In this document: one piece after another, positions 1-64,000 of the stretch
Layout: every line of letters starts with the position of its first letter
How positions within the stretch are numbered: the first letter of the stretch is position 1
Origin: Octopus sinensis
Lineage: Eukaryota
Assembly (NCBI RefSeq): GCF_006345805.1
Contig: NC_043006.1
Location: 3,224,001-3,288,000 of the forward strand
Reading direction: 5' to 3'
Length of the DNA: 64,000 nucleotides
Position numbers and translations under genes: made by a program
The notes under the pieces: generated by a model
Told to the model about the DNA's origin: nothing
The model's database searches: none
What the model saw: the letters and a program-made list of their open reading frames with translations, nothing else

Positions 1-759
1 TAGTGACCTTCAGGCCTGACCATGTTGCTATCTTCTAAATACTGGGATCATTTCAATTTATATTTCACTGCCGTTGGTGTTGTTTCCAGTTGGATGCTCG
101 GAAACGAGTTGAACACTTATCAATACTCATACATTTAGTGTGTTCCCCTCCACCACAAAAGGCCAATTTCTCTCACCATGGCGAATACACCTGTCGTCGG
201 CAGCGGCGGCTTTATCTCGTATCCAAGAATTTAGTTTCTTCTTTGCTGAATGCTTCCTTTTTGGTGATGGTATTGATGACTCTGTAGACCAATTCTTGCA
301 TAGAAGAGACGGTGGCATTGACTGTATGTCAATGTCGGTGGAAGACGAGGTTGATTTTGTCGAGCCTTTCTCACCTGTCATTTGATTTCTTCCTTTTCTC
401 TTTTGGTGGCTTCGAAGTTGTTTGTTGTGATGGTGATGGAACACTGCCACTTGGTACAGTCTTGGACTCGTGTTTCAACCGATTTAGGCTCAATTCCAGA
501 TGCTTTCGGTGTTACTTTCAGTTGGCCCTTGTATCTTCGAAGAGAGCAATCCCGTGATTTTTTCCCAAATTATCAAAAATGATGTAAACATTTGTTAACG
601 ACCTATTTTGCGAAAATATTGATTCCAGTTTCCTCGTTAGCGATCGCTAGTAGGACATCGGTGGTGATGTATTCTACAGTGAATTTGCACACATATGATA
701 TTCGACAGTGGCCCTTTAAAAGCTAAGTCTTTGCACTTGATAAAAGCAAATAATTTGGC

Positions 760-1030
760 CATGTCTGACACGAGAATATCTTAGCTAAGTTGCTCGTCTG
801 TGGTCTCTTTGCGTTTCATAATTTATTGGGTAGGAATCTTCCTATCAGATCGTATTATGGTAGCGCACACCGGTGGAACACTTTCTCACCAAAAATCCAT
901 GAACTCTGGTCTTAGCCAAGGTTCAGTTATATTCTCAGCACTCTTCTTTTTCTACAGTAATGCCCTGAATGATACCAAAATAAACTCTGTCTCACATGTA
1001 GATGATAAGAATGAGGCAATACTTCTGGCC
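760..1030 (+). mobile_element. Decayed CR1/L2/Jockey-like LINE reverse transcriptase fragment
   Basis: WVGIFLSDRIMVAHTGGTLSHQKSMNSGLSQGSVIFSALF matches the WI..FL..R...V.......GVPQGSVLSP.LF motif of APE-type LINE RTs. Confidence 0.7.
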
Positions 1031-1783
1031 TTCAGATGGGCTTTACCTAACTCTCTCTATTCTAATGCTTTTACAAACAATTTCTGCACCTCAGAACGAA
1101 ATAATTGCTCACAATTTATATCTAGACCCATCTATCTCTCCTCCTATTGTCAATCATACAGTGTGTCAAGTATAGACCCTGCGTAAACCGCCCTGTCTAA
1201 TCTTTCCTCTAGAGAACATCAAGCTTCTGGAATTCCGTTCTTACTCATTTATTGATTGTGCTGAACGTTAACCGTAGCAAACTCACCAGTTTCGAATGGC
1301 CTGTGAATGTTATCGACACGAGATCTTTTTCATGATAAATTTTACATTGTCTATTGACCACAAAATAACAATTCAAAATAACAATAGACCATTTATTAGC
1401 ATTCTGTAAAGGTTTCGGATCCCGGATCTGTCCAGAGTAGGTATCTAAACCCATTGACTTATAAACATCTTAATCATTGAGTTGTATGCTGTTATCTTAA
1501 CATAGTACTGTTTTAATCATTTTATCAAGGACTAGATCTGTCACTTGCAGTGATTCATTGTTGGAAATTGTCAAAATTAGTTTGGTACGGTTAATTGGTG
1601 AGAAGGTTAGTTGGAAAAGCACTTCAATTTTCTCCAAATTGATTCATAAACAAGATATCTAGCATTTCGGACCCACAAACTAATCACGTATCGCTTAAAA
1701 CCGTTATAATCATGAACTATGTTCATATAATCATCTACTTTTTAAGTAAATGACTATATGAGCCCCTAGGGTTTGAAATTGTT

Positions 1784-1976
1784 TTATAGTTTTCCTTCGT
1801 CATCACTGGACTAGCCTAAAATTGCAGCCATAAACGAAATCTCTTTAACATCTTTAAAAGTTAAAGAACTTATTGGCGAGTGCGGTCCAGGATGCACACC
1901 ACTGGAAAAAGAGATAAAATGGTCAAGGGTCGAATGCTTTTGTTTATTGATCTCTTTAATCACAGCTGAACTGGGG
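1784..1976 (-). pseudogene. Candidate terminal exon (paralog of 11239-11407) with an in-frame TAG at 1811-1813
   Basis: Acceptor ttactatttag|C; PSSAVIKEINKQ...FMAAILG*SSDDEGKL*; aligns to the 11239-11407 copy with frame-preserving indels. Confidence 0.45.
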
Positions 1977-2004
1977 CTAAATAGTAACATTAATGACGGC
2001 AAAA

Positions 2005-2106
2005 ACAATAGCAACAGTAGCAGCAGCAACAGCAGCAGCAACTACAACCACCACCACCACTACCGCCACCACCACTACCGCCGCCGCCGCCGCCGCCACC
2101 ACCACC

Positions 2107-2158
<52 letters not shown>

Positions 2159-2172
2159 TTACTACTACTACA
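2005..2172. repeat. Compound trinucleotide microsatellite (CAG/CAC/CGC/TAC)
   Basis: Directly visible. Confidence 0.95.
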
Positions 2173-2429
2173 ACGTTAAATGATGTCAGAAGCCAGTTTT
2201 CCTTTTTACCTTTAAAATATGCTAAAGAGGATTTATGCTAAGGTATAGCTTGATATGATACCCTCTAAGGAGAGTCAATTCATTGCGGAGCATCGACCAG
2301 ATGCTTCATTATGGAAACGTCTTCTTATTTCTCTAACAGAATAATCCAGAAACATTCCATCAACAGATCTCATTATGTCTGCAAACCTTGTCATCATGTT
2401 CCAGTTTTGTTTCCTCCATATCTACCTCT

Positions 2430-2720
2430 TAACATTGGGAGATCGCAGCTCCAGTACTACAGACATGTGATCAGAAGATCGCTGGAAAGAACTGCATTGC
2501 CAAGACAGATTCTTTAAGCCAAGCCACCCGGCAGGAAACCCAGGGGTGGACTGAGAGCAAAATGGTTGGATAATATTTTCAGTCTCAGTTACTCACGTTT
2601 GGGATTCCTGCCTGAAACTGTAATGACGGTTGCTTTTGATAAGACCCTTTAGAGAAGGAATCTCAAGACTCTACCTCCAAGATTCTCCAAGGAATAGTGG
2701 GTGGAGAAGAGGGATGGGCA
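2430..2720 (+). mobile_element. RTE-clade LINE 3' fragment
   Basis: RSQLQYYRHVIRR...LPRQIL*AKPPGRKPRGGLRAKWLDN matches the RTE C-terminal L.W.GHV.R...G.RPRGRP..RW.D motif. Confidence 0.7.
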
Positions 2721-3211
2721 ATTCTACCCTTTTTTCTGTCGTCAATTTGTACATAACGTGGGATACGATTGCTCTGGGTATTGGTCTATTATTATACGTT
2801 TCAAAAGTAAAAAAAAAATGGAGTAGCTGTTAGTAACACAAACGCAGTGGTCAGTGGAACTATACAGTCCTATCCATTTTTCGAAATGCCAGTAGCTCTT
2901 GAAATATCTGTAGAACTGTCAATGCATTTGATGTTGGTATTTGATCTCAGTTGCATGATTTATAGAGGAAGAGAAATGAATAAAATTTGTATCCTATCCT
3001 TGAAAAACGATTCCCAGTTATTGTGAGAAACAGCAGTTCCATATACTATCTTCTGTCTATTCTCACCAACAAGGTCGATGGAATCACTTTAGAAACAACC
3101 TGTACGCGTCTTCTCTCATCTTCACAAAAAAAATGTCAGCCTTGAATTAGAACTTACGAGAAATTAGACCCTATTAATTCAGCCGTTTCATTTCTACAAT
3201 TCCGGTTGAGC

Positions 3212-3544
3212 CAGGGGTTCTCAACCATTGTCCACATGGACCCTGAGGGTCCATATAAGATTTTTGGGAGTTTAGGGATGCAAAACAATAAATTGGGGGT
3301 CCAGGTAATTATTCACGGACCATGAAAACACTGTGCTTCAGACAAGTAAAACTTGTGTACAATAAATTGGTTACACGTCCAGAATACAAAATATGTCTTA
3401 GCAATTACTTTTAAACAATTCCTAATGATATTTATATAATAAAAATACAATAGGATTCTAAACATCGAGATGGCTATGGGGGGAACACCTAAGAAAAATA
3501 GGAATCAAAGGGATCCATGGGCAAAAAATGGTTGAATATTCCTG
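3212..3544. mobile_element. hAT/Charlie-like MITE
   Basis: Termini caggggttctcaacc ... ggttgaatattcctg; related copies at 20180-20430 and 43471-43730. Confidence 0.7.
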
Positions 3545-3631
3545 AGTTAAGTGATTAGTTAAAATCATATCGGTTGTGCAACATTAATGTCAAAATCAAT
3601 ACTATTTTGATCGATTAGTCATATATATTTA

Positions 3632-3980
3632 TCTTACTTTTTTCAGTCGGGAACTGCCTTCAGGATCTTTAGTCAGACAAATTGATTCAAATAGTAATTT
3701 TTAAAGCCTTGTACTCATTCTCTCAACCTCTTTTGCCGAACCGCTAGGTAATGGGGTACGTAAACACATCTATGCTGGTTGTCTAGTGGTGGCGGTGACA
3801 AACATATATACAAAGATACGCACAGAGATATATACATATATTTACAACGAGCTTCCCTCAGTTTCCGTTTACCAAATCTACTCAAGAGTTTGGTCGGCCC
3901 AAGGTTAGAGTAGATGATACTTGCCCAAGATGGCAGGAAGTTGGTCTAAACTTGGAACCATGCGGTTTGGAAGCATACTT
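3632..3980 (-). mobile_element. tRNA-derived SINE family A, decayed
   Basis: Reverse-complement similarity to 5188-5593. Confidence 0.75.
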
Positions 3981-4019
3981 ATATATATATGTGTGTGTGT
4001 GTGCGTGTGTGAGTGTGTG

Positions 4020-4089
<70 letters not shown>

Positions 4090-4586
4090 TATGTTTATAC
4101 ATACTTATATACATACACACACACGTATACACACACACAGTGAAAGATATGAATGACAACACTTAACTTGAAGGAATCGTGAAAGTTAAAAAAGTGTGGG
4201 TAAAACCATTCCGTCAGACGCGTTATAAAGATTGCTTTTTCATATTAATACTGTTTCTGTTGCTAATAATAATATTTTAACAAGCTTGCTGGCTATTTTC
4301 GTCATCAGTGCTTGGAAAGCCACTGGAGTTCTATATATCGTTGGTAGTGAGATTTAGCTGGTGTGCGGCCATCGGATGGCTGTCACGAATGAGACGCAGT
4401 ATGTTAAAATCACGTGATCTGACTTTTCTTGCGCCCGTAGCAGACGATTCTCGTCTCTAAACGATATAAACATGTGTGCGTTTCTGCACCATGCGTCTAT
4501 ATGAGAAATCCTTCGGTTCTAATACAACTTCCGTTCCTTATAACCTTATATGTATATATGTATATATGTATATATGTATATATATA

Positions 4587-4655
<69 letters not shown>

Positions 4656-4678
4656 TACATATATACATATATGTACGT

Positions 4679-5060
4679 ACCTCTGTTTGTTTGATTCCCC
4701 GTATTGTATTCTCTTTTTATTTCTCGTCTTGTGTTTTATTGTGCAGTTTTATTGTTACATCCTGTTTGTGTTCTTACCCGTTTTACCCCGCTGCTTGGAA
4801 TTTTATTTTAATTCTCTCGCAGGAAGGCCTATTTGACGATGTGTCCTGTCGTGCCTTCGAAACACGCTTGAGTTAACTAGCGACAGCTGATGACGGTGGA
4901 TTTTTCCTTGTGTAGCATGTCCTGTACTTGTTTTCTTGTAAAAATTTTTGTTTTTCCCGTTTCTACGTCTTGTTGTGGCGTCCTGTACTTACGTATATTT
5001 ATTTATATATGCATGTATATATACATGTAGATGTATGTACGTACATATATGTTTGTATGT
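4679..5060 (+). mobile_element. (TA)n-inserted non-coding element (PLE pLTR-like), copy A
   Basis: Colinear with the reverse complement of 32305-32720; shared gtcctgtac and tacatgtaga...gtacgtacatatatg 3' motifs; flanked by (TA)n. Confidence 0.65.
4788..4896 (+). ncRNA. Putative hammerhead ribozyme of non-standard pseudoknotted topology, copy A
   Basis: Stem III tgtgt(4840-44)/acacg(4862-66); C17=4845; stem I ctgtcgt(4846-52)/gcgacag(4880-86); stem II gaaggc(4823-28)/gccttc(4853-58); GAAA 4859-62; CUGAUGA 4887-93. Confidence 0.7.
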
Positions 5061-5156
5061 ATGCATATATTTTTATTTATTACATTATTGTCTGACAGCG
5101 CCTCGCGTCAGGTTCGTTTCGATTTGTCGGTTCGTTCCACTTCTTGTCTCCATTTA

Positions 5157-5187
<31 letters not shown>

Positions 5188-5190
<3 letters not shown>

Positions 5191-5593
5191 GTAGGAGCGG
5201 CTGTGTGATATAAGTAGCTTGCTTACCAACCACATGGTTCCGGGTTCAGTCCCACTGCGTGGCACCTTGGGCAGGTGTCTTCTACTATAGCCTCGGGCCG
5301 ACTAAAGCCTTGTGAGTGGATTTGGTAGACGGAAACTGAAAGAAGCCCGTCGTATATATGTATATATATGTGTGTGTATATGTTTGTGTGTCTGTGATTG
5401 TCCACGCAACATCGCTTGACAGCCGATGCTGGTGTGTTTACGTCCCAGTAACTTAGCGGTTCGGCAAAAGAGACCGATAGAATAAGTACTAGACTTACAA
5501 AGAATAAGTCCTGGGGTCGATTTGTTCGACTAAAGGTGGTGCTCCAGCATGGCCACAGTCAAATGACTGAAACAAGTAAAATAGTAAGAGAGT
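5188..5593 (+). mobile_element. tRNA-derived SINE family A, near full length
   Basis: tRNA-like head (ggctgtgtg..taag; gggttcagtccc B box), internal (TA/TG)n tract, tail gactgaaacaagtaaaa; many copies in the window. Confidence 0.9.
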
Positions 5594-6100
5594 ATATATA
5601 TATATATGTATATATATATAATGTGGGTGTACATACATACACATATGTAGATACTCACACATTCATGCATGTATATCTCACAGGTCGTGTAATTTTAGTA
5701 TTTTAACTTTAACAAAAGAGAAAATAGAATGTCGCAAAACCGTCTGACCTCAACGCTTTTTGTTTTAACATTGGAAGATTCTCAGAACTCTGGAACATAC
5801 TCTCCCAAAGGCCAAGTATCCTGAAAGAAAATGCATTGTGAGCTTCACTTATATCTCTGTTGGAATATCATCCATTCAATAAAATTTCTACTATTGGCGT
5901 TGTTAATACTAGTGAGGAAAAGGTCTTTCTCTGGAATCAAGCAGTGTTTTAGCATTAATCATAGATTGAGTATTAAGTGTTTGCTGAAGTGTTCTGTTTG
6001 TCTGCTTCTTGCAAGTTCTACTTAAAATAATAATGTCTTACTGTTAACTGAGCAAAGTGAGTCAAATATATTTGTATGACTGCTTTTGTTTTGTTTTCAG

Positions 6101-6204
6101 AGTGTTTAAGGAATCCCGAACATTTTGAAGATATAACAAGAGATTGTAAATTAACCGTCCGATTTTTGAGCTCAAACAGGACACAGAATCGCGTCAGCTG
6201 TTAG
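6101..6204 (+). CDS. Possible short terminal exon (CLRNPEHFEDITRDCKLTVRFLSSNRTQNRVSC*)
   Basis: Strong acceptor ttttgttttgttttcag|; the other two frames stop within 10 codons; no homology recognised. Confidence 0.2.
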
Positions 6205-6380
6205 TCAACGTTATTGAAATCGACGGATCTTCACGAAACAGGATCTAAAAGTCGGAAAAGTAGGATTATTTGAACCACTTGATTTCTGTCGAACCACATT
6301 GACGTAACATCACCTTGAAAAACGCGTGGATTGTATGGGACTGACAACTGAGTTTTATATAGTACCTAAAAAACAGCTTT

Positions 6381-6421
<41 letters not shown>

Positions 6422-6488
6422 TTTGATTAATCTACTACAAGATTATTCATCTTTCTATTTCACATAATATATATATATATATTATATA

Positions 6489-6536
<48 letters not shown>

Positions 6537-6553
6537 ATATGTATGTATGTATG

Positions 6554-6587
<34 letters not shown>

Positions 6588-6878
6588 TATATAAAACATA
6601 CATACATATATATATATATATTTGTATATATATATTTAAAATTTATAAGTTTAAATTATTTTAATAATTTTTTAATTTTTAACTTTTATATTTTTAAATT
6701 AATTTTATGTATTGGCTTTTGTTTTTCACTGTTTGGTTAGCCTAATACTGGTTTTATCTCTAATTTAATATAATATATATATATTATATATATATATATT
6801 ATATATATATATTATATATATATATATATATAATATATATATATTATATGTATGTATTTATGTATATATATATATATA

Positions 6879-6978
6879 TAAGTAATACTAAGCAATAAGG
6901 GTTTAGCAACGAGTTGCCTTACCACATGGTATGTGGTAAGGCAACTCGTTGCTAACCCTTATTGCTTAGTATTACTTA
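6879..6978. repeat. Near-perfect ~48-bp-arm inverted repeat within (TA)n
   Basis: aagtaatactaagcaataagggg...ccacat-ggt-atgtgg...cttattgcttagtattactt. Confidence 0.95.
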
Positions 6979-7087
6979 AATTTTCCTCGAATGAGGCTTT
7001 TACATGCCGAAGACTACTTGTGTAATTGATAATTTTTCCAAATTAATTAATTTCACCCTTCATTATTACGGATAACTATATATATAT

Positions 7088-7147
<60 letters not shown>

Positions 7148-7155
7148 TATATGTA

Positions 7156-7188
<33 letters not shown>

Positions 7189-7926
7189 ATATATATGTAT
7201 GTATATATATGCACACACAGACAGTGAAATACTGTTAAACCGACCTAAGAGATAGTGGTGGTGATGGAAAGATGGTGTCTGCTTTAGTAGATTGTCCAGA
7301 TTAAACGACAGTACTAGTAAGTACTTCATATAGAGATGCTATTTAAATATGATAAACATTAAAAGAATTCTTTTCTGGAACGCTGGATCTCGAAGCACAT
7401 AAAGCTATAAATAATACTGTGTAGATATTTTGAATACAAAAAGGTCGACATTTGTTCGTGGAACTGGAACCCACATCTCTTGTGGATATGATAAGTATTC
7501 CACCATTGGATCAAAGGAATCCCAAAATTTACATGCTATTTTTCGTAGTTTTATGTGCTTGAAGAATCATTTTTGCAAAAGAAGAATTATTTCACGTTCT
7601 CTCGTAAGTTTATAAAATTTTTATGACACCAACACTAAACAAAATTACTGTTAATATCATGTAACGATGTAAAACATCACCCATTTAATAATTTACAATA
7701 TATTTTTATTCACAGCCACAGAGTAAGAGAGGAACCGAGACGATAAATGAAGAGAAAGTGAAAGGCGGTCGGAGATGTTTTATACCTATATCTATCTGTC
7801 TATCTATCTATACATACATACATACATACATACATACATACATACATACATACATACATACATAGATGCATACATACATACATGCATACATACATACATA
7901 CATACATGCATACATACATACATACA

Positions 7927-7962
<36 letters not shown>

Positions 7963-8204
7963 CATATATATACATATATATATATGTAGGAAAAAAGCAA
8001 CAAGAATGGATTTAATCCATTTTTGTTGCTTTTTTCCTATTTGTAATCACCCCACTTGTCGTATGGTTAACACCATATAGATTTGCGGTGCATCCTAGTT
8101 AAGGACCATATTCATGTGAATTCATTAGAATTCACTTGAATCTCAATTACTTAAACCTATATATGTATATATATATATGTATATATATATGTATATAAAT
8201 ATGT

Positions 8205-8265
<61 letters not shown>

Positions 8266-8269
<4 letters not shown>

Positions 8270-9274
8270 GGTATGTAGAAAAATACAACATGGACAAGAA
8301 CGTATAACTCCTAGAAGACGACACAACAAACACGGACAGGACACTCGAAACCCCCAGTCTTCAGTCAAGAACCGGATCATCGTAGCAACTTCGGCTGATC
8401 AATCTTGAGACTACTAGATCACGGCCAGCCCTCCAAGAAAAACTAAGCAACGAGCATTAGAAAAACTAAGCTGGAAGCGTAGATTTCCTGGAAGAAGGAT
8501 CGAATGCATACGAACACCAGGACAGCAAAAGGGACAGATATAAAAAAAACAAAAAACAATAATGGAATACAGAAACATGAAATACAGAAGCATTAACGGT
8601 GAAAACAACAAGTGTCTTACGACTGATAACAAGCAAACAAATTTTTCTCTGGCGCATTGGAAGAAGCTTTATAGCGGCGGACGAAAAACAACGATGTTAA
8701 CACGACGAGGGTCAGGAGCTGAAAGGCAGATTCGGCCAACAGTCACGTGACACAGAAGAGGGAAAAGAAAAGAAAGAGAAGCAAAGGAAGAGTGAGAGAG
8801 AGGAGGGACAAACGCAACAAAGAGAGAGAAGAGAGAGAAAGAAGGAATCAGAGAGGAGAAGGATGGGTGTCGAAGAATGACCTGTGAGTGCAGAGCGAGA
8901 CAAAGAAATAGGAGGGTAGTGGAAGACTAGACCAAAGAATCAGAGGAAAGAGAAGAGAAAAAGAGGATGAGTAGAGAGAAAAGAGAGAGAGGGGACAGAT
9001 CAAGTAAAAATGAGAGAGAGAGAGAGACAAACAGAGAGTCGTACCAATTATTAAGAATATGTGCTCACATTAATGATAAGGGGGGTACGGGGCGCCTGGA
9101 ATATATGTTAAGGTATGTAGAAAAATACAACATGGACAAGAACGTATAACTCCTAGAAGACGACACAACAAACACGGACAGGACACTCGAAACCCCCAGT
9201 CTTCAGTCAAGAACCGGATCATCGTAGCAACTTCGGCTGATCAATCTTGAGACTACTAGATCACGGCCAGCCCT

Positions 9275-9277
<3 letters not shown>
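8266..9277 (-). mobile_element. Non-autonomous element with 170-bp terminal direct repeats (partial tandem pLTR-like), inserted in (TA)n
   Basis: 8266-8435 matches 9108-9277 (period 842 bp); no ORF; (TA)n on both sides. Confidence 0.85.
8351..8477 (-). ncRNA. Putative hammerhead ribozyme of non-standard topology, copy D (core repeated at 9193-9272)
   Basis: Minus strand: stem II ggctg/cagcc; stem III tagtagt/gttgcta (A15.1->G); GUC triplet (C17=8409); stem I tcaaga/tcttga; CUGAAGA; closing helix cttccag/ctggggg. Confidence 0.6.
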
Positions 9278-9319
<42 letters not shown>

Positions 9320-9326
9320 ATGTATG

Positions 9327-9386
<60 letters not shown>

Positions 9387-9521
9387 CGTATTTATATTGC
9401 ATATGTATATGTACATGTATATTTATATACTATTGTGTCTGGGGAGAGTCATTCTCTTTTAGTGCCTTATTATTAACACACTCACCGATAAAATTTCCAC
9501 TTATTTCTTATTTTTTATTTT

Positions 9522-9558
9522 CTAAAATTTTCGTTGCGTCTTGCAACCTTTTCAATAG
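9522..9558 (-). ncRNA. Minimal hammerhead-like motif, U3:A8 core
   Basis: cta-UUGAAAA-g-gttgc(aagac)gcaac-GAAA-attt-tag. Confidence 0.45.
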
Positions 9559-9734
9559 TCCTGGCTTCAACACACGAACTCATATAAAGAATCTTGCAAA
9601 CCAAATCCAAAAACGAAATATATTTATATATATAGTCAAGGGAAACTAAAGAATTTTGATGACCGAAGTGAACCGAAGTGGGAGACTTTGCAGTGGCTGG
9701 AATAAGATATTTGGATTAAAATGAGACTTCCAAT

Positions 9735-9882
9735 TTCTTATTTCTTTATTGCCAACAAGGGGCTAAACATATAGGGGGGACAAACAAGGAGAGACAAAGG
9801 GGTTAAGTCGATTATATCGACCCCAACGCGTGAGTGGTACTTAATTTATCGACCCCGAAAGGATGAATGGCAAAGTCGTCCC
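9735..9882 (-). mobile_element. SINE family B, 3' part
   Basis: Matches 50963-51197. Confidence 0.85.
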
Positions 9883-10014
9883 AATTTCTGTCGTAAATTT
9901 TGGTAAAATAATTTATTTTCGCTTCGTTCCGCATTTTACATACAAAAGGCTGAGTGAGGATGGAGAGCACTGAAAACAATGTATACTATATGTTGATTGT
10001 AAATTATATTAAAG

Positions 10015-10329
10015 ACTCCGCCGGTTACGACGACGAGGGTCCCAGCTGATACGATCAACGGAACAGCTTGCTCGTGAAATTAACGTGCAAATGGCTGAGC
10101 ATTCCACAGACACGTGTACCCTTAACGTAGTTCTCGGGGATAATCAGCGTGACACAGAGAGTGACAAGGCTGACCCTTTGAAATACAAGTACAACTCATT
10201 TTTGCCAGCTGAGTGGCCTGGAGCAACGTGAAATAAAGTGTCTTGCTCAAGGACACAACGCGTCGCCGGGAATCGAACTCACAACCTTACGATCATGAGC
10301 CGAATGCCCTAACCTTTAAGCCACGCGCC
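10015..10329 (-). mobile_element. tRNA-derived SINE family D
   Basis: Minus-strand head ggcgcgtggctt...gagttcgattcccgg, then gtgtccttgagcaagacactt; matches 58647-58955. Confidence 0.85.
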
Positions 10330-10408
10330 CTCACTGTAAATTATATAAATTCATATACACATGCAGGAACACATAAGCACACACGTGAACTCACACACAT
10401 ACACAATT

Positions 10409-10462
<54 letters not shown>

Positions 10463-10859
10463 GCAATTATAATTTTTGATTGTCTGCCCGAATACGCTAT
10501 CAATCAATCTATACTAAATACGTTGTAAGTCGTTTTAGTAAAAATAGCTTAATATATAATTTCATATACAATGTATGTATATACACACGTACATATGTAT
10601 ATGTGTTTGTGTGTGAGTGTATTATGGGAACAACAATACTTTCAAAAGGGAATGATGTACACAAGTTCACCCGCACTTTGAGGTGTTCCAAACAGAAAAA
10701 TACATTAAGTTTCTTGTAATACGCAAAACTTGAACAAAATAGTGTAAACACCTTGTTAAATGGACATCTTAGTATTTAATACAGCGTTGTTCCATCTTTG
10801 GTATGAATCACAGACTTAAAATGTCGAGGAATTGACTCGTGTTAGTCTTAAACGGTTGT

Positions 10860-11135
10860 TAGGGCAATTTTGAACCATAGTTCAAGTAAAATCTACTTTG
10901 ACGATGGCTAGCAGAGGGAAACAGCTTCTCACTTGATGCCCCCCAAAGCCCTATAAATGTTAGATTACATTGAGATCCTGCGATTGAGGGACGTTATCCA
11001 AATCCAAATGGTCAACTTCACATTTGTACCCCTCGTACCAATTCTGAAACAGCTCGCCACCGTCCTGGAAGATTGCGCTACAACCAAGGAACAATGTCTG
11101 TACCATAGGATAGATAGGATCCATCAAACTACTCA
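10860..11135 (+). pseudogene. Disabled duplicate of the 11603-11902 block
   Basis: Alignable over ~270 bp; acceptor deleted; in-frame TGA. Confidence 0.5.
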
Positions 11136-11170
11136 TTATGATTCTACGCAGATGGTCTGTGTTCATATAG

Positions 11171-11228
11171 TATCTAAGGCTCATACAGTCATCCGCTTTT
11201 AAGTAGATGACTATATGAGCCTTAGATA
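11171..11228 (-). other. 58-nt near-perfect hairpin just downstream of a candidate stop codon
   Basis: tatctaaggctcata-c-agtcatc...gatgact-a-tatgagccttagata; shorter paralog at 1721-1763. Confidence 0.8.
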
Positions 11229-11238
11229 TAAGATTATT

Positions 11239-11407
11239 TTATGGTTTTTCTTCTTCATCACTCGACTCGCTTAAAATTGCTGCCATAAAAGTAGAACTCA
11301 TTGGCAAGTGTAGTCCTAGATACACAGCACTGGAAAAAGAAAAGATGGAATTATCAAGGGGCAAATACGTTTGTTTGTTGGTCTCTTCAAATACAGCTGA
11401 ACTGGGT
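11239..11407 (-). CDS. Candidate terminal coding exon PSSAVFEETNKQ...FMAAILSESSDEEEKP*
   Basis: Acceptor ctgttctttag|A; same phase as paralog 1784-1976; length difference of 24 nt. Confidence 0.45.
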
Positions 11408-11652
11408 CTAAAGAACAGCAACGTCAATGAAGACGACGACGATGACGACGACAAATGCAACCGTTCAAAACTAATACGAGTCAATTTCCTCGAAGTAGTA
11501 GTATTAGTAGTAGTGTCACTGGTAGTAGTAGTAGTGTCAGTAGTAGTAGTATCAGCAGTAACAGCAGCAGCAGCAGTAGTAGTAATGCTTGTAGTTGTTG
11601 TTAAGGTAATTTTGAACTAGCCTTCAAGTAAAATTTACTTTAACTCTTTCAG

Positions 11653-11800
11653 TGACGATGGCGGAGGTAACAGCTGCTCGCTTGATACTCCCAAAACCCC
11701 CATAAATGTTAGATTATATCGAGATCATGTGATTGAGGCAACTAATCCAAATCCGAAAGGTCTACTTCACTTTCGTGCCCCTCGTACCAATTCTGAATAA
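11653..11800 (+). CDS. Candidate terminal coding exon DDGGGNSCSLDTPKTPINVRLYRDH...RTNSE*
   Basis: Acceptor tttactttaactctttcag|; 48 open codons; disabled paralog at 10860-11135. Confidence 0.35.
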
Positions 11801-12049
11801 CATTTGTAGTGTGGATCGGCTCACCGACATCCTGGCAAATTGCGCTACCATCAAGGAACAATGTTTGTATCATAAGTTGAATAGGATCAGCCAGACTACT
11901 CAGATAATCCTTGGCGTTAACTCCGCCTTGAAAAGTAGTTCATGATATGGCAGCTCTAACCATTACGGAACTATCTGAACGCTTCATGGTAGGGAAGTTT
12001 GAAGGCTTCTTTGAGTCGTTTTCAAACATACACTAGGCCCTAAGTAAGG

Positions 12050-12250
12050 AAAAGAGTGATTTATGATTCATCAGAGAAGATGACATTGTTCCATTGAACA
12101 AGTGACCACTTCCGATAGTGCAGACGCCATTTTTTTCTTTTGCTCAACATAGTTGATGTAAAATGTGAGAGGTTTAACAATCGTAGCCCGGCAATGGTAT
12201 CCAGTATAATGGAACTCATGATGAACGATTTTGGTTGACACAGGATTGAT
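12050..12250 (-). mobile_element. Tc1-like transposase fragment
   Basis: WSLVQWNNVIFSDES motif. Confidence 0.7.
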
Positions 12251-12261
12251 AAGGTGGTTCT

Positions 12262-12480
12262 TTTTTTCATTTGTTTCAGTCATTGGAGTGGGGCCATGCT
12301 GGGGCACCACCTTCAAGGGTTTTTCAAACAAATCGACTTCTGCACTTATTATTTTTGAGTCTGGTACTTATTCTATCGGTCTCTTTCACCGAACGGCTAA
12401 GTTACGAGGACTTTAACAAAGCAACACGTTGTCTAACGAGGAGCGAGGGAGCCACACACTCACACACACATGTTTGTATA
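12262..12480 (-). mobile_element. SINE family A, 3' part
   Basis: Matches the reverse complement of 5400-5590. Confidence 0.8.
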
Positions 12481-12494
12481 TGTATATAGATACA

Positions 12495-13730
12495 CAGGGT
12501 GTGTAATATATTTGAGGACAGATTTATGTTTATAAAAAAAGCATATATAATAACAGATAACTTTATTTATCAAAAATGCTATGAAGATAAAAATAAGCCT
12601 TCTTTTCTAAAATGTTATTCAATAAAGCCACCTTCAGCTTCAACAACTGCTTCTATATGAGATCTAAATCCTCTACATGCTTGAATAATGTAGTCCTGGT
12701 TCATTTTGGACATTAGTCTGAGTATGGCAGCTTTCAAAGAATCTTTGGTGAAATAGGCGTGTTCATTGACCTCTCCCTCAATAACGCCCATGTAATAGGC
12801 CAATGGATTGAGATCTGGGGAATTAGGGGTTATGTGATCGTGAAAATGTTCAACCATCCATTCCTGTGTTACTAGAGCCATGTGTGATAGTGCAGTCTTA
12901 CTGAAACACATATGGCCTTCCATTGCATGCACTATCCAGGGCTTAGCAATTGTTTCCAGGACCTTATTTTAAGCGAGAGATTTAACTCGAAGGCCTTGTG
13001 GAACGAACTAAGGAGGCATACATGTCCTTCATTGCTGACAATCCCTAAAACGATGACAGTTGCAGGAAATTTTGTATGCATAACACTTGGAACTTCAGAA
13101 GGATCTGCACATAACCATCTGTCATTTCTTCTGTTAACATTTTGGTCTTGGACGAAGTTTTTCTCATTTGAGAAAAACCAAATCACATCTTTGCTGGATT
13201 TTCGAGTTTGTTTAAGAGTCTTTTAGATCTGATGTAGTGATTTTCTTTTGCTTTTTCTAATAAATTGACATTTCCTCGTCTTATAAAACTTATATATGAT
13301 GTCTTCGAGGACAACATTTCTGACTGTTCTTTCTGACACATGGAGATCTTCTGCAATTGACCTCACGGACTTTCTTGGATTGTAATCAATGGTCTGTTGA
13401 ACTTGCTGGATAAATTCAAGTGTTCTGATGATTTCCGAGCATTTAGAATGCTTTTTATTCTTTGATACTGGTGATACGTTTCCATCTTCATTCCCTAACT
13501 CCTTACAAACTTTGTAGACGAAACATCTGGCAACTTTTCAAAATTGAGATATTTCCAAATTGCTATGCTCAGGCTTTATAACGTCAACAACAACACGCTT
13601 CTTCATTTCTTGAGTAAGCTGAGGGTCTGCCATTATTATTTTCCGAAACAAGGATTATACAGATGTAGCAAAAAGTGCAGCAATGCCCCCCACCGCCAAA
13701 AAAGGTATGTCCTGAAATACCTTATGCACC

Positions 13731-13733
<3 letters not shown>
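12495..13733 (-). mobile_element. Full-length but frameshifted Tc1/mariner element (maT/DD37D-like)
   Basis: Imperfect ~26-bp TIRs cagggtg..taa..tattt.aggaca; transposase motifs WFFSNEKNF.QDQ.VNRRNDRWL, TKFPATV.VLG.VS.EG, PNSPDLNPL.YY. Confidence 0.9.
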
Positions 13734-13792
<59 letters not shown>

Positions 13793-13809
13793 TATATATA
13801 TATACATAC

Positions 13810-13842
<33 letters not shown>

Positions 13843-13867
13843 CATACATATATACATACATATATAA

Positions 13868-13907
<40 letters not shown>

Positions 13908-13915
13908 GCTTACAT

Positions 13916-13946
<31 letters not shown>

Positions 13947-13948
13947 AA

Positions 13949-14310
13949 GGCGCATGGTTCAGTGGCTAGAGCGTCGAGTTTACGATTGTGAGGTTGTGAG
14001 TTCGATTCCCGGACCGGGTTGCGTGTTGTGTTCTTGAGCAAGACACTTCATTTCACGTTGCTCCAGTTCACTCAGCTGTAGAAATGAGTTGCGACGTCAC
14101 TGATGCGAAGCTGTATCGGCCCCTTTGCCTTTCCCTTGGATAACATCGGTGGCTTGAAGAGGGGAGGCTGGTATGCATGGATGACTACTGGTCTTCCATA
14201 AAAAAGAAACCCTAGGTTGTGCGTTCGCCGGGGAGGCGACTTTTCGCCCAGACTTGCACTCCGGAAGGGAACCTCTTAGATGTACCCATGGTCACTCGTG
14301 ACCGATGGAG
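13949..14310 (+). mobile_element. tRNA-derived SINE family C
   Basis: A box tggttcagtgg, B box gagttcgattcc, cactcagctgtagaaatgagt; matches 59205-59540. Confidence 0.88.
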
Positions 14311-14336
14311 TCGAGTATATCAATATATATATATAC

Positions 14337-14366
<30 letters not shown>

Positions 14367-14367
<1 letters not shown>

Positions 14368-14590
14368 AATTAGAAAAAAACCCACCTTTTATCAATTCAA
14401 AATGAATAATTAAATTACACCATCTAGAAGATTACATATAATATAAATATTAAAATTTCTTAATCTTATAAAAACTTAATCATCGGTATTTTATTGTTAT
14501 TTTATTTTTAATATTTCTATTATATGTAATTTTCTAGATGGTGCAATTTAATTGCTCATTTTGAATTGATAAAAGGTGTTTTTTTTTCTA

Positions 14591-14594
<4 letters not shown>
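14367..14594. mobile_element. Fold-back MITE-like element (~89-bp arms) in (TA)n
   Basis: 14367-14455 is an imperfect inverted repeat of 14506-14594. Confidence 0.8.
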
Positions 14595-14642
<48 letters not shown>

Positions 14643-14729
14643 TTGTGAAATTTGATTTAGTATCTCTAAATTGAATTTTTCCCTGTAAGTTAGGAATAAT
14701 ATTCCCTCAAATAATTATTATATATATAT

Positions 14730-16044
14730 ACAAAATATTAAGGAATGACCCTGAGAAGGTCGTTCGACTCACTTGAAAAGAACAGCTAAAACTCAAAACT
14801 GCAAAAAATAGTAATTCTGAAACTAGAGGAAAATAAAAAACATTTATCCCCTTCAAACTTTGTACCCTGCAAGGTTTCAACATCTTCACGCAATCAAATT
14901 TAATTAAATTAAATTAAATCCGTTTACGCTTGGCTTGTCTCGTCAGCAAAGTCACCAAAATAGGAGGCAGATATATATACACGAGGCTACACCATCTAAG
15001 CCTCGGGTCTATATATCGTAAATTTTCGAATTCACCGTAATCGCGCCATCTACTCCGCAGCAAATATAAGCTGCTGATACAAATTTCAGAATTAGTCAAA
15101 AATTCATTAATCAATCAATATAAGGGTAACAAAAAATTCAAGAAAACTTTTCTGCCACCAGCGGTCAAGTGAGAAAATAGAAATAGTCACAGACTATATG
15201 ATACATTCAACAAAATATTAAGGAATGACCCTGAGAAGGTCGTTCGACTCACTTGAATAGAGCAGCTAAAACTCAAAACCGCAAAAAATAGTAATTCTGA
15301 AACTAGAGGAAAGTAAAAAACATTGCAGGTTACAAAGTTTGAAGGGGATAAATGTTTTTTATTTTCCTCTAGCTTCAGAATTACTATTTTTTGCGGTTTT
15401 GAGTTTTAGCTGCTCTTTTCAAGTGAGTCGAACGACCTTCTCAGGGTCATTCCTTAATATTTTGTTGAATGTATCATATAGTCTGTGACTATTTCTATTT
15501 TCTCACTTGACCGCTGGTGGCAGAAAAGTTTTCTTGAATTTTTTGTTACCCTTATATTGATTGATTAATGAATTTTTGACTAATTCTGAAATTTGTATCA
15601 GCAGCTTATATTTGCTGCGGAGTAGATGGCGCGATTACGGTGAATTCGAAAATTTACGATATATAGACCCGAGGCTTAGATGGTGTAGCCTCGTGTATAT
15701 ATATCTGCCTCCTAGTTTGGTGACTTTGCTGACGAGACAAGCCAAGCGTAAACGGATTTAATATAATTTAATTAAATTTGATTGCGTGAAGATGTTGAAA
15801 CCTTGCAGGGTACAAAGTTTGAAGGGGATAAATGTTTTTTATTTTCCTCTAGTTTCAGAATTACTATTTTTTGCGGTTTTGAGTTTTAGCTGCTCTTTTC
15901 AAGTGAGTCGAACGACCTTCTCAGGGTCATTCCTTAATATTTTGTTGAATGTATCATATAGTCTGTGACTATTTCTATTTTCTCACTCGACCGCTGGTGG
16001 CAGAAAAGTTTTCTTGAATTTTTTGTTACCCTTATATTGATTGA
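14730..16044. repeat. 480-bp tandem unit with an inversion near 15324 (about 1.2 units forward, 1.5 units reverse) in (TA)n
   Basis: 14730 sequence recurs at 15210; mirrored ORFs 14914-15114(-)/15561-15761(+) and 14707-14889(-)/15786-15968(+). Confidence 0.92.
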
Positions 16045-16934
16045 TATATATATATATATATATATATACGCGCGCACGCATATATTCAAAAGAATTTTAA
16101 ATTTTTGAATTAAAACTTTATTGTAAATAACATTCCCATGTTATTACGCATCCACCACCATTCTGTAGAAAACAACATGCTGTCAAAGTATTATCATGCG
16201 CCGCCGCCGACTGAGCGTGCACTTCACTTTGTAAAACAACGCAAGTATAATCTATTGAAGGCTACGATTATGTCTTGATTCACTGGCTGGATTGTCGAGG
16301 TAACAATGAGTAACAACAAGATGCTTCTTTTCCCATCATTACTGATAAGCTGGTGACCACTTATTCGAACAGGTGTGTTGTCTCAATTAATAATGTCTTC
16401 ACACCATGAACAGAAAACTTTTGAAAATATCATCCTGGTATTTGCGTACTGCAGGACTGAAATGCAGGAAAAACCACCCATGAAAACAGGAATGTTATAT
16501 CACGATCTCTTGAAATGATAACAACGCATAGGTAACAGTTGCATTTAATATATCTTTCAAATCTCGTAGTGGTGCCGAATTCTTAACCACTTACTTTTTG
16601 CTAACTCTGTATAAACTTTAAAATGTGCATATTGTTTGCATTCGTGCAACTTAATACCGAAAGATGTCCCTTACTTAACTGGGAACTTGGCGTGGAGGTT
16701 TCAGTTCTGAAAACTTATGAGTTTCGGATTTGCCTCGACCATACATTTTTCCCCCTTTTATGCATATCACAGTGAACCTCTCACACCTATTTAATATGAC
16801 GTCGTTTCTTCTCACATCCTTCAACAAATTATTGCTGACCAATAAAACGCTTGCAGATTCCTACGTCACGAAGCGGGCGACCGACTGAGTCGTTTTGTGG
16901 AGGATAGATTACTGCGCGATTGATCGTTCCGGTC

Positions 16935-17003
16935 CTCTACGTTCTGAGTTCAAATGCCATCTCCATGTTTTCACCTTTCGGGTTCGAGAAATAAAGTACC
17001 ATT
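16935..17003 (+). mobile_element. SINE family B fragment
   Basis: tacgttctgagttcaaat...tttcgggttcgagaaataaagtacca. Confidence 0.6.
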
Positions 17004-17128
17004 TCAATATTAGACTTGATTCTTCTCTTTCTTTCTGTCTTTCTGATCGTCTCTGGAAGAGTTAGGCCGTAGACACACCTAGAGAGGACACCCGGAGAGG
17101 GATGGGCACTAACAGGTCTAAAATACCC

Positions 17129-17545
17129 GGATCTTTTCGATTTGAACGGCAGTTTTTTTAGCGGTGACATATGAAATTGTCACCCATAATTATGACCCTA
17201 GTATCGATCTATTGCATTTCAATCTGTTTTAGGGTTAGGTTTAGGGGTGGGGGGAAGGGTATCTTTTTTTTTCTTCAGAAATGTAAATAAACCTAATCTG
17301 TTTCTTAAATGAGGGACATATTCATACGGCACAGAATGTTTTCACCTCAATAGACGTCATTGATTGGTTGAAATTGCTGAAATTGAAGAAAAAAACAACA
17401 AATATCTTACAAACTATATAATTTTCTCAATAAAGCCAAGAGAAAAAGATGTTTTATAAACACATTCTACCAGTATACGAAGTTTAAAAGAGTTTAGTTA
17501 CGTGGAAATTATTTTTAAAAACTGCCGTTCAAACCGAAAAGATTC
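17129..17545. mobile_element. MITE with ~28-bp TIRs and an 8-bp TSD (Mutator- or hAT-like)
   Basis: ggatcttttcgatttgaacggcagtttt ... aaaactgccgttcaaaccgaaaagattc; TSD aaataccc at 17121-28 and 17546-53. Confidence 0.9.
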
Positions 17546-18051
17546 AAATACCCTTTACTCACCTTATATCACCCCTTATATCACCACGCTGCCTACGGTT
17601 CCCTCAAGTAATTGAAAGTTCAAAGCAAGGCAAAAAAACCACTTAAAATATCGATGAAAATTGCAGGTCAATATAATTGTGTTGCGTATGGAGCTTTTGT
17701 AACAGTGAAACGTTACCGAACATACTAGTCTGCCGTTAGTATTACTCAAAAAATGTTCATAAAATCTTTAGATTTGCGATCTTGCCTAAAATATTACGAT
17801 TGCGTATTTATTAGATTTGAAATTAAATTACAGTCAGATTGTTTCCTGATACTGCAAGAACAGAATTAAATTAAAGGAAACTAGTCTCTGTTGATAGTTT
17901 TTCAACGAATAAATATTTACAAATTCTCACCAGAAAAAGGTAGTGCCTAATAGAAGGGAGGATGAAAGCGAATAAAAAGGAGTAAGTTTTATATAAATAA
18001 CGAGGTAATTATTGACAGAAGCAAAATATATATATAATAATAATAATAATG

Positions 18052-18116
<65 letters not shown>

Positions 18117-19444
18117 AATAAATAAATAAAATAAACAGGAAGAGACGACTGAGTTCGAATAGTAGGCAATTTAAGAGTTTAGTTGGGAAGACTGCTAGAA
18201 AAGAGTATATTTCTAAAGAGGAATGAAAAACTGAATAATAAACAAAATACATTTTGGTGAAATGTCGCTCGCTTACCCGTGCTTCTATCTCCTGTCCCTG
18301 TCCCACCGTCCATTCAGCACTGATACAACGACCTGTGGGGTATGCAATGCTGTCTCACAACAATCACCACACTATTTCATTGCGTGAGTCAGAAAAATGA
18401 GCTTACACTCTGGATCATAATCATTTTACTGAATGCGCTTAGCATCTTTGGTGGATGTGTAACGCTCACCTAACGCACGCAGAGCATATGTCCTTTACAA
18501 TACTGACACTTAAAAGATGACAGCGAATGTTAACACTAACAGTCACTCGCTTTACTTAGATTTGGTCCGGTTTACCCGATATCGTGTTCAACGGAATCTT
18601 GTTTAACCAGGGTTCACTCTACAAATAAAAGAACGCATATTGTTGACAGAGATTGCAAAGCGGTGAAATAGAGACACGAAAACAAGAAAACTGTATTAGT
18701 GATGCTCATAGACAACATACTGTTGACACTGGAATGGTCTCTAAACACGTCAGGTATAACAACTAACAATAATCTGTTATGGTTACTTTGCATGTCCCTT
18801 TCTTTCTTTGCTCAATTAATTGCGACCCTTTACTTCGCATGAATCAAAAGTATCCCCCAATAAAAGATCAATCTTTTGAGGTACTGATGAAATTAGATCG
18901 TTCGAATCCACCTTCTGTTTTTCCTTTCTGGTTAGCCCGTTTGGTGAAGTTGAACTCATCAATTCAAACAAACGAATCACGCGTAAATTTCACGGTGTTC
19001 CTGCCGCTGCTTACATCTGCAGCTTTTATTTATTTAGATGTGTGGATTTATTGACGGTTGGTGGGATTGTGTCTTCCAATGAATGATATCAGAGAAAATT
19101 TCTCACTGTTTACAAATCAACTGTTTTTGAAGTTTGTTCAGTCGGTCGGTCATCCAAAATCACTTTTCAGATGCACTACAAAAGCGAAAATTGTACCAAA
19201 GATGCAGTTTCGTCTTCCGAATCAAATATTTCCCCAACTCGAATATAAAATAAAGATAAGATACACGTTAAAAAGCTTGTTACTCATCTGATATATTGAA
19301 AATCACACACTCACACATACACACACACACATACGCACACACGCACGCACACATTTATAAACAAATGCATAAACAGATACACACTTGCACACACACAAAC
19401 GCAGGCAATACGTATACACCCACAATAAAATAAAAATACATGCA

Positions 19445-19684
19445 CCCTTTTAAAGCCTAGCCAGGTTCATGGGCCCGGTTTCCCGGTTTCAATGGCGTAA
19501 GTGTTCCCCAGCTGGACGGGATGCCAGTCCATCGCAGTGTTACTCATTTTTGCCAGCTGAGTGGAATGGAGCAACGTGAAATGAAGTGTTTTGCTCAAGA
19601 ACACAACGCGTTGCCCGGTCCAGGAATCGAAACCACAATCTTACGATCATAATGCTGACACCCAAACCACTAAGCCACGCGCCT
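19445..19684 (-). mobile_element. tRNA-derived SINE family E with a V-domain-like segment
   Basis: tRNA-like head shared with family D; ctgcgatggactggcatcccgtccag on the minus strand. Confidence 0.8.
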
Positions 19685-20179
19685 CCACATATACCCACAG
19701 CTACTAAGATATTTTTGACTCCGTTACTTTACTAAATGTCCGATTCTTAGCTTATTCCTTATAAGTTCCAAAAGTGCTTGTCAGCGTTAAATCTTGATAG
19801 GTCACCTCATACTTATAAGAACATTCTATTCACTGACCCTTGTAGATCTTTCTTTTCGATAAGTTACACCACATATACAAGCTTATTCTAACTACTGGCA
19901 ACTTGTTGATCTGAATCTTTACTCAAAGTCATCTGTTGTTACTAGAAGGAACTTTCTCTTAAATAGTTAAAACAAATCCAATTTCATTTTAAAGACACTT
20001 GAAGAAACCATTGCTCCCTCATCGCTTTCTATGCCTTACGAACGTGACCCAGTATTCACGAGTTTTCTGAATGTTCCATCTTCAGAAATGCATTCTTTAA
20101 GAACCCCTCTCGTTGATGGTCGTCTATCTAGCAATACACATCAAACTTTATATTATTCCTATATAATTATTTGGATCCC

Positions 20180-20430
20180 CAAAGGTTTACAACCGCAGTC
20201 CACACAACCCTTGGGGGTCCATGTGAGATTTTATTGTTCACATTTATGTGCAATAATTTTTCTATAGTTCCACAATACTCAAAATCAATTTTTTCTTCAT
20301 GCAATTCCAAATAATATGTGATTATAAAACTTTAATCTGACTTTTCAAAACAACAAATGGTAGGAGGGTCCATCAGAAGGAAATAGGAATCAAAGGGGTC
20401 CAAAGGGGAAAGAATGGTTGAGAACCACTG
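20180..20430. mobile_element. hAT/Charlie-like MITE
   Basis: Ends ggttgagaaccactg; similar to 3212-3544. Confidence 0.65.
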
Positions 20431-20504
20431 GTTTCACTGATATCGACATTATTTTTCTGCAAATATTCAGCAAATAGGAGTTTTTAAACCGAGGTTCAAC
20501 TGAT

Positions 20505-20640
20505 ATACTCTCTTACTTGTTTCAGTCATTTTGACTGCAGCCATGCTGGAGCAACGCCTTTAGTCGAGCAAATCGACCCCTGGACTTATTATTTGTAAGC
20601 CTAGTATTTATTCTATCGGTCTCTTTTACCGAACCGCTAA
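20505..20640 (-). mobile_element. SINE family A, 3' part
   Basis: Matches the family A tail. Confidence 0.8.
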
Positions 20641-22595
20641 ATAAATAAAATATTTTATTGCGGGGAAAATATGAAAAATCAACGAAAATGCACATTGTAA
20701 ATAAAAAAAGAAAAGGCTTTTAATGACAGGTAACGACAGATATATACATTTAGATGGACTGAGGTAGTAATAAAAGTCATTATTATGAGATGATTATAAG
20801 ATGATTATAAAGTCAGAAAACAAAGCATACCATGGTTTCCGCAAAGCTATTCATTGCTTTGTATAAACACCGGCTAATAAACGGGGTCAGGTCTAATAGT
20901 TCCTGAGAAAAAAGATTATTTGTAAGGGAGGTAAGTAGTTCTGGATTTAAATATAGAATTGTAATGTGGATGGTGTAGGGAGTGTATAGGGGTTAGTGGT
21001 TTTAATTGAAGGGTTAGTAGTGTTCTGCATTGAGTTGTGTGTTCATATTTAGTTGGGGGAGATATTTATTGATGAAAAATGCCTCTTTATTCAACCTTTG
21101 TTGCATTGTGGTGTTTTGTGAACATTGATAGAAGGGGAAGATTTGGAAATTAGGATTAAGATTCCTGGCACACCTTTCTATGTGTTCACTAAGCTGTAAC
21201 TGTCTGTATTGTGGTTGGCGGATTTGCTCTTTGTGAATGGTAGTTCTTCGACGGAGTGAAATTCCTGTTTGTCTAATATAGCGGTTACCACATCCTATGC
21301 ATGTCATGACACAGATTACATTTGCTGAGGCGCAGGGGAAATTTGGTTTGATCCTAAATATTTCTCCTTGTTTGAAGTGAAACTCTGAACCCTCCAGAAG
21401 GTGGGGGAATGTTCCACAGTTAGGACGACCACATTTTTTTCACTTTTGGCTCTGTTGTTAGTGGATATAGTCCTGCGCTGGTTAATATTCTTTTCAGTGA
21501 CTTCGGTTGCATTTTGCTTTTTATAATTTTATATGAGCTTAAAATTTCGTTCATTGTTTTGTCTGCTGTGAGGATGGGAAGGTTTTGGGTGATGATGTTG
21601 AAGGCTTCGTTGTTTCTAGGGTTATGTGTGGAGATGTACGGGAGTATTTTTAAGTCTTGGTTAGTATTTCGGCTGGTGTGCCTTAACATTTATATATCTA
21701 TTTCCTTAGCTCTTTTGGTGCATTCATTTATTAATGAGATTGGGTAATGTCTTTTAGTTAGTGTTGAGCTAAGTTCAAGGAGTCTTTGTTCACGAGTATA
21801 TGTATCCGAAACTATGGTACAGATTCTTTTCGCTAGATTAAAGGGTATATTAATGTTTATGTGTTTGGGGTGGCAAGAGTTAAATAATAGGTATTGTTTA
21901 GAATCTGTGGGTTTATAAAAGATGTCTGTTTCTAAGTGGTTGTTAACTATTTTAATTAAGATGTCTAGAAAAGGGAGTTGCTTACTGTTGTGTTCCATAG
22001 TAAATTGTATATTGCTATGTATATTGTTAAGCATTATTTTGAAATCAAGGAGTTTATCCATGCTGTCTTTCCAAATTATGAAGCAATCATCCAAATATCT
22101 CTTCCATTTCTCCTTTAAATAGCAATTAAAAGAGGCGCCATATTTTTCTAGTGATGATTGGTATAACTTGAGTTCTAGGTAACTCATTACAAGGTTTGCA
22201 ATCACTGGAGCAGCTCTCGTTCCCATTGCAATTCCACATTTTTGTCGATAGTAAGTTGTATCGAACATGAAATAATTGTTCAGCAGGATGAATTTGAGTG
22301 CTTCAATTATAAAACTGTGGTTAATGCGTCCAGGGATCTCTTCTGGGTATTTTTCTAGCCAGAAAGTGATTGCTTCTACACCAGAGTCGTGTGGGGTATT
22401 GGTGTATAGACTCACCACATCGAAAGACACCAGCAGTGTTCCTTCCTTTACTGTCTTCGGGAGGTGGTTCAGCATGTCTAGGTCATCCTTGATAAAGCTT
22501 TTCACATATTTTTAAAAAGGTTTGAGTAATATGTCGAGGAAGTTGCTCAAACGGTGGGTTTCAACAAGAAGGGCCAGCTATGATGGGTCTCAGTT
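20641..22595 (-). mobile_element. 5'-truncated Penelope-like retroelement (RT plus C-terminal GIY-YIG), frameshifted
   Basis: SFDVVSLYTN, GIAMGTRAAP, WKRYLDD, LPFLD, FYKPTD..QYL; C..C...YI.QTG.SLRRR...H endonuclease; 3' pLTR. Confidence 0.95.
20820..20862 (-). ncRNA. Minimal hammerhead-like motif in the pLTR, A3:U8 core
   Basis: acaaagca-AUGAAUA-gc(ttt)gc-g-GAAAC-catg-GUA-tgctttgt. Confidence 0.65.
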
Positions 22596-22718
22596 TATAT
22601 ATATAGTATATATATATATTATATATATATATTATATATATATATATAATATATATATATAAATACATATATACACATATATATATATGTATACATGTAT
22701 ATATGTATATATATATGT

Positions 22719-22751
<33 letters not shown>

Positions 22752-22790
22752 GTATGTATATATATATATATATATATATATAACATATAT

Positions 22791-22954
22791 ACGACGGGCT
22801 TCTTTTAGTTTCCGTCTACCAAATCCACTCGCAAGGCTTTGGTCGGCCCGAGGCTATAGTAGAAGACACTTGCCAAAGGTGCCACGCAGTGGGAAGGAAC
22901 CCGGAACCATGTAGGTCGTAAGCAAGCTACTTACCACACAGCCACTCCTGCGCC
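22791..22954 (-). mobile_element. SINE family A, 5' half
   Basis: Reverse complement of 5188-5352. Confidence 0.88.
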
Positions 22955-22965
22955 AAACGTCTGAC

Positions 22966-23073
22966 GCTTACAGCACCTAGGTTTCCCAAGCGCTCACCCA
23001 TCTAAGTACTAACTAGGCTCGACGTTGCTCAATTTCGGTGATCGGACGAAAACCGGTGCTTTCAACGTGATAT
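22966..23073 (-). pseudogene. 5S rRNA pseudogene lacking about the first 9 nt
   Basis: Minus strand cacgttgaaagcaccggttttcgtccgatcaccgaaattgagcaacgtcgagcctagttagtacttagatgggtga...tgctgtaagc is metazoan 5S with substitutions. Confidence 0.9.
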
Positions 23074-23589
23074 TATTCATTAAATACTAAGTCTCTAGAT
23101 GAAAGTCAGTTATCTCGGTATAATATTGAAAATTCCGGGATCGAAACTTGGAAATGAAGACCAGCAATCCAAATGCTTGTTCCAGATTTATGCGGTGTGT
23201 ATATACTATATCCCGAGGATAGTTCATCAATTTCCTTACACACATTTCAAATTAATACAAATGCGACTTTGGAGATAATAATGCCTTTTTCGTCACTAGA
23301 AACGAAATGTTGTATCTAGGGAAGGTCATTTCACTTCTTTATTATCCATCAATTCGTTAACTATTTGATCAAAGAACTAATCGATTATTCGATGAATCAA
23401 TCAATCAATTATATTTATCAATGCCCTTTCGTCGCCATCCGCGATCTCTTCAATGACATGCCTTCTCTACTCCAAGTGTTTATACAATAATTGCAAATGA
23501 AAGAGAAATGTTAGATCGATGACATGTTTCACCGATAACTGCTTTCTCCTATATCGTAGTGTTCATACTACTACTACTACTACTACTAT

Positions 23590-23789
23590 TAGCTCAAGGC
23601 CTGAAACTTCGGATGAGTGTTGAGTCGATTATATCGACTCCAGTACTCAACTGGTAAGTATTTTATTGATCCTGAAAGGATAAAAAGATATAGTCGACCT
23701 CAGCAGCACTTGAACTCAGGACGCAAAACCAGACGGAATACCTCTAAACATTTTGTCCGGTGTGCTAACGATTCTGCCAGCTCGCCGCC
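23590..23789 (-). mobile_element. SINE family B
   Basis: Head ggcggcgagctggcagaatcgttagcac. Confidence 0.85.
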
Positions 23790-23832
<43 letters not shown>

Positions 23833-24284
23833 CAACAACAACAAAAAATAACAACAACAACAACAAAAACGACAACAACAACAATAATATTTTTTCTTTC
23901 GCACATTTGCCTGCGATTTTCGTCCTGATCAAGAGCTTGATGACGACCTACCGAAGCTTGATCAGATATTTCCTGCCTGCCATGCGCGACACCTTCACTG
24001 TTAACTGTTCTAGTCTCGTTAGCGCAGTTGTGGTTATTATTTAATTTCGACATCGCTCATTTAGAGGTAGCATTTGTTAGGTTGTGCAATCACCAGTATT
24101 TTCATCGTGACACCATCACTCGGTGGGTTGCTAGCCAAGGCTCCGAGAGTCCACATCTACTCTCGTGTACACTGTTTTTAGTACCATTCTTGTTCAATCC
24201 ATTGTTTCATATCTTTATATTTAACATTTTAACTCCTGAGAATTTTGGTGTTGAGGTGGCACAACCATCGGTGGGGATTTAAAG

Positions 24285-24820
24285 CTGGAACCACGTGGTA
24301 CAATCATCAAGTCGAAAAACTAGTGAAATCGGAGAAATGTAAGATTTTGTGGGATTTTCCTATTCAAACGGACAAGAAATTAGAAAACAACAGAGCAGAC
24401 TGAACGATTTTAAAGAAAAGCGAAGCTGCTTACTTATCGACCTCTCATACCCGTTTGATTACAGAATCGTAAAGAAAGAGGAAGAAAAATACAACCCCTT
24501 GAAATTTGAAATAGGAAGAAGTTGGAGCATGCCCATAATAATTGGTGCGTTGGGAACAGTAAGCCAAGATATAGACAAATGACTGAAGGAGATTAAAAAT
24601 AGTGTACACGGTAGAGCTCCTACAGAAAGTTTGTCTCTTAGGGAGAGCAAGAATTATCAGGAGAGTTCTAGCACTTGAAACACTGCGGAAAACTTGTGGA
24701 TACCTAAGGTTACAGGTAGTAACCCACTGTCCACATAATCCCTACTAGGAATAAGACCGAACCTAAGATAGATCAAAATAATAATACTAATACTAATACT
24801 ACAACTAATAATAATAATAA
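24285..24820 (+). mobile_element. R4/Dong-like RLE LINE 3' end with (TAA)n tail
   Basis: KILWDFPIQTD...LLIDLSYPFD..KEEEKY..L...PIIIGALG restriction-like endonuclease domain. Confidence 0.85.
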
Positions 24821-24859
24821 ACATGAAGAAGAATTACGCTAGAAGGGACAACACAATCA

Positions 24860-25165
24860 ATTCCATGTCGATACAATAGAAGTTGCTGGAAAACAGAGGT
24901 GGGGGGATTGGCTGATGAAAGGAACATTAGAAAAAGAGAGCGAAAGCAGCACTATACTGGAGGATGAAAGTGAGGAATGTGCAAGTGTCTCCGCTGTGTC
25001 GCCAATGCAGTAGAATGGATGAAAACATTACCCATATCACGAGCGAATGCCTTAGACTTGCCCAAAACCACTACATTGGAAACTGCGCGCAAAATGGGTG
25101 CTTGAGGAGAGGCAAGACGTGGTAGTAGCACAAACTGTGGGGTGTGGTGGAGTCGGAGATTAGCA
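24860..25165 (+). mobile_element. R4/Dong-like LINE fragment (CCHC knuckle region)
   Basis: WLMKGTLEKESES...LCRQC....ENITHITSEC..LA. Confidence 0.7.
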
Positions 25166-25204
25166 AATAAAAATAATAATAATAATAATAATAGTGATAA
25201 TAAT

Positions 25205-25425
25205 ATTCCTTTCTAGTATAAGCACAAGACTTGGAATTTGGGGAGAGTGGACTAGTCAATTACATTGGTACTTACTAGTCGATTAAATTAGTACTTAATT
25301 TATCAACCCCGAAAGGATGAAAAGCAAAGTCGACCTCGACGGAATTTGAACTCGGAGCGTAGCGGCAGACGAAATACTGCTAAACATTTCATCTAGCGTG
25401 CTAACGATTCTGGCACCTCCCCGCC

Positions 25426-25426
<1 letters not shown>
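25205..25426 (-). mobile_element. SINE family B
   Basis: Matches 50963-51197. Confidence 0.85.
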
Positions 25427-25477
<51 letters not shown>

Positions 25478-26603
25478 TAACAACAACAACAACAAGAGTA
25501 GCAAAGAGAAACATGAATGCATTTTGATATTTCTTTGTTGTTTAATGTTGTGTTAATGGGGCGTGTAATAAAGTCAAACAACGAAGCAGTTTATAGTTTT
25601 TAGATAGGTATACCAACTGCTGTGTGTATCTCATAACTGCACAAGCACAAACGTAACAGAGAATTATTCCCGTAGCTTGATTCAACTAATTTATAGGAAA
25701 CAATAGCATAACGACGATTAATAACTTGTAAGTAAATAGCACTACAATAAAATTCATTCTGTTCATTCATATATAACCGCGTTAAGAACAATAGAAATCG
25801 GTGAAATATACTAGCATGATAGAAACTCCAAATAGGTTCGCAATAATATAATTTCAGGCTAGGTTTGAGAGGCATAAAGGAAACAATGAAGTACTAATGA
25901 TAAATAAAATTGCAGTTGTGACTATTCTGTAAGATTATTCATTGGAAGTAAAATCAAGACAAGGGTCGTATTTAGCAAAATATGGAGGCAAACGTGCCAT
26001 AAGATTTAGCCATGATTGATACGTTAGATAGAAACTTGGAGGTGGGTGATGACGTCAATGTGACGTAATAAACATTTCAGTCATATAAGGGCATAATTTA
26101 CCACAGAGTCTGACTGAGTCATGCGATGGTGAAACTATTTGACAGATTGTTGCAAAGTGTTTCATTATACAGACCACAGCCACATACATCCTTCATTTAT
26201 ACACGTACACGCACTCACCAGGCACAGACACACACGAGAGCGCGCGTACACACACACTACGCACACACATACAAAGACACACAAACATGCACACATACAT
26301 AAACAAACATATAGGTATATATGTATGTATATATATCATATATACACCCACACCCACACACAGACATGTATGCATCTACATACATACATGCACACATATA
26401 TATAAATATATATAAATATTGTAAGATACAAATAAAATGATAATATATTTTCGGATGCGGAGATACCCTTAGAACAGCCGAAATATTGTTTAAATTACTC
26501 TTACAAAGCGAAATAATTTGTGAATAAAGAGTCATGGGACACATACACACATTAATTCACATATATATATATATATATACACATACTCACATGCGTGTAT
26601 ATA

Positions 26604-26657
<54 letters not shown>

Positions 26658-26794
26658 GTATATAAATATATATACATATATTATATATTGACATACATAT
26701 ATATATATACCAGTATACACACACACATATACACACAGACATATATATATATATATATATATAATATGCCTTATTTATATATATATACAATATA

Positions 26795-26833
<39 letters not shown>

Positions 26834-26841
26834 CATATATG

Positions 26842-27290
26842 GGTACAGGACGTCACCAACAGTAAACTACATGAAATACGAAAACAAATGAGTTAAATAC
26901 GCAAACAGCGAGAGAAAAAATGAAAAACAAGACGAGTAATACAAAAAATAGAAAGAACGACCCTTCATCAGTTGTCGGCTGTCTATCAGCTCCCCATTTC
27001 GAGAAATCAAAGACAACATGAGTATTCAAAGACAGTTGCTCCCATGAATACCAAAATAGATTTTCGATTTATAGAGGGCCAAATTTGGGAACAAAAACAG
27101 GACAGCGGAGACGTACAAGGAAACCGAACGAAAACAAACATGGGGGTCGTTTGACTTGAAGGAGGGGAAAATAGTGAACGTTGAGAGAAATATTTTCTTT
27201 GAAAAGAGTAAAGATAGAAGAGAGAGATAGCAGACGTCTAGTCCTTTTAACGTCCGTGCAGGAAAAGAAAAGACGTTCTAAGGACTGGAC
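26842..27290 (-). mobile_element. (TA)n-associated non-coding element (PLE pLTR-like), copy C
   Basis: Ends gacgtcctgtaccc before (TA)n; same architecture as copies A and B. Confidence 0.55.
26959..27080 (-). ncRNA. Putative hammerhead of non-standard topology, copy C (G at position 17, probably inactive)
   Basis: Stem III ctcat/atggg; stem I ttgtc/gacaa; stem II gag/ctc; GAAA; CUGAUGA; closing helix ggccct/agggtc. Confidence 0.55.
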
Positions 27291-27309
27291 ATCTCCTACC
27301 TCTCTCTTC

Positions 27310-27617
27310 TATCTTTTCTCTTTTCAAAGACTCAAACAACTTCCGGTGGTGCATATTTTGTTTGTCACAATCCACCGATAGTTCTTGTTGACGAACAACG
27401 GCAGTAATTTTATTCAGCTGAATACACGTCATTGATTGGTTGAAATTACCGAAATACGACAACTTTAACACGAAATAACTTTGAAAATATAAACTTTTCT
27501 CAACAAAACTAAGAGTAAAAAATGTTTTATATGACATATTCGACCAGTGTCCGAAGTTTGAAAGTGTTTAGTTACAAAAAATAATTTCTCGATCTGCTGT
27601 TCAAAGGGAAGGGTTCC
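27310..27617. mobile_element. Diverged partial relative of the 17129-17545 MITE
   Basis: Shared acgtcattgattggttgaaatt...ttttctcaa...atgttttat...agtttgaaagtgtttagttac. Confidence 0.7.
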
Positions 27618-27663
27618 AAGAAAAGAGATGAGCAAGAAATAAACGATTATCTTATGAACTTCA

Positions 27664-27749
27664 TTAGGTTACAGCTGTTTCCGCTATGAAATGTGGTGGA
27701 CTCATAGTTGAGTGCTTTGGTAACACCTTAAGTCTTCATCAGAGCCTAA
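27664..27749 (-). ncRNA. Hammerhead-like motif with canonical core and large domain II
   Basis: ttaggct-CUGAUGA-(~54 nt)-GAAAC-agct-GUA-acctaa. Confidence 0.5.
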
Positions 27750-27850
27750 AAAAAACCAAAAAAAAAAACCGCTTGGTTCGTTCGTATATGGACAGATAAA
27801 AAGACAGCAGACAACTGCAGAGAGGTAGATAGATAGATCAAGAGAAGGAT

Positions 27851-27929
<79 letters not shown>

Positions 27930-28512
27930 TAGATAGATAGATTGATTCAAGTGTTTAGAGCATCTCTCTTACATGTATACTTCGCATGAATTGGATACAA
28001 TGCCGAAGAAAGTGTTTCGTAGAATGACATAGAAATAGAAAGCTGCGGGAAAGGGACAGATAAATGGATAGATAGAAAGAGAGGGAGAGAGAGAGAGAGG
28101 GGGAGGATAGGGGAGAAAGATTAGGGAGAAAGAGATGAGCAAGAACGAAAATGGAAACGGATATAATAATACCGAATAATCGGCTCATTATGATTGGTTG
28201 GAGGGTGACGGATGAAGGGACATTTCAGGGACAGGTTACGTAAAGTGTGGAGGTTTCGTGACATTTAAGAAGTAAACAAAACTATACTATTGTATATAAT
28301 TGTCGGTCATGGAAACTAGCTGTGGGCAGAGGGGAGCAGAACGAAGGGAGTGCGCAGTTACTGAGGAACATATACACACACACACACACAGGCACACAGG
28401 CACACACACACACACACACACACAGTTAGGTGCAGCGTGTGTTTACATTCTTATTATGTATTGACATATGTGCCACTATTTCCCATTTTATATGTACAAA
28501 TACACACACATA

Positions 28513-28549
<37 letters not shown>

Positions 28550-28611
28550 TTATACGCTTCCTGTCTTTACCGTCCCTCATTCTCCCTATTAACTCTTATA
28601 TATCTCTCTAC

Positions 28612-28674
<63 letters not shown>

Positions 28675-28681
28675 CTATCTA

Positions 28682-28766
<85 letters not shown>

Positions 28767-28767
28767 C

Positions 28768-28801
<34 letters not shown>

Positions 28802-28901
28802 NNNNNNNNNNNNNNNNNNNNNNNNNNNNNNNNNNNNNNNNNNNNNNNNNNNNNNNNNNNNNNNNNNNNNNNNNNNNNNNNNNNNNNNNNNNNNNNNNNN
28901 N
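28802..28901. other. Assembly gap (100 N) following (TATC)n
   Basis: Directly visible. Confidence 1.
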
Positions 28902-28945
28902 AATCTAAGCAGTTAGTTTGCTCGAGTGCTTGTGGACCATTTACT

Positions 28946-28994
28946 ATGGGCTGCAAGGCCTGCTTTGCTTCGTGTCACAAAACTACAATGAGAG
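28946..28994 (+). CDS. Candidate first coding exon MGCKACFASCHKTTMR
   Basis: Kozak actATGG; donor GAG|gtaagg; unique, more GC-rich context. Confidence 0.4.
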
Positions 28995-30662
28995 GTAAGG
29001 TTTCCATTTAGAGGAGCAGCGTTTCGCCTGCGTACCTTCAAATATATATCTATATTTAAAACTGGATGAGGTTTTAGAACCTCACATGTGGATTTGTGGT
29101 GCGTATAAGCATTCTTGTTTGTATCGCTAGCGGGAGATAATTAACTGCCGTTGCCGCCGCCGGGACTACTAGCCCACGTAATTTCGGCATTCTTTCGCTT
29201 TGTCAATGGTAGACGCCCAAAAGCTGGAAATAGAAGCGATTACCCTGCTAGCAATATATATAGAATTGCACTACATAATCAGGCCCTGGTGTTGCAAATA
29301 GCCATTGGGCTTATTAAAAAATAATTAGCAGCGACTGAAACAGTATTAAAGGTAATATTTATCACCACTCAATAATGGATGTTATATTGGAATAAAGAGT
29401 ACTGCGAATGTTAGCATGTAAAAAGCGCTAGTGGTACATATAAGCACCCTTTTCTCTCTCTGTCTATCTCCCTCCCTATATATATACATTTTAGAATAAC
29501 ACCTACGCAAATTATATAAGCAAAACATTCAAAAGAAATATTTTCATGAATTGAACAGCGACTGCTACCATCCACTGTGGGTCATTTGCTGACCATTCAA
29601 AATACTACTGTCATGGCATTCCCACATTCTTCTTCTCCATCTCCTTCTCCTCCTCCTCCTCCTCCTCCTCCTCCCTCTTCTTCTTCTTCTTCTTCTTCTT
29701 CTTCTTCTTCTTCTTCTTCCCTACCAAGAATTCACAACGCCCTCGAACCCACAAGAGTAAACAAGAGAGACAGAGACAGGCAGAAACAAGGAAAATGCCA
29801 CTTATATTTGAACATTATACAAATATTCTTTTAAAAAAACTTTTCTTTTAATTTTCCTAAATTAATTGTTTAATTGTTACAGTTGAAAAAGTCTCAATGA
29901 CTGAAACCGGTACTGAAATGTTTTTTATAAAATTATTTTTGCATTTTCTATCTTGATTTTTTTCCTCATATATATATATATACACATGCACACACATACA
30001 TATATACATGAACATACACACACATATATGTAAGTACGCATGTGCGTATAACATCCATAATCGTACCTTGACAAATTCCTCCAAGACATACCAGACAAAT
30101 CACTAACACTTGGATATATCTTGACAAACAGTTCTCTACTCTATTAGGTTATAATGTGCTAAAGCGTAAGTCAAAAGACTACTCCAGGGTGTGCTATTAA
30201 GTCAGATAGGGCCTGAACAAATAACTGTCAAAGTTTTTATTTCTAACTTGTATAAGTTGAGGTTTTTGGATGAGTGAATTGTTTAAGGAGTCCATTTGTG
30301 CGTATGTGTTAAGTTTGCGCTTATATAATGGATCTACGTATCATTTTAATATACAACTGTGCGCACTTCATTACTATTTAAGTATATTTGTGTTCCTCTG
30401 GTGTGTCTATGCACACAATCACATGTTTACATTCATAAGTGTATATGTTTAGTTTAGGAATTTTTAATGAAGAATCCCTGCAGTATTTTATTTGAAGAAT
30501 GGGAATCAGTTAATTTTTTTTTTCTCGGGTCGACTGTTCCGCTCAAATGTAACTTTCAAGGAGACATTCAATAATATATCGCAATTCTTACAGTAAAATC
30601 ATGAAAATATAAAAGTAATGTTGGTGACGTCCAAGTCAAATTTAATTTAAAAGAAATGTGAA

Positions 30663-30843
30663 GGCGTGGTTGTGAGGTAAGAAACTTGCCTCATAACCAC
30701 AGGGTTCTGGGTTCAGTACCACTGAGTGGCACCTTGGGCAAGTGTCTTCTACTATAGCCTCGGACTGACCAAAGCCTTGGGTGTGCATTTAGTAGGAGGA
30801 ATCTGAAAACCCGTTGTATATATGTATATATATATGCTGCTAC

Positions 30844-30899
<56 letters not shown>

Positions 30900-31095
30900 C
30901 ATGTATGTGTATGACTGTGTTTGTTTTTTTGGTGTGTGTCTTTGTATCTGTGTATATCTCCCACCAGTTCGGCAAAAAGGTGCAATAGAATAAGCACCAG
31001 GTTTTAAAAAGCACTGGGGTCGATTCTTTTCACTAAAACTTTTTCAAGGAGGTGCCCCAGCATGGTCGCAGTCTAATGACTGAAATAAGTAGAAG
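30663..31095 (+). mobile_element. SINE family A, decayed
   Basis: gggttcagtaccactg..ggcaccttgggcaagtgtcttctactatagcc. Confidence 0.85.
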
Positions 31096-31514
31096 ATACA
31101 AAAAAAGGTATCAGATGGCGAATAATAATAATATATAGTTTTGTGGATATTTGTTTGAAGACATACATACACAGGTAAGACATACATACACAGGTAAATA
31201 TAAGAGAAACTAAAGAGAGGTAATTGCATAATAGGTTTTAGAGGAGGAGGGAGGTTCGATTTCTGAAAACATCATAAATATAAAATCCCCTACAGTTAGC
31301 CTCTTTGTCTGTCATTGATGGAGCTATTAAACAATCGATATCTCATCTTTTGCAGTTAGTAAAGTAACCCAAGCTATAACAATATCATTCTGCTTTCCAT
31401 TGATATTCTGTTATTAGAAACATCTATGCAAGATGTTTTCTCGAAACGAATACCGCTGTTTTTTGGCTTTCTACATTATATCCAAGTTAAATAAAATAAT
31501 AAGAAAGCTATTTT

Positions 31515-31557
<43 letters not shown>

Positions 31558-32175
31558 ACACACACACACACACACAGAAACTCATGTGCATGCATATGTA
31601 GATTTAATGATGTAATCTAGAATACATGTGGGAATACAGAATATACATGCAAAGCACATTAAGAAATTCGTATATCATTATCAAAATGTTTATTTTAATA
31701 TTAATACGGGTGCTGCTTAGTGTAATTTGAATGTATTCCTACATATATATTACATTATAATTATCAGAGTCCTGGCTTTGTTTCTAACGGACTCTGTAGT
31801 GACTATATTATACGAACGCACACACACTTTCTCTGAGCGATACATTCTGCACAATTGTCTCTAGTTTGTTGCTATTTTTTTCCTTCTGCAGAAAAGACGT
31901 CACTGTTTTAAATCCTACAAAACGTCGAATGGCATTTTGCTTGTCTTAGTCTTCGCTAAAATCTTCGTTTAAATTTGTATATCTTCTATGTTTCTGCTAA
32001 AGCAAAAACGTGGTAGGAGTGTGTCGGCAATTCTGCTTATGAGTGCACCGAAGTTACCTTGGCCGTCAGTTACAAGCTGATGAAAATGTGTGGTGACCTG
32101 GTTTTGTATTTTGTTCTATGGGTTTTTCCTTTCCTCATATCGGAACTTTAAAATTTTCTCACACCTCCGTATATA

Positions 32176-32288
<113 letters not shown>

Positions 32289-32304
32289 TAATAAATGAAA
32301 TAAA

Positions 32305-33170
32305 ACATATGCATATATATAAACATATATGTACGTACCTACCTCTACATGTACATATACACGCATATATGAGTACAGGACACCAAAAGGACGTCGAACA
32401 CAATGAGAAACGAAAACATAGACACAAACCAAAGGAACTGGACATTGTTTTCAAAAACAACAAAAAATGGAGTACAGGACAATTAACACAAGGAAAAAAA
32501 CCCTTCTTCAGTCGCTATGGTTTCACCTACTCTACGTTTCGAAGGATAAAAGCAAGACGTATCTTCGACAAGAAACTTTCCTTCCTGCGAAAAGCAAATC
32601 AATTAAAATTCTGAAATCTTTTCGCAGAGGGGTAAAAAATGGTTAAAAAATGGTAAAAAAACAGGACAGTAACGACAGTACAAAAATATAAACAGTAAAA
32701 GACAGGACAGGGAAAAACAAGATAAGAAGGGCTGTTGACGCCGAACGAAAAAAGTATTGCAAACGCAGAACTTTTTGTGAACGACAGGGGAGCAGGAAGA
32801 ATGTCGTCCAGTTACCTTGAAAGGCCAGGCCAGAAAGACAGTCAGAGCGGAAGTATCGTCGCGGGTGGACGACGGGAAGGGGGGAGGAGGAGCAAGAGGA
32901 AGGGAGAGAAGAAGGGAAATGGCTGCGAGGAAACCATGAAGAATTGTGAGGGGGAGAGAGAGAGTGAAGAATGAGAGAGAGAGAGGAAGAGACAAGTTAA
33001 GTAGAGGAAAAAGAAAATCAAAGAATAGGGATGGGACAATGGAATTGTTACTATGAAGCACTGTATAGATTATATTGTATAAAAGATCGTAGGTAAGGCT
33101 AGAACAATGCGGCGAAGTAAATGCAATGCGAATCACAAGAAAACAAATATATGAATTAATGTAGACTTGC
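32305..33170 (-). mobile_element. (TA)n-inserted non-coding element (PLE pLTR-like), copy B
   Basis: Colinear with 4679-5060; purine-rich plus-strand interior like 8500-9040. Confidence 0.65.
32501..32631 (-). ncRNA. Putative hammerhead ribozyme of non-standard topology, copy B
   Basis: Stem III tacgt/acgta; GUC triplet (C17=32556); stem I ttgct/agcga; stem II gaagga/tccttc; GAAA; CUGAAGA; closing helix ccct/aggg; hairpin ctgcgaaaag/cttttcgcag. Confidence 0.72.
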
Positions 33171-33174
33171 TTTG

Positions 33175-33268
33175 CATTCAGTATTTCGGGGTTATGACCC
33201 CATCCTTTGGAAATTAACGAATTCGTTAATTTCCAGAGGATGGGGTCATAACCCCAAAGTATTGAATG
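33175..33268. repeat. 94-bp spacerless imperfect palindrome centred on gaattc (33219-24)
   Basis: Directly visible. Confidence 0.95.
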
Positions 33269-33336
33269 TGTGTGTGTATGCGTGTGTGTGTGTGTGTGCA
33301 TACATACATACATACATACATACATACATACATACA

Positions 33337-33369
<33 letters not shown>

Positions 33370-34577
33370 TACACATACATGCTCATATATAGGTAATTTT
33401 ATAAGAGTGCTTTCTGCATGAAGAACACAATTACACGTAGACTACTGTATTTATCCGAGAAAATGAAATGTTTAGTGGACTGAGCATAGCACCATTAACA
33501 AATGACCACAGTATTCTGATTAATAACAGTAAGACTAAATTTTTATAATATATAAGTGCTGCAGAGATGATGGTTTGTAGCTCCGGGGATTTAATCCAGA
33601 GGAACATAGTCATCAATGATATATTCAGATCTGAGTTTGCAGGTGGCTAGCAGAATTCCGATGTTGAAAAAGAGATCGTCGAGTCAGAAGTTCAGAGTGA
33701 TTTACACCTTCCTTTCTAATCTTAAGAGTGTAGTGAAATATAAAAACCATAACCTATTCCCTGTTTTCAAATGGAATCACTGAGATACTCTGCTCTAACA
33801 AAAATCTCCAGCCATCATCCCTTTCTGGGATTAATAGAGGTGATTTATGAATTTAACTCCCTGAGAACATTTCGCAAAACTTCCCAGTTTGCAAGAGAGA
33901 ACAGTCGAAAGATCCACAAATACACTGTTGTTCATTACATTTCTCCTGAATCCTGTTGATGCGCTTCTGTCTTCTAAAAAAGCTCTACAGTTACTGTGCT
34001 GTACCCTCCTCTGAGAACAAAAGGACCTGTTCCGTTTTTGTTGCTGGTGACAATGTTAGCAACATTCCATTGTTGAACAATAAATTCGAATGATGTACTG
34101 ATGAAGCAGTCTTGTCCACGGGTGACCACCTTCCTTTAATATCTTTGCTGGAATGCTGCTAACGTTACACAGTCTAAACCATGTAAAGTTTCCCACACTC
34201 TGGACGTCCATGGTACATCTTCCATTTACAATCGATTTGTTTATTCCAGAACAAATAATGCTCCTATTGACTGGCTCCTGATGTTTGAAGATAAAGTGTT
34301 AAGGCTTACGGTAAGCAAATTAGTTGCTCCGGTTTTCTCTATCTACTGCAATTGTTGAGTATATAAACTGATTCCGTACTTGTTTCTCTGAGGCTGCTTA
34401 AATTGAGAAGTGGAGATCGATGTAATCAACTTATTCCTTCTCTAAAATTGCTGGTTTTATGCCAAAAAATGTAACGAATGTAATAACCAATCAATTACTG
34501 CTATAATTTCTAATATACCACCTTCAAAATGGGGCGCTTCGCGAGTCTGAAGTTAGAAATGTTGATTTATTTTAATC

Positions 34578-34578
<1 letters not shown>

Positions 34579-34674
<96 letters not shown>

Positions 34675-34701
34675 GTAGTAGTAGTAGTAGTAGTAGTAGC
34701 G

Positions 34702-34778
<77 letters not shown>

Positions 34779-34800
34779 GGTGGTAGCAACAACAACAGCG
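34579..34800. repeat. Compound (TTA)n(GTA)n microsatellite
   Basis: Directly visible. Confidence 0.95.
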
Positions 34801-34986
34801 GTACATCGCGATCGGCAACTACGGTTACTCATGCTACTTAAACATAGATCAACCATGTTTGTTCAATCTTTTGTCATTTCACAAATTCAGAACCATCTAC
34901 CCTTTATATAGCAATCGAGTGTATGATTTGAGGGCATTTTGATTGCTTTTTTCTAACAAGTTCCATCAGTGACAAAACGCAGACTC

Positions 34987-35160
34987 ACTCTCTCATATGG
35001 TTCAGACAGGTGATCTGGTGACGTTTGTACGTCATGCACCAACACATACCTGACAAGTGTTGCGCATAAAAGCACTCTCTCATATGGTTCAGACAGGTGA
35101 TCTGGTGACGTTTGTACGTCATGCACCAACACATACCTGACAAGTGTTGCACATAAAAGC
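34987..35160. repeat. Tandem duplication of 87 bp with one mismatch
   Basis: 34987-35073 matches 35074-35160. Confidence 0.95.
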
Positions 35161-35666
35161 AAAGAAAAAAATATATAAATAAAAAAGAAAGGTATTAAAA
35201 TAATCCCGAACAGATTTTTTTGTCTTTGTACAGAAATGGCATGAGAGTTTCCCATGTCAGAGTACGAATATTGAAATTTTAATAGCTTGTTTCATTATTT
35301 CATATTTGCTTTTGTTTTGCCTAAAATCAAGCCAAGCTTATGATCAGACAGGCACATAATAACAACTATTTTAATGTTGTATTTGTCTTTCATATCTCAG
35401 TGTTTGATAATAGCATTCTTAGTTATGACGAGTCATTCACCAGTTTATTGCCTTTGTTAAAGTAAAAGTTGAAGTTGGTGTGTGTACTTCGGTCGCCTTC
35501 ATTCGCTGACGCTTACATCCTTCGGTGATATGCACTATTGAAAGTAATATCTGAATCTTCACATATCTATCTTATAGTTCCTCTCTTTTTTTTGCATGTC
35601 CGTTTCTCTGTATCCCCTTCTCTTTCTATACTCACACTCACACACACACACACACACATACACACA

Positions 35667-35712
<46 letters not shown>

Positions 35713-35839
35713 TTTAAATATATGCATATATCTGTGTGTGCATTTATGTAAGTATAATATATGTATGTGCGTTTATAAAATTAGATTAGCCCTCAAGAGG
35801 GGACTGGATGGTTTAAGCTGCTAGAAAATAGTAAGAATA

Positions 35840-37760
35840 GTATATTCTTGCAATTAGATATAGAGAGCTATTGTGTCACTATCAACCCGATCGTCCTTAA
35901 TCAAGCCCTGATATGTAGCATGAGAAACTCCGGTTTGTCCCGCCGTGAAATAGATATTAAACTTGCCGCGCGAGCCACTTTAGTAGATATTGATGGTAGA
36001 TTATGGAGTAGATTAGAAAGGGATAATGGTTTTGATACAGCAGTGGGGTCATATGATTCTGCACCGGTCACAGACCTACTAGGAGTATATATCTTTTCAT
36101 TAACCCAGTCTTCCTTTCCGGAAGTGACGGGGGTCTGTATAGGGATGACGCCATGTTTTTTCTGAACAGAAGTAGCAAAGTACAATTAGAAAGGCACAGG
36201 GAAAATTTCTTTAGACTTTTTAAAAATTTAGGGCTAAACATTACTATGGGAAAGGATTATTGTAGAGTGAATTTACGCTACCTTCTGTCTTTATACTGGT
36301 TTATTTGAACCATTTCATAAGCCTAATTGTTATATTAAGTACATTAACGCAGCATCTAATCATCCACTGTCGATAATACGGGGATTAGCTTAAAATATTT
36401 CTGCAAGAATTTCTAGATTATCCGCTAATAATAAAATTTTCAAATAACATGCAACTTATCATAGCGCTGTTTTAGCTTGGGCTGGTTACCGTGAAAAAAT
36501 TCAGTATGGTTTATTGAGTGCGTTAGATTTCTACTACACCAGCGTAGGCATAGGAAAAACTATACCAACATTTGTACACATACACACATAATAACGCGCA
36601 CATCCGCACATATACGTATACATATACACTCTTATGCACTGTGTCTGCAAACATTCGCGTATATATATATATACACATTCAAATATGCATTTGCGTACTC
36701 ATACGTATAAGAAAAACATATACATATATATCCAACCATAAATATACATATCCATACAATAATATACATACACATGTATATACATATGAATACATTTCGA
36801 CATATCCACATATATTTACTAAATTAAAAAATATATGTTTGTCATCGAGTGGCGTATAGATAAGCCAGCGCAGGCAGGGAATAAACCAACCGTAAGGAAG
36901 ACTATGGTAATTTAAATTCAAATCCACAAGCCAATCATATTTTAGCGCTAGATCCGTAACCATTTCTGAAAGTAATAGTGTATTTATGTCACAAGGAAAA
37001 TTATAAACTTGAACTCGGACTTACATCTGTGCACCTGTGGATCTTAATGTAGTGTAAACAGAATGCTGGTACTTCATATTTCGTATGTATATGCGGATAT
37101 CTAACACTTTGCATGGTATTGTAGTACTATTGTGACTATATTGCTAATAATGGAATCTATGTATTGTTTTTCTAGTATTAGCGTTATTAATAATAATATG
37201 AATGATGATATTGGTAGCATTAGTGGTAATGACAATGATAATGATGCTAACATTAATGACATTTTGGAAATTAATAAGAATTAATATAATGTACTCTTGA
37301 CTCCGTATATCTGCATTTAGGTATTAATATGTGTATGTTTTTCTACATTGTAATTATCACAATATTAAGTTGAAAAGCTGTAACATTGAATGTGGAACAT
37401 ATGTATGTTTATTGATTTATATTATTTATATTATTATGTATATGTATATTTATATGTATAGGAGCGTGAGTATACGCACTCATATGTATATGTATATGTT
37501 TTATTATGGGTATGTACCCACACCTATATAAGTATGTATGTAATCTGATTTGTATCACATAATCTCCGAAGAGGCCTTAGGATATTTTTGTAAATGTCTC
37601 ATTTATAACAACATATTGACCTACCATAAATGGCTAATATAAGTAAAATGAGACATACTTATCTACATGGCCGAAACAGCTGTAAGATGTAGTCTATATT
37701 TATATTTATGTGTACTTATATTTATTTTCTCTTATACATATTCTACTTATTGTATAACAT
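35840..37760 (+). mobile_element. Decayed Penelope-like element, Naiad-like RT, with 3' pLTR
   Basis: QLDIESY...FDTAVGSYDSA...GLYRDDA (frameshifted), then PFHKPN..IKYINAASNHP; hammerhead-like motif at 37562. Confidence 0.8.
37562..37688 (+). ncRNA. Hammerhead-like motif, U4C core, ~100-nt extended stem II
   Basis: atct-CCGAAGA-ggcc...atgtctcattt/aaatgagacat...ggcc-GAAAC-agct-GUA-agat. Confidence 0.65.
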
Positions 37761-38090
37761 TACTCTTTTATGTACACTCCTTTATGTACACTGTTTTGCC
37801 CTACATTATTATGTTTAACCTTATAGTTTCTTATGTGGTGGTTTAATAAAGTATGTGATTGAGTATTATCTGGTAATTGATATTTGATTTCGATGTATTT
37901 TTCCATTTTCTTATTTTGTATTATGAATTTGTGGTAAAAAATTTTACCTTTGCCCATATAATACAGTAAATGAATTAATTGCATGGCAATTCTTAACATT
38001 TATGTATTAACTTTGTTGGGTATTTCACTAGCAGTATATTGGATATATGTAATCCCATGGAGGGTTGCATTTACAACCCCTATCTCAATT

Positions 38091-38125
<35 letters not shown>

Positions 38126-38143
38126 ATACATGCATACGTACAT

Positions 38144-38203
<60 letters not shown>

Positions 38204-38346
38204 GGGAGGGGCTGGTTGTGTGTGTGTTTAATTTTGGTATATGGTTTAAAATGATGTATTTGGGTCATTTTACCATTAATCACACACACATATAGTTCAA
38301 GTGCAGCTATTAATTATTATTGTTATTGTTGTTGTTCTTGTTGTTG

Positions 38347-38419
<73 letters not shown>

Positions 38420-39469
38420 TGGTAGATTGGTTAACATGCCGGGCAAAATACTTTGTGGCATTTCATCACCTACAGGTGAAACTCAGAGCAGGAAAAGACT
38501 GACTTGGCTGAAATAATATATATCATCCATCTGGTATTGAATGCTTTCTATCTAACAACTTACACTAGAAATATATGTGTGTGTCTACGTGAGTATCAGC
38601 GAAACGTCTTTAAGAACGTACGTTTGGTATTGAGAGAGGAAGAAAATTACAAATATAAATATACACTCAACAATCACAGACTGCGCGATTCCTTATGTAA
38701 ACGATTCGAGGACATTTTCCCCTCGAATAGTGAAAAAATAATACAGCATAATTACGCAACAAATATGTTTACACCATAAAAGAAATAATACCACGTTGAA
38801 CACATCATAATAAATAAATGCTTTAAAAGTGGTTTGAATTGCAAACAAGATAAATATCTTCGGATGTAGAAGTAGCGGTAATGAAAATGACAGCAACTTA
38901 ATAACAATTTAGATTGGCAAGGAAAAAAAAAACCATGAGTTAGCCACAGAAAAGGAATTGGCTTTAGAGACACCAGATAGAATAGAATAACAAAAGTTAC
39001 CACATTAAAAATGGATTTATTCTGTTGTACCCAGTGTGACATTATTTATTCTGTTGAGCAAACATGTGTTATCGTAATTATGTGTTTTTTTTTCTGTTGT
39101 GCAAGTAGGGCATGTCCCTGAATGATCTACTTAAGGATTTGCGCATCAGTTGTATAATAAATTTTGTGAATCTGTATATAATATCGAAATTGGGCAATAC
39201 TAGTAAAGAAAACCCGACAGATTGATCAATGAAGAATCAACACATAAATATTAAAACGTACAAAACCCAATCAAAATACTACTAAGAAATTAGCTAATGA
39301 AAATAAGAGAGACTCAGAGAAAAAAGTTGCACCGCTACACAAGATAAGACACCAGTTTTCTATACCAACAATGTGTCACACGGGGACATGAAATACGAAT
39401 CGAAAGAAAATATTTCAATTTAAGTATTTTATATGTGCGTGTGTAGTCATATATATATATATATATATA

Positions 39470-40722
39470 GGTGAGAAAGTTGGTGTGTGAAAGGATGTGG
39501 TTGAATATATAGAAAATAGTAAAAAGTGAAAAAACTACAGAAGGCTTGTTTTAGAAGGTTAAAAAATATATATTTGAGTTATTATGTCTGAAGAATGTTA
39601 TAAATTTTTTTCATACAATGACATAGTTTTTGAAGAAAGACCGGTTTCGCGTTCAGCTTTTCAAATTTCTTACATCGTTATGTTTACGTTGAGAAGTGTG
39701 AAGGAGAGTGAAAGAGAGTTCCAGATAAGGGGAGGTAATAAGTGATTTCTTCCGGTGTAAGGGAGATAATCGCTTAATATTTCTTGCCTTTCTTTTGGAG
39801 TGAGTTTCTCTGTATAAGAATGTTGGAATGGTTAAGTTTGGGCTTGTATTTTTCAATGAAGAATGTTTCCTTGTTTAGTCTAATATGTGTTGGTGTTCCG
39901 ATAGCACATTGGTAAAATGGAAAGATTAAAAATTGTGGTAGTAGTTGCTTTGCGCATTTCTCAATGTGCTCACTAAAGGGTATTATTCTGTATTCTGGGA
40001 ATGCAATCTGTTGTCGATGCAGTGTGCATCTACGTCTGAGTGATAGTCCCGTGGACCCCACGTGGTTTTGGTGGCAGCCCGAGCATTTTATGACATAAAT
40101 TATGTTTTCAGAGGCACAAGTAAAATTAGATTTGATCTTGAATTTCTGTCCCTCTTTGAAGAAGAATTCTGATCCTTCTAGCAGGTTTGGACATGTTGCA
40201 CAGTTCGGTCTACCACATTTTTTTACTTTTGCATCCGTAATTTCAGAAAACAATTTTGCCTTTGTGAGAATCTTTTAAAGTGATTTAGGTTGTTTGTAGC
40301 TTTTAATGATTTGGTGTGTGTTTAAAATTTCCTTTAATTTGGGGTCCTTATGAAGTATTGGTAAATTCTGGGTGATGATGGTGAAGGCTTCTTTGTTTCT
40401 GGGGTTGTATGTGGATATGTAAGGTAGTATTTTCGGGGAAGGTATGTTGTTGTGTTGAACTTTTTTCAAAGTTTCTATGTTGATTTCTGTTGCACGTCTG
40501 ATCCCATACTCTATGAGTTGAGCTGGGTAATGTCTGTCAATTAGGGTGTTTTTGAGTTCTTGCAGTCTAAAGTTCCTGGTATTTTGTTCTGACACTATTG
40601 TGCATATCCTTCTTGCAAGGTTGAAGGGGATGTTTGTTTTAGTGTGTCTTGGGTGGCATGAATCAAAAAGTAGGTATTGTTTGGCGTCTGTGACTTTGTA
40701 AAAAATGTCTGTTTCTATTTTA
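39470..40722 (-). mobile_element. 5'-truncated Penelope-like element (RT thumb, GIY-YIG, pLTR)
   Basis: FYKVTDAKQYL; KKCGRPNCATC...NIIYVIKCSGC...VGSTG.SLRRR; same family as 57627-58598. Confidence 0.95.
39633..39671 (-). ncRNA. Minimal hammerhead-like motif, U3:A8 core
   Basis: aagaaa(t)-UUGAAAA-gc(tgaac)gc-GAAAC-cg-GUC-tttctt. Confidence 0.7.
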
Positions 40723-40724
40723 GA

Positions 40725-41488
40725 CGACCTTTTGTTTTTTTTTCACAGAGTTCTAGAGTGACCGTTTTTCACCATCTTCTTGTAACACCCATACATTTGT
40801 CCAATGATCTTTGTAAGTGACTCGTAACATTCTCCAATACATCCACATTTCAAACATATTTGATTTTGTTCTCTTCAAATTTCTTCAGTGTCCATCCTTC
40901 GCAACCATAAATACTTATCAGCCAAATGAGTGCTCATACGAGCCTTATTTTCTAAATTTAATTGTGGCACTTTTGCTGGTTCAGTTGTTATCAAGCTTTT
41001 CCCTAGACGTTCCTGCCATGGCTAACCGTGACCTAATTTCTTACTTGTATCTTCATCTGAGATCTGGGCTCCAGCATACTTGTACAATTTAACCTGTTCG
41101 AGCTTCTCACTATTCAGTCTGATGTTAACGTTTACTTACTCTTTTCCTACTACGGTGACTTTTGTTTTATTATAATTCAGATAAAGACTATGCGCATACC
41201 TTCTCGATTCTATATATCATTTCTTGCAGTCCGGTTTCGGTCTTGGCAAGTAGAGCACTATCGTCTGCCTATCTTAGATTAGAAATATGCAAAACCATTT
41301 ATTTTGATACCATCTTTTTCCTGTATTGGTTCTCGCATTACCCACTTATTGGATAATGAGGTATTTCGAAATACCAAGATTGGTCATGATGCGTCACATG
41401 TGGCTATAGTTTTCACAGTCAACGGCCTTTCTGTAGTCAACGTACCGAAGCAAAGCTGTAAGGTTGTGAGCTCTTGTATTTTTCCCTA
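40725..41488 (-). mobile_element. RTE LINE RT fragment
   Basis: YVDYRKAVD, ADDSALLA, KTKV, EIRSRLAMA motifs. Confidence 0.8.
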
Positions 41489-41489
41489 A

Positions 41490-42416
41490 AATGGTTTAAA
41501 ATTTATTCTCCAGCTTCTGTTGAGAACGATGAAATGGTTTAACTTTTCTATGAAAAACTGCAGAACACAATGAACAAATCACCAAAGCAGGACATAGTAG
41601 TCACTATGCGAGACATCAATGCCAAAGTAGGACAAACACCTCTAATAAGAGAAGTTATTGGATGACATGGTGCAGGGATGGCAAATGGCAGAGGATGGAG
41701 ACTTGCAAAATTCTGCGACGCAAACAAGATAATTTACTTGAAGATCTCCCAAGGGAATGACAAAAAATCAGATAGATTTCATTCTTGTTCAACACAGAAG
41801 GAAACCAAACATCGCAATCTGCAGAGCATACCCCGGAGCCGACTGCGATTCTAACCACTATTATCTTATGGCTACATAGATCATGCGAATGAAAAACTTG
41901 AAAAAGAAACATCCGCCCATGCAATATAATCTCGAAACCCTCAGAGAATAAACGGTAGCTATCATCAGCAGATTTGAAACGCTACTGAAGATGCAAGAAG
42001 GGAAGAGCCCAGATAATATGTGGCAATAGATGAAAACTGAAATTCTTGACTCTGCCGAAATACACTTGCCCAAAAGAAAAAAAAAGAAAAAGTATCATAA
42101 AGCAAACACGGATGGCTCTTGTTGAAAAAAAATGGAGGACTGCAAGAATCTTGTGTTCCGACTCAGAAGAATATAAAAAGATCAACAAAGAAGTTAAGCG
42201 AGAATGTCAGAAAGATATAAACAATTACATAACCAATTTGTACGAAAATCATGAACCAGTAACACGTAAGAACACGAAAGGTCTTTTCGAACAAGTGAAG
42301 GAACTCATAAACGAATACGCTGAAAAGAGGGCAGCATCAAATCACAGAGAAAACAGACCTAACAGCAGCACAACAGATAAACCAAAGATGGTTAGAGAAC
42401 ACCAAGAAATTGTCTA
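41490..42416 (+). mobile_element. RTE LINE AP-endonuclease and linker fragment
   Basis: IYSPAS...FYEKLQ...DINAKVG; KNQIDFILV; CRAYPGADCDSNH. Confidence 0.85.
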
Positions 42417-43470
42417 ACATGTAAGTTTAATACTTTTGAGTGTGGTTTGAACTGAGTTGGTGAATTTATTATCACACAGTATGTGTGTGTGTGTGTGCAT
42501 GTGAAAAAGTTTCAGAGATTTAGAAAACAAATTACAGTTGATGCAAATATATAATGAGTTATTATTTCAGATATAATTTTAGAGATTCCAAACAATACTT
42601 TTGCTTTTCATTTTAACCTGAAACATTTTTGCCAGACCTCGCTCCAAATTCTAGTTCATTATGTAATTGTAGATTTAGCTTTTCTGAGAATCACAATATC
42701 TTGTAATAGCACGCTATATCTCTGGACAGAAGATCTGTGGATATTTGTAAATGTCGACACAAAAGAGTACTTTCCAGAGTCAGTTTCATTCGACTCACTT
42801 GGAAAATAATGCCAGAAAAAAATTAGTAGTTTGCTCCCTTGCTAACGGAAGTTAATTATGTTTGAGTTGCTTTTCTTGACATTCTTGCACGGTAATGTCT
42901 TATGCAAAATCCTGCAATCACTCCTTTCTCTTGACCTGCTTCGGCCAACGGAAAACAATCTTACAAGTAACCAGTACATATTAACCTTTCAAGTAACATG
43001 CAACAAACGCTTCATTCATGATGAATATTATATTCAGTTAATATCTACTTCAGAAACACCGAGTAATGGCCACTTGTAACAGAAATCTGAGGTGATTTCT
43101 ACTTGCCGTCACAGCAAAAGGAGAACGACTATTTCGAAAAAATAATTCCTGAGTATTCCTTTTTAAGGAGAGTTAATCTTGACTATGTTTATTTCTTTAT
43201 GCTAGCAGCATTTTCACATTCTTGTAGCATTCTCCTAGCATAAGATACTCTGCAGTATTATACATACTAACAGTTTGAAATTATTTCTACCACGTGATCT
43301 ACTTTGACCAAGGGTAAATCAGGTTTATCAACTAAGAATAAGAACCCAACTTGAGAGTCGCATGTGATTTATACTTCATTAATGACGGATTTATGACTGA
43401 CTAACACGCCTATCTGTGTCAATGAAAAACCCAATAGCAGATGCTTGAATCACCGAATATTCACCTAGAG

Positions 43471-43730
43471 CAGAGGTTCTCAACCATTTCTTACCAATGT
43501 ATCCCCTTGATACCTATTTTGCTTGGGCGAATCCTCTCAAACCCATTCGATGTTTAAAAACATTCCTATATTATTTTTATAAATAAATTTACATGTACAG
43601 CAATTGTACAAGATATTGTTAAGATATTTTGTATGTTGTAGAAGTATAACAATTTATTGCACATAAACTTTAGCAACAAAATCTTATGTGGACCCCCAAG
43701 GGTCACGTGGACCCCAGATGAAAACCACTG
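43471..43730. mobile_element. hAT/Charlie-like MITE with an 8-bp TSD
   Basis: cagaggttctcaacc...gaaaaccactg; TSD acctagag/acctagac. Confidence 0.85.
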
Positions 43731-43775
43731 ACCTAGACATGTACACACAAACATACAAAAACTAACAAGCATATA

Positions 43776-43836
<61 letters not shown>

Positions 43837-44171
43837 GTGTGCATACTACATATAAATATAAATAAGTAATAATTGATAGATAAGTGTCAATTGATTAAAG
43901 CCGTTTCTAACGAATTTTTTAATTGATCAAGAAGTACATTATATCATTATAACAAACCTTTTTCATCAGATGAATACATAAATTTTACAATCAAGGACAT
44001 CTAAAAACATATTTGTATTCACGACACATACATATTTTGTGATCCCACCACCGACGCTCACCTAATTAGGTGCCTTACCTTTACCGAAGAAAATTCTATC
44101 TCATACCTATTTATGAAATAGAAAGAAAAAAGAGCTCAGCAGTACCAGTAAATTATCTTTTATCGTTTTAA

Positions 44172-44394
44172 CTTTTACTTGCTTCACTTACTTGACTGCA
44201 GCCATGCTGTGGCACTGCCTTAAAGAATTTTTTGTCGAATGAATCGACCCCAGTCTTTTATATATATTTTTTATGCCTGCTACTTATTCTGTCGAACTGC
44301 TAAGTTACGGGGGCGTAAACACACCAGCACCGGTTGTCAAGTGTTGGTGAGGACAAACAGTCTCTCTCTCACACACACACGCATATATATATAT

Positions 44395-44440
<46 letters not shown>

Positions 44441-44622
44441 ATAATATATATATATATACGTAGGGGTTCCTTCAGTTTCCAAAAAGCAATCTACTAAGAA
44501 GGTTTTGGGGTCGGTTAGAGACTAGAGTAGAAGACACTTGGTCAAGGTGCCACGCAGTGGGACTGAACTCGCAATCATCTGGTTGGGAAGCAAGCTTCTT
44601 ACCATACAGCCATGCCTGCGCC
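44172..44622 (-). mobile_element. SINE family A, full length
   Basis: Reverse complement of 5188-5593. Confidence 0.88.
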
Positions 44623-45290
44623 TAGATTGCCAGACAAATCCCTTTATTGTCCTTGTGTTCTTAGTTTAAATCTCGCTCCTTTTATCTCATTGAAAATAAA
44701 TAGCAGCCAAGAGATAGACCGATATAATAAACGGTTTTCTTCCCTCAAATATGTGCCCTGGGGCCTAGGGCAGAAATAATTATTAATATAGCTCGTCTTC
44801 TCGTCCTGTCTTCCACACTTCTAGTCACCATTAGTAAAGTACTAATATATCATTTGTTCGTCTGGGTTATCTGGCGCCACAATAAGCCCGCCCCTTTTGT
44901 CGTTCGACGGTTACTTGTTTCAAAGATGAAAAAGAAAAAAAAAAGAAAAAAAGAAAATAAGGCAAACAATCGTTCCAAATCGGTGAGTCGAAAGATTTAA
45001 TCCTAACCATTGTGACTTTTACTGGAACAGTATATAATTGCCTTATAAGATGTCAAAGAAAAAATTAACAGCCACCTCATTACATCCCCACTCCAACTCA
45101 GCTATCCTTATTGCAATCACGTTGGAAGTTTCTCTGCAAGAATTGTCTGGCTAAATATTTTTTTTACATTTTCTCAAGCTTACCATTTTTTTTAAAGGGA
45201 GAAGAAAATCGTTTTCTTTACCAGCGACGCCATATTTAAAAAGACAATTACAAGCCTTGATTGTTACACGCATATACATGTGTGTGTGTG

Positions 45291-45372
<82 letters not shown>

Positions 45373-45780
45373 TGAACGTATTTGAATGTACATATATTTG
45401 TATACACGTATACATATATATAAATATATATACTTATATATATTGGCCTGCTCGCTTAGCCAGCGGGATGGCATCATTTGGAGGCTAAAACAATGCGAAG
45501 CGCATTGTGACCAGCGATGTGTAGCAACATCTGATAGCCTGGTTGGTCACGGTGATCTCGGTGATATACTTATATATGCATACACACATACGCATATATT
45601 TTATATGTGTGTGTATAGATGTGTGTATGTGTATCAGTATCATGATATATTGCTTTAGGTGTTATTTAAATCATCCGTACGGTTGTAGTTTCTTCTGTGT
45701 TGTTGTTGTTGTTGTTGTTGTTGTTGTCACTTATTTGATATAGATGTTAGTTTCGTTAATATTATTATTGTCCCTTTAAA

Positions 45781-45995
45781 AGCGGAGACCTGGCAGAATC
45801 TTAGCACGCCGGGAAAAACAGTGCTTAATGGCATTTCGTCCGTCTTTACGTTCAGAGTTCAAATTCCGCCGGGGACTAGTTTGCCTTTCATCCCCTTTTG
45901 GGTTGATAAAATAAGTACCAGTTGAGTACTGGTGTCGATGTAATCGACATAATCTCACCCCACGCAATTGATAGCGTTATGGCAAAATTTGAAAT
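45781..45995 (+). mobile_element. SINE family B (a second degenerate copy follows at ~46020-46210)
   Basis: ctggcagaatcttagcacgccggg...gagttcaaattccgcc...gcctttcatcc. Confidence 0.85.
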
Positions 45996-47061
45996 CAAAA
46001 CTTTTATGTCACTTGGAGTTAGTTGGTGCATTGGCAGAATCATTATATTGCCGAACAAAGTGCCAAAAATGCATTATAGTTATTAGTTTCGGCTTTTTAC
46101 CTTTTGAGTTCAAATCCCATCATAGTTGCTTTGCCTTTTCATGCTTCCGAGGTAAATAAGATAAAGTACTAGTTCAGGTAAATAATGAGGGTCTCGATAT
46201 AATCTACTTGAAACGCCTAATCCTAACCAAAAATTGCTCTGTTGCTATGACAGTAATCTGTAAATAGTTATAATCTCCAGAGAGAGTTGAACAGCAGATC
46301 TTCAGAGAAGAAACCCGCTTCTTGTGCATGTATTCCTATTGGACTTACAAGTCGAAATCCTGTCGAATCTGGCCTTATTACTATCTTAGTTATGAGTAGC
46401 TTGTAAGAAACTCTAGAGACAGTTGACTAGCAGATCTCCATAGAAAAGGCACCGTCCCTTATACAAGTGTTTCGACCATTAATTTATATATGATTTAAGA
46501 GTTTAAACCCTACAATTTCTGGCCTCATTGTTATGCCAGTTATGAATAAGTTTTCAGAAATTCAAGCGAAGTGTTGAACAGAAGAAAGTCTTCCCACCTT
46601 ATTGCAGTTGCTTCGATCTTTTACTCCAATAGGATATAATGATAAAAGTTCTGCCAAATACGGTTTTATTCCTGCCACTAGTCAACATTATTTTCACTTG
46701 GAACGATTTCAGAAATTTTCAAAATGATTTTTTTCTTTTAAAACATGAATGGAAGAATTTATCACATACGTTCGTGATTAAAACTAGGAAAACCTTATTT
46801 AAAGAAATTTAAGCAACCTCTTGTATCGTCGAGATTTATATTAGGCATGTTCTTCATCGTATAATGTCAAGGAAACTCTACGTGACAACTTACTAGAAAT
46901 AACAGCAGAGTTTCTCACAATAATTCCTAAAACCTTTAAACAGTATCCCTAAAAACACCTGCTGGTTACGGTTAGAATGCATTTGATAAGAGGTTTGCCC
47001 AAATAAGATTTACCTTGGGTTAAACACCAACAATAAAAACAACTGATCTCTTGCAATATTG

Positions 47062-47270
47062 GGTTCAAATTTTGTCGCAAAGCTAGCAATTTCGGGAGAG
47101 GAGATAAGTCGATTATATCGACCCTTGTCTTCAATTAGTACTTATTTTACCGACCCCGAAAAGATGAAACGCAGAGCCGACCTCGGCAGAATCTGAACTC
47201 AGAATGTAAAACGGATGAAAGGTCAGAAAGCATTTTGTCCGGCGTGCTAACTGTTCTACTATTTACCGTC
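47062..47270 (-). mobile_element. SINE family B
   Basis: Matches the reverse complement of 45781-45995. Confidence 0.8.
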
Positions 47271-47585
47271 TTAATCTCTGGTAATATTGGCCACAATATC
47301 ATATTTATGATTTCAATGAATAGTGAATAGGAACACAATTTACCAAAGGTGTGTTTTCAGGAACCAAGTAAAATGTACAGCATCTGGCATTCATATCTTC
47401 ATGAGCATTTGCTATGTAATTGAAAAGAATGCTTGCAGTCAAGTCCCGCTTGATTCTGTCAAACTTTCTAGAGCTACTCATATTCTTATTTTGATTAAGT
47501 TGACCTAACACCTCACTACAACCTGGTTTTGTAAACAACCAAAGAAGAATTAACAATAGAATGTAGAATATTATTGGACAATGTG

Positions 47586-47628
47586 CCTGTAATTCCGAAA
47601 TTTCGCTAACAACAACTCATCAGACAGA
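47586..47628 (-). ncRNA. Type I hammerhead motif with canonical core
   Basis: tctgt-CUGAUGA-gttg(ttgt)tagc-GAAA-tt(tcgg)aa-U-U-acagg. Confidence 0.65.
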
Positions 47629-47664
47629 TTGATGACCAGTTGCTGGTGAAACTCCTAACTCTGT
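47624..47664 (+). ncRNA. Degenerate type I hammerhead motif, opposite polarity
   Basis: acaga-UUGAUGA-ccag(ttg)ctgg-t-GAAAC-tcctaac-tctgt; cleavage triplet damaged. Confidence 0.45.
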
Positions 47665-50554
47665 ATTTCGATCTAATAAAATACGTACTTTCTACTCCTA
47701 TATTGAACCCCTTTTTCAGTGAATGTTGCTGTTTTTTTATGTATTAATCTTTCAAAAATACTAACTTTAAATGATATATAATAGAAATATTGAAAATTGT
47801 CCTTTCCTTTTTACAAAATGATGTTTGTATGTTAATTAATGAGGAATCTTGGTAATGAATATTTAGGTAGAATTACAAAACATGTTATTAGTTTAATTAA
47901 TATCAGATGAAGGTACCGTATAGTGCTGGGTCTCAAAGGGAGGAAAATGCTATTGCTTTAGTTTAATAAGAATGTTACAGATTTAATCAGAAAAAGGAGA
48001 GTAGCTTTTACATGGACTCCTGGACTGCGATGAGTAAAAATAGTCAGAAGCAACAACTTAGACTGATACAGGTGGAAAAACCAGTGTACGAATGCTTGCA
48101 GCAGAGTAGATTCCGCTCAAGGCATCCAAAAGGCTAAATAGAAGTGCTAAGTTTAGCGATAAAGTCTACCATTTAGAATGAATACATTCCAGTAACTTCT
48201 GTTACATAGACTTATGTTAGAAAGTTTTTTTTAAAAGATCAGATGTTGCTTTAAGGACATCATAACCTCGGAACACTTTGGCTCAGCACAGTTAGCTAAA
48301 ACTTCAATTCAACAGTACGGTACAATACAATACATGTGTAATATTGGCTTTATGGACGGGTGTAGCACGAACAACAGGAGTCACTATTTCGATTTTGTGG
48401 GGGAAATAATAAAAGTTGAATTGTTTCAGAAAGGAAAAAAGAAAAAACAGACACAAGATTTTAATGACTTCTAACATAAGCTCAAGATCTCGAAATTTTG
48501 GGGTATGTATAATCGAATAAATCCAGACTAGAACTCATTCTTTAGTATATAGGCTCAGGAATGATCAATAGAAAAACCGATCACGAGACTAGATCAAAAA
48601 GTAAGAGAACTCGACCTGAAAGTTTGTAATAGGGATTTCCTATCACCCGCTTACAGGTGGCGTGAAGGTGTGTAGCCTAGGGATTAGGGTTGTTCGGCTC
48701 GTGATTATAAGGCTGAAGGTAAATTTCTGGACTGGGTGGTATGATGTAACCTCCAGCTAGGTACTTCATTTCACGCGGCAGATATTGAGTATCAGTCATG
48801 GTACTAGAGCAGTCCTTTCTTTAACTATGACGTGGTGGACATTCAACTAATCACGTGTAAGAGGCTGAGAGGATATCATCTATGATGCTCGCAACGACAT
48901 AGATACCAAGAATAATTAGCGAAAGCATAGCACGTGTTAACAAGCCATACTCGCTTGCGAGTGACGGATGGCTTTAATGATCGGTTAGGAATGTTATATC
49001 ATTTTTATACTGTTCCTCAGAATCCAGTCACTGACACCCATTTGGGAAGGTTTTCAAGGCAAATGTTATATAATTCAAGACTAAGGCTTTATCCACCGAA
49101 AATATTTTTATCTTAGAAGTTTTAAAATATATACTGTTAATTACTTCATGTTTTTGCGATTTTCCTCCGAAGTGTTCCTCTTTAGTTAGCTCGAATGTAA
49201 TTATGCAAACCGAGGAAGGATTGGTTCCTGTATGTGCTCAAGCATACTAAAACAACACCTGTGGTGTGATAGATATGCGAATGCGAAACCTTATCCATTA
49301 AGTCCTTGACATGCCATACATATGATACTAGACTTGCCAAATGGAATATATCATTATATCAGCTGTGATAAACATGCAGTTTTGCAGGGGGGAGTGAGAA
49401 GTAAAGTTAGTTTGATAAATGACGAGCTTATTGAAAGTTTACTTTATAAACATAATATAATTGTTAGAGTGTAGAATTACGTGATAAGAAGAGAAGTAGG
49501 AGACAGAGGCATAATTGCGAGGCAAGCACAATATTATAAGAGTACAATTACAAAATGAGGGTAGAATTTCGAAGAAATTTCTAAGTAATAAGATGGGGAG
49601 GGAGATTATAATATGAAGGGTCATCAGAATGAAATATTAGTGTTAAGCTGAAATAAATATCAAATTTTAATTTGAAAATATGAAAGCATTATCCATACAT
49701 AGCTACATATAATTACCAATGTATTTACAACAGTTATTTTGTTCGTGTTTCGTTTTCCTAGCTAGTTATCCACGAATATAGGGTTTGATCACATTCATGT
49801 GAAACTTCGCAACTTGTAATCTAGGAAAGTTAATGAGAAATTTGGGAAATATGTCATGAAGGTTGTTTCCCACTTCTCTTTTATGCATTGGGACATTTGA
49901 AGAGGTCGAGATGGGATTAGCGGACAAATGCACGATCAACATGCGAGGATAAACACAGATATTTTTGCTTGACGGATAATCCGTTTCATATATAAACAAG
50001 GAGCATGGTAGCAATGCAGCCATATAGACAGATAGGTAGATAGACAGGAAGACAGATGGACAAGCAGACTTATAGTCAGGTAAATAAAGGAAGACAGAGA
50101 GACAAGCAGACAGAGAGGCAGGTAGCTAGAAAGACATGAAGAGGGTAGAATACATATAGACAGGCAACCAGATAGCCAAACTGTCGAACAGACAGACAAC
50201 TATATAGATAGGCAGGCAAGCAGGCACGCATGCGGACGTGTAGACAGGCAACCAATAAGACAAGCAACCGGAACAGGCGGATAAAAAGCTAAAAGCACAA
50301 GCAGATAACCAGCCATACACACGCACTCATGCACACATGCGCATGCGCGTACACACACACACACACACATGCAAGCATTAACACAGAGGTAGACAGATAA
50401 AGAAGCAGGCATACAAATAGACAGATAGATACAACTCACACATATAACGAGGTGTAATTAAGAAAGATTATACAAAATTATGGCTAAGAGAAATATCACA
50501 AGTGCTATGAATTTGGATAAGGTAAATGGCAACATACTTAATGGCATACGCCTA

Positions 50555-50672
<118 letters not shown>

Positions 50673-50962
50673 GAAACAAAAATTTTCCATTTTAGAAGGA
50701 GAAAGTAAGCAGTTAACCTTTCGGCAATTGTTTGCGCCTCCTGAATTCCAAAAAGGGAGACATTTTCGTGAAGTTAATTAATCACTCAAAGCTAATTTAA
50801 ATACTTATAAAAGGAAGAAAAAAAAAAGAAGATATTTGTGTTCAGGCGAGGGAGAACTGTCGATGTATAAACATGTTTTGGTATATCAGTCCTCATGAGT
50901 ATAGTATAGTATACTTGAGCATGTTTGATCAATTCATAGCTCACCTCAGGATGTAAATTTAA

Positions 50963-51197
50963 TATTTATTTCTTTATTGCCCACAAGGGACTAAATATAG
51001 AGGGGACAAACAAAGACGGACAAAGGGATTAAGTCGATTATATCGACCCCAGTTCGTAACTGGTACTTATTTAATCGATCCTGAAAGGATGAAAGGCAAA
51101 GTCGACCTCGGCGGAATTTGAACTCAGAACGTAACGGCAGACGAAATACGGCTACGCATTCGCCCGGCGTGCTAACGATTCTGCCAGCTCGCCGCCT
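50963..51197 (-). mobile_element. SINE family B, full length (Meta-domain-like core)
   Basis: Head ggcggcgagctggcagaatcgttagc, B box gagttcaaattcc, core gcctttcatcctttc.ggatcgattaaataagtaccag. Confidence 0.9.
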
Positions 51198-51390
51198 TAT
51201 GTAAATTAAATATTAACGGGTTAATTTTACATTACTTGAAGTTATCTCCCCTTTTACTTGAGAGTTGCTCGTTGTTACCGGAAGGTTATTGTTTTCTTTT
51301 ATTTTCCGTACGAATTTCTGTTAATTGATATTTGTCTGTGTGTGAAGATATGCACGCACACACACACACACACACACGCACGCACGCACG

Positions 51391-51465
<75 letters not shown>

Positions 51466-51697
51466 ACATACGCACGCACACACAATTTAATGTGCTCAGA
51501 ATCTAAATAAGAGCTACTGATAGTTTCATGCTATGGAGACACATAATCCGTCAGTTTCATACAACGTACTTCGCATTTCCAAGTACAGTTTCAGGCTTAA
51601 CGCACATGGTTAGTCCTGTTTGAATACAAAGATGCAAGTCCATGAGAAAACACGAGAAATAAGCGAGAAGGAAGTTGATACAAAAAGTGTATGTATG

Positions 51698-51756
<59 letters not shown>

Positions 51757-51804
51757 TGTATGTATATATGTATGTATGTATGTGTGTATGTATGTATGTA
51801 TGTC

Positions 51805-54800
51805 ATTATTCAGTTTTATTTCAAGATTTTTTGCAAATAGAGAGTCTGTTTCTAAACTAGATTCAAAGCTACTTCATTAGAATTTGAACATCAACAACAG
51901 GGTATGTTTGTTTGTATGCATGTATGTATGTATGTGTGAATGTATGTATATATGAATGTATGTATGTATGTATGTATGTATGTATGTATGTATGTATGTA
52001 TGTATATTTGTATGTATGTATATGTGCAGATTTGTATCTTTTGCTTTACATGTGCATATATATTTAAATGATAAATTTCTGGAAAGTTGTAATCTGGATA
52101 GAGTAACTGCAGATTCTTCAATAATCCGGCGTAGGTGTTCTCTTTTTCACTGATCTTCAGCTTTATGTTAACATCAACTGGGCAGCTAATTTCCACAACT
52201 GTGCACAATTTCTCTTTATCCCAAATCATTAAATCATGTCTGTTGTACTTACATGTTATTGAAGTCTTCACTAGGACATTCCACCAGTACTCCTTGTTTA
52301 TTATGAGTAACTATGGCTTCTACCATACTGTGGGATCTTATTTCTTTGCTTGGGGTTATCCTTCCGACGGATTTCTTTATAGTGTCCCTAGCTACAACAT
52401 AAGTCTCATCGGTAGATAAAACCATGGTGACATTTTCGGACAATAGCTTATGATATGGGTGTATGTATATATGTAAAGGAAGTGAGCAACATTGTACGAG
52501 TTGCCAGTGAACTCCTCACGAAACACTCTCTCCTGCTCACTTCACTTTTCAGCACTGCATTTATATGTTTATTTTTGCTGCTGTTGTTTAGCAGGTGCTG
52601 CCTGAGTGATACCATACAGCATTCAAAGGCCGTCTGCACTGATCACAGGCCTCTACCACCATGCCTGTATCAGCTGAAAATGTTGTTATCAATTCCAGTT
52701 GTCTTTGGCATTGTTAACACGTTTAGCATAAATCTTCAGGTCGTCTACGAAGAAATTATGAGTTACATTGATATTTCTGGTAGTTGAAGATCCTAGCATG
52801 TAACCATTTGTTTTCTGCAGTAGAAACGATAATGGATTCAGTGCCAAAACGAAAAGAAATACAGAAAGACTATCTCCCTGGACCATTCCCTTTGTAATGC
52901 CTATACTATTAGAAACAATTATTGTGTTCTCAGTTGTAAGGGTAAGAATAGCTGTCCATGTCTTTGTGAGTCTCTCTATAGCAACAATTAAGGTAGTATG
53001 TACCTTTGCCAGATGTAGGCACTTCAACAGCCATGAATGAAGGATAGAGTCAAATGCCTTCTTATAGTCAGGTCATACGGTTACAATGCGTTGTTTTCTT
53101 ACTTCAGATAGTACAGCTTTGTTTATTAAAAGTTGTTCGGCCGTCATCCCCACACTCCCTTCTTTCCACCATCCTATTCATCAGTCACAATGTTGTTAAA
53201 CTCTCAATGGTCCTGGAGGAATTGGTTGAGGTAACTTGTGTATAGTTTATACATATTGTTTAAGCAAGCAATGGGCCTGTAGTTTCCTGCCATCTCGGTG
53301 ATTTCATTTTTGGCAACAAGATTTGTCTTTGTGTAGCAATGTGATATACCAGTCTGACCTTCCGTAGTCCTTTTGAACATACATATCAATTAGTTCTATA
53401 AAATATCAGCTTCTTGTATCAATATCCAGCTATTAGGTCCTTTCTAGATGCCTTCCCATTCTGCAGTTTGCCTACTGCTATAGCGAAGGTCTCTGCATCA
53501 ATTTTCTATGTTTTACTGTTAGTGTTGGTACAGTATTCTCTCTCAATCGTATTTAACCATGATACACTCAGTTTGAAATCCATCCTTTTGTTCCAAACTT
53601 TTGATCAGAATGATTGTAGGTCTTCTTGGGAGGGAGTTTTTTTGATGGAAATATTTTCTTTCCTCGTCTCTCTCTCTATAATTCTTGTGGGTTGGAAGCA
53701 AACTTGTGATTGATACTCAAAAAGTCGCTTGCAATAGCGGAGTTTCTCGCTCATCGTCCTGAGTTCATGTTTTAAAGTGATTTGCTTTCCCTCAAGAGCT
53801 CGGTGTGAAGAGTTGCCATAAAGATTCATTAATTTTTGTCTGAGGTAGAGTTGGTGAGGTGTAAACTCATTTTTTCTCCTTACATTTTATTGTTGTAGTT
53901 AACCATCCAATATGGCGGCGCACGTTGTTGATGTTTTCGTCAAGTTTTGTTTTCCATCTAGTTTGTTTCCGTTTAGTAATTTCGTTATTTTGTTCACTGT
54001 AGATTTCTCCTAAAGTGTTCTTTAAGAGTAATAGCGGCTGTGTATATAAGAGTATTACTATTCTAGTAATTAGCATCCCATGATTCCATGTGCTCTCCAG
54101 CAACATCGTTGATAACCTTAAACATTAGATCGGTCGGATTTTTCTCTCACTCGCGCTGAGAATAGTCTGTTGCTCAACGAAAACTTCGAGAGAGTAGCAA
54201 AAGGTTTTGCGAATTGTAATTCTGAAATGCTTATGAGTTGGTTGTATTCCACAGTCTCGCTACTGAGTCAGCTAAATTTGGAGACACACTCGAATTTAGC
54301 GATGGCGGAAGTGGTCGTTTGTTTACAATTTTTTTTACGCCGCTCCTGGCAGATTTTGACCCGTTTTCAGTGTTTTGGGAAGATCGAAGACGAGTGTTTT
54401 TTTTTTTCCAAAAGATGCTTGTTGTCGGAGCTGTTTTACCATGAAGGTATTTAAGTTCGGATAAGCTTCCTCCTAGTATTGTTTTTTTAACCGGTTCATA
54501 TATCCGATTGAAAGGTTATCTCAGGCTTTTTTCATAGCACCGACGTAAATCTTGGTTTAGTTGTTGAGTCCAAGTAAAATGAGAAGATTTCTTACGTCTT
54601 CTGAAATATTTTACCGGTGAAATTGTTCTGTTTTCATCGGTGGTGACGTTGTTAGTTTCATCTGCGGTGGAGTTAGTTTCAGCCATAATCGTGATAGCGA
54701 GATACAACGTGGTGTAGATGTATATTTTAAAATCTGCTTAGGATAGTGCTACGATGGCGAGAAAAAGGTGTTTCTCTTATTAATTGTTGGAGAAATAAAC

Positions 54801-54908
54801 CAGTTACTGATTTAGGCTGGAGAAGTTGGCATATTTCTAGAGGAAGGCGTTCGAAACGGACTTTTTAAACAGTCCTCTACACCTGCACGTCTGATGTTGA
54901 CGGCGCCA
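51805..54908 (-). mobile_element. Near full-length decayed R4/Dong-like RLE LINE between (TATG)n tracts
   Basis: GNYRPIACLN.MYK, QGDSLS..LFVLALNPLS, FFVDDLKIYA, RHDLMIWD....VVEISCP; many frameshifts. Confidence 0.9.
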
Positions 54909-55005
54909 TTACGTATGTATGTATGTATGTATGTATGTATGTATGTATGTATGTATGTATGTATGTATGTATGTATGTATGTGTAGGGGAGCTGACAAAA
55001 TCCTT

Positions 55006-55325
55006 ACCAAAGCCTTGTGAGTGGATCTGGTAGATGAAAACTGAAAGAAGCCCGTCATATATATATTTGTGCGTGTGTATGTGTGTCTGTATGTATATAT
55101 ATGTATCTATGTGTCTGTGTTTATCCTCCCTACCATCGCTTGACAACCGATGTAGGTGTGTGAATGTACCCGTGACGTTCATAAAAAGAGACCAATAGAA
55201 TAAGTACTAGGTTTACAAAGAATGAGATTTGGAGTCGATATATTCGACTAAAACCTGTTAAAGCGGTGCTCCAGTATGGCTGCAGTCAAATGACTGAAAC
55301 AAGTAAAAGAAGAAAAGAATAAGAG
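55006..55325 (+). mobile_element. SINE family A, 5'-truncated
   Basis: Matches 5300-5593. Confidence 0.85.
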
Positions 55326-55335
55326 AATATATATA

Positions 55336-55380
<45 letters not shown>

Positions 55381-55579
55381 GATCCTCACAAGCAAACATA
55401 TACATACATTCATACATATACATATACCTATATATATATATATGAGGTATTGATACCCAGAAGACCCCAAATGTCAGGTAAGGCTATGTAAGTGCTACGG
55501 AAGGGTCGTAGTTAGACTCTCGGTTCGAAAATAATACGAGTGAGGAGTGTAATGCGGGTCTTGTGTGAGCATGTGTATG

Positions 55580-56275
55580 TTAAATAAAATGAGACAACAA
55601 AACCAAAGCTGTGTGGAATTTATGGGACATTTATAAAGAAAAAGCTAGTCTTACAGCTGTTTCAGGGATATTAGGGAAATCCCTTCAGCAGAGACGATAT
55701 GAGAGAGTTAACCAGTGGGAAATGGTAGAGTTCAATATAAGGAGATATTTTTGGAAAAAGATGGATATAGGAAGTATAAAGGGAAACAAGAGAATGAAAA
55801 TAAAAATATATGTAGGATGTTATAGTTGCAGTTCCATTATCCAAGGAAAGTGTTGTATAGAATGGGTAGAAACGCTTCTTGTCCATGATATGCAGGTTCC
55901 GGTAGGAGTTCACATTCTACTATCTACTTGTAATAACAAAATATGTACTCCTACCGGAACCTGCATATCATGGACAAGAAGCGTTTCTACCCATTCTACA
56001 CAACACTTTCCTTGAATAATGGAACTGCAACTATAACATCCTACATATATTTTTATTTTCATTCTCTTGTTTTCCTTTATACTTCCTATATCCATCTTTT
56101 TCCAAAAATATCTCCTTATATTGAACTCTACCATTTCCCACTGGTTAACTCCCTCATATCGTCTCTGCTGAAGGGATTTCCCTAATATCCCTGAAACAGC
56201 TGTAAGACTAGCTTTTTCTTTATAAATGTCCTATAAATTCCACACAGCTTGGTTTACTTGTCTCATTTTATTTAA
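55580..56275. repeat. Long inverted duplication (~330-bp arms, ~37-bp spacer) of a pLTR-like sequence
   Basis: 55580-55909 is the reverse complement of 55947-56275 with few mismatches. Confidence 0.95.
56161..56208 (+). ncRNA. Minimal hammerhead-like motif, A6C core (mirror copy 55648-55695, minus strand)
   Basis: gtct-CUGCUGA-agggat(9 nt)atccct-GAAAC-agct-GUA-agac. Confidence 0.68.
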
Positions 56276-57133
56276 TACACACATATACGCATGCTGGACC
56301 GCTGAACTCAACATGTTTTTTTCATTCTCTCTCTCTTTATTTCCTCTTATTCCTTTCTGTTGAGGCGCGTAGAAGACTTTTTCATTTTTCCTGAGCGTCA
56401 AACTAATACACTTGCTTGTTGTTCATAGACCTGTCTTCATCTTTTGTCTTTCTATAAATTTCAACTATATATATATACAGAGAGAGATACAGAGAGGGAA
56501 TGAGGAAAGAAAAGTGAAAAAGCAGAATAACGGAATAACAGAAAATAAACAATAGACTGAGATGCTTTTAGCGGTAAATCCAGGCATGAATCTAAATGAT
56601 AGGATCAGGTAAAAGTTAAGACCTGTTACTTTATAATTGGGTCCCGCGAATCCATTGATTGCGAATTTATAACTGGGTCTGACCAGTTTATTGCTGACCA
56701 TTAATATAAATCAACTTTATTAATTGATTCAAACCGAAAGCTAAATTGCAAGATATGTGATGTTGTCATGTATTATTTTAGTGCTCAGAAAACAGCTACC
56801 ATAAGGAGAATAGGTGTGAAATCAATATTCGCCGGGATTATAAATCTTAAAACTAAATCATTGCTAAAAACTTATTTTTAACGATCACTCCAAAAATTGT
56901 CAACAGTTATTATTTGTAAATAAGTAAATGTATAAATAAATAGAATAAATAGATAAATAATGATACAATTAGACGAAAGCGGAATTTCCAGTGCCCTACA
57001 GAAATAGATGTCTTATCACCACTCAAGAGAGTCCAACTTATGATTAATAAGATTACTCTAATATTAACATCACACGTATTACTGATTGTATTATTAGCTA
57101 ATTAGCTACATGCACAGCAACGTATATATAGAT

Positions 57134-57199
<66 letters not shown>

Positions 57200-57446
57200 T
57201 CTGTCAGGTACGAGATGATAAGATATTTGATTGGCCTTAGGGTTTAACTTGTCTGAAACAAGACGAGTCTGTTGATCTGACTTACGTATCTTTTAGATAA
57301 AACTTTGTTGCGCTCACCTACACCGAAAGCTTCGGGCAACCACGGAAAATATACATAGTAGAGAAACCATATCATCACCACTTTTCTTGCAGAATAATCA
57401 AATGTCATGATCGATGTAATAGCGTTAGGTGTGACAAGTATTATAA

Positions 57447-57506
<60 letters not shown>

Positions 57507-57534
57507 TATATATTTATACACACACACACACATA

Positions 57535-57626
<92 letters not shown>

Positions 57627-58591
57627 GATAAGAAAGTTTGTTTGGTAAAGCACGTGGGTGAATATATAAGAAAATAGTAAAGTGTGAAAAAACGACAGAA
57701 GGCTTAAATGTTAAAAAATATATATATTTGTGTCAAAATGTCTGGAGAATATTGCAAAAATTTTTTTTCCTTTCCTTAAAATGACATAATTTAAAATTTT
57801 TTTAAAGAAATTACCGGTTTCGCGTGTAGCTTTTCAAATTTCTTGTGACGTTATGTTTATATTGCATGGAGTTATCGTTGTGTTCATTTCCAGGAGATTT
57901 CTAAATAAGGGGAGGTAGTGAGTGATTTCTTCCGGTGTAAGGGAGATAATCGCTTAAAAATTTTTTTCCCTTTTCCTTGTTAATTTCTCTGTGTCAGTAT
58001 GTTCGGATGGTTGAGTCTGGGTTTGTACTTTTCAATGAAGAATGTTTCCTTGTTCAGTCTCATTTGTGTTGATGATCCGAAAGCACATTGGTAAAATGGG
58101 AAGATTAAAAATTGTGGCAGTAGTTGCTTTGCGAGCAACTACTGCCACAATTTTAATCTTCCCATTTTACCAATGTGCTTTCGGATCATCAACACAAATG
58201 AGACTGAACAAGGAAACATTCTTCATTGAAAAGTACAAACCCAGACTCAACCATCCGAACATACTGACACAGAGAAATTAACAAGGAAAAGGGAAAAAAA
58301 ATTTTTAAGCGATTATCTCCCTTACACCGGAAGAAATCACTCACAACCTCCCCTTATTTAGAAATCTCCTGGAAATGAACACAACGATAACTCCATGCAA
58401 TATAAACATAACGTCACAAGAAATTTGAAAAGCTACACGCGAAACCGGTAATTTCTTTAAAAAATTTTAAATTATGTCATTTTAAGGAAAGGAAAAAAAA
58501 TTTTTCCAATATTCTCCAGACATTTTGACACAAATATATATATTTTTTAACATTAAGCTTTCTGTCGTTTTTTCACACTTTACTATTTTCT

Positions 58592-58598
<7 letters not shown>
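57627..58598. mobile_element. Penelope 3' fragment as a ~465-bp-arm palindrome with a 5-nt spacer (58129-33)
   Basis: Encodes FPFYQCA...RLNKETFFIEKYKP, as at 39774-39950; arms nearly identical; flanked by (TA)n. Confidence 0.95.
58418..58457 (+). ncRNA. Minimal hammerhead-like motif, U3:A8 core (mirror copy 57805-57844, minus strand)
   Basis: aagaaat-UUGAAAA-gc(tacac)gc-GAAAC-cg-GUA-atttctt. Confidence 0.75.
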
Positions 58599-58624
<26 letters not shown>

Positions 58625-58646
58625 TATATATATATAATATATGTAA

Positions 58647-58955
58647 ATGGCACTCCGTCGGTTACGACGACGAGAGTTCCGGTTGATCCGATCAACGGAA
58701 CAGCCTGCTCGTAAAATTAACGTGCAAGTGGCTGAGTATTCCTCAAACATGCATACTCTTAACGTAGTTCTCAGGAAGATTCAGTGTGACACAGTGTGTA
58801 ACAAGGCTGAGCCTTTGAAATACAGGTACTACTTATTTTTGCCTGCCAAGAGGGCTGGAGCAACGGGAAATAAAGTGTCTTGCTCAAAGACACAACGCGT
58901 CACTAGGAATTGAACTCATGACCTTACGATTGTGAGCCGAATACACTAACCCATG
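58647..58955 (-). mobile_element. SINE family D
   Basis: Matches 10015-10329. Confidence 0.85.
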
Positions 58956-59002
58956 TGCTCTCCACAGACACACACACACACACACGCATAACAATGCGCC
59001 TT

Positions 59003-59146
<144 letters not shown>

Positions 59147-59204
59147 TTATATATATATATGTATGTATGTATGTGTGTATGTATTTATATATATATACTT
59201 ATAA

Positions 59205-59540
59205 GGCGCATGACTCAGTGTTAAGAGTGTCGGGTTCACAGTCATGAGGTAGTGAGTCCGATCCTCGGACCGGGTTCTGTGTTGTGTTCTTGAGCAAGAT
59301 ACTTTATTTCATGTTACTTCAGTTCATTCAGCTGTAGAAATGAGTTGCGACGTCCCTGGTGCCAAGCTGTATCGGCTTTTGCCTTTGAATTTCATTTGGA
59401 TAACATCAATGGCTCGGAGAATGGAGGCTGGAATAAATGGGCGGCCGCTTGTCTTCCATAAAGAAACTTGCCTGGAACTGCACCTCGAAGTAAACTTTCT
59501 AGCTGTAATTCCATGGTCATTCATGACCGATGGGTGCCCT
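59205..59540 (+). mobile_element. SINE family C
   Basis: Matches 13949-14310. Confidence 0.85.
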
Positions 59541-60271
59541 TACCCCTCATATATACACATACAGACACGCACACGCACACACATTTATATCAAAACACAC
59601 AGATACACAGACACAGACACACACACACACACACAGACATATATATATAAGCATCAGATATGACTGTAAAACGGGTTCATTATGCGATTGAAACCAGTGT
59701 AGTCCCACTGATAATGAACGACCTTGAGAAAAGTAGGTATGAATCATAATACTTTCTTTTATGACAGTATTTGCAAATGTTTTGTTTTTCGACTCTCTAT
59801 GTGCGTATTTCAAATCTTGCTGTGGACGACTTTAAATGTCATCTTTCCGGGATCACCTTCGAGTTTCCTTCTTCCTGGATCGATGAAATAAGTAGCAGTT
59901 AAATATCATCGAGTGCTTGGACTGTCGATAAGTCTTCCGTTGGCTTCTGTTAGGAATCAATAAAACAGTGTTAGGCTGTAACAATGATTTTCGATGTTTC
60001 TGAAGTAAAAGTCGCTAATGATTATATGATAACATTATTGCTTCTACTGCTGCTGCTGCTGCTGCTGCTGCTGTTATTGATGGCGATGTTTAATCCCAGA
60101 GCAGCTTTCGTCGAGTACATTGTCGACAGAATGTGGAGGCGCGAACTATCTTCCGAGTCATATCACAACGTCTCAGCTCAACCGATGATCATACTTCACA
60201 TTCTTTGCTCTCTCTCCTTCACTTTCTCTGTCTCTCATCTATCTCTGTCTGTCTGTCTGTCTGTCTCTGTC

Positions 60272-60305
<34 letters not shown>

Positions 60306-60604
60306 CCTTTCTCTCTCTCTCTCTCGCTCTCGCTCTCTCTACTATCAGTCTATTCTGCACACCTGCAGATTTCTGTTGCAGTCACACAGCAATTGAGAAA
60401 CAGACTCGGTCAGATTCAGTCAGAGCAAGAAAGTTGCGAAAACTCTACATTTATAGATGATACTACGGAACCCAGCGCAATGTTTAGGGGTAGTTATATT
60501 ACAGTAATTGCAGCTATTTCTGTGCGTATATGATTCTTTACATTTCTCGAAGTTGCATGCTTAAAGGACACTGTTGTGGTTGTACGTTGAGGATGTTGTA
60601 TGTA

Positions 60605-61451
60605 CGAGGTCTGATCAATAAGTACCCGGACCGTTGCCAGAGTGAAGTCGCTTGGTACAGATTCACCTTGCCCTCAGCTGTGCATGCACACTAAGTTTTA
60701 ACATTCTAGCTCATTTCTGCTGTATACAGCAATGCTTCGAAGGACAGTGTGTAGCGTGTGATCGCCACATTGACCATGACAGAGAAAGTTTTCAAGGCAA
60801 TATCCACCAAGAGGCCTGCGCAAAGTTGCAGAAAGTGTATGGAGAGGAGTATACGAGCGGCACACAAATGTACGAGGGGTTCAGACGTTTCCAAAATGGC
60901 TGAAAAAATGTCGATATTGACGAACGTTCTGGGAGATCCGCAACCAGTAGAAATGAGAAAACATCGCAGCTGTGTGGGACAATCGTCGAATTACCATCCG
61001 GATGTGCTGATTAGTTACGGTTCAGTTCAGTCTATTAGCACAGGCGATTTAGGTATGAGACTCATGTCTGCCAAGTTTGTTGCCAGAACTGTTTTCAGCT
61101 GACCCAAAAGACATCCGGGCTTCAGTTGCACAAGATGTACTTGATTGTGTTGAGAACGATGAAAACTTTTTGAAAACTTTGCATAGGCCTCTGAGCAGAT
61201 ATCGCTAAGCTTTTGGAAAAATTTGATGTAGATTCTCTGCTGAATTTTCTCTGTCATTGACAATGCGACGATCACACGCTACACACCTTCCTTCCAAGCA
61301 CTGCTGTAAACAACAGAAGTAAGCTAGAATGTCAAAACTTAGTGCGCATGCGCTGTAGAGTTCAAGGTTAACTTGTGTCCAGCGGCTTTACTCTGTGTGC
61401 TTCAGCTTTGTTACTACAGTAACAATCCGGATACTTATTGATCTGACCACG
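60605..61451. mobile_element. Non-autonomous mariner built from two inverted left ends
   Basis: TA|cgaggtctgatcaataagta ... tacttattgatctgaccacg|TA; both arms contain the MTEK start of the transposase; internal DLGMRLMSAKFV motif. Confidence 0.88.
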
Positions 61452-61546
61452 TATCATTCATGTTGAAACAAAGACTGTGTTTCGAGCGCACTGCGGCATC
61501 CAAGCTGTGCGTCTCGAACATTTATCTTCTCTTTCATTCCTTTATA

Positions 61547-61702
61547 CCTTTATGTGTTCCAGTCCAAAGTCTGTGGCCATGTTGGGAGCACCGATGTGAC
61601 TTTATATGTCCAGTTCAAAGTCTGTGATCATACTGGGACACCGTGGTGACTTTATGCCTTTATGTGTTCCAGTTCAAAGTCTGTGTCCATGCTGGGGTAC
61701 TG
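61547..61702. repeat. Three diverged ~50-bp tandem units resembling the SINE A tail
   Basis: ctttatgtgttccagt.caaagtctgtg..cat..tggg repeated three times. Confidence 0.75.
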
Positions 61703-62054
61703 TTCGTAGCTGAGTGTCGTTGTGTAAGGGGTCTGTAAGTGTGGTCCATTAAAAAAAGGCATTGATCAACTGAAGGCTACAGTAAAAGAGACAACAGCAA
61801 AACTTGCCTAATTATCGAGCGGTGGAATCAAACCCAGTAACCAAGTGAACGCCTCAGCCTCATAGCCAAGTATGTTTATCGACAGTTTAGCACGACCATC
61901 GAACACTTGTCAAACTCTAACGGAAATCACTCAGCAAACATTCGAACTTGGTATCCTGTCTGTGTAATAACTTCCTTGCAGCCATCTTGAATATCCTGCC
62001 GTATGTCACTCATGATGATCTTTCTTCAGCTAAGCCATTAAAGTATACTCGTCT

Positions 62055-62415
62055 ATTATTTTATTCTTTTATTTGTTTCAGTCATTGGACTGCGGCCTTG
62101 CAGGGGCAACGCCTTGAAGTGTTTCGTTGAACATACGGACTTATTTTAAAGTCTGATGCTTATAGTATGGTTCTTTATTTTTGCCACACTACTAAGTTAC
62201 GAAGGTCATAAACAAACCTACACTGGTTGTCAAGGGATAGGCGACAAGCACAAAGTTACATGTACAGAAACATACATACTCACACACACGCGCGCACACG
62301 CTTGTACATGACGAACTTCCATACAGTTTCCATAAATCTAATTCACTCAAAAATGCATTAATCGACCCGGCACTGTACAAGAAGATACTTGCCTAAGGTG
62401 TCGTGCAGTGGGACT
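62055..62415 (-). mobile_element. SINE family A, decayed
   Basis: Tail ttgtttcagtcattggactgcggcc; head aaggtgtcgtgcagtgggact. Confidence 0.75.
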
Positions 62416-64000
62416 TCTTCATCACACAATCAACATTTATTTATTCATTTACTTTCCAGCTGTTGTATATTTTTTTCAGCTATGCATTTCAAATACATTC
62501 ATTGCGGATGTGTAACATTAGAAAGAAACATAACAACAATACTTTTTGGTTCAATTGTTGCGATTGCTTTTGTTATCTTTGTTGTTGTTTTCTTATTAAG
62601 TCATGCTCTTTTTACCTTTTTTTTTTTCGTGGAGTATTTTCTTAAAGAAGGTTCTTTCTGGAATATTTTGCGTTTTAAGTATTCGTTCCAAGATTTTGGT
62701 TCGAAGATAACTTCCTACTTTACCACTACCAGTAACGGAAGCCCTGTAAAGAGACTCGCCTGAGCGATGCCTTTTCTGTGATTACTTCAGGATCATCGAA
62801 CCAGTTACCTACACTACGATACACATCCGTAATCACTATAGCCTTTTTTTTTTGTAATACTCTCAGCAAAGCAACAAGGAACTCTTTCCAAGAATTTTAT
62901 GTTTATATTTGTACGCCCAAGTTTTGCAAAAGACTTAGTGAACTCATCGTTTCTGGAAAATCGATGCTCTGTAAATGTAGGGAAAGTAAACGAGTTATTC
63001 GCTCTGCACATGTAAAGATCTAAGACTAAAGTCTCACAGGTATGACTTGGGTAGTATTATGGGTTTGTCGTGTCTGCATATAAAAACAGGCAAGTGGGAC
63101 GTTTGTGTTTTCAGTTCGGTTTGGGTTTTCTTAATTCAGTCAGCAAATTCCAGACAGTGAATAACGAAAGTTTCAGTTGGTCCCAATTCATACGTAGCAA
63201 CATGAGTTGAATTCAGCAACTTAGTGAATAACCAAAAGCTGGTTCATGCTTATAGTGAATCCGCCATGTTTCGTACAAGATAAGAAACCATTTACGAGGC
63301 AGTAAACATTCATCATTACTTTGTAGAAGGAAAAGAAAGAAAGAAGGAAAAAAGATAGGAAGGAAGAAAAGAAAGCGGGAGGGAAAATGGAAGAGATGCA
63401 ACAGAAACAAAAGTAAAGGAAATGACGAAGTATTTTAATCATATTACATAAAAATAAATACCTTCGTTGGTAGCCATAATCTTCCTACAATTTTTTTGCT
63501 TTAAAGAATTTCAAATAACTGAATGCATAAAATATAGGGTTTCAAACTTAACAGATACAAGTTCGTATCTCATTTTTTCCTATTACTTCTTCCAAGTCAA
63601 TAGGTTTCTTTCTGTACTTTTTCTCCATCATTCGCGAAATATTGTCACTATTACACACAGCAAAATGGAGGGTGATGGCTCGGTGATAAACGCACAAAGA
63701 AGCGAGGAATTGACTAGATATTTTGTGGTATTGTGTATATCTAAATTGGTTTACTGCAGAACAGAATGACCGTGAATTTCATTTTGTTTCAGATGAGGAC
63801 ATTTAATACCCCACAATTATATAGCAGGAAATGCTCTAGTATTCGTTGTTGTATTCTTTGTATTACACACACACACACACCACACACACACACACACACA
63901 GACACACAGACACACAGACACACAGACACACAGACACACACACACATACATAATAAAAAAGATACAAGTGTGTGTATGTGTGTGTGTACACACACACAGG

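What the first reader, a model, noticed from the sequence alone, without database searches (positions are those of the whole stretch)
4788..4896. Hammerhead ribozyme core in a strand order that is not type I, II or III, covarying across four diverged elements
Seen: copies A (4788-4896 +), B (32501-32631 -), C (26959-27080 -) and D (8351-8477 -) read 5'-P0, hairpin, stem II, linker 1, stem III'-UH-stem I, stem II', GAA(A/G)-stem III, linker 2, stem I', CUGANGA, P0'-3'. The GAAA-to-CUGANGA spacing is 24, 25, 25 and 24 nt. Helix sequences differ but pairing holds. Stem III: tgtgt/acacg, tacgt/acgta, ctcat/atggg, tagtagt/gttgcta. Stem I: ctgtcgt/gcgacag, ttgct/agcga, ttgtc/gacaa, tcaaga/tcttga. 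Stem II: gaaggc/gccttc, gaagga/tccttc, gag/ctc, ggctg/cagcc, always G10.1:C11.1. P0: ccg/cgg, ccct/aggg, ggccct/agggtc, cttccag/ctggggg. The triplet is GUC in A, B and D. Established: natural hammerheads are classed as types I-III, which are simple circular permutations with A9 joined directly to 10.1. Inference: here the cleaved strand lies inside loop II, and the open ends plus an extra hairpin are inserted between A9 and G10.1. That gives a pseudoknotted hammerhead that standard descriptors would miss. I do not know of a description of it but cannot search the literature.
Basis: partly seen in the sequence, partly recalled or inferred. Interest (0 to 1): 0.95.

Follow-up and report, generated by a model that had tools for sequence, protein, structure and literature searches.

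The report
Split-core permuted hammerhead in Naiad retroelements
Thousands of jumping-gene copies in this animal genome carry a self-cutting hammerhead RNA whose strands are wired in an order I could not find in print, and new insertions start right where it is predicted to cut, which suggests it works in living cells and supplies the ribozyme thought to be missing from Naiad retrotransposons.

Summary
Confirmed and extended. The four copies, plus a fifth truncated one, carry a full hammerhead core. Stems I and III covary across 12 variants: 97% of cells paired, 9 of 10 pairs with double changes, 0 of 500 shuffles. Non-circular hammerheads are published (types SGC/CSG/GCS, PMC10085705), but that scheme assumes CUGAnGA stays joined to its stem II strand. 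Here it is opened at A9/G10.1 and closed by an extra helix plus hairpin. The same fold lies downstream of decayed Naiad RT genes here and, read by eye, in 9 of 53 published Naiad 3' ends from four phyla, although Naiads are reported to lack canonical hammerheads. The 5' ends of insertions drop about 16-fold across the predicted scissile bond (145 vs 9 loci), and a second family shows the same step. This is an in vivo footprint of cleavage. Cleavage itself was not assayed, P0 is the least tested helix, and the present mobilising RT is unknown. Verdict: new variant of a known kind, high interest.

The parts
4681..5159 (+). Family A non-coding unit (5'-truncated copy of a ~760-nt unit), fixed 3' end running into (TA)n
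4788..4899 (+). Ribozyme A: P0 4788-4790/4894-4896; hairpin 4791-4822; stem II 4823-4828/4853-4858; P4 4833-4837/4872-4876; stem III 4840-4844/4862-4866; C17 at 4845 (cut 3' of it); stem I 4846-4852/4880-4886; GAAA 4859-4862; CUGAUGA 4887-4893. Core intact
32288..33044 (-). Family B non-coding unit (5'-truncated copy of a ~845-nt unit), 3' end into (TA)n
32499..32632 (-). Ribozyme B: P0 about 32632-32628/32504-32501; hairpin ending 32585; stem II 32584-32579/32546-32541; P4 32576-32572/32524-32520; stem III 32561-32557/32537-32533; C17 at 32556; stem I 32555-32551/32516-32512; GAAA 32540-32537; CUGAAGA 32511-32505. Core intact
26790..27330 (-). Family C copy (about 27270-26790; 3' end approximate) with a 5' inverted piece 27271-27330, as is typical of Penelope-like insertions
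   Evidence: inversion as a PLE trait from PMC8557442 passage
26959..27080 (-). Ribozyme C: P0 27080-27075/26964-26959; P4 27035-27030/26984-26979; stem III 27022-27018/26997-26993; position 17 at 27017 is G (family A), so this copy is probably dead; stem I 27016-27012/26976-26972; CUGAUGA 26971-26965
8266..9107 (-). Family D full 842-nt unit (3' copy of a partial tandem), fixed 3' end into (TA)n
8341..8507 (-). Ribozyme D: P0 8507-8494/8355-8341; hairpin 8491-8433; stem II 8430-8426/8397-8393; stem III 8416-8410/8389-8383; C17 at 8409; stem I 8408-8403/8370-8365; CUGAAGA 8364-8358. Carries private A>G changes including A15.1>G, so probably impaired
9108..9277 (-).

Best explanation
This is a self-cleaving hammerhead ribozyme with the non-circular (SGC/CSG-family) connectivity, opened at a new place. 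Shown by sequence and covariation: the strands run II(5'), L1, III'-UH-I', short link, II'-GAAA-III, L2, I-CUGANGA. L1 and L2 pair (P4) and so tie the distal ends of stems I and II, as the 'interaction' helix of type-SGC ribozymes does. Inferred: the backbone gap between A9 and G10.1 is bridged by a helical arm. The strand after A9 pairs upstream (P0), P0 stacks on a hairpin, and the hairpin's 3' end runs straight into G10.1. Inferred from family relationships: the ribozyme belongs to the 3' UTR/pseudo-LTR of Naiad Penelope-like retrotransposons, and families A-D are non-autonomous, retrozyme-like units that kept it. In the cycle, read-through tandem transcripts are cut at the UH. A PLE RT/GIY-YIG enzyme nicks (TA)n and primes at a fixed internal site 140-310 nt downstream of the cut. 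It usually runs off at the ribozyme-made 5' end (genomic footprint shown). On circularised or uncut RNA it reads through the site and makes partial tandems (inferred).
For: Core and order in 5 window copies, 0 in 50 shuffles. Stems I and III: 97.4% of 117 cells paired, 9 of 10 pairs with double-sided changes, only U16.1-A15.1 invariant, 0 of 500 shuffles; slid controls 23-54% paired. Stem II: 5 of 5 bp in each of five families against a cross-family mean of 2.8, with 2 of 20 swaps full. A conventional SGC stem II (post-A9 strand directly with the pre-GAAA strand) gives 0 bp in 14 of 14 representatives. Family E lies 0.7-1.5 kb downstream of Naiad-type RT on the same strand in 6 of 10 RT-selected loci; 2 other loci of the 10 show GIY-YIG 5' of RT. 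By eye, the complete split form is in 9 of 53 published Naiad 3' ends from ctenophore, cnidarians, an acanthocephalan and octopus. 5' ends of (TA)n-flanked insertions: family D has 145 minus-strand loci in the window -5..+12 around the cut, 96 at +15..+31 and 9 at -63..-47. Among listed loci, 29 of 30 (D) and 36 of 37 (B plus a sister subfamily) begin at -1 or further 3'. Matched microhomologies give 13 downstream against 1 upstream, p=0.0009. Fixed 3' ends, variable 5' truncation and partial tandems. Window D has 7 A>G changes and no other internal change, shared by both tandem copies.
Against: No cleavage assay was possible. P0 is short in A (3 bp plus 2), was not predicted for family E, and in A, B and C swapped G-rich tails bind about as well or better, so P0 specificity is shown only for D/D2. 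With one bulged nucleotide after A9, a G.U-rich conventional stem II of 2-4 bp can form in A, B, C and E (0 in D). Single-sequence MFE folds do not give the ribozyme fold (the program cannot form pseudoknots). No intact Naiad ORF was found in G000 among 150 and 122 scored candidates, yet family D is very young, so the mobilising RT is unidentified. Among 15 upstream tandem-copy boundaries of D listed none lies at the cut. Among 30 best hits with an intact 3' part, only L229 starts at the cut (this set is biased to long, multi-copy insertions). The downstream control anchor is shared by more subfamilies than the site anchor. The Naiad survey is by eye on 330-400-nt ends. For a canonical PLE hammerhead, cleavage was not needed for insertion in vitro and no reads ended at the site (PMC11167929).
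Confidence: 0.85

Rival explanations
1. It is an ordinary type-SGC hammerhead with one extra nucleotide after A9 (as A10 in the CChMVd plus-strand ribozyme): the G-rich strand after CUGANGA is the real stem II strand, and the upstream strand is a competitor or switch.
For: With a 1-nt bulge, 2-4 bp form in A, A2, B, C, C2 and E. A single extra residue at this step is tolerated (PMC3705267 passage). The P0 5' strand and II' have similar pyrimidine runs in A-C, and P0 swaps are not specific there.
Against: 0 bp in all five D-type representatives even with a bulge of one, and the pairs elsewhere are G.U-rich. The upstream strand gives 3-6 mostly Watson-Crick bp (5-6 in 13 of 14) starting G10.1:C11.1 and covaries between families. 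In Acropora, Clytia and the acanthocephalan Naiads, the post-A9 strand forms a 5-8-bp P0 instead (by eye).
Confidence: 0.06
2. The fold is a conserved but non-cleaving (or protein-dependent) relic or RT-binding structure, and the 5'-end step reflects a transcription start site or RT stalling.
For: Penelope pLTRs contain a start site (PMC8557442 passage). The Anolis PLE hammerhead needed protein to cleave (PMC11167929). An A9/G10.1 helix insertion has no tested precedent that I found.
Against: The step sits at the predicted bond in two families of unrelated sequence. All catalytic positions are invariant in the 12-row alignment while the helices turn over. Stalling would be expected at the 3' entry of helices, not just 3' of the cut.
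Confidence: 0.07
3. Splicing or back-splicing joins A9 to G10.1 and removes P0 and the hairpin, so that the active RNA is a conventional CSG/SGC circle.
For: A and B read pyrimidine tract plus CAG|G exactly at G10.1. E has a donor-like GAG|GTATGT 5 nt after A9. PLE pLTRs often hold an intron.
Against: No AG before G10.1 in C, C2, D2, D3 or E. The CAG is the 3' strand of the hairpin. No donor lies right after A9. No such joint was listed in four contig sets laid on D (contigs show presence only).
Confidence: 0.02

Closest known systems
Non-circularly permuted hammerheads, types SGC, CSG and GCS (PMC10085705; main text parts 1-6 of 8 read, one supplement search)
   Same: Same core. Same cyclic order of blocks S, G, C. 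Short direct link from stem I' to stem II'. A helix tying the other ends of stems I and II (here P4).
   Different: The paper assumes that no more than 1-2 nt separate CUGAnGA from its stem II strand, which gives six permutations. Here all three inter-block linkers are present and the ends lie inside block C, closed by P0 plus a hairpin. Their examples came from metatranscriptomes, metagenomes and one bacterium; these are in an animal genome in thousands of copies.
Naiad Penelope-like elements (PMC8557442; passages, supplement Files S1 and S5 ends read)
   Same: (TA)n targets, 5' truncation, partial tandems, 5' inversions. Family E matches the 3' ends of Naiad_Obim and Naiad_Ovul by eye and follows Naiad-type RT in G000.
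   Different: The paper reports no canonical hammerhead in Naiads and only flags 'HHR_core' or 'HHR_half_core'. Families A-D have no ORF and share no alignable sequence with the Naiad loci apart from the fold.
Non-LTR retrozymes (PMC7229834 passages; bioRxiv 10.64898/2026.07.22.740005 part 1 of 5 and passages)
   Same: Non-coding tandem units, each with a hammerhead, proposed to be non-autonomous PLE derivatives moving through cleaved and circular RNA.
   Different: Described ones have type I hammerheads and 150-450-bp monomers, and were found with type I descriptors. These units are 760-850 nt and carry the split permuted form.
CChMVd plus-strand hammerhead with extra A10 (PMC3705267 passage)
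   Same: Shows that the A9/G10.1 step tolerates an insertion.
   Different: One nucleotide in a circular-type ribozyme, not a chain break bridged by two helices.

Membership tests
Hammerhead ribozyme | C3-U4-G5-A6-N7-G8-A9 and G12-A13-A14 core | tested here: met
   Invariant in 12 of 12 rows of alignment A3
Hammerhead ribozyme | U16.1-A15.1 pair and NUH triplet | tested here: met
   U-A in 12 of 12 rows; family triplets GUC, GUC, AUA, AUC, GUA. The window copies of C (AUG) and D (G15.1) are private deviations
Hammerhead ribozyme | Stems I, II and III flanking the core, with covariation | tested here: met
   I and III. II: 5 of 5 bp in five families against 2.8 for swaps
Hammerhead ribozyme | Stem I-II tertiary tether | tested here: met
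   P4 of 4-9 bp in 14 of 14 representatives, plus a 0-7-nt I'-II' link; its 3D role is inferred from PMC10085705
Hammerhead ribozyme | Site-specific self-cleavage | not testable with these tools
   Only an indirect footprint: step in insertion 5' ends at the bond
Types I, II, III (circular permutations) | Block order C-G-S in cyclic sense, no core pseudoknot | tested here: not met
   Order is II5', S, G, C; no Rfam hammerhead hit
Types SGC/CSG/GCS | Cyclic block order S-G-C | tested here: met
Types SGC/CSG/GCS | Block C intact: CUGAnGA followed within 1-2 nt by its stem II strand | tested here: not met
   0 bp without a bulge in 14 of 14; 0-4 G.U-rich bp with a 1-nt bulge; the real II strand lies 62-73 nt upstream of CUGANGA
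Naiad PLE (family E) | N-terminal GIY-YIG followed by C-terminal RT | tested here: inconclusive
   GIY-YIG precedes RT in L147 and L155, and ribozyme E follows the same RT family in 6 other loci of 10, but no single locus examined shows all three
Naiad PLE (families A-D) | Coding ORF with EN and RT | tested here: not met
   Units are non-coding; tblastn with four window PLE proteins against 90 loci hit only one neighbouring element
PLE-type insertion | Fixed 3' end, 5' truncation, partial tandem, microsatellite target | tested here: met
Non-LTR retrozyme | Type I hammerhead in each tandem unit | tested here: not met
   Each unit has a hammerhead, but not type I
Non-LTR retrozyme | Expressed as linear and circular monomer RNA | tested here: inconclusive
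   No run on record as RNA; only contigs were available. Shared A>G changes in tandem copies fit one re-read template

The most novel reading that the evidence does not exclude
A seventh natural hammerhead connectivity, with block C split at A9/G10.1 and rejoined by a P0-hairpin arm, is an old and widespread ribozyme of Naiad retroelements from ctenophores to cephalopods. Nematode Naiads carry plain type CSG. Its cleavage defines the 5' end of most RNA templates that these elements reverse-transcribe, which would be direct in vivo evidence of what hammerheads do in Penelope-like transposition.
Probability: 0.7. Interest if true: 0.92.

Novelty: new variant of a known kind. Interest (0 to 1): 0.86.

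Why it matters
It breaks the block assumption behind the current six-permutation scheme, so descriptor and Rfam searches have missed an abundant class. A blind 200-kb sample extrapolates to roughly 40,000 copies in this genome (95% range about 8,000-120,000). It offers an answer to why Naiads seemed to lack hammerheads. It moves non-circular RNA permutation from anonymous metatranscriptome contigs into animal genomes, where related forms (CSG, SGC-like, split) can be placed on one retroelement tree to ask how permutations evolve. The step in insertion 5' ends makes the open question of hammerhead function in PLEs testable. A helix arm at A9/G10.1 is also a new attachment site for ribozyme engineering.

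Tried and rejected
Rfam scan of the window: no hammerhead family. Link to Neptune-type PLEs: family C lies about 1 kb downstream of a Neptune-type endonuclease in L061, but that element has its own end with a canonical-like minimal hammerhead, so the adjacency is chance. Four near-intact 769-782-aa Neptune-type ORFs show no split ribozyme in the 3' UTR read, and A-D units share only low-complexity matches with them. Search for an intact Naiad in G000: only decayed copies. Metagenome scan: 4 Naiad-like loci of 273 candidate stretches, none with CUGANGA in the 3' UTR and no Rfam ribozyme. Expression: no RNA holder listed. Contigs of four runs guessed to be RNA cover the D unit, and one run has loose ends that look like a cDNA adapter (motif recalled), but contigs give no strand, ends or level; not used as evidence. 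Restoring canonical connectivity through tandem or circular neighbours: A9 stays about 700 nt from the next II strand, so rejected. Excess of boundaries at the cut among long insertions: not seen. MFE folding of single sequences is uninformative for this pseudoknot. The covariance model could be run only on fetched loci, not genome-wide, so the family inventory is incomplete; it recovered family E only weakly (13-20 bits). My alignment A2 held a mis-cut row and was replaced by A3. Family E was left out of A3 because it misaligned at U16.1.

Full report
OBSERVATION. The four loci are as described. A descriptor requiring stems III and I of at least 4 bp and an upstream G-C-closed stem II found A, B, D and a fifth copy (CUGAAGA at 9206, minus strand), and nothing in 50 shuffled windows. 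C was missed because its window copy reads AUG. Rfam gave no hammerhead among 144 matches at E<=1. The order is P0, hairpin, II(5'), L1, III'-UH-I', link, II'-GAAA-III, L2, I-CUGANGA, P0'.

COVARIATION. Searches of the own genome G000 (2.7 Gb) with A, B, C and D gave 1861, 2290, 2837 and 2425 first-look candidates, of which 40 each were scored; these are not copy numbers. Flanks yielded diverged subfamilies and a fifth family, E. In a 12-row alignment of A-D variants (family E left out because it misaligned), the core letters are invariant. Stems I and III are paired in 97.4% of 117 cells, 9 of 10 pairs have double-sided changes, and only U16.1-A15.1 never varies. No shuffle of 500 reached the paired fraction or the covariation score (25 of 500 reached the pair count), and slid controls fall to 23-54%. 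The rows are partly related, so the shuffles are not probabilities. Stem II has 5 of 5 bp in each of five families against 2.8 on average for swaps. The conventional alternative, the post-A9 strand with the pre-GAAA strand, gives 0 bp in 14 of 14 without a bulge and 0-4 G.U-rich bp with one. Two-strand folding predicts a hairpin ending 0-1 nt before G10.1 together with P0 in 10 of 13 cases. The hairpin is frayed in the window C copy, the partner of the post-A9 strand lies further upstream in C2, and neither family E copy gives P0. A swap control shows specificity only for D/D2. P0 is therefore the weakest helix.

THE ELEMENTS. A, B and D sit in non-coding, pyrimidine-rich units of about 760, 845 and 842 nt. 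Insertions have fixed 3' ends running into (TA)n (two preferred ends in A), variable 5' truncation and partial head-to-tail tandems (the output of 29 was cut in the middle). The window C copy has a 5' inverted piece. These are the traits given for Penelope-like elements in PMC8557442 (passages). Family D is very young: most of 37 copies differ from the majority at 0-2 of 362 positions. A blind sample of 20 x 10 kb at round coordinates gave 3 model hits at E<1e-5 plus one weak hit. That extrapolates to about 40,000 copies, with a 95% range of 8,000-120,000.

LINK TO NAIADS. [quoted passage not shown] Family E matches by eye the 3' ends of Naiad_Obim and Naiad_Ovul, which also suggests an octopus host. 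In G000, E lies on the same strand downstream of a Naiad-type RT in 6 of 10 RT-selected loci, and two others show GIY-YIG upstream of RT. I read by eye the last 330-400 nt of 53 of the 54 published Naiad consensus sequences, with wider context for five. The complete split form is in 9: Bfor (stem I only 2 bp), Chem-3, Amil, Aacu, Anas, Movir-2, Plae, Obim and Ovul. These span Ctenophora, Cnidaria, Acanthocephala and Mollusca; the three Acropora and two octopus entries are close relatives. Esco shows it with a degenerate stem II. Six nematode Naiads carry plain type CSG. Several arthropod Naiads have S-G-C-ordered cores that I could not resolve. The rest showed other motifs or none in view. These readings were not run through any tool. 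Only decayed Naiad ORFs were found in G000, and the near-intact ORFs examined are Neptune-type without this ribozyme. The enzyme that moves A-D today is unknown.

IN VIVO FOOTPRINT. If transcripts are cut, reverse transcription should often end at the cut. I searched for (TA)3 within 16 nt upstream of fixed anchors. For D, minus-strand loci (listed once each) number 145 for starts at -5..+12 relative to the bond, 96 at +15..+31 (anchor shared with more subfamilies) and 9 at -63..-47. The first 100 of 742 rows are 30 loci: 29 begin at -1 or further 3', and one at -3..-1. The same microhomologies occur on both sides of the cut (TAATC at +8 and -5, ATC at +10 and -3) and were used 13 times downstream and once upstream (p=0.0009). 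For B and a sister subfamily, the first 100 of 453 rows are 37 loci, 36 at -1 or further 3'. One of the blind-sample hits (L200) starts at the bond. Against: long insertions show no excess at the site. A start site at exactly the predicted bond in two unrelated families is an unlikely rival, but it is not excluded.

RNA INTERMEDIATE. The window's D insertion differs from the majority by seven A>G changes on the ribozyme strand and nothing else internally, and both tandem copies share them. L086 has three copies sharing four A>G and three other changes; three of its A>G sites recur in the window copy. This fits A-to-I editing of one RNA that was copied more than once, that is a circle or a template jump. 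Local duplication after insertion or an unseen edited donor are not excluded. Editing as the cause rests on my own knowledge of ADAR. Public runs gave no usable expression evidence.

MECHANISM. Shown: conserved core, covarying stems, PLE-type insertions, the 5'-end step. Inferred: the active site equals the standard one; the I'-II' link and P4 hold stems I and II together, as tested for type SGC (PMC10085705); and P0 stacked on the hairpin replaces the A9-G10.1 bond. Because P0' is transcribed last and the II strand first, folding needs the whole 110-170-nt domain, which may delay cleavage. Window copies A and B look active; C and D look impaired.

COMPARISON AND NOVELTY. It works like a hammerhead and meets every sequence test. 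It is not type I-III. It shares the cyclic order of SGC/CSG/GCS but fails their intact-block-C definition: PMC10085705 says that no known alignment has more than 1-2 nt there and that none of its RNAs came from genomes of known organisms except one bacterial candidate. I found no description of this form or of permuted hammerheads in Naiads in searches (listings). Nor did I find one in keyword passages of PMC3088659, PMC11167929, PMC13725137, PMC10162972, PMC7229834, PMC6765202, PMC6155905 and the 2026 retrozyme preprint. The library lacks most subscription papers. PMC13725137 cites variants 'with additional helices', including Weinberg et al. 2015, which was not held and could bear on novelty; most of the Eckert supplement and the closed preprint supplements were also not seen. 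Unchecked notes of this scan mention rearranged hammerheads in PLEs of other genomes; they are leads, not support. Verdict: real, a new variant of a known kind, interest 0.86.

Noticed in passing
L143:73-3948, L145:294-4136, L146, L144 (metagenome contigs): Long-ORF Naiad-like elements with N-terminal GIY-YIG, RT and an added C-terminal ubiquitin carboxyl-terminal hydrolase domain (PF00443, E about 1e-29 in the two scanned). No CUGANGA and no Rfam ribozyme in the 3' UTRs.
   Followed up: partly
PMC8557442 supplement File S5, nematode Naiads Nbra-1/-2/-3, Hcon, Hpol, Asuum: By eye, complete type-CSG hammerheads with an interaction helix at the 3' end. Type CSG was published from only two metagenome sequences.
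   Followed up: partly
same file: Movir-1, Mgal, Bpla, Mphi, Scon, Mmer: Twister-like motifs (pattern recalled, untested) in place of the hammerhead, suggesting ribozyme swapping among Naiads.
   Followed up: no
same file: oyster, hemichordate and Clytia-1/-2 Naiads: A shared structured 3' UTR motif (GGCGGGTG ... CACCTG in most) that I could not assign; a candidate for another ribozyme.
   Followed up: no
same file: Ptep, Smim, Dst-1/-2/-4: Arthropod Naiads with S-G-C-ordered hammerhead cores and unusual stem II regions; possibly a further variant.
   Followed up: partly
window 21014-22511 (-) and 39774-40742 (-): Broken Neptune-type PLE RT and GIY-YIG fragments; the second has a hammerhead-like remnant near 39655.
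   Followed up: partly
window 22965-23084 (-): 5S rRNA-like sequence, 71.4 bits, next to a dispersed repeat.
   Followed up: no
window 14730-15945 and 55601-56255, 57791-58471: Long near-perfect inverted repeats; the first holds CUGACGA motifs at 15729 and 14946 and may be an inverted PLE end.
   Followed up: no
L157-L160 (G000): Near-identical, apparently recent Neptune-type elements with an upstream ORF and a 769-782-aa RT-EN frame; a candidate trans-mobiliser of families A-D.
   Followed up: partly
window 52689-53072 (-): Fragment of another non-LTR reverse transcriptase (PF00078).
   Followed up: no

Follow-up and report, generated by a model that had tools for sequence, protein, structure and literature searches.

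In the type SGC and CSG hammerheads reported by Eckert et al. (2023, PMC10085705), a helix between stems I and II has been described, and disruption and rescue showed it to be required for cleavage. According to the available text, the examples come from metatranscriptomes and metagenomes, none from a known genome; SGC ribozymes are stated to cut during transcription, and the connection of the I/II helix to stem III is left open. The word "kink" is absent from the supplement of that paper. PLE hammerheads form a second group of relatives. Their dimerisation is put down to a helix III that is palindromic and has no more than 1-2 bp, or is missing altogether (Cervera and de la Pena 2014, PMC4209133), and because an extra base is common in them between positions 9 and 10.1, that step is known to be tolerant.

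Naiad PLEs have been reported without canonical hammerheads, eight being marked "HHR_half_core", and in the available part of the same paper the cephalopod Naiads are called long inactive (Craig et al. 2021, PMC8557442). For another PLE studied in vitro, the accessible portion of the work gives cleavage as protein-dependent and unneeded for insertion, with no RNA ends at the site (PMC11167929). Animal non-LTR retrozymes (PMC7229834; Li et al. 2026, 10.64898/2026.07.22.740005) are described as non-coding, dispersed and tandem repeats of 51-972 bp with one type I hammerhead per unit, linked to PLEs and with circular RNA shown.

Here, a 64,000-nucleotide stretch of Octopus sinensis DNA (contig NC_043006.1; the window), which is AT-rich and contains many microsatellites, was analysed around one copy of a hammerhead motif, copy B. 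Like the type SGC and CSG hammerheads, the motif has all core residues, a short linker from the cut-site block to the GAAA block, a helix that connects stems I and II at their outer ends, and a link from this helix to stem III. It differs from them, as far as the available text of PMC10085705 describes them, in that the CUGANGA block is interrupted between A9 and G10.1, with two extra helices filling the opened step, and in that both strands of the I/II helix enter stem III, giving a ring with a kink-turn or an AGUA/GAA motif. The sole paper on non-circularly permuted hammerheads explicitly assumed such an interruption to be impossible, and the split core breaks that assumption. A literature search that reached few subscription journals and no bioRxiv supplements did not find this wiring in print.

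Architecture of the motif

From its sequence, copy B is read as a split-core permuted hammerhead motif, a predicted ribozyme. From 5' to 3' it comprises ACCCCU, a perfect 10-bp hairpin, GAAGG, GUUUC, UACGUC, UUGCU, CCUUC, GAAACGUA, GAAAC, AGCGA, CUGAAGA and AGGGU, the GAAA region reading CCUUC GAAA CGUA (Table 1). The core residues CUGAAGA, GAAA and GUC agree with the CUGANGA/GAAA/NUH set required of a hammerhead. The features that an earlier note on this DNA had listed, namely an intact core, a perfect stem III (five Watson-Crick pairs), a GUC triplet and a 10-bp auxiliary hairpin, are thus all present, on the minus strand. That copy B is the best-preserved copy held only in part. Its core is intact, as is that of copy A, and it carries three weakening changes relative to the family majority: U.G instead of C-G in stem I (32554), U.G instead of U-A in the extension of the linker helix (32526) and a shorter closing helix (32500). 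Assembled contigs of 4 presumed RNA runs and 4 other sequencing runs gave coverage, which as contig data has no bearing on expression, and served to confirm the family-majority letters.

Table 1. Positions in the window of copy B, its parts, its host repeat and the other copies of the motif.
Feature	Position	Strand	Remarks
Host repeat of copy B	32277..33038	-	about 90 bp short at 5' end; (TA)n end
Whole split-core permuted hammerhead, copy B	32500..32633	-	
Closing helix P0, 5' strand	32628..32633	-	partner 32500-32504; only 4 bp in copy B
Auxiliary hairpin	32585..32627	-	10-bp base, 32627-32618 with 32594-32585; adjoins P0 at one side, G10.1 at the other
Stem II, 5' strand	32580..32584	-	GAAGG; G10.1 = 32584; separate from CUGANGA
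Linker 1	32562..32579	-	GUUUC 32576-32572, GUC 32569-32567, GAA 32566-32564, GA hinge
Cut-site block	32551..32561	-	stem III 5' strand 32561-32557, C17 32556, stem I 5' strand 32555-32551
Predicted cut	between 32556 and 32555	-	
GAAA block	32533..32545	-	stem II 3' strand 32545-32541, G12-A14 32540-32538, stem III 3' strand 32537-32533
Linker 2	32517..32532	-	AGUA 32531-32528, 3-bp extension strand 32527-32525, GAAAC 32524-32520
Stem I 3' strand and CUGAAGA	32505..32516	-	stem I 3' strand 32516-32512, CUGAAGA 32511-32505
Closing helix P0, 3' strand	32500..32504	-	immediately 3' of A9
Copy A	4788..4897	+	kink-turn class; core intact
Copy C	26959..27080	-	AGUA/GAA class; G at position 17 (family majority A)
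Copy D, first of two tandem units	9193..9276	-	5'-truncated just ahead of stem II; GAAG replacing GAAA
Copy D, second tandem unit	8350..8480	-	

The blocks follow the order cut site, GAAA, CUGANGA (S-G-C). This is the order of Eckert's type SGC and not the C-G-S order, without pseudoknots, of the Rfam types I, II and III. In type SGC a stem II strand lies 0-2 nt after CUGANGA; here an upstream strand pairs instead. The strand after CUGANGA forms no pairs with the strand before GAAA at offset 0, directly after A9, in 23/23 clusters. The stem II 5' strand lies about 20-28 nt upstream of the cut site, and in 177 of the 181 copies with an intact core its first base is the G that faces C11.1. This strand and its partner covary, with 4.5 Watson-Crick pairs against 2.3 across 10 unique types (0/20000 permutations; the families are related, so that permutation P values here and below overstate independence and are upper bounds on certainty).

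The closing helix begins with the base after A9 and pairs with the sequence just ahead of the auxiliary hairpin, which ends at G10.1. Of the 21 representatives, 14 have it directly next to the hairpin and two others form it beyond a 2x2 mismatch; in L183, L228 and the two L263 copies it is weak or missing. In an alignment of 18 sequences, 92% of the cells of the closing helix, hairpin base and the stems I-III are paired, and 19 of the 24 pairs are changed on both sides, a level reached in 0/500 shuffles, while slid controls gave 41-44%. For stems I, II and III the share is 13/15 pairs. Position 17 is not G in 179/181 intact-core copies, though the scan left this position free. Sequence and covariation establish the three stems, stem II with its strand from upstream, as well as the closing helix and hairpin. 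So read, the CUGANGA block is interrupted between A9 and G10.1, with the closing helix and the hairpin inserted, and a four-way junction would lie at this step.

It is scarcely credible that the motif is simply of type SGC, with A9 followed by a single extra base, so that the G-run following CUGANGA would form stem II and the helices upstream would be incidental. Families of the B, C and A2 kind do allow a 4-bp pairing (two G.U) one base after A9, the step at which PLE hammerheads commonly have an extra base (PMC4209133). Nevertheless, among the 21 non-truncated clusters there are 9 in which that pairing amounts to 0-2 bp, and every D-like family and the Naiad type belong to these; the upstream strand pairs and covaries in all clusters.

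Two further variants were seen. L183 244-398 (+) and L228 1854-2008 (-) represent a compact version, with only 20 nt from G12 to C3, a stem III of 3-4 bp, a 7-bp linker helix, a small asymmetric loop replacing the kink-turn and no clear closing helix. In one kink-turn family (L281, L282, L291), CUGAUGA is followed by the reverse complement of CUGAUG, and the core strand could fold on itself.

Copy number and chance level

Whereas the earlier note counted four copies, the window has five, with family D occurring twice. Copies A-D belong to separate repeat families, each with about 1,700-1,850 first-look candidates genome-wide. The 2.72-Gb assembly was searched with two patterns spanning GAAA to CUGAWGA, of which one returned 3387 matches (reversed control, 106) and the other 4862 (control, 1); these counts take in truncated copies and the two sets overlap slightly, giving together roughly 8,000. 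A structure descriptor found one strict match in 400 kb of arbitrary genome stretches and none in five dinucleotide shuffles. Copy B is one among thousands of genomic copies, and the whole architecture is far above chance; that it is real is close to certain. Permuted hammerheads are in this way moved from environmental RNA into an animal genome.

Rfam gave no hammerhead family match in the window at the gathering score and no hammerhead in 7 loci at E up to 5, where the only matches were of microsatellites to miRNA models. Minimum-energy folding was not significant for 4 of 5 copies, and copy B is unremarkable by it (z -0.59), which is to be expected of a pseudoknotted fold since the method cannot represent pseudoknots.

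The linker helix

The linker pairs quoted in the earlier note (A ttgac/gttaa, B gtttc/gaaac, C ctgtct/agacag, D gccg-t-gatc/gatc-cggt) are all present. That note had made the pairing depend on covariation among further copies, and covariation was found. Over 21 representatives, linkers pair with their own partner at -8.9 kcal/mol and with permuted partners at -4.9 kcal/mol (0/20000). Each representative was the medoid, or the member with the best core, of a cluster formed at 84% identity, and linker pairing played no part in the choice; the 21 come from the 23 clusters minus L322 and L409, which are truncated false parses. Over all 23 clusters the values were -8.3 kcal/mol for the own partner and -4.1 kcal/mol for partners from families less than 70% alike. 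An alignment-free comparison was used because the MAFFT alignment misaligns the linker helix and the Naiad row.

The effect is also seen inside copy B's class (-7.7 vs -5.5 kcal/mol, P 0.0006, n=9), and it holds outside the class too (n=12). In the copy B family alone the linker duplex is no better than chance, with the medoid at -5.2 and the shuffled mean at -5.3 kcal/mol (P 0.47). On these sequence comparisons, support for the linker pairing of copy B comes from the comparison between families.

The linker helix starts 0-3 nt from the strands of stems II and I and therefore equals the I/II helix of types SGC and CSG. It would tie together the outer ends of stems I and II. The second three-way junction that had been suggested to close the structure fits this arrangement: stems I and II and the linker helix meet, the cage is right in topology, and the SGC/CSG hammerheads provide the precedent. 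The linkers had also been said to extend stem III. The pairing itself exists, but in copy B the two helices are separated by 10 and 8 nt, so it is no plain extension. The connection from I/II helix to stem III in permuted hammerheads becomes testable in this motif.

Ring closure

Both strands of the linker helix run on into stem III, giving a closed ring. Between the two helices, 5-6 bp from the core, the sequence agrees with the kink-turn consensus, in which a canonical helix, a 3-nt bulge and tandem G.A and A.G lead to a second helix, in 7 of 21 representatives, copy B not among them. In 8 of 21, which make up copy B's class, AGUA stands opposite GAA beside a 1x2 or 1x3 loop. We take AGUA/GAA to be a loop-E-like motif; to our knowledge it has not been described as a sharp bend. 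The majority of family A also has the kink-turn, its medoid carrying a change, while family D and three small families have neither motif. The occurrence of two bend motifs at one position offers a natural test of kink-turn equivalents. The distance from G12 to C3 is 27-30 nt in 179/181 copies of both classes; part of this set came from spacing-limited patterns, and another pattern, which permitted totals of about 34-44, gave 36-39.

The included angle of a kink-turn is given as 50 degrees in the available text of PMC5061560. In a crude geometry with this angle, the helix ends lie 28-30 Å apart on the axis and 9-12 Å apart less the backbone radii, compared with 64-70 Å for a straight rod. General values for helix dimensions were used, and a gap of 9-12 Å would be reachable by linkers of 0-3 nt, as an estimate and not a model.

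Stem III is about 5 bp long, with at least 4 bp in 20/21 representatives and 4-7 bp in 19/21. No palindrome is conserved at one place among the 21 representatives; the recurring UUCGAA (9/21) is a by-product of stem II and GAA. The short helix III (0-2 bp) with palindromic loop of the dimer-dependent PLE hammerheads is thus not seen, and because stem III is complete and no palindrome is conserved, the known cause of PLE dimers does not apply. Minimal type I PLE hammerheads share with the motif the PLE context and a 9-10.1 step that tolerates insertion; unlike it, they are almost without helix III and have a palindrome instead (PMC4209133, as far as available). The statement of the earlier note that minimal PLE hammerheads cleave efficiently as dimers was too strong, since the accessible part of that paper reports low activity for the dimeric minimal PLE motifs. 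Nor is there support for strain in the monomer pointing to a domain-swapped dimer, as had been proposed: stem III is complete, no palindrome recurs, and the kink-turn consensus in 7/21 gives the bend that a monomer needs. On the sequence, a monomer is probable in preference to a dimer.

In such a dimer, each RNA would be a rod, with the cut site and GAAA in its tip loop and the stem II strand and CUGANGA in its base loop; two rods, for example neighbouring tandem units, would dock head to tail to give two trans cores. The nested fold does form such a rod (L414, L041), many copies are tandem, and dimeric action is documented for metazoan hammerheads with a short helix III (PMC4209133, PMC7229834, in the parts available). 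Moreover, closure in cis is tight even with a kink-turn, and closure is left without an explanation in the AGUA/GAA class. The dimer is nevertheless unlikely. Apart from the complete stem III and the lack of a palindrome at one place, the kink-turn, at a constant 5-6 bp from the core, folds the tip back onto its own base, and the stem II strands, made in order and near each other, would pair in cis first. In addition, octopus and squid Naiads carrying the fold are listed without pLTR in the available part of Craig et al. (2021, PMC8557442). The dimer may be least disfavoured for copy B's class, where the bend would need AGUA/GAA and the 1x2 loop.

A conformational switch had also been proposed, and it has a basis only in copy B's class, where G8-A9-AGG copies the stem II strand. 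Eight of the 21 representatives, copy B among them, allow this decoy a perfect 5-bp pairing to the 3' strand of stem II. In copy B's class its energy equals that of the regular stem II strand, and in copy B the inactive decoy pairing is the one taken by the minimum-energy fold. The RNA would then rest in an inactive fold, G8-A9 and the next bases lying on the stem II 3' strand, and would cut once the closing helix forms or a protein remodels it; some transcripts would stay uncut for full-length copying, which would modify rather than replace the monomer model. Read-through of the cut site is seen in about two thirds of copies, and another PLE hammerhead is protein-assisted (PMC11167929, in the accessible portion). 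Across families, however, the decoy does not covary (2.5 vs 2.2 pairs over 10 unique types, P 0.18) and is absent in several of them, and slow cleavage or circular templates also account for the read-through. A switch is accordingly rated improbable, more so than the dimer, and the monomer is retained as the preferred form.

Carrier repeat and relation to Naiads

The copy B repeat is a non-coding unit of about 860 bp with a longest ATG frame of 77 codons, and it is 96-97% alike to its best matches. It occurs solo, 5'-truncated, inverted and in tandem arrays. As in the animal non-LTR retrozymes, the unit is non-coding, dispersed and tandem, carries one hammerhead, is linked to PLEs and has a length within the reported range. 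The retrozymes differ in having type I hammerheads and shown circular RNA, whereas the octopus motif is permuted and known from genomic sequence. Inverted double insertions with the junction a few bases inside the predicted cut site were observed separately in five loci (L294, L323, L324, L327, L454).

The fold is also found at Naiad ends. By eye, one repeat family (L077) agrees with Naiad_Obim and Naiad_Ovul at their 3' ends, and these ends have the very same split fold and the (TA)n target in common with the copy B repeat; L232 has a reverse-transcriptase fragment upstream. The copy B repeat differs from Naiads in being non-coding, and the fold is not described in the available part of PMC8557442. 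The copy B unit showed no match to any PLE end among 60 loci, Naiad ends included, and the fold architecture and the (TA)n target are all that it was detected to share with Naiad ends. In three loci (L077 1330-1365 (-), L297, L376), tails of about 30 bp past the TA-rich 3' end equal the start of the next unit, which is a PLE tail signature.

All the half-core Naiad ends but Naiad-4_Dst were compared, as displayed in the accessible part of Craig et al. The spider element and three nematode elements (Naiad_Smim, Naiad_Parc, Naiad-3_Nbra, Naiad_Hpol) show by eye the type CSG layout with I/II helix, the octopus end has the split form, and the squid Naiad_Esco looks like a decayed split form. One ostracod half-core end gave nothing clear. 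In the approximately 600 displayed bases of four other Naiad 3' ends no such fold was seen (Naiad-3_Dst, Adux, CGi, Tama and Mcor are among those shown). Standard descriptors are blind to this block order, a possible answer to the seeming want of hammerheads in Naiads. As a further observation, two CSG hammerheads from soil metagenomes (PMC10085705) share their layout with nematode Naiad 3' ends (PMC8557442) in the portions of these papers available, and they may be nematode retroelement DNA.

Predicted cleavage and 5' ends of genomic copies

The starts of shortened copies were compared with the predicted cut. In the B class, 26 of 92 copies at risk start within the 24 nt after it, against 4.9 expected from the upstream rate (P 2e-11; two possible duplicate events reduce 26 to 24, P 5e-10). 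In the next 24 nt upstream the figure was 3/66, and downstream 1/93. The set was obtained with a pattern of the stem I 3' strand, CUGAAGA and the next bases, and it comprises 95 copies from the first 100 listed of 3177 matches, with the internal deletions L361 and L389 dropped from the test. Short B-class copies mostly occur singly, with a (TA)n end about 230 nt downstream. For a kink-turn family, 13 of 29 copies start just after the cut, with 1.8 expected (P 6e-8; first 30 of 1766 matches, the internal deletion L462 dropped). These ends were scored against full-length references; automatic boundaries gave 8/30 (P 0.31), inflated by shared TA flanks. TA/AT content is not higher at the pile-up.

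The starts do not mark the cut exactly. The B-class peak lies 5-10 nt inside it and only 1 of 26 falls precisely on it, and among top-identity copies seeded from the cut, a set that favours full-length copies, 0/36 rows start exactly there. In the Naiad remnants no pile-up was seen (0/30 among the first 30 of 287 matches, about 4 expected).

Because many shortened copies begin just after the predicted cut, self-cleavage of the RNA in the cell is likely. For these families the genomic sequence makes it quite probable that cleavage takes place in vivo, and it may be cleavage that makes the 5' end of the templates. The pile-up bears on cleavage and is silent on monomer versus dimer. A structure that no longer cuts, conserved for protein binding or as a pause for reverse transcriptase, could also give a pile-up by stalling the enzyme in the pseudoknot. 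The position of the ends, mostly 5-10 nt inside the cut rather than at it, and the Naiad remnants agree with such stalling. The catalytic residues are kept, however, together with G10.1-C11.1 (177/181) and not-G at position 17 (179/181), and the ends drop sharply upstream of the cut, with no peak at the 10-bp hairpin or the closing helix. Stalling in a non-cutting structure is for these reasons considered highly improbable. In vivo cutting by PLE ribozymes becomes testable, the pile-up of insertion starts being indirect evidence for it.

Proposed mechanism

We lean, with moderate confidence, towards the following reading of the sequence. Copy B would be a split-core hammerhead within a high-copy non-coding repeat that acts as a single closed molecule, cuts the repeat RNA after GUC and sets the 5' ends of templates. 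Since both strands of the linker helix also continue into stem III, the RNA would double back on itself, the bend coming from a kink-turn or, in copy B's class, from AGUA/GAA beside the small loop. The closing helix, hairpin, stem II and core stack would form a four-way junction that holds stem II on stem III. Cut transcripts would be copied by a Penelope-like reverse transcriptase from the TA-rich 3' end, dropping off 0-20 nt before the cut, and uncut or re-ligated circular RNAs would give rise to longer and tandem copies.

The split form may have originated by circular permutation of the type CSG hammerhead found at spider and nematode Naiad 3' ends; this origin is proposed because closing stem III onto the I/II helix and opening the chain after A9 converts one into the other. 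A wider reading, to which we give about even chances, would make the motif a naturally occurring hammerhead, its catalytic strand running as far as A9 at a four-way junction, its closed peripheral ring bent by interchangeable turns, either a kink-turn or an AGUA/GAA turn so far undescribed, and its action that of a monomer in an animal germ line; it would be one circular permutation of a CSG-type ribozyme family, this family would be the missing Naiad ribozyme across phyla, and the pile-up would be a genomic record of cleavage in vivo.

Other elements in the window

A different PLE, with a C-terminal endonuclease, is abundant in the same genome. Its minimal motif stands in direct contrast to the split motif, and the split fold is absent in 30 of its loci. 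As seen at 39632-39671 (-) and in L121-L150, this PLE ends in a hammerhead-like motif of minimal type I, in which stem I has 7 bp and a palindromic ACCGGU takes the position of stem III; motifs of this kind are expected to require dimers. UUGAAAA replaces CUGANGA in most of the 28/30 loci keeping the GAAACCGGT part; its U3 and A8 presumably form a compensated 3-8 pair. This PLE is a candidate mover of the young B family.

Two broken PLE frames, with reverse transcriptase followed by a GIY-YIG-like domain and a cysteine linker, lie at 21014-22511 and 39774-40742 (-), and we assume them to be Neptune-like. The second has 18509 first-look candidates, and its top matches are 91-97% identical. A diverged 5S rRNA match (22965-23084 (-), 71 bits) is followed directly by a SINE-like repeat and (TA)n. 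A fragment of a non-LTR reverse transcriptase frame at 52689-53072 (-) is unrelated to the hammerhead motif, and two nearly identical tandem copies of 87 bp (98%) occupy 34986-35161.
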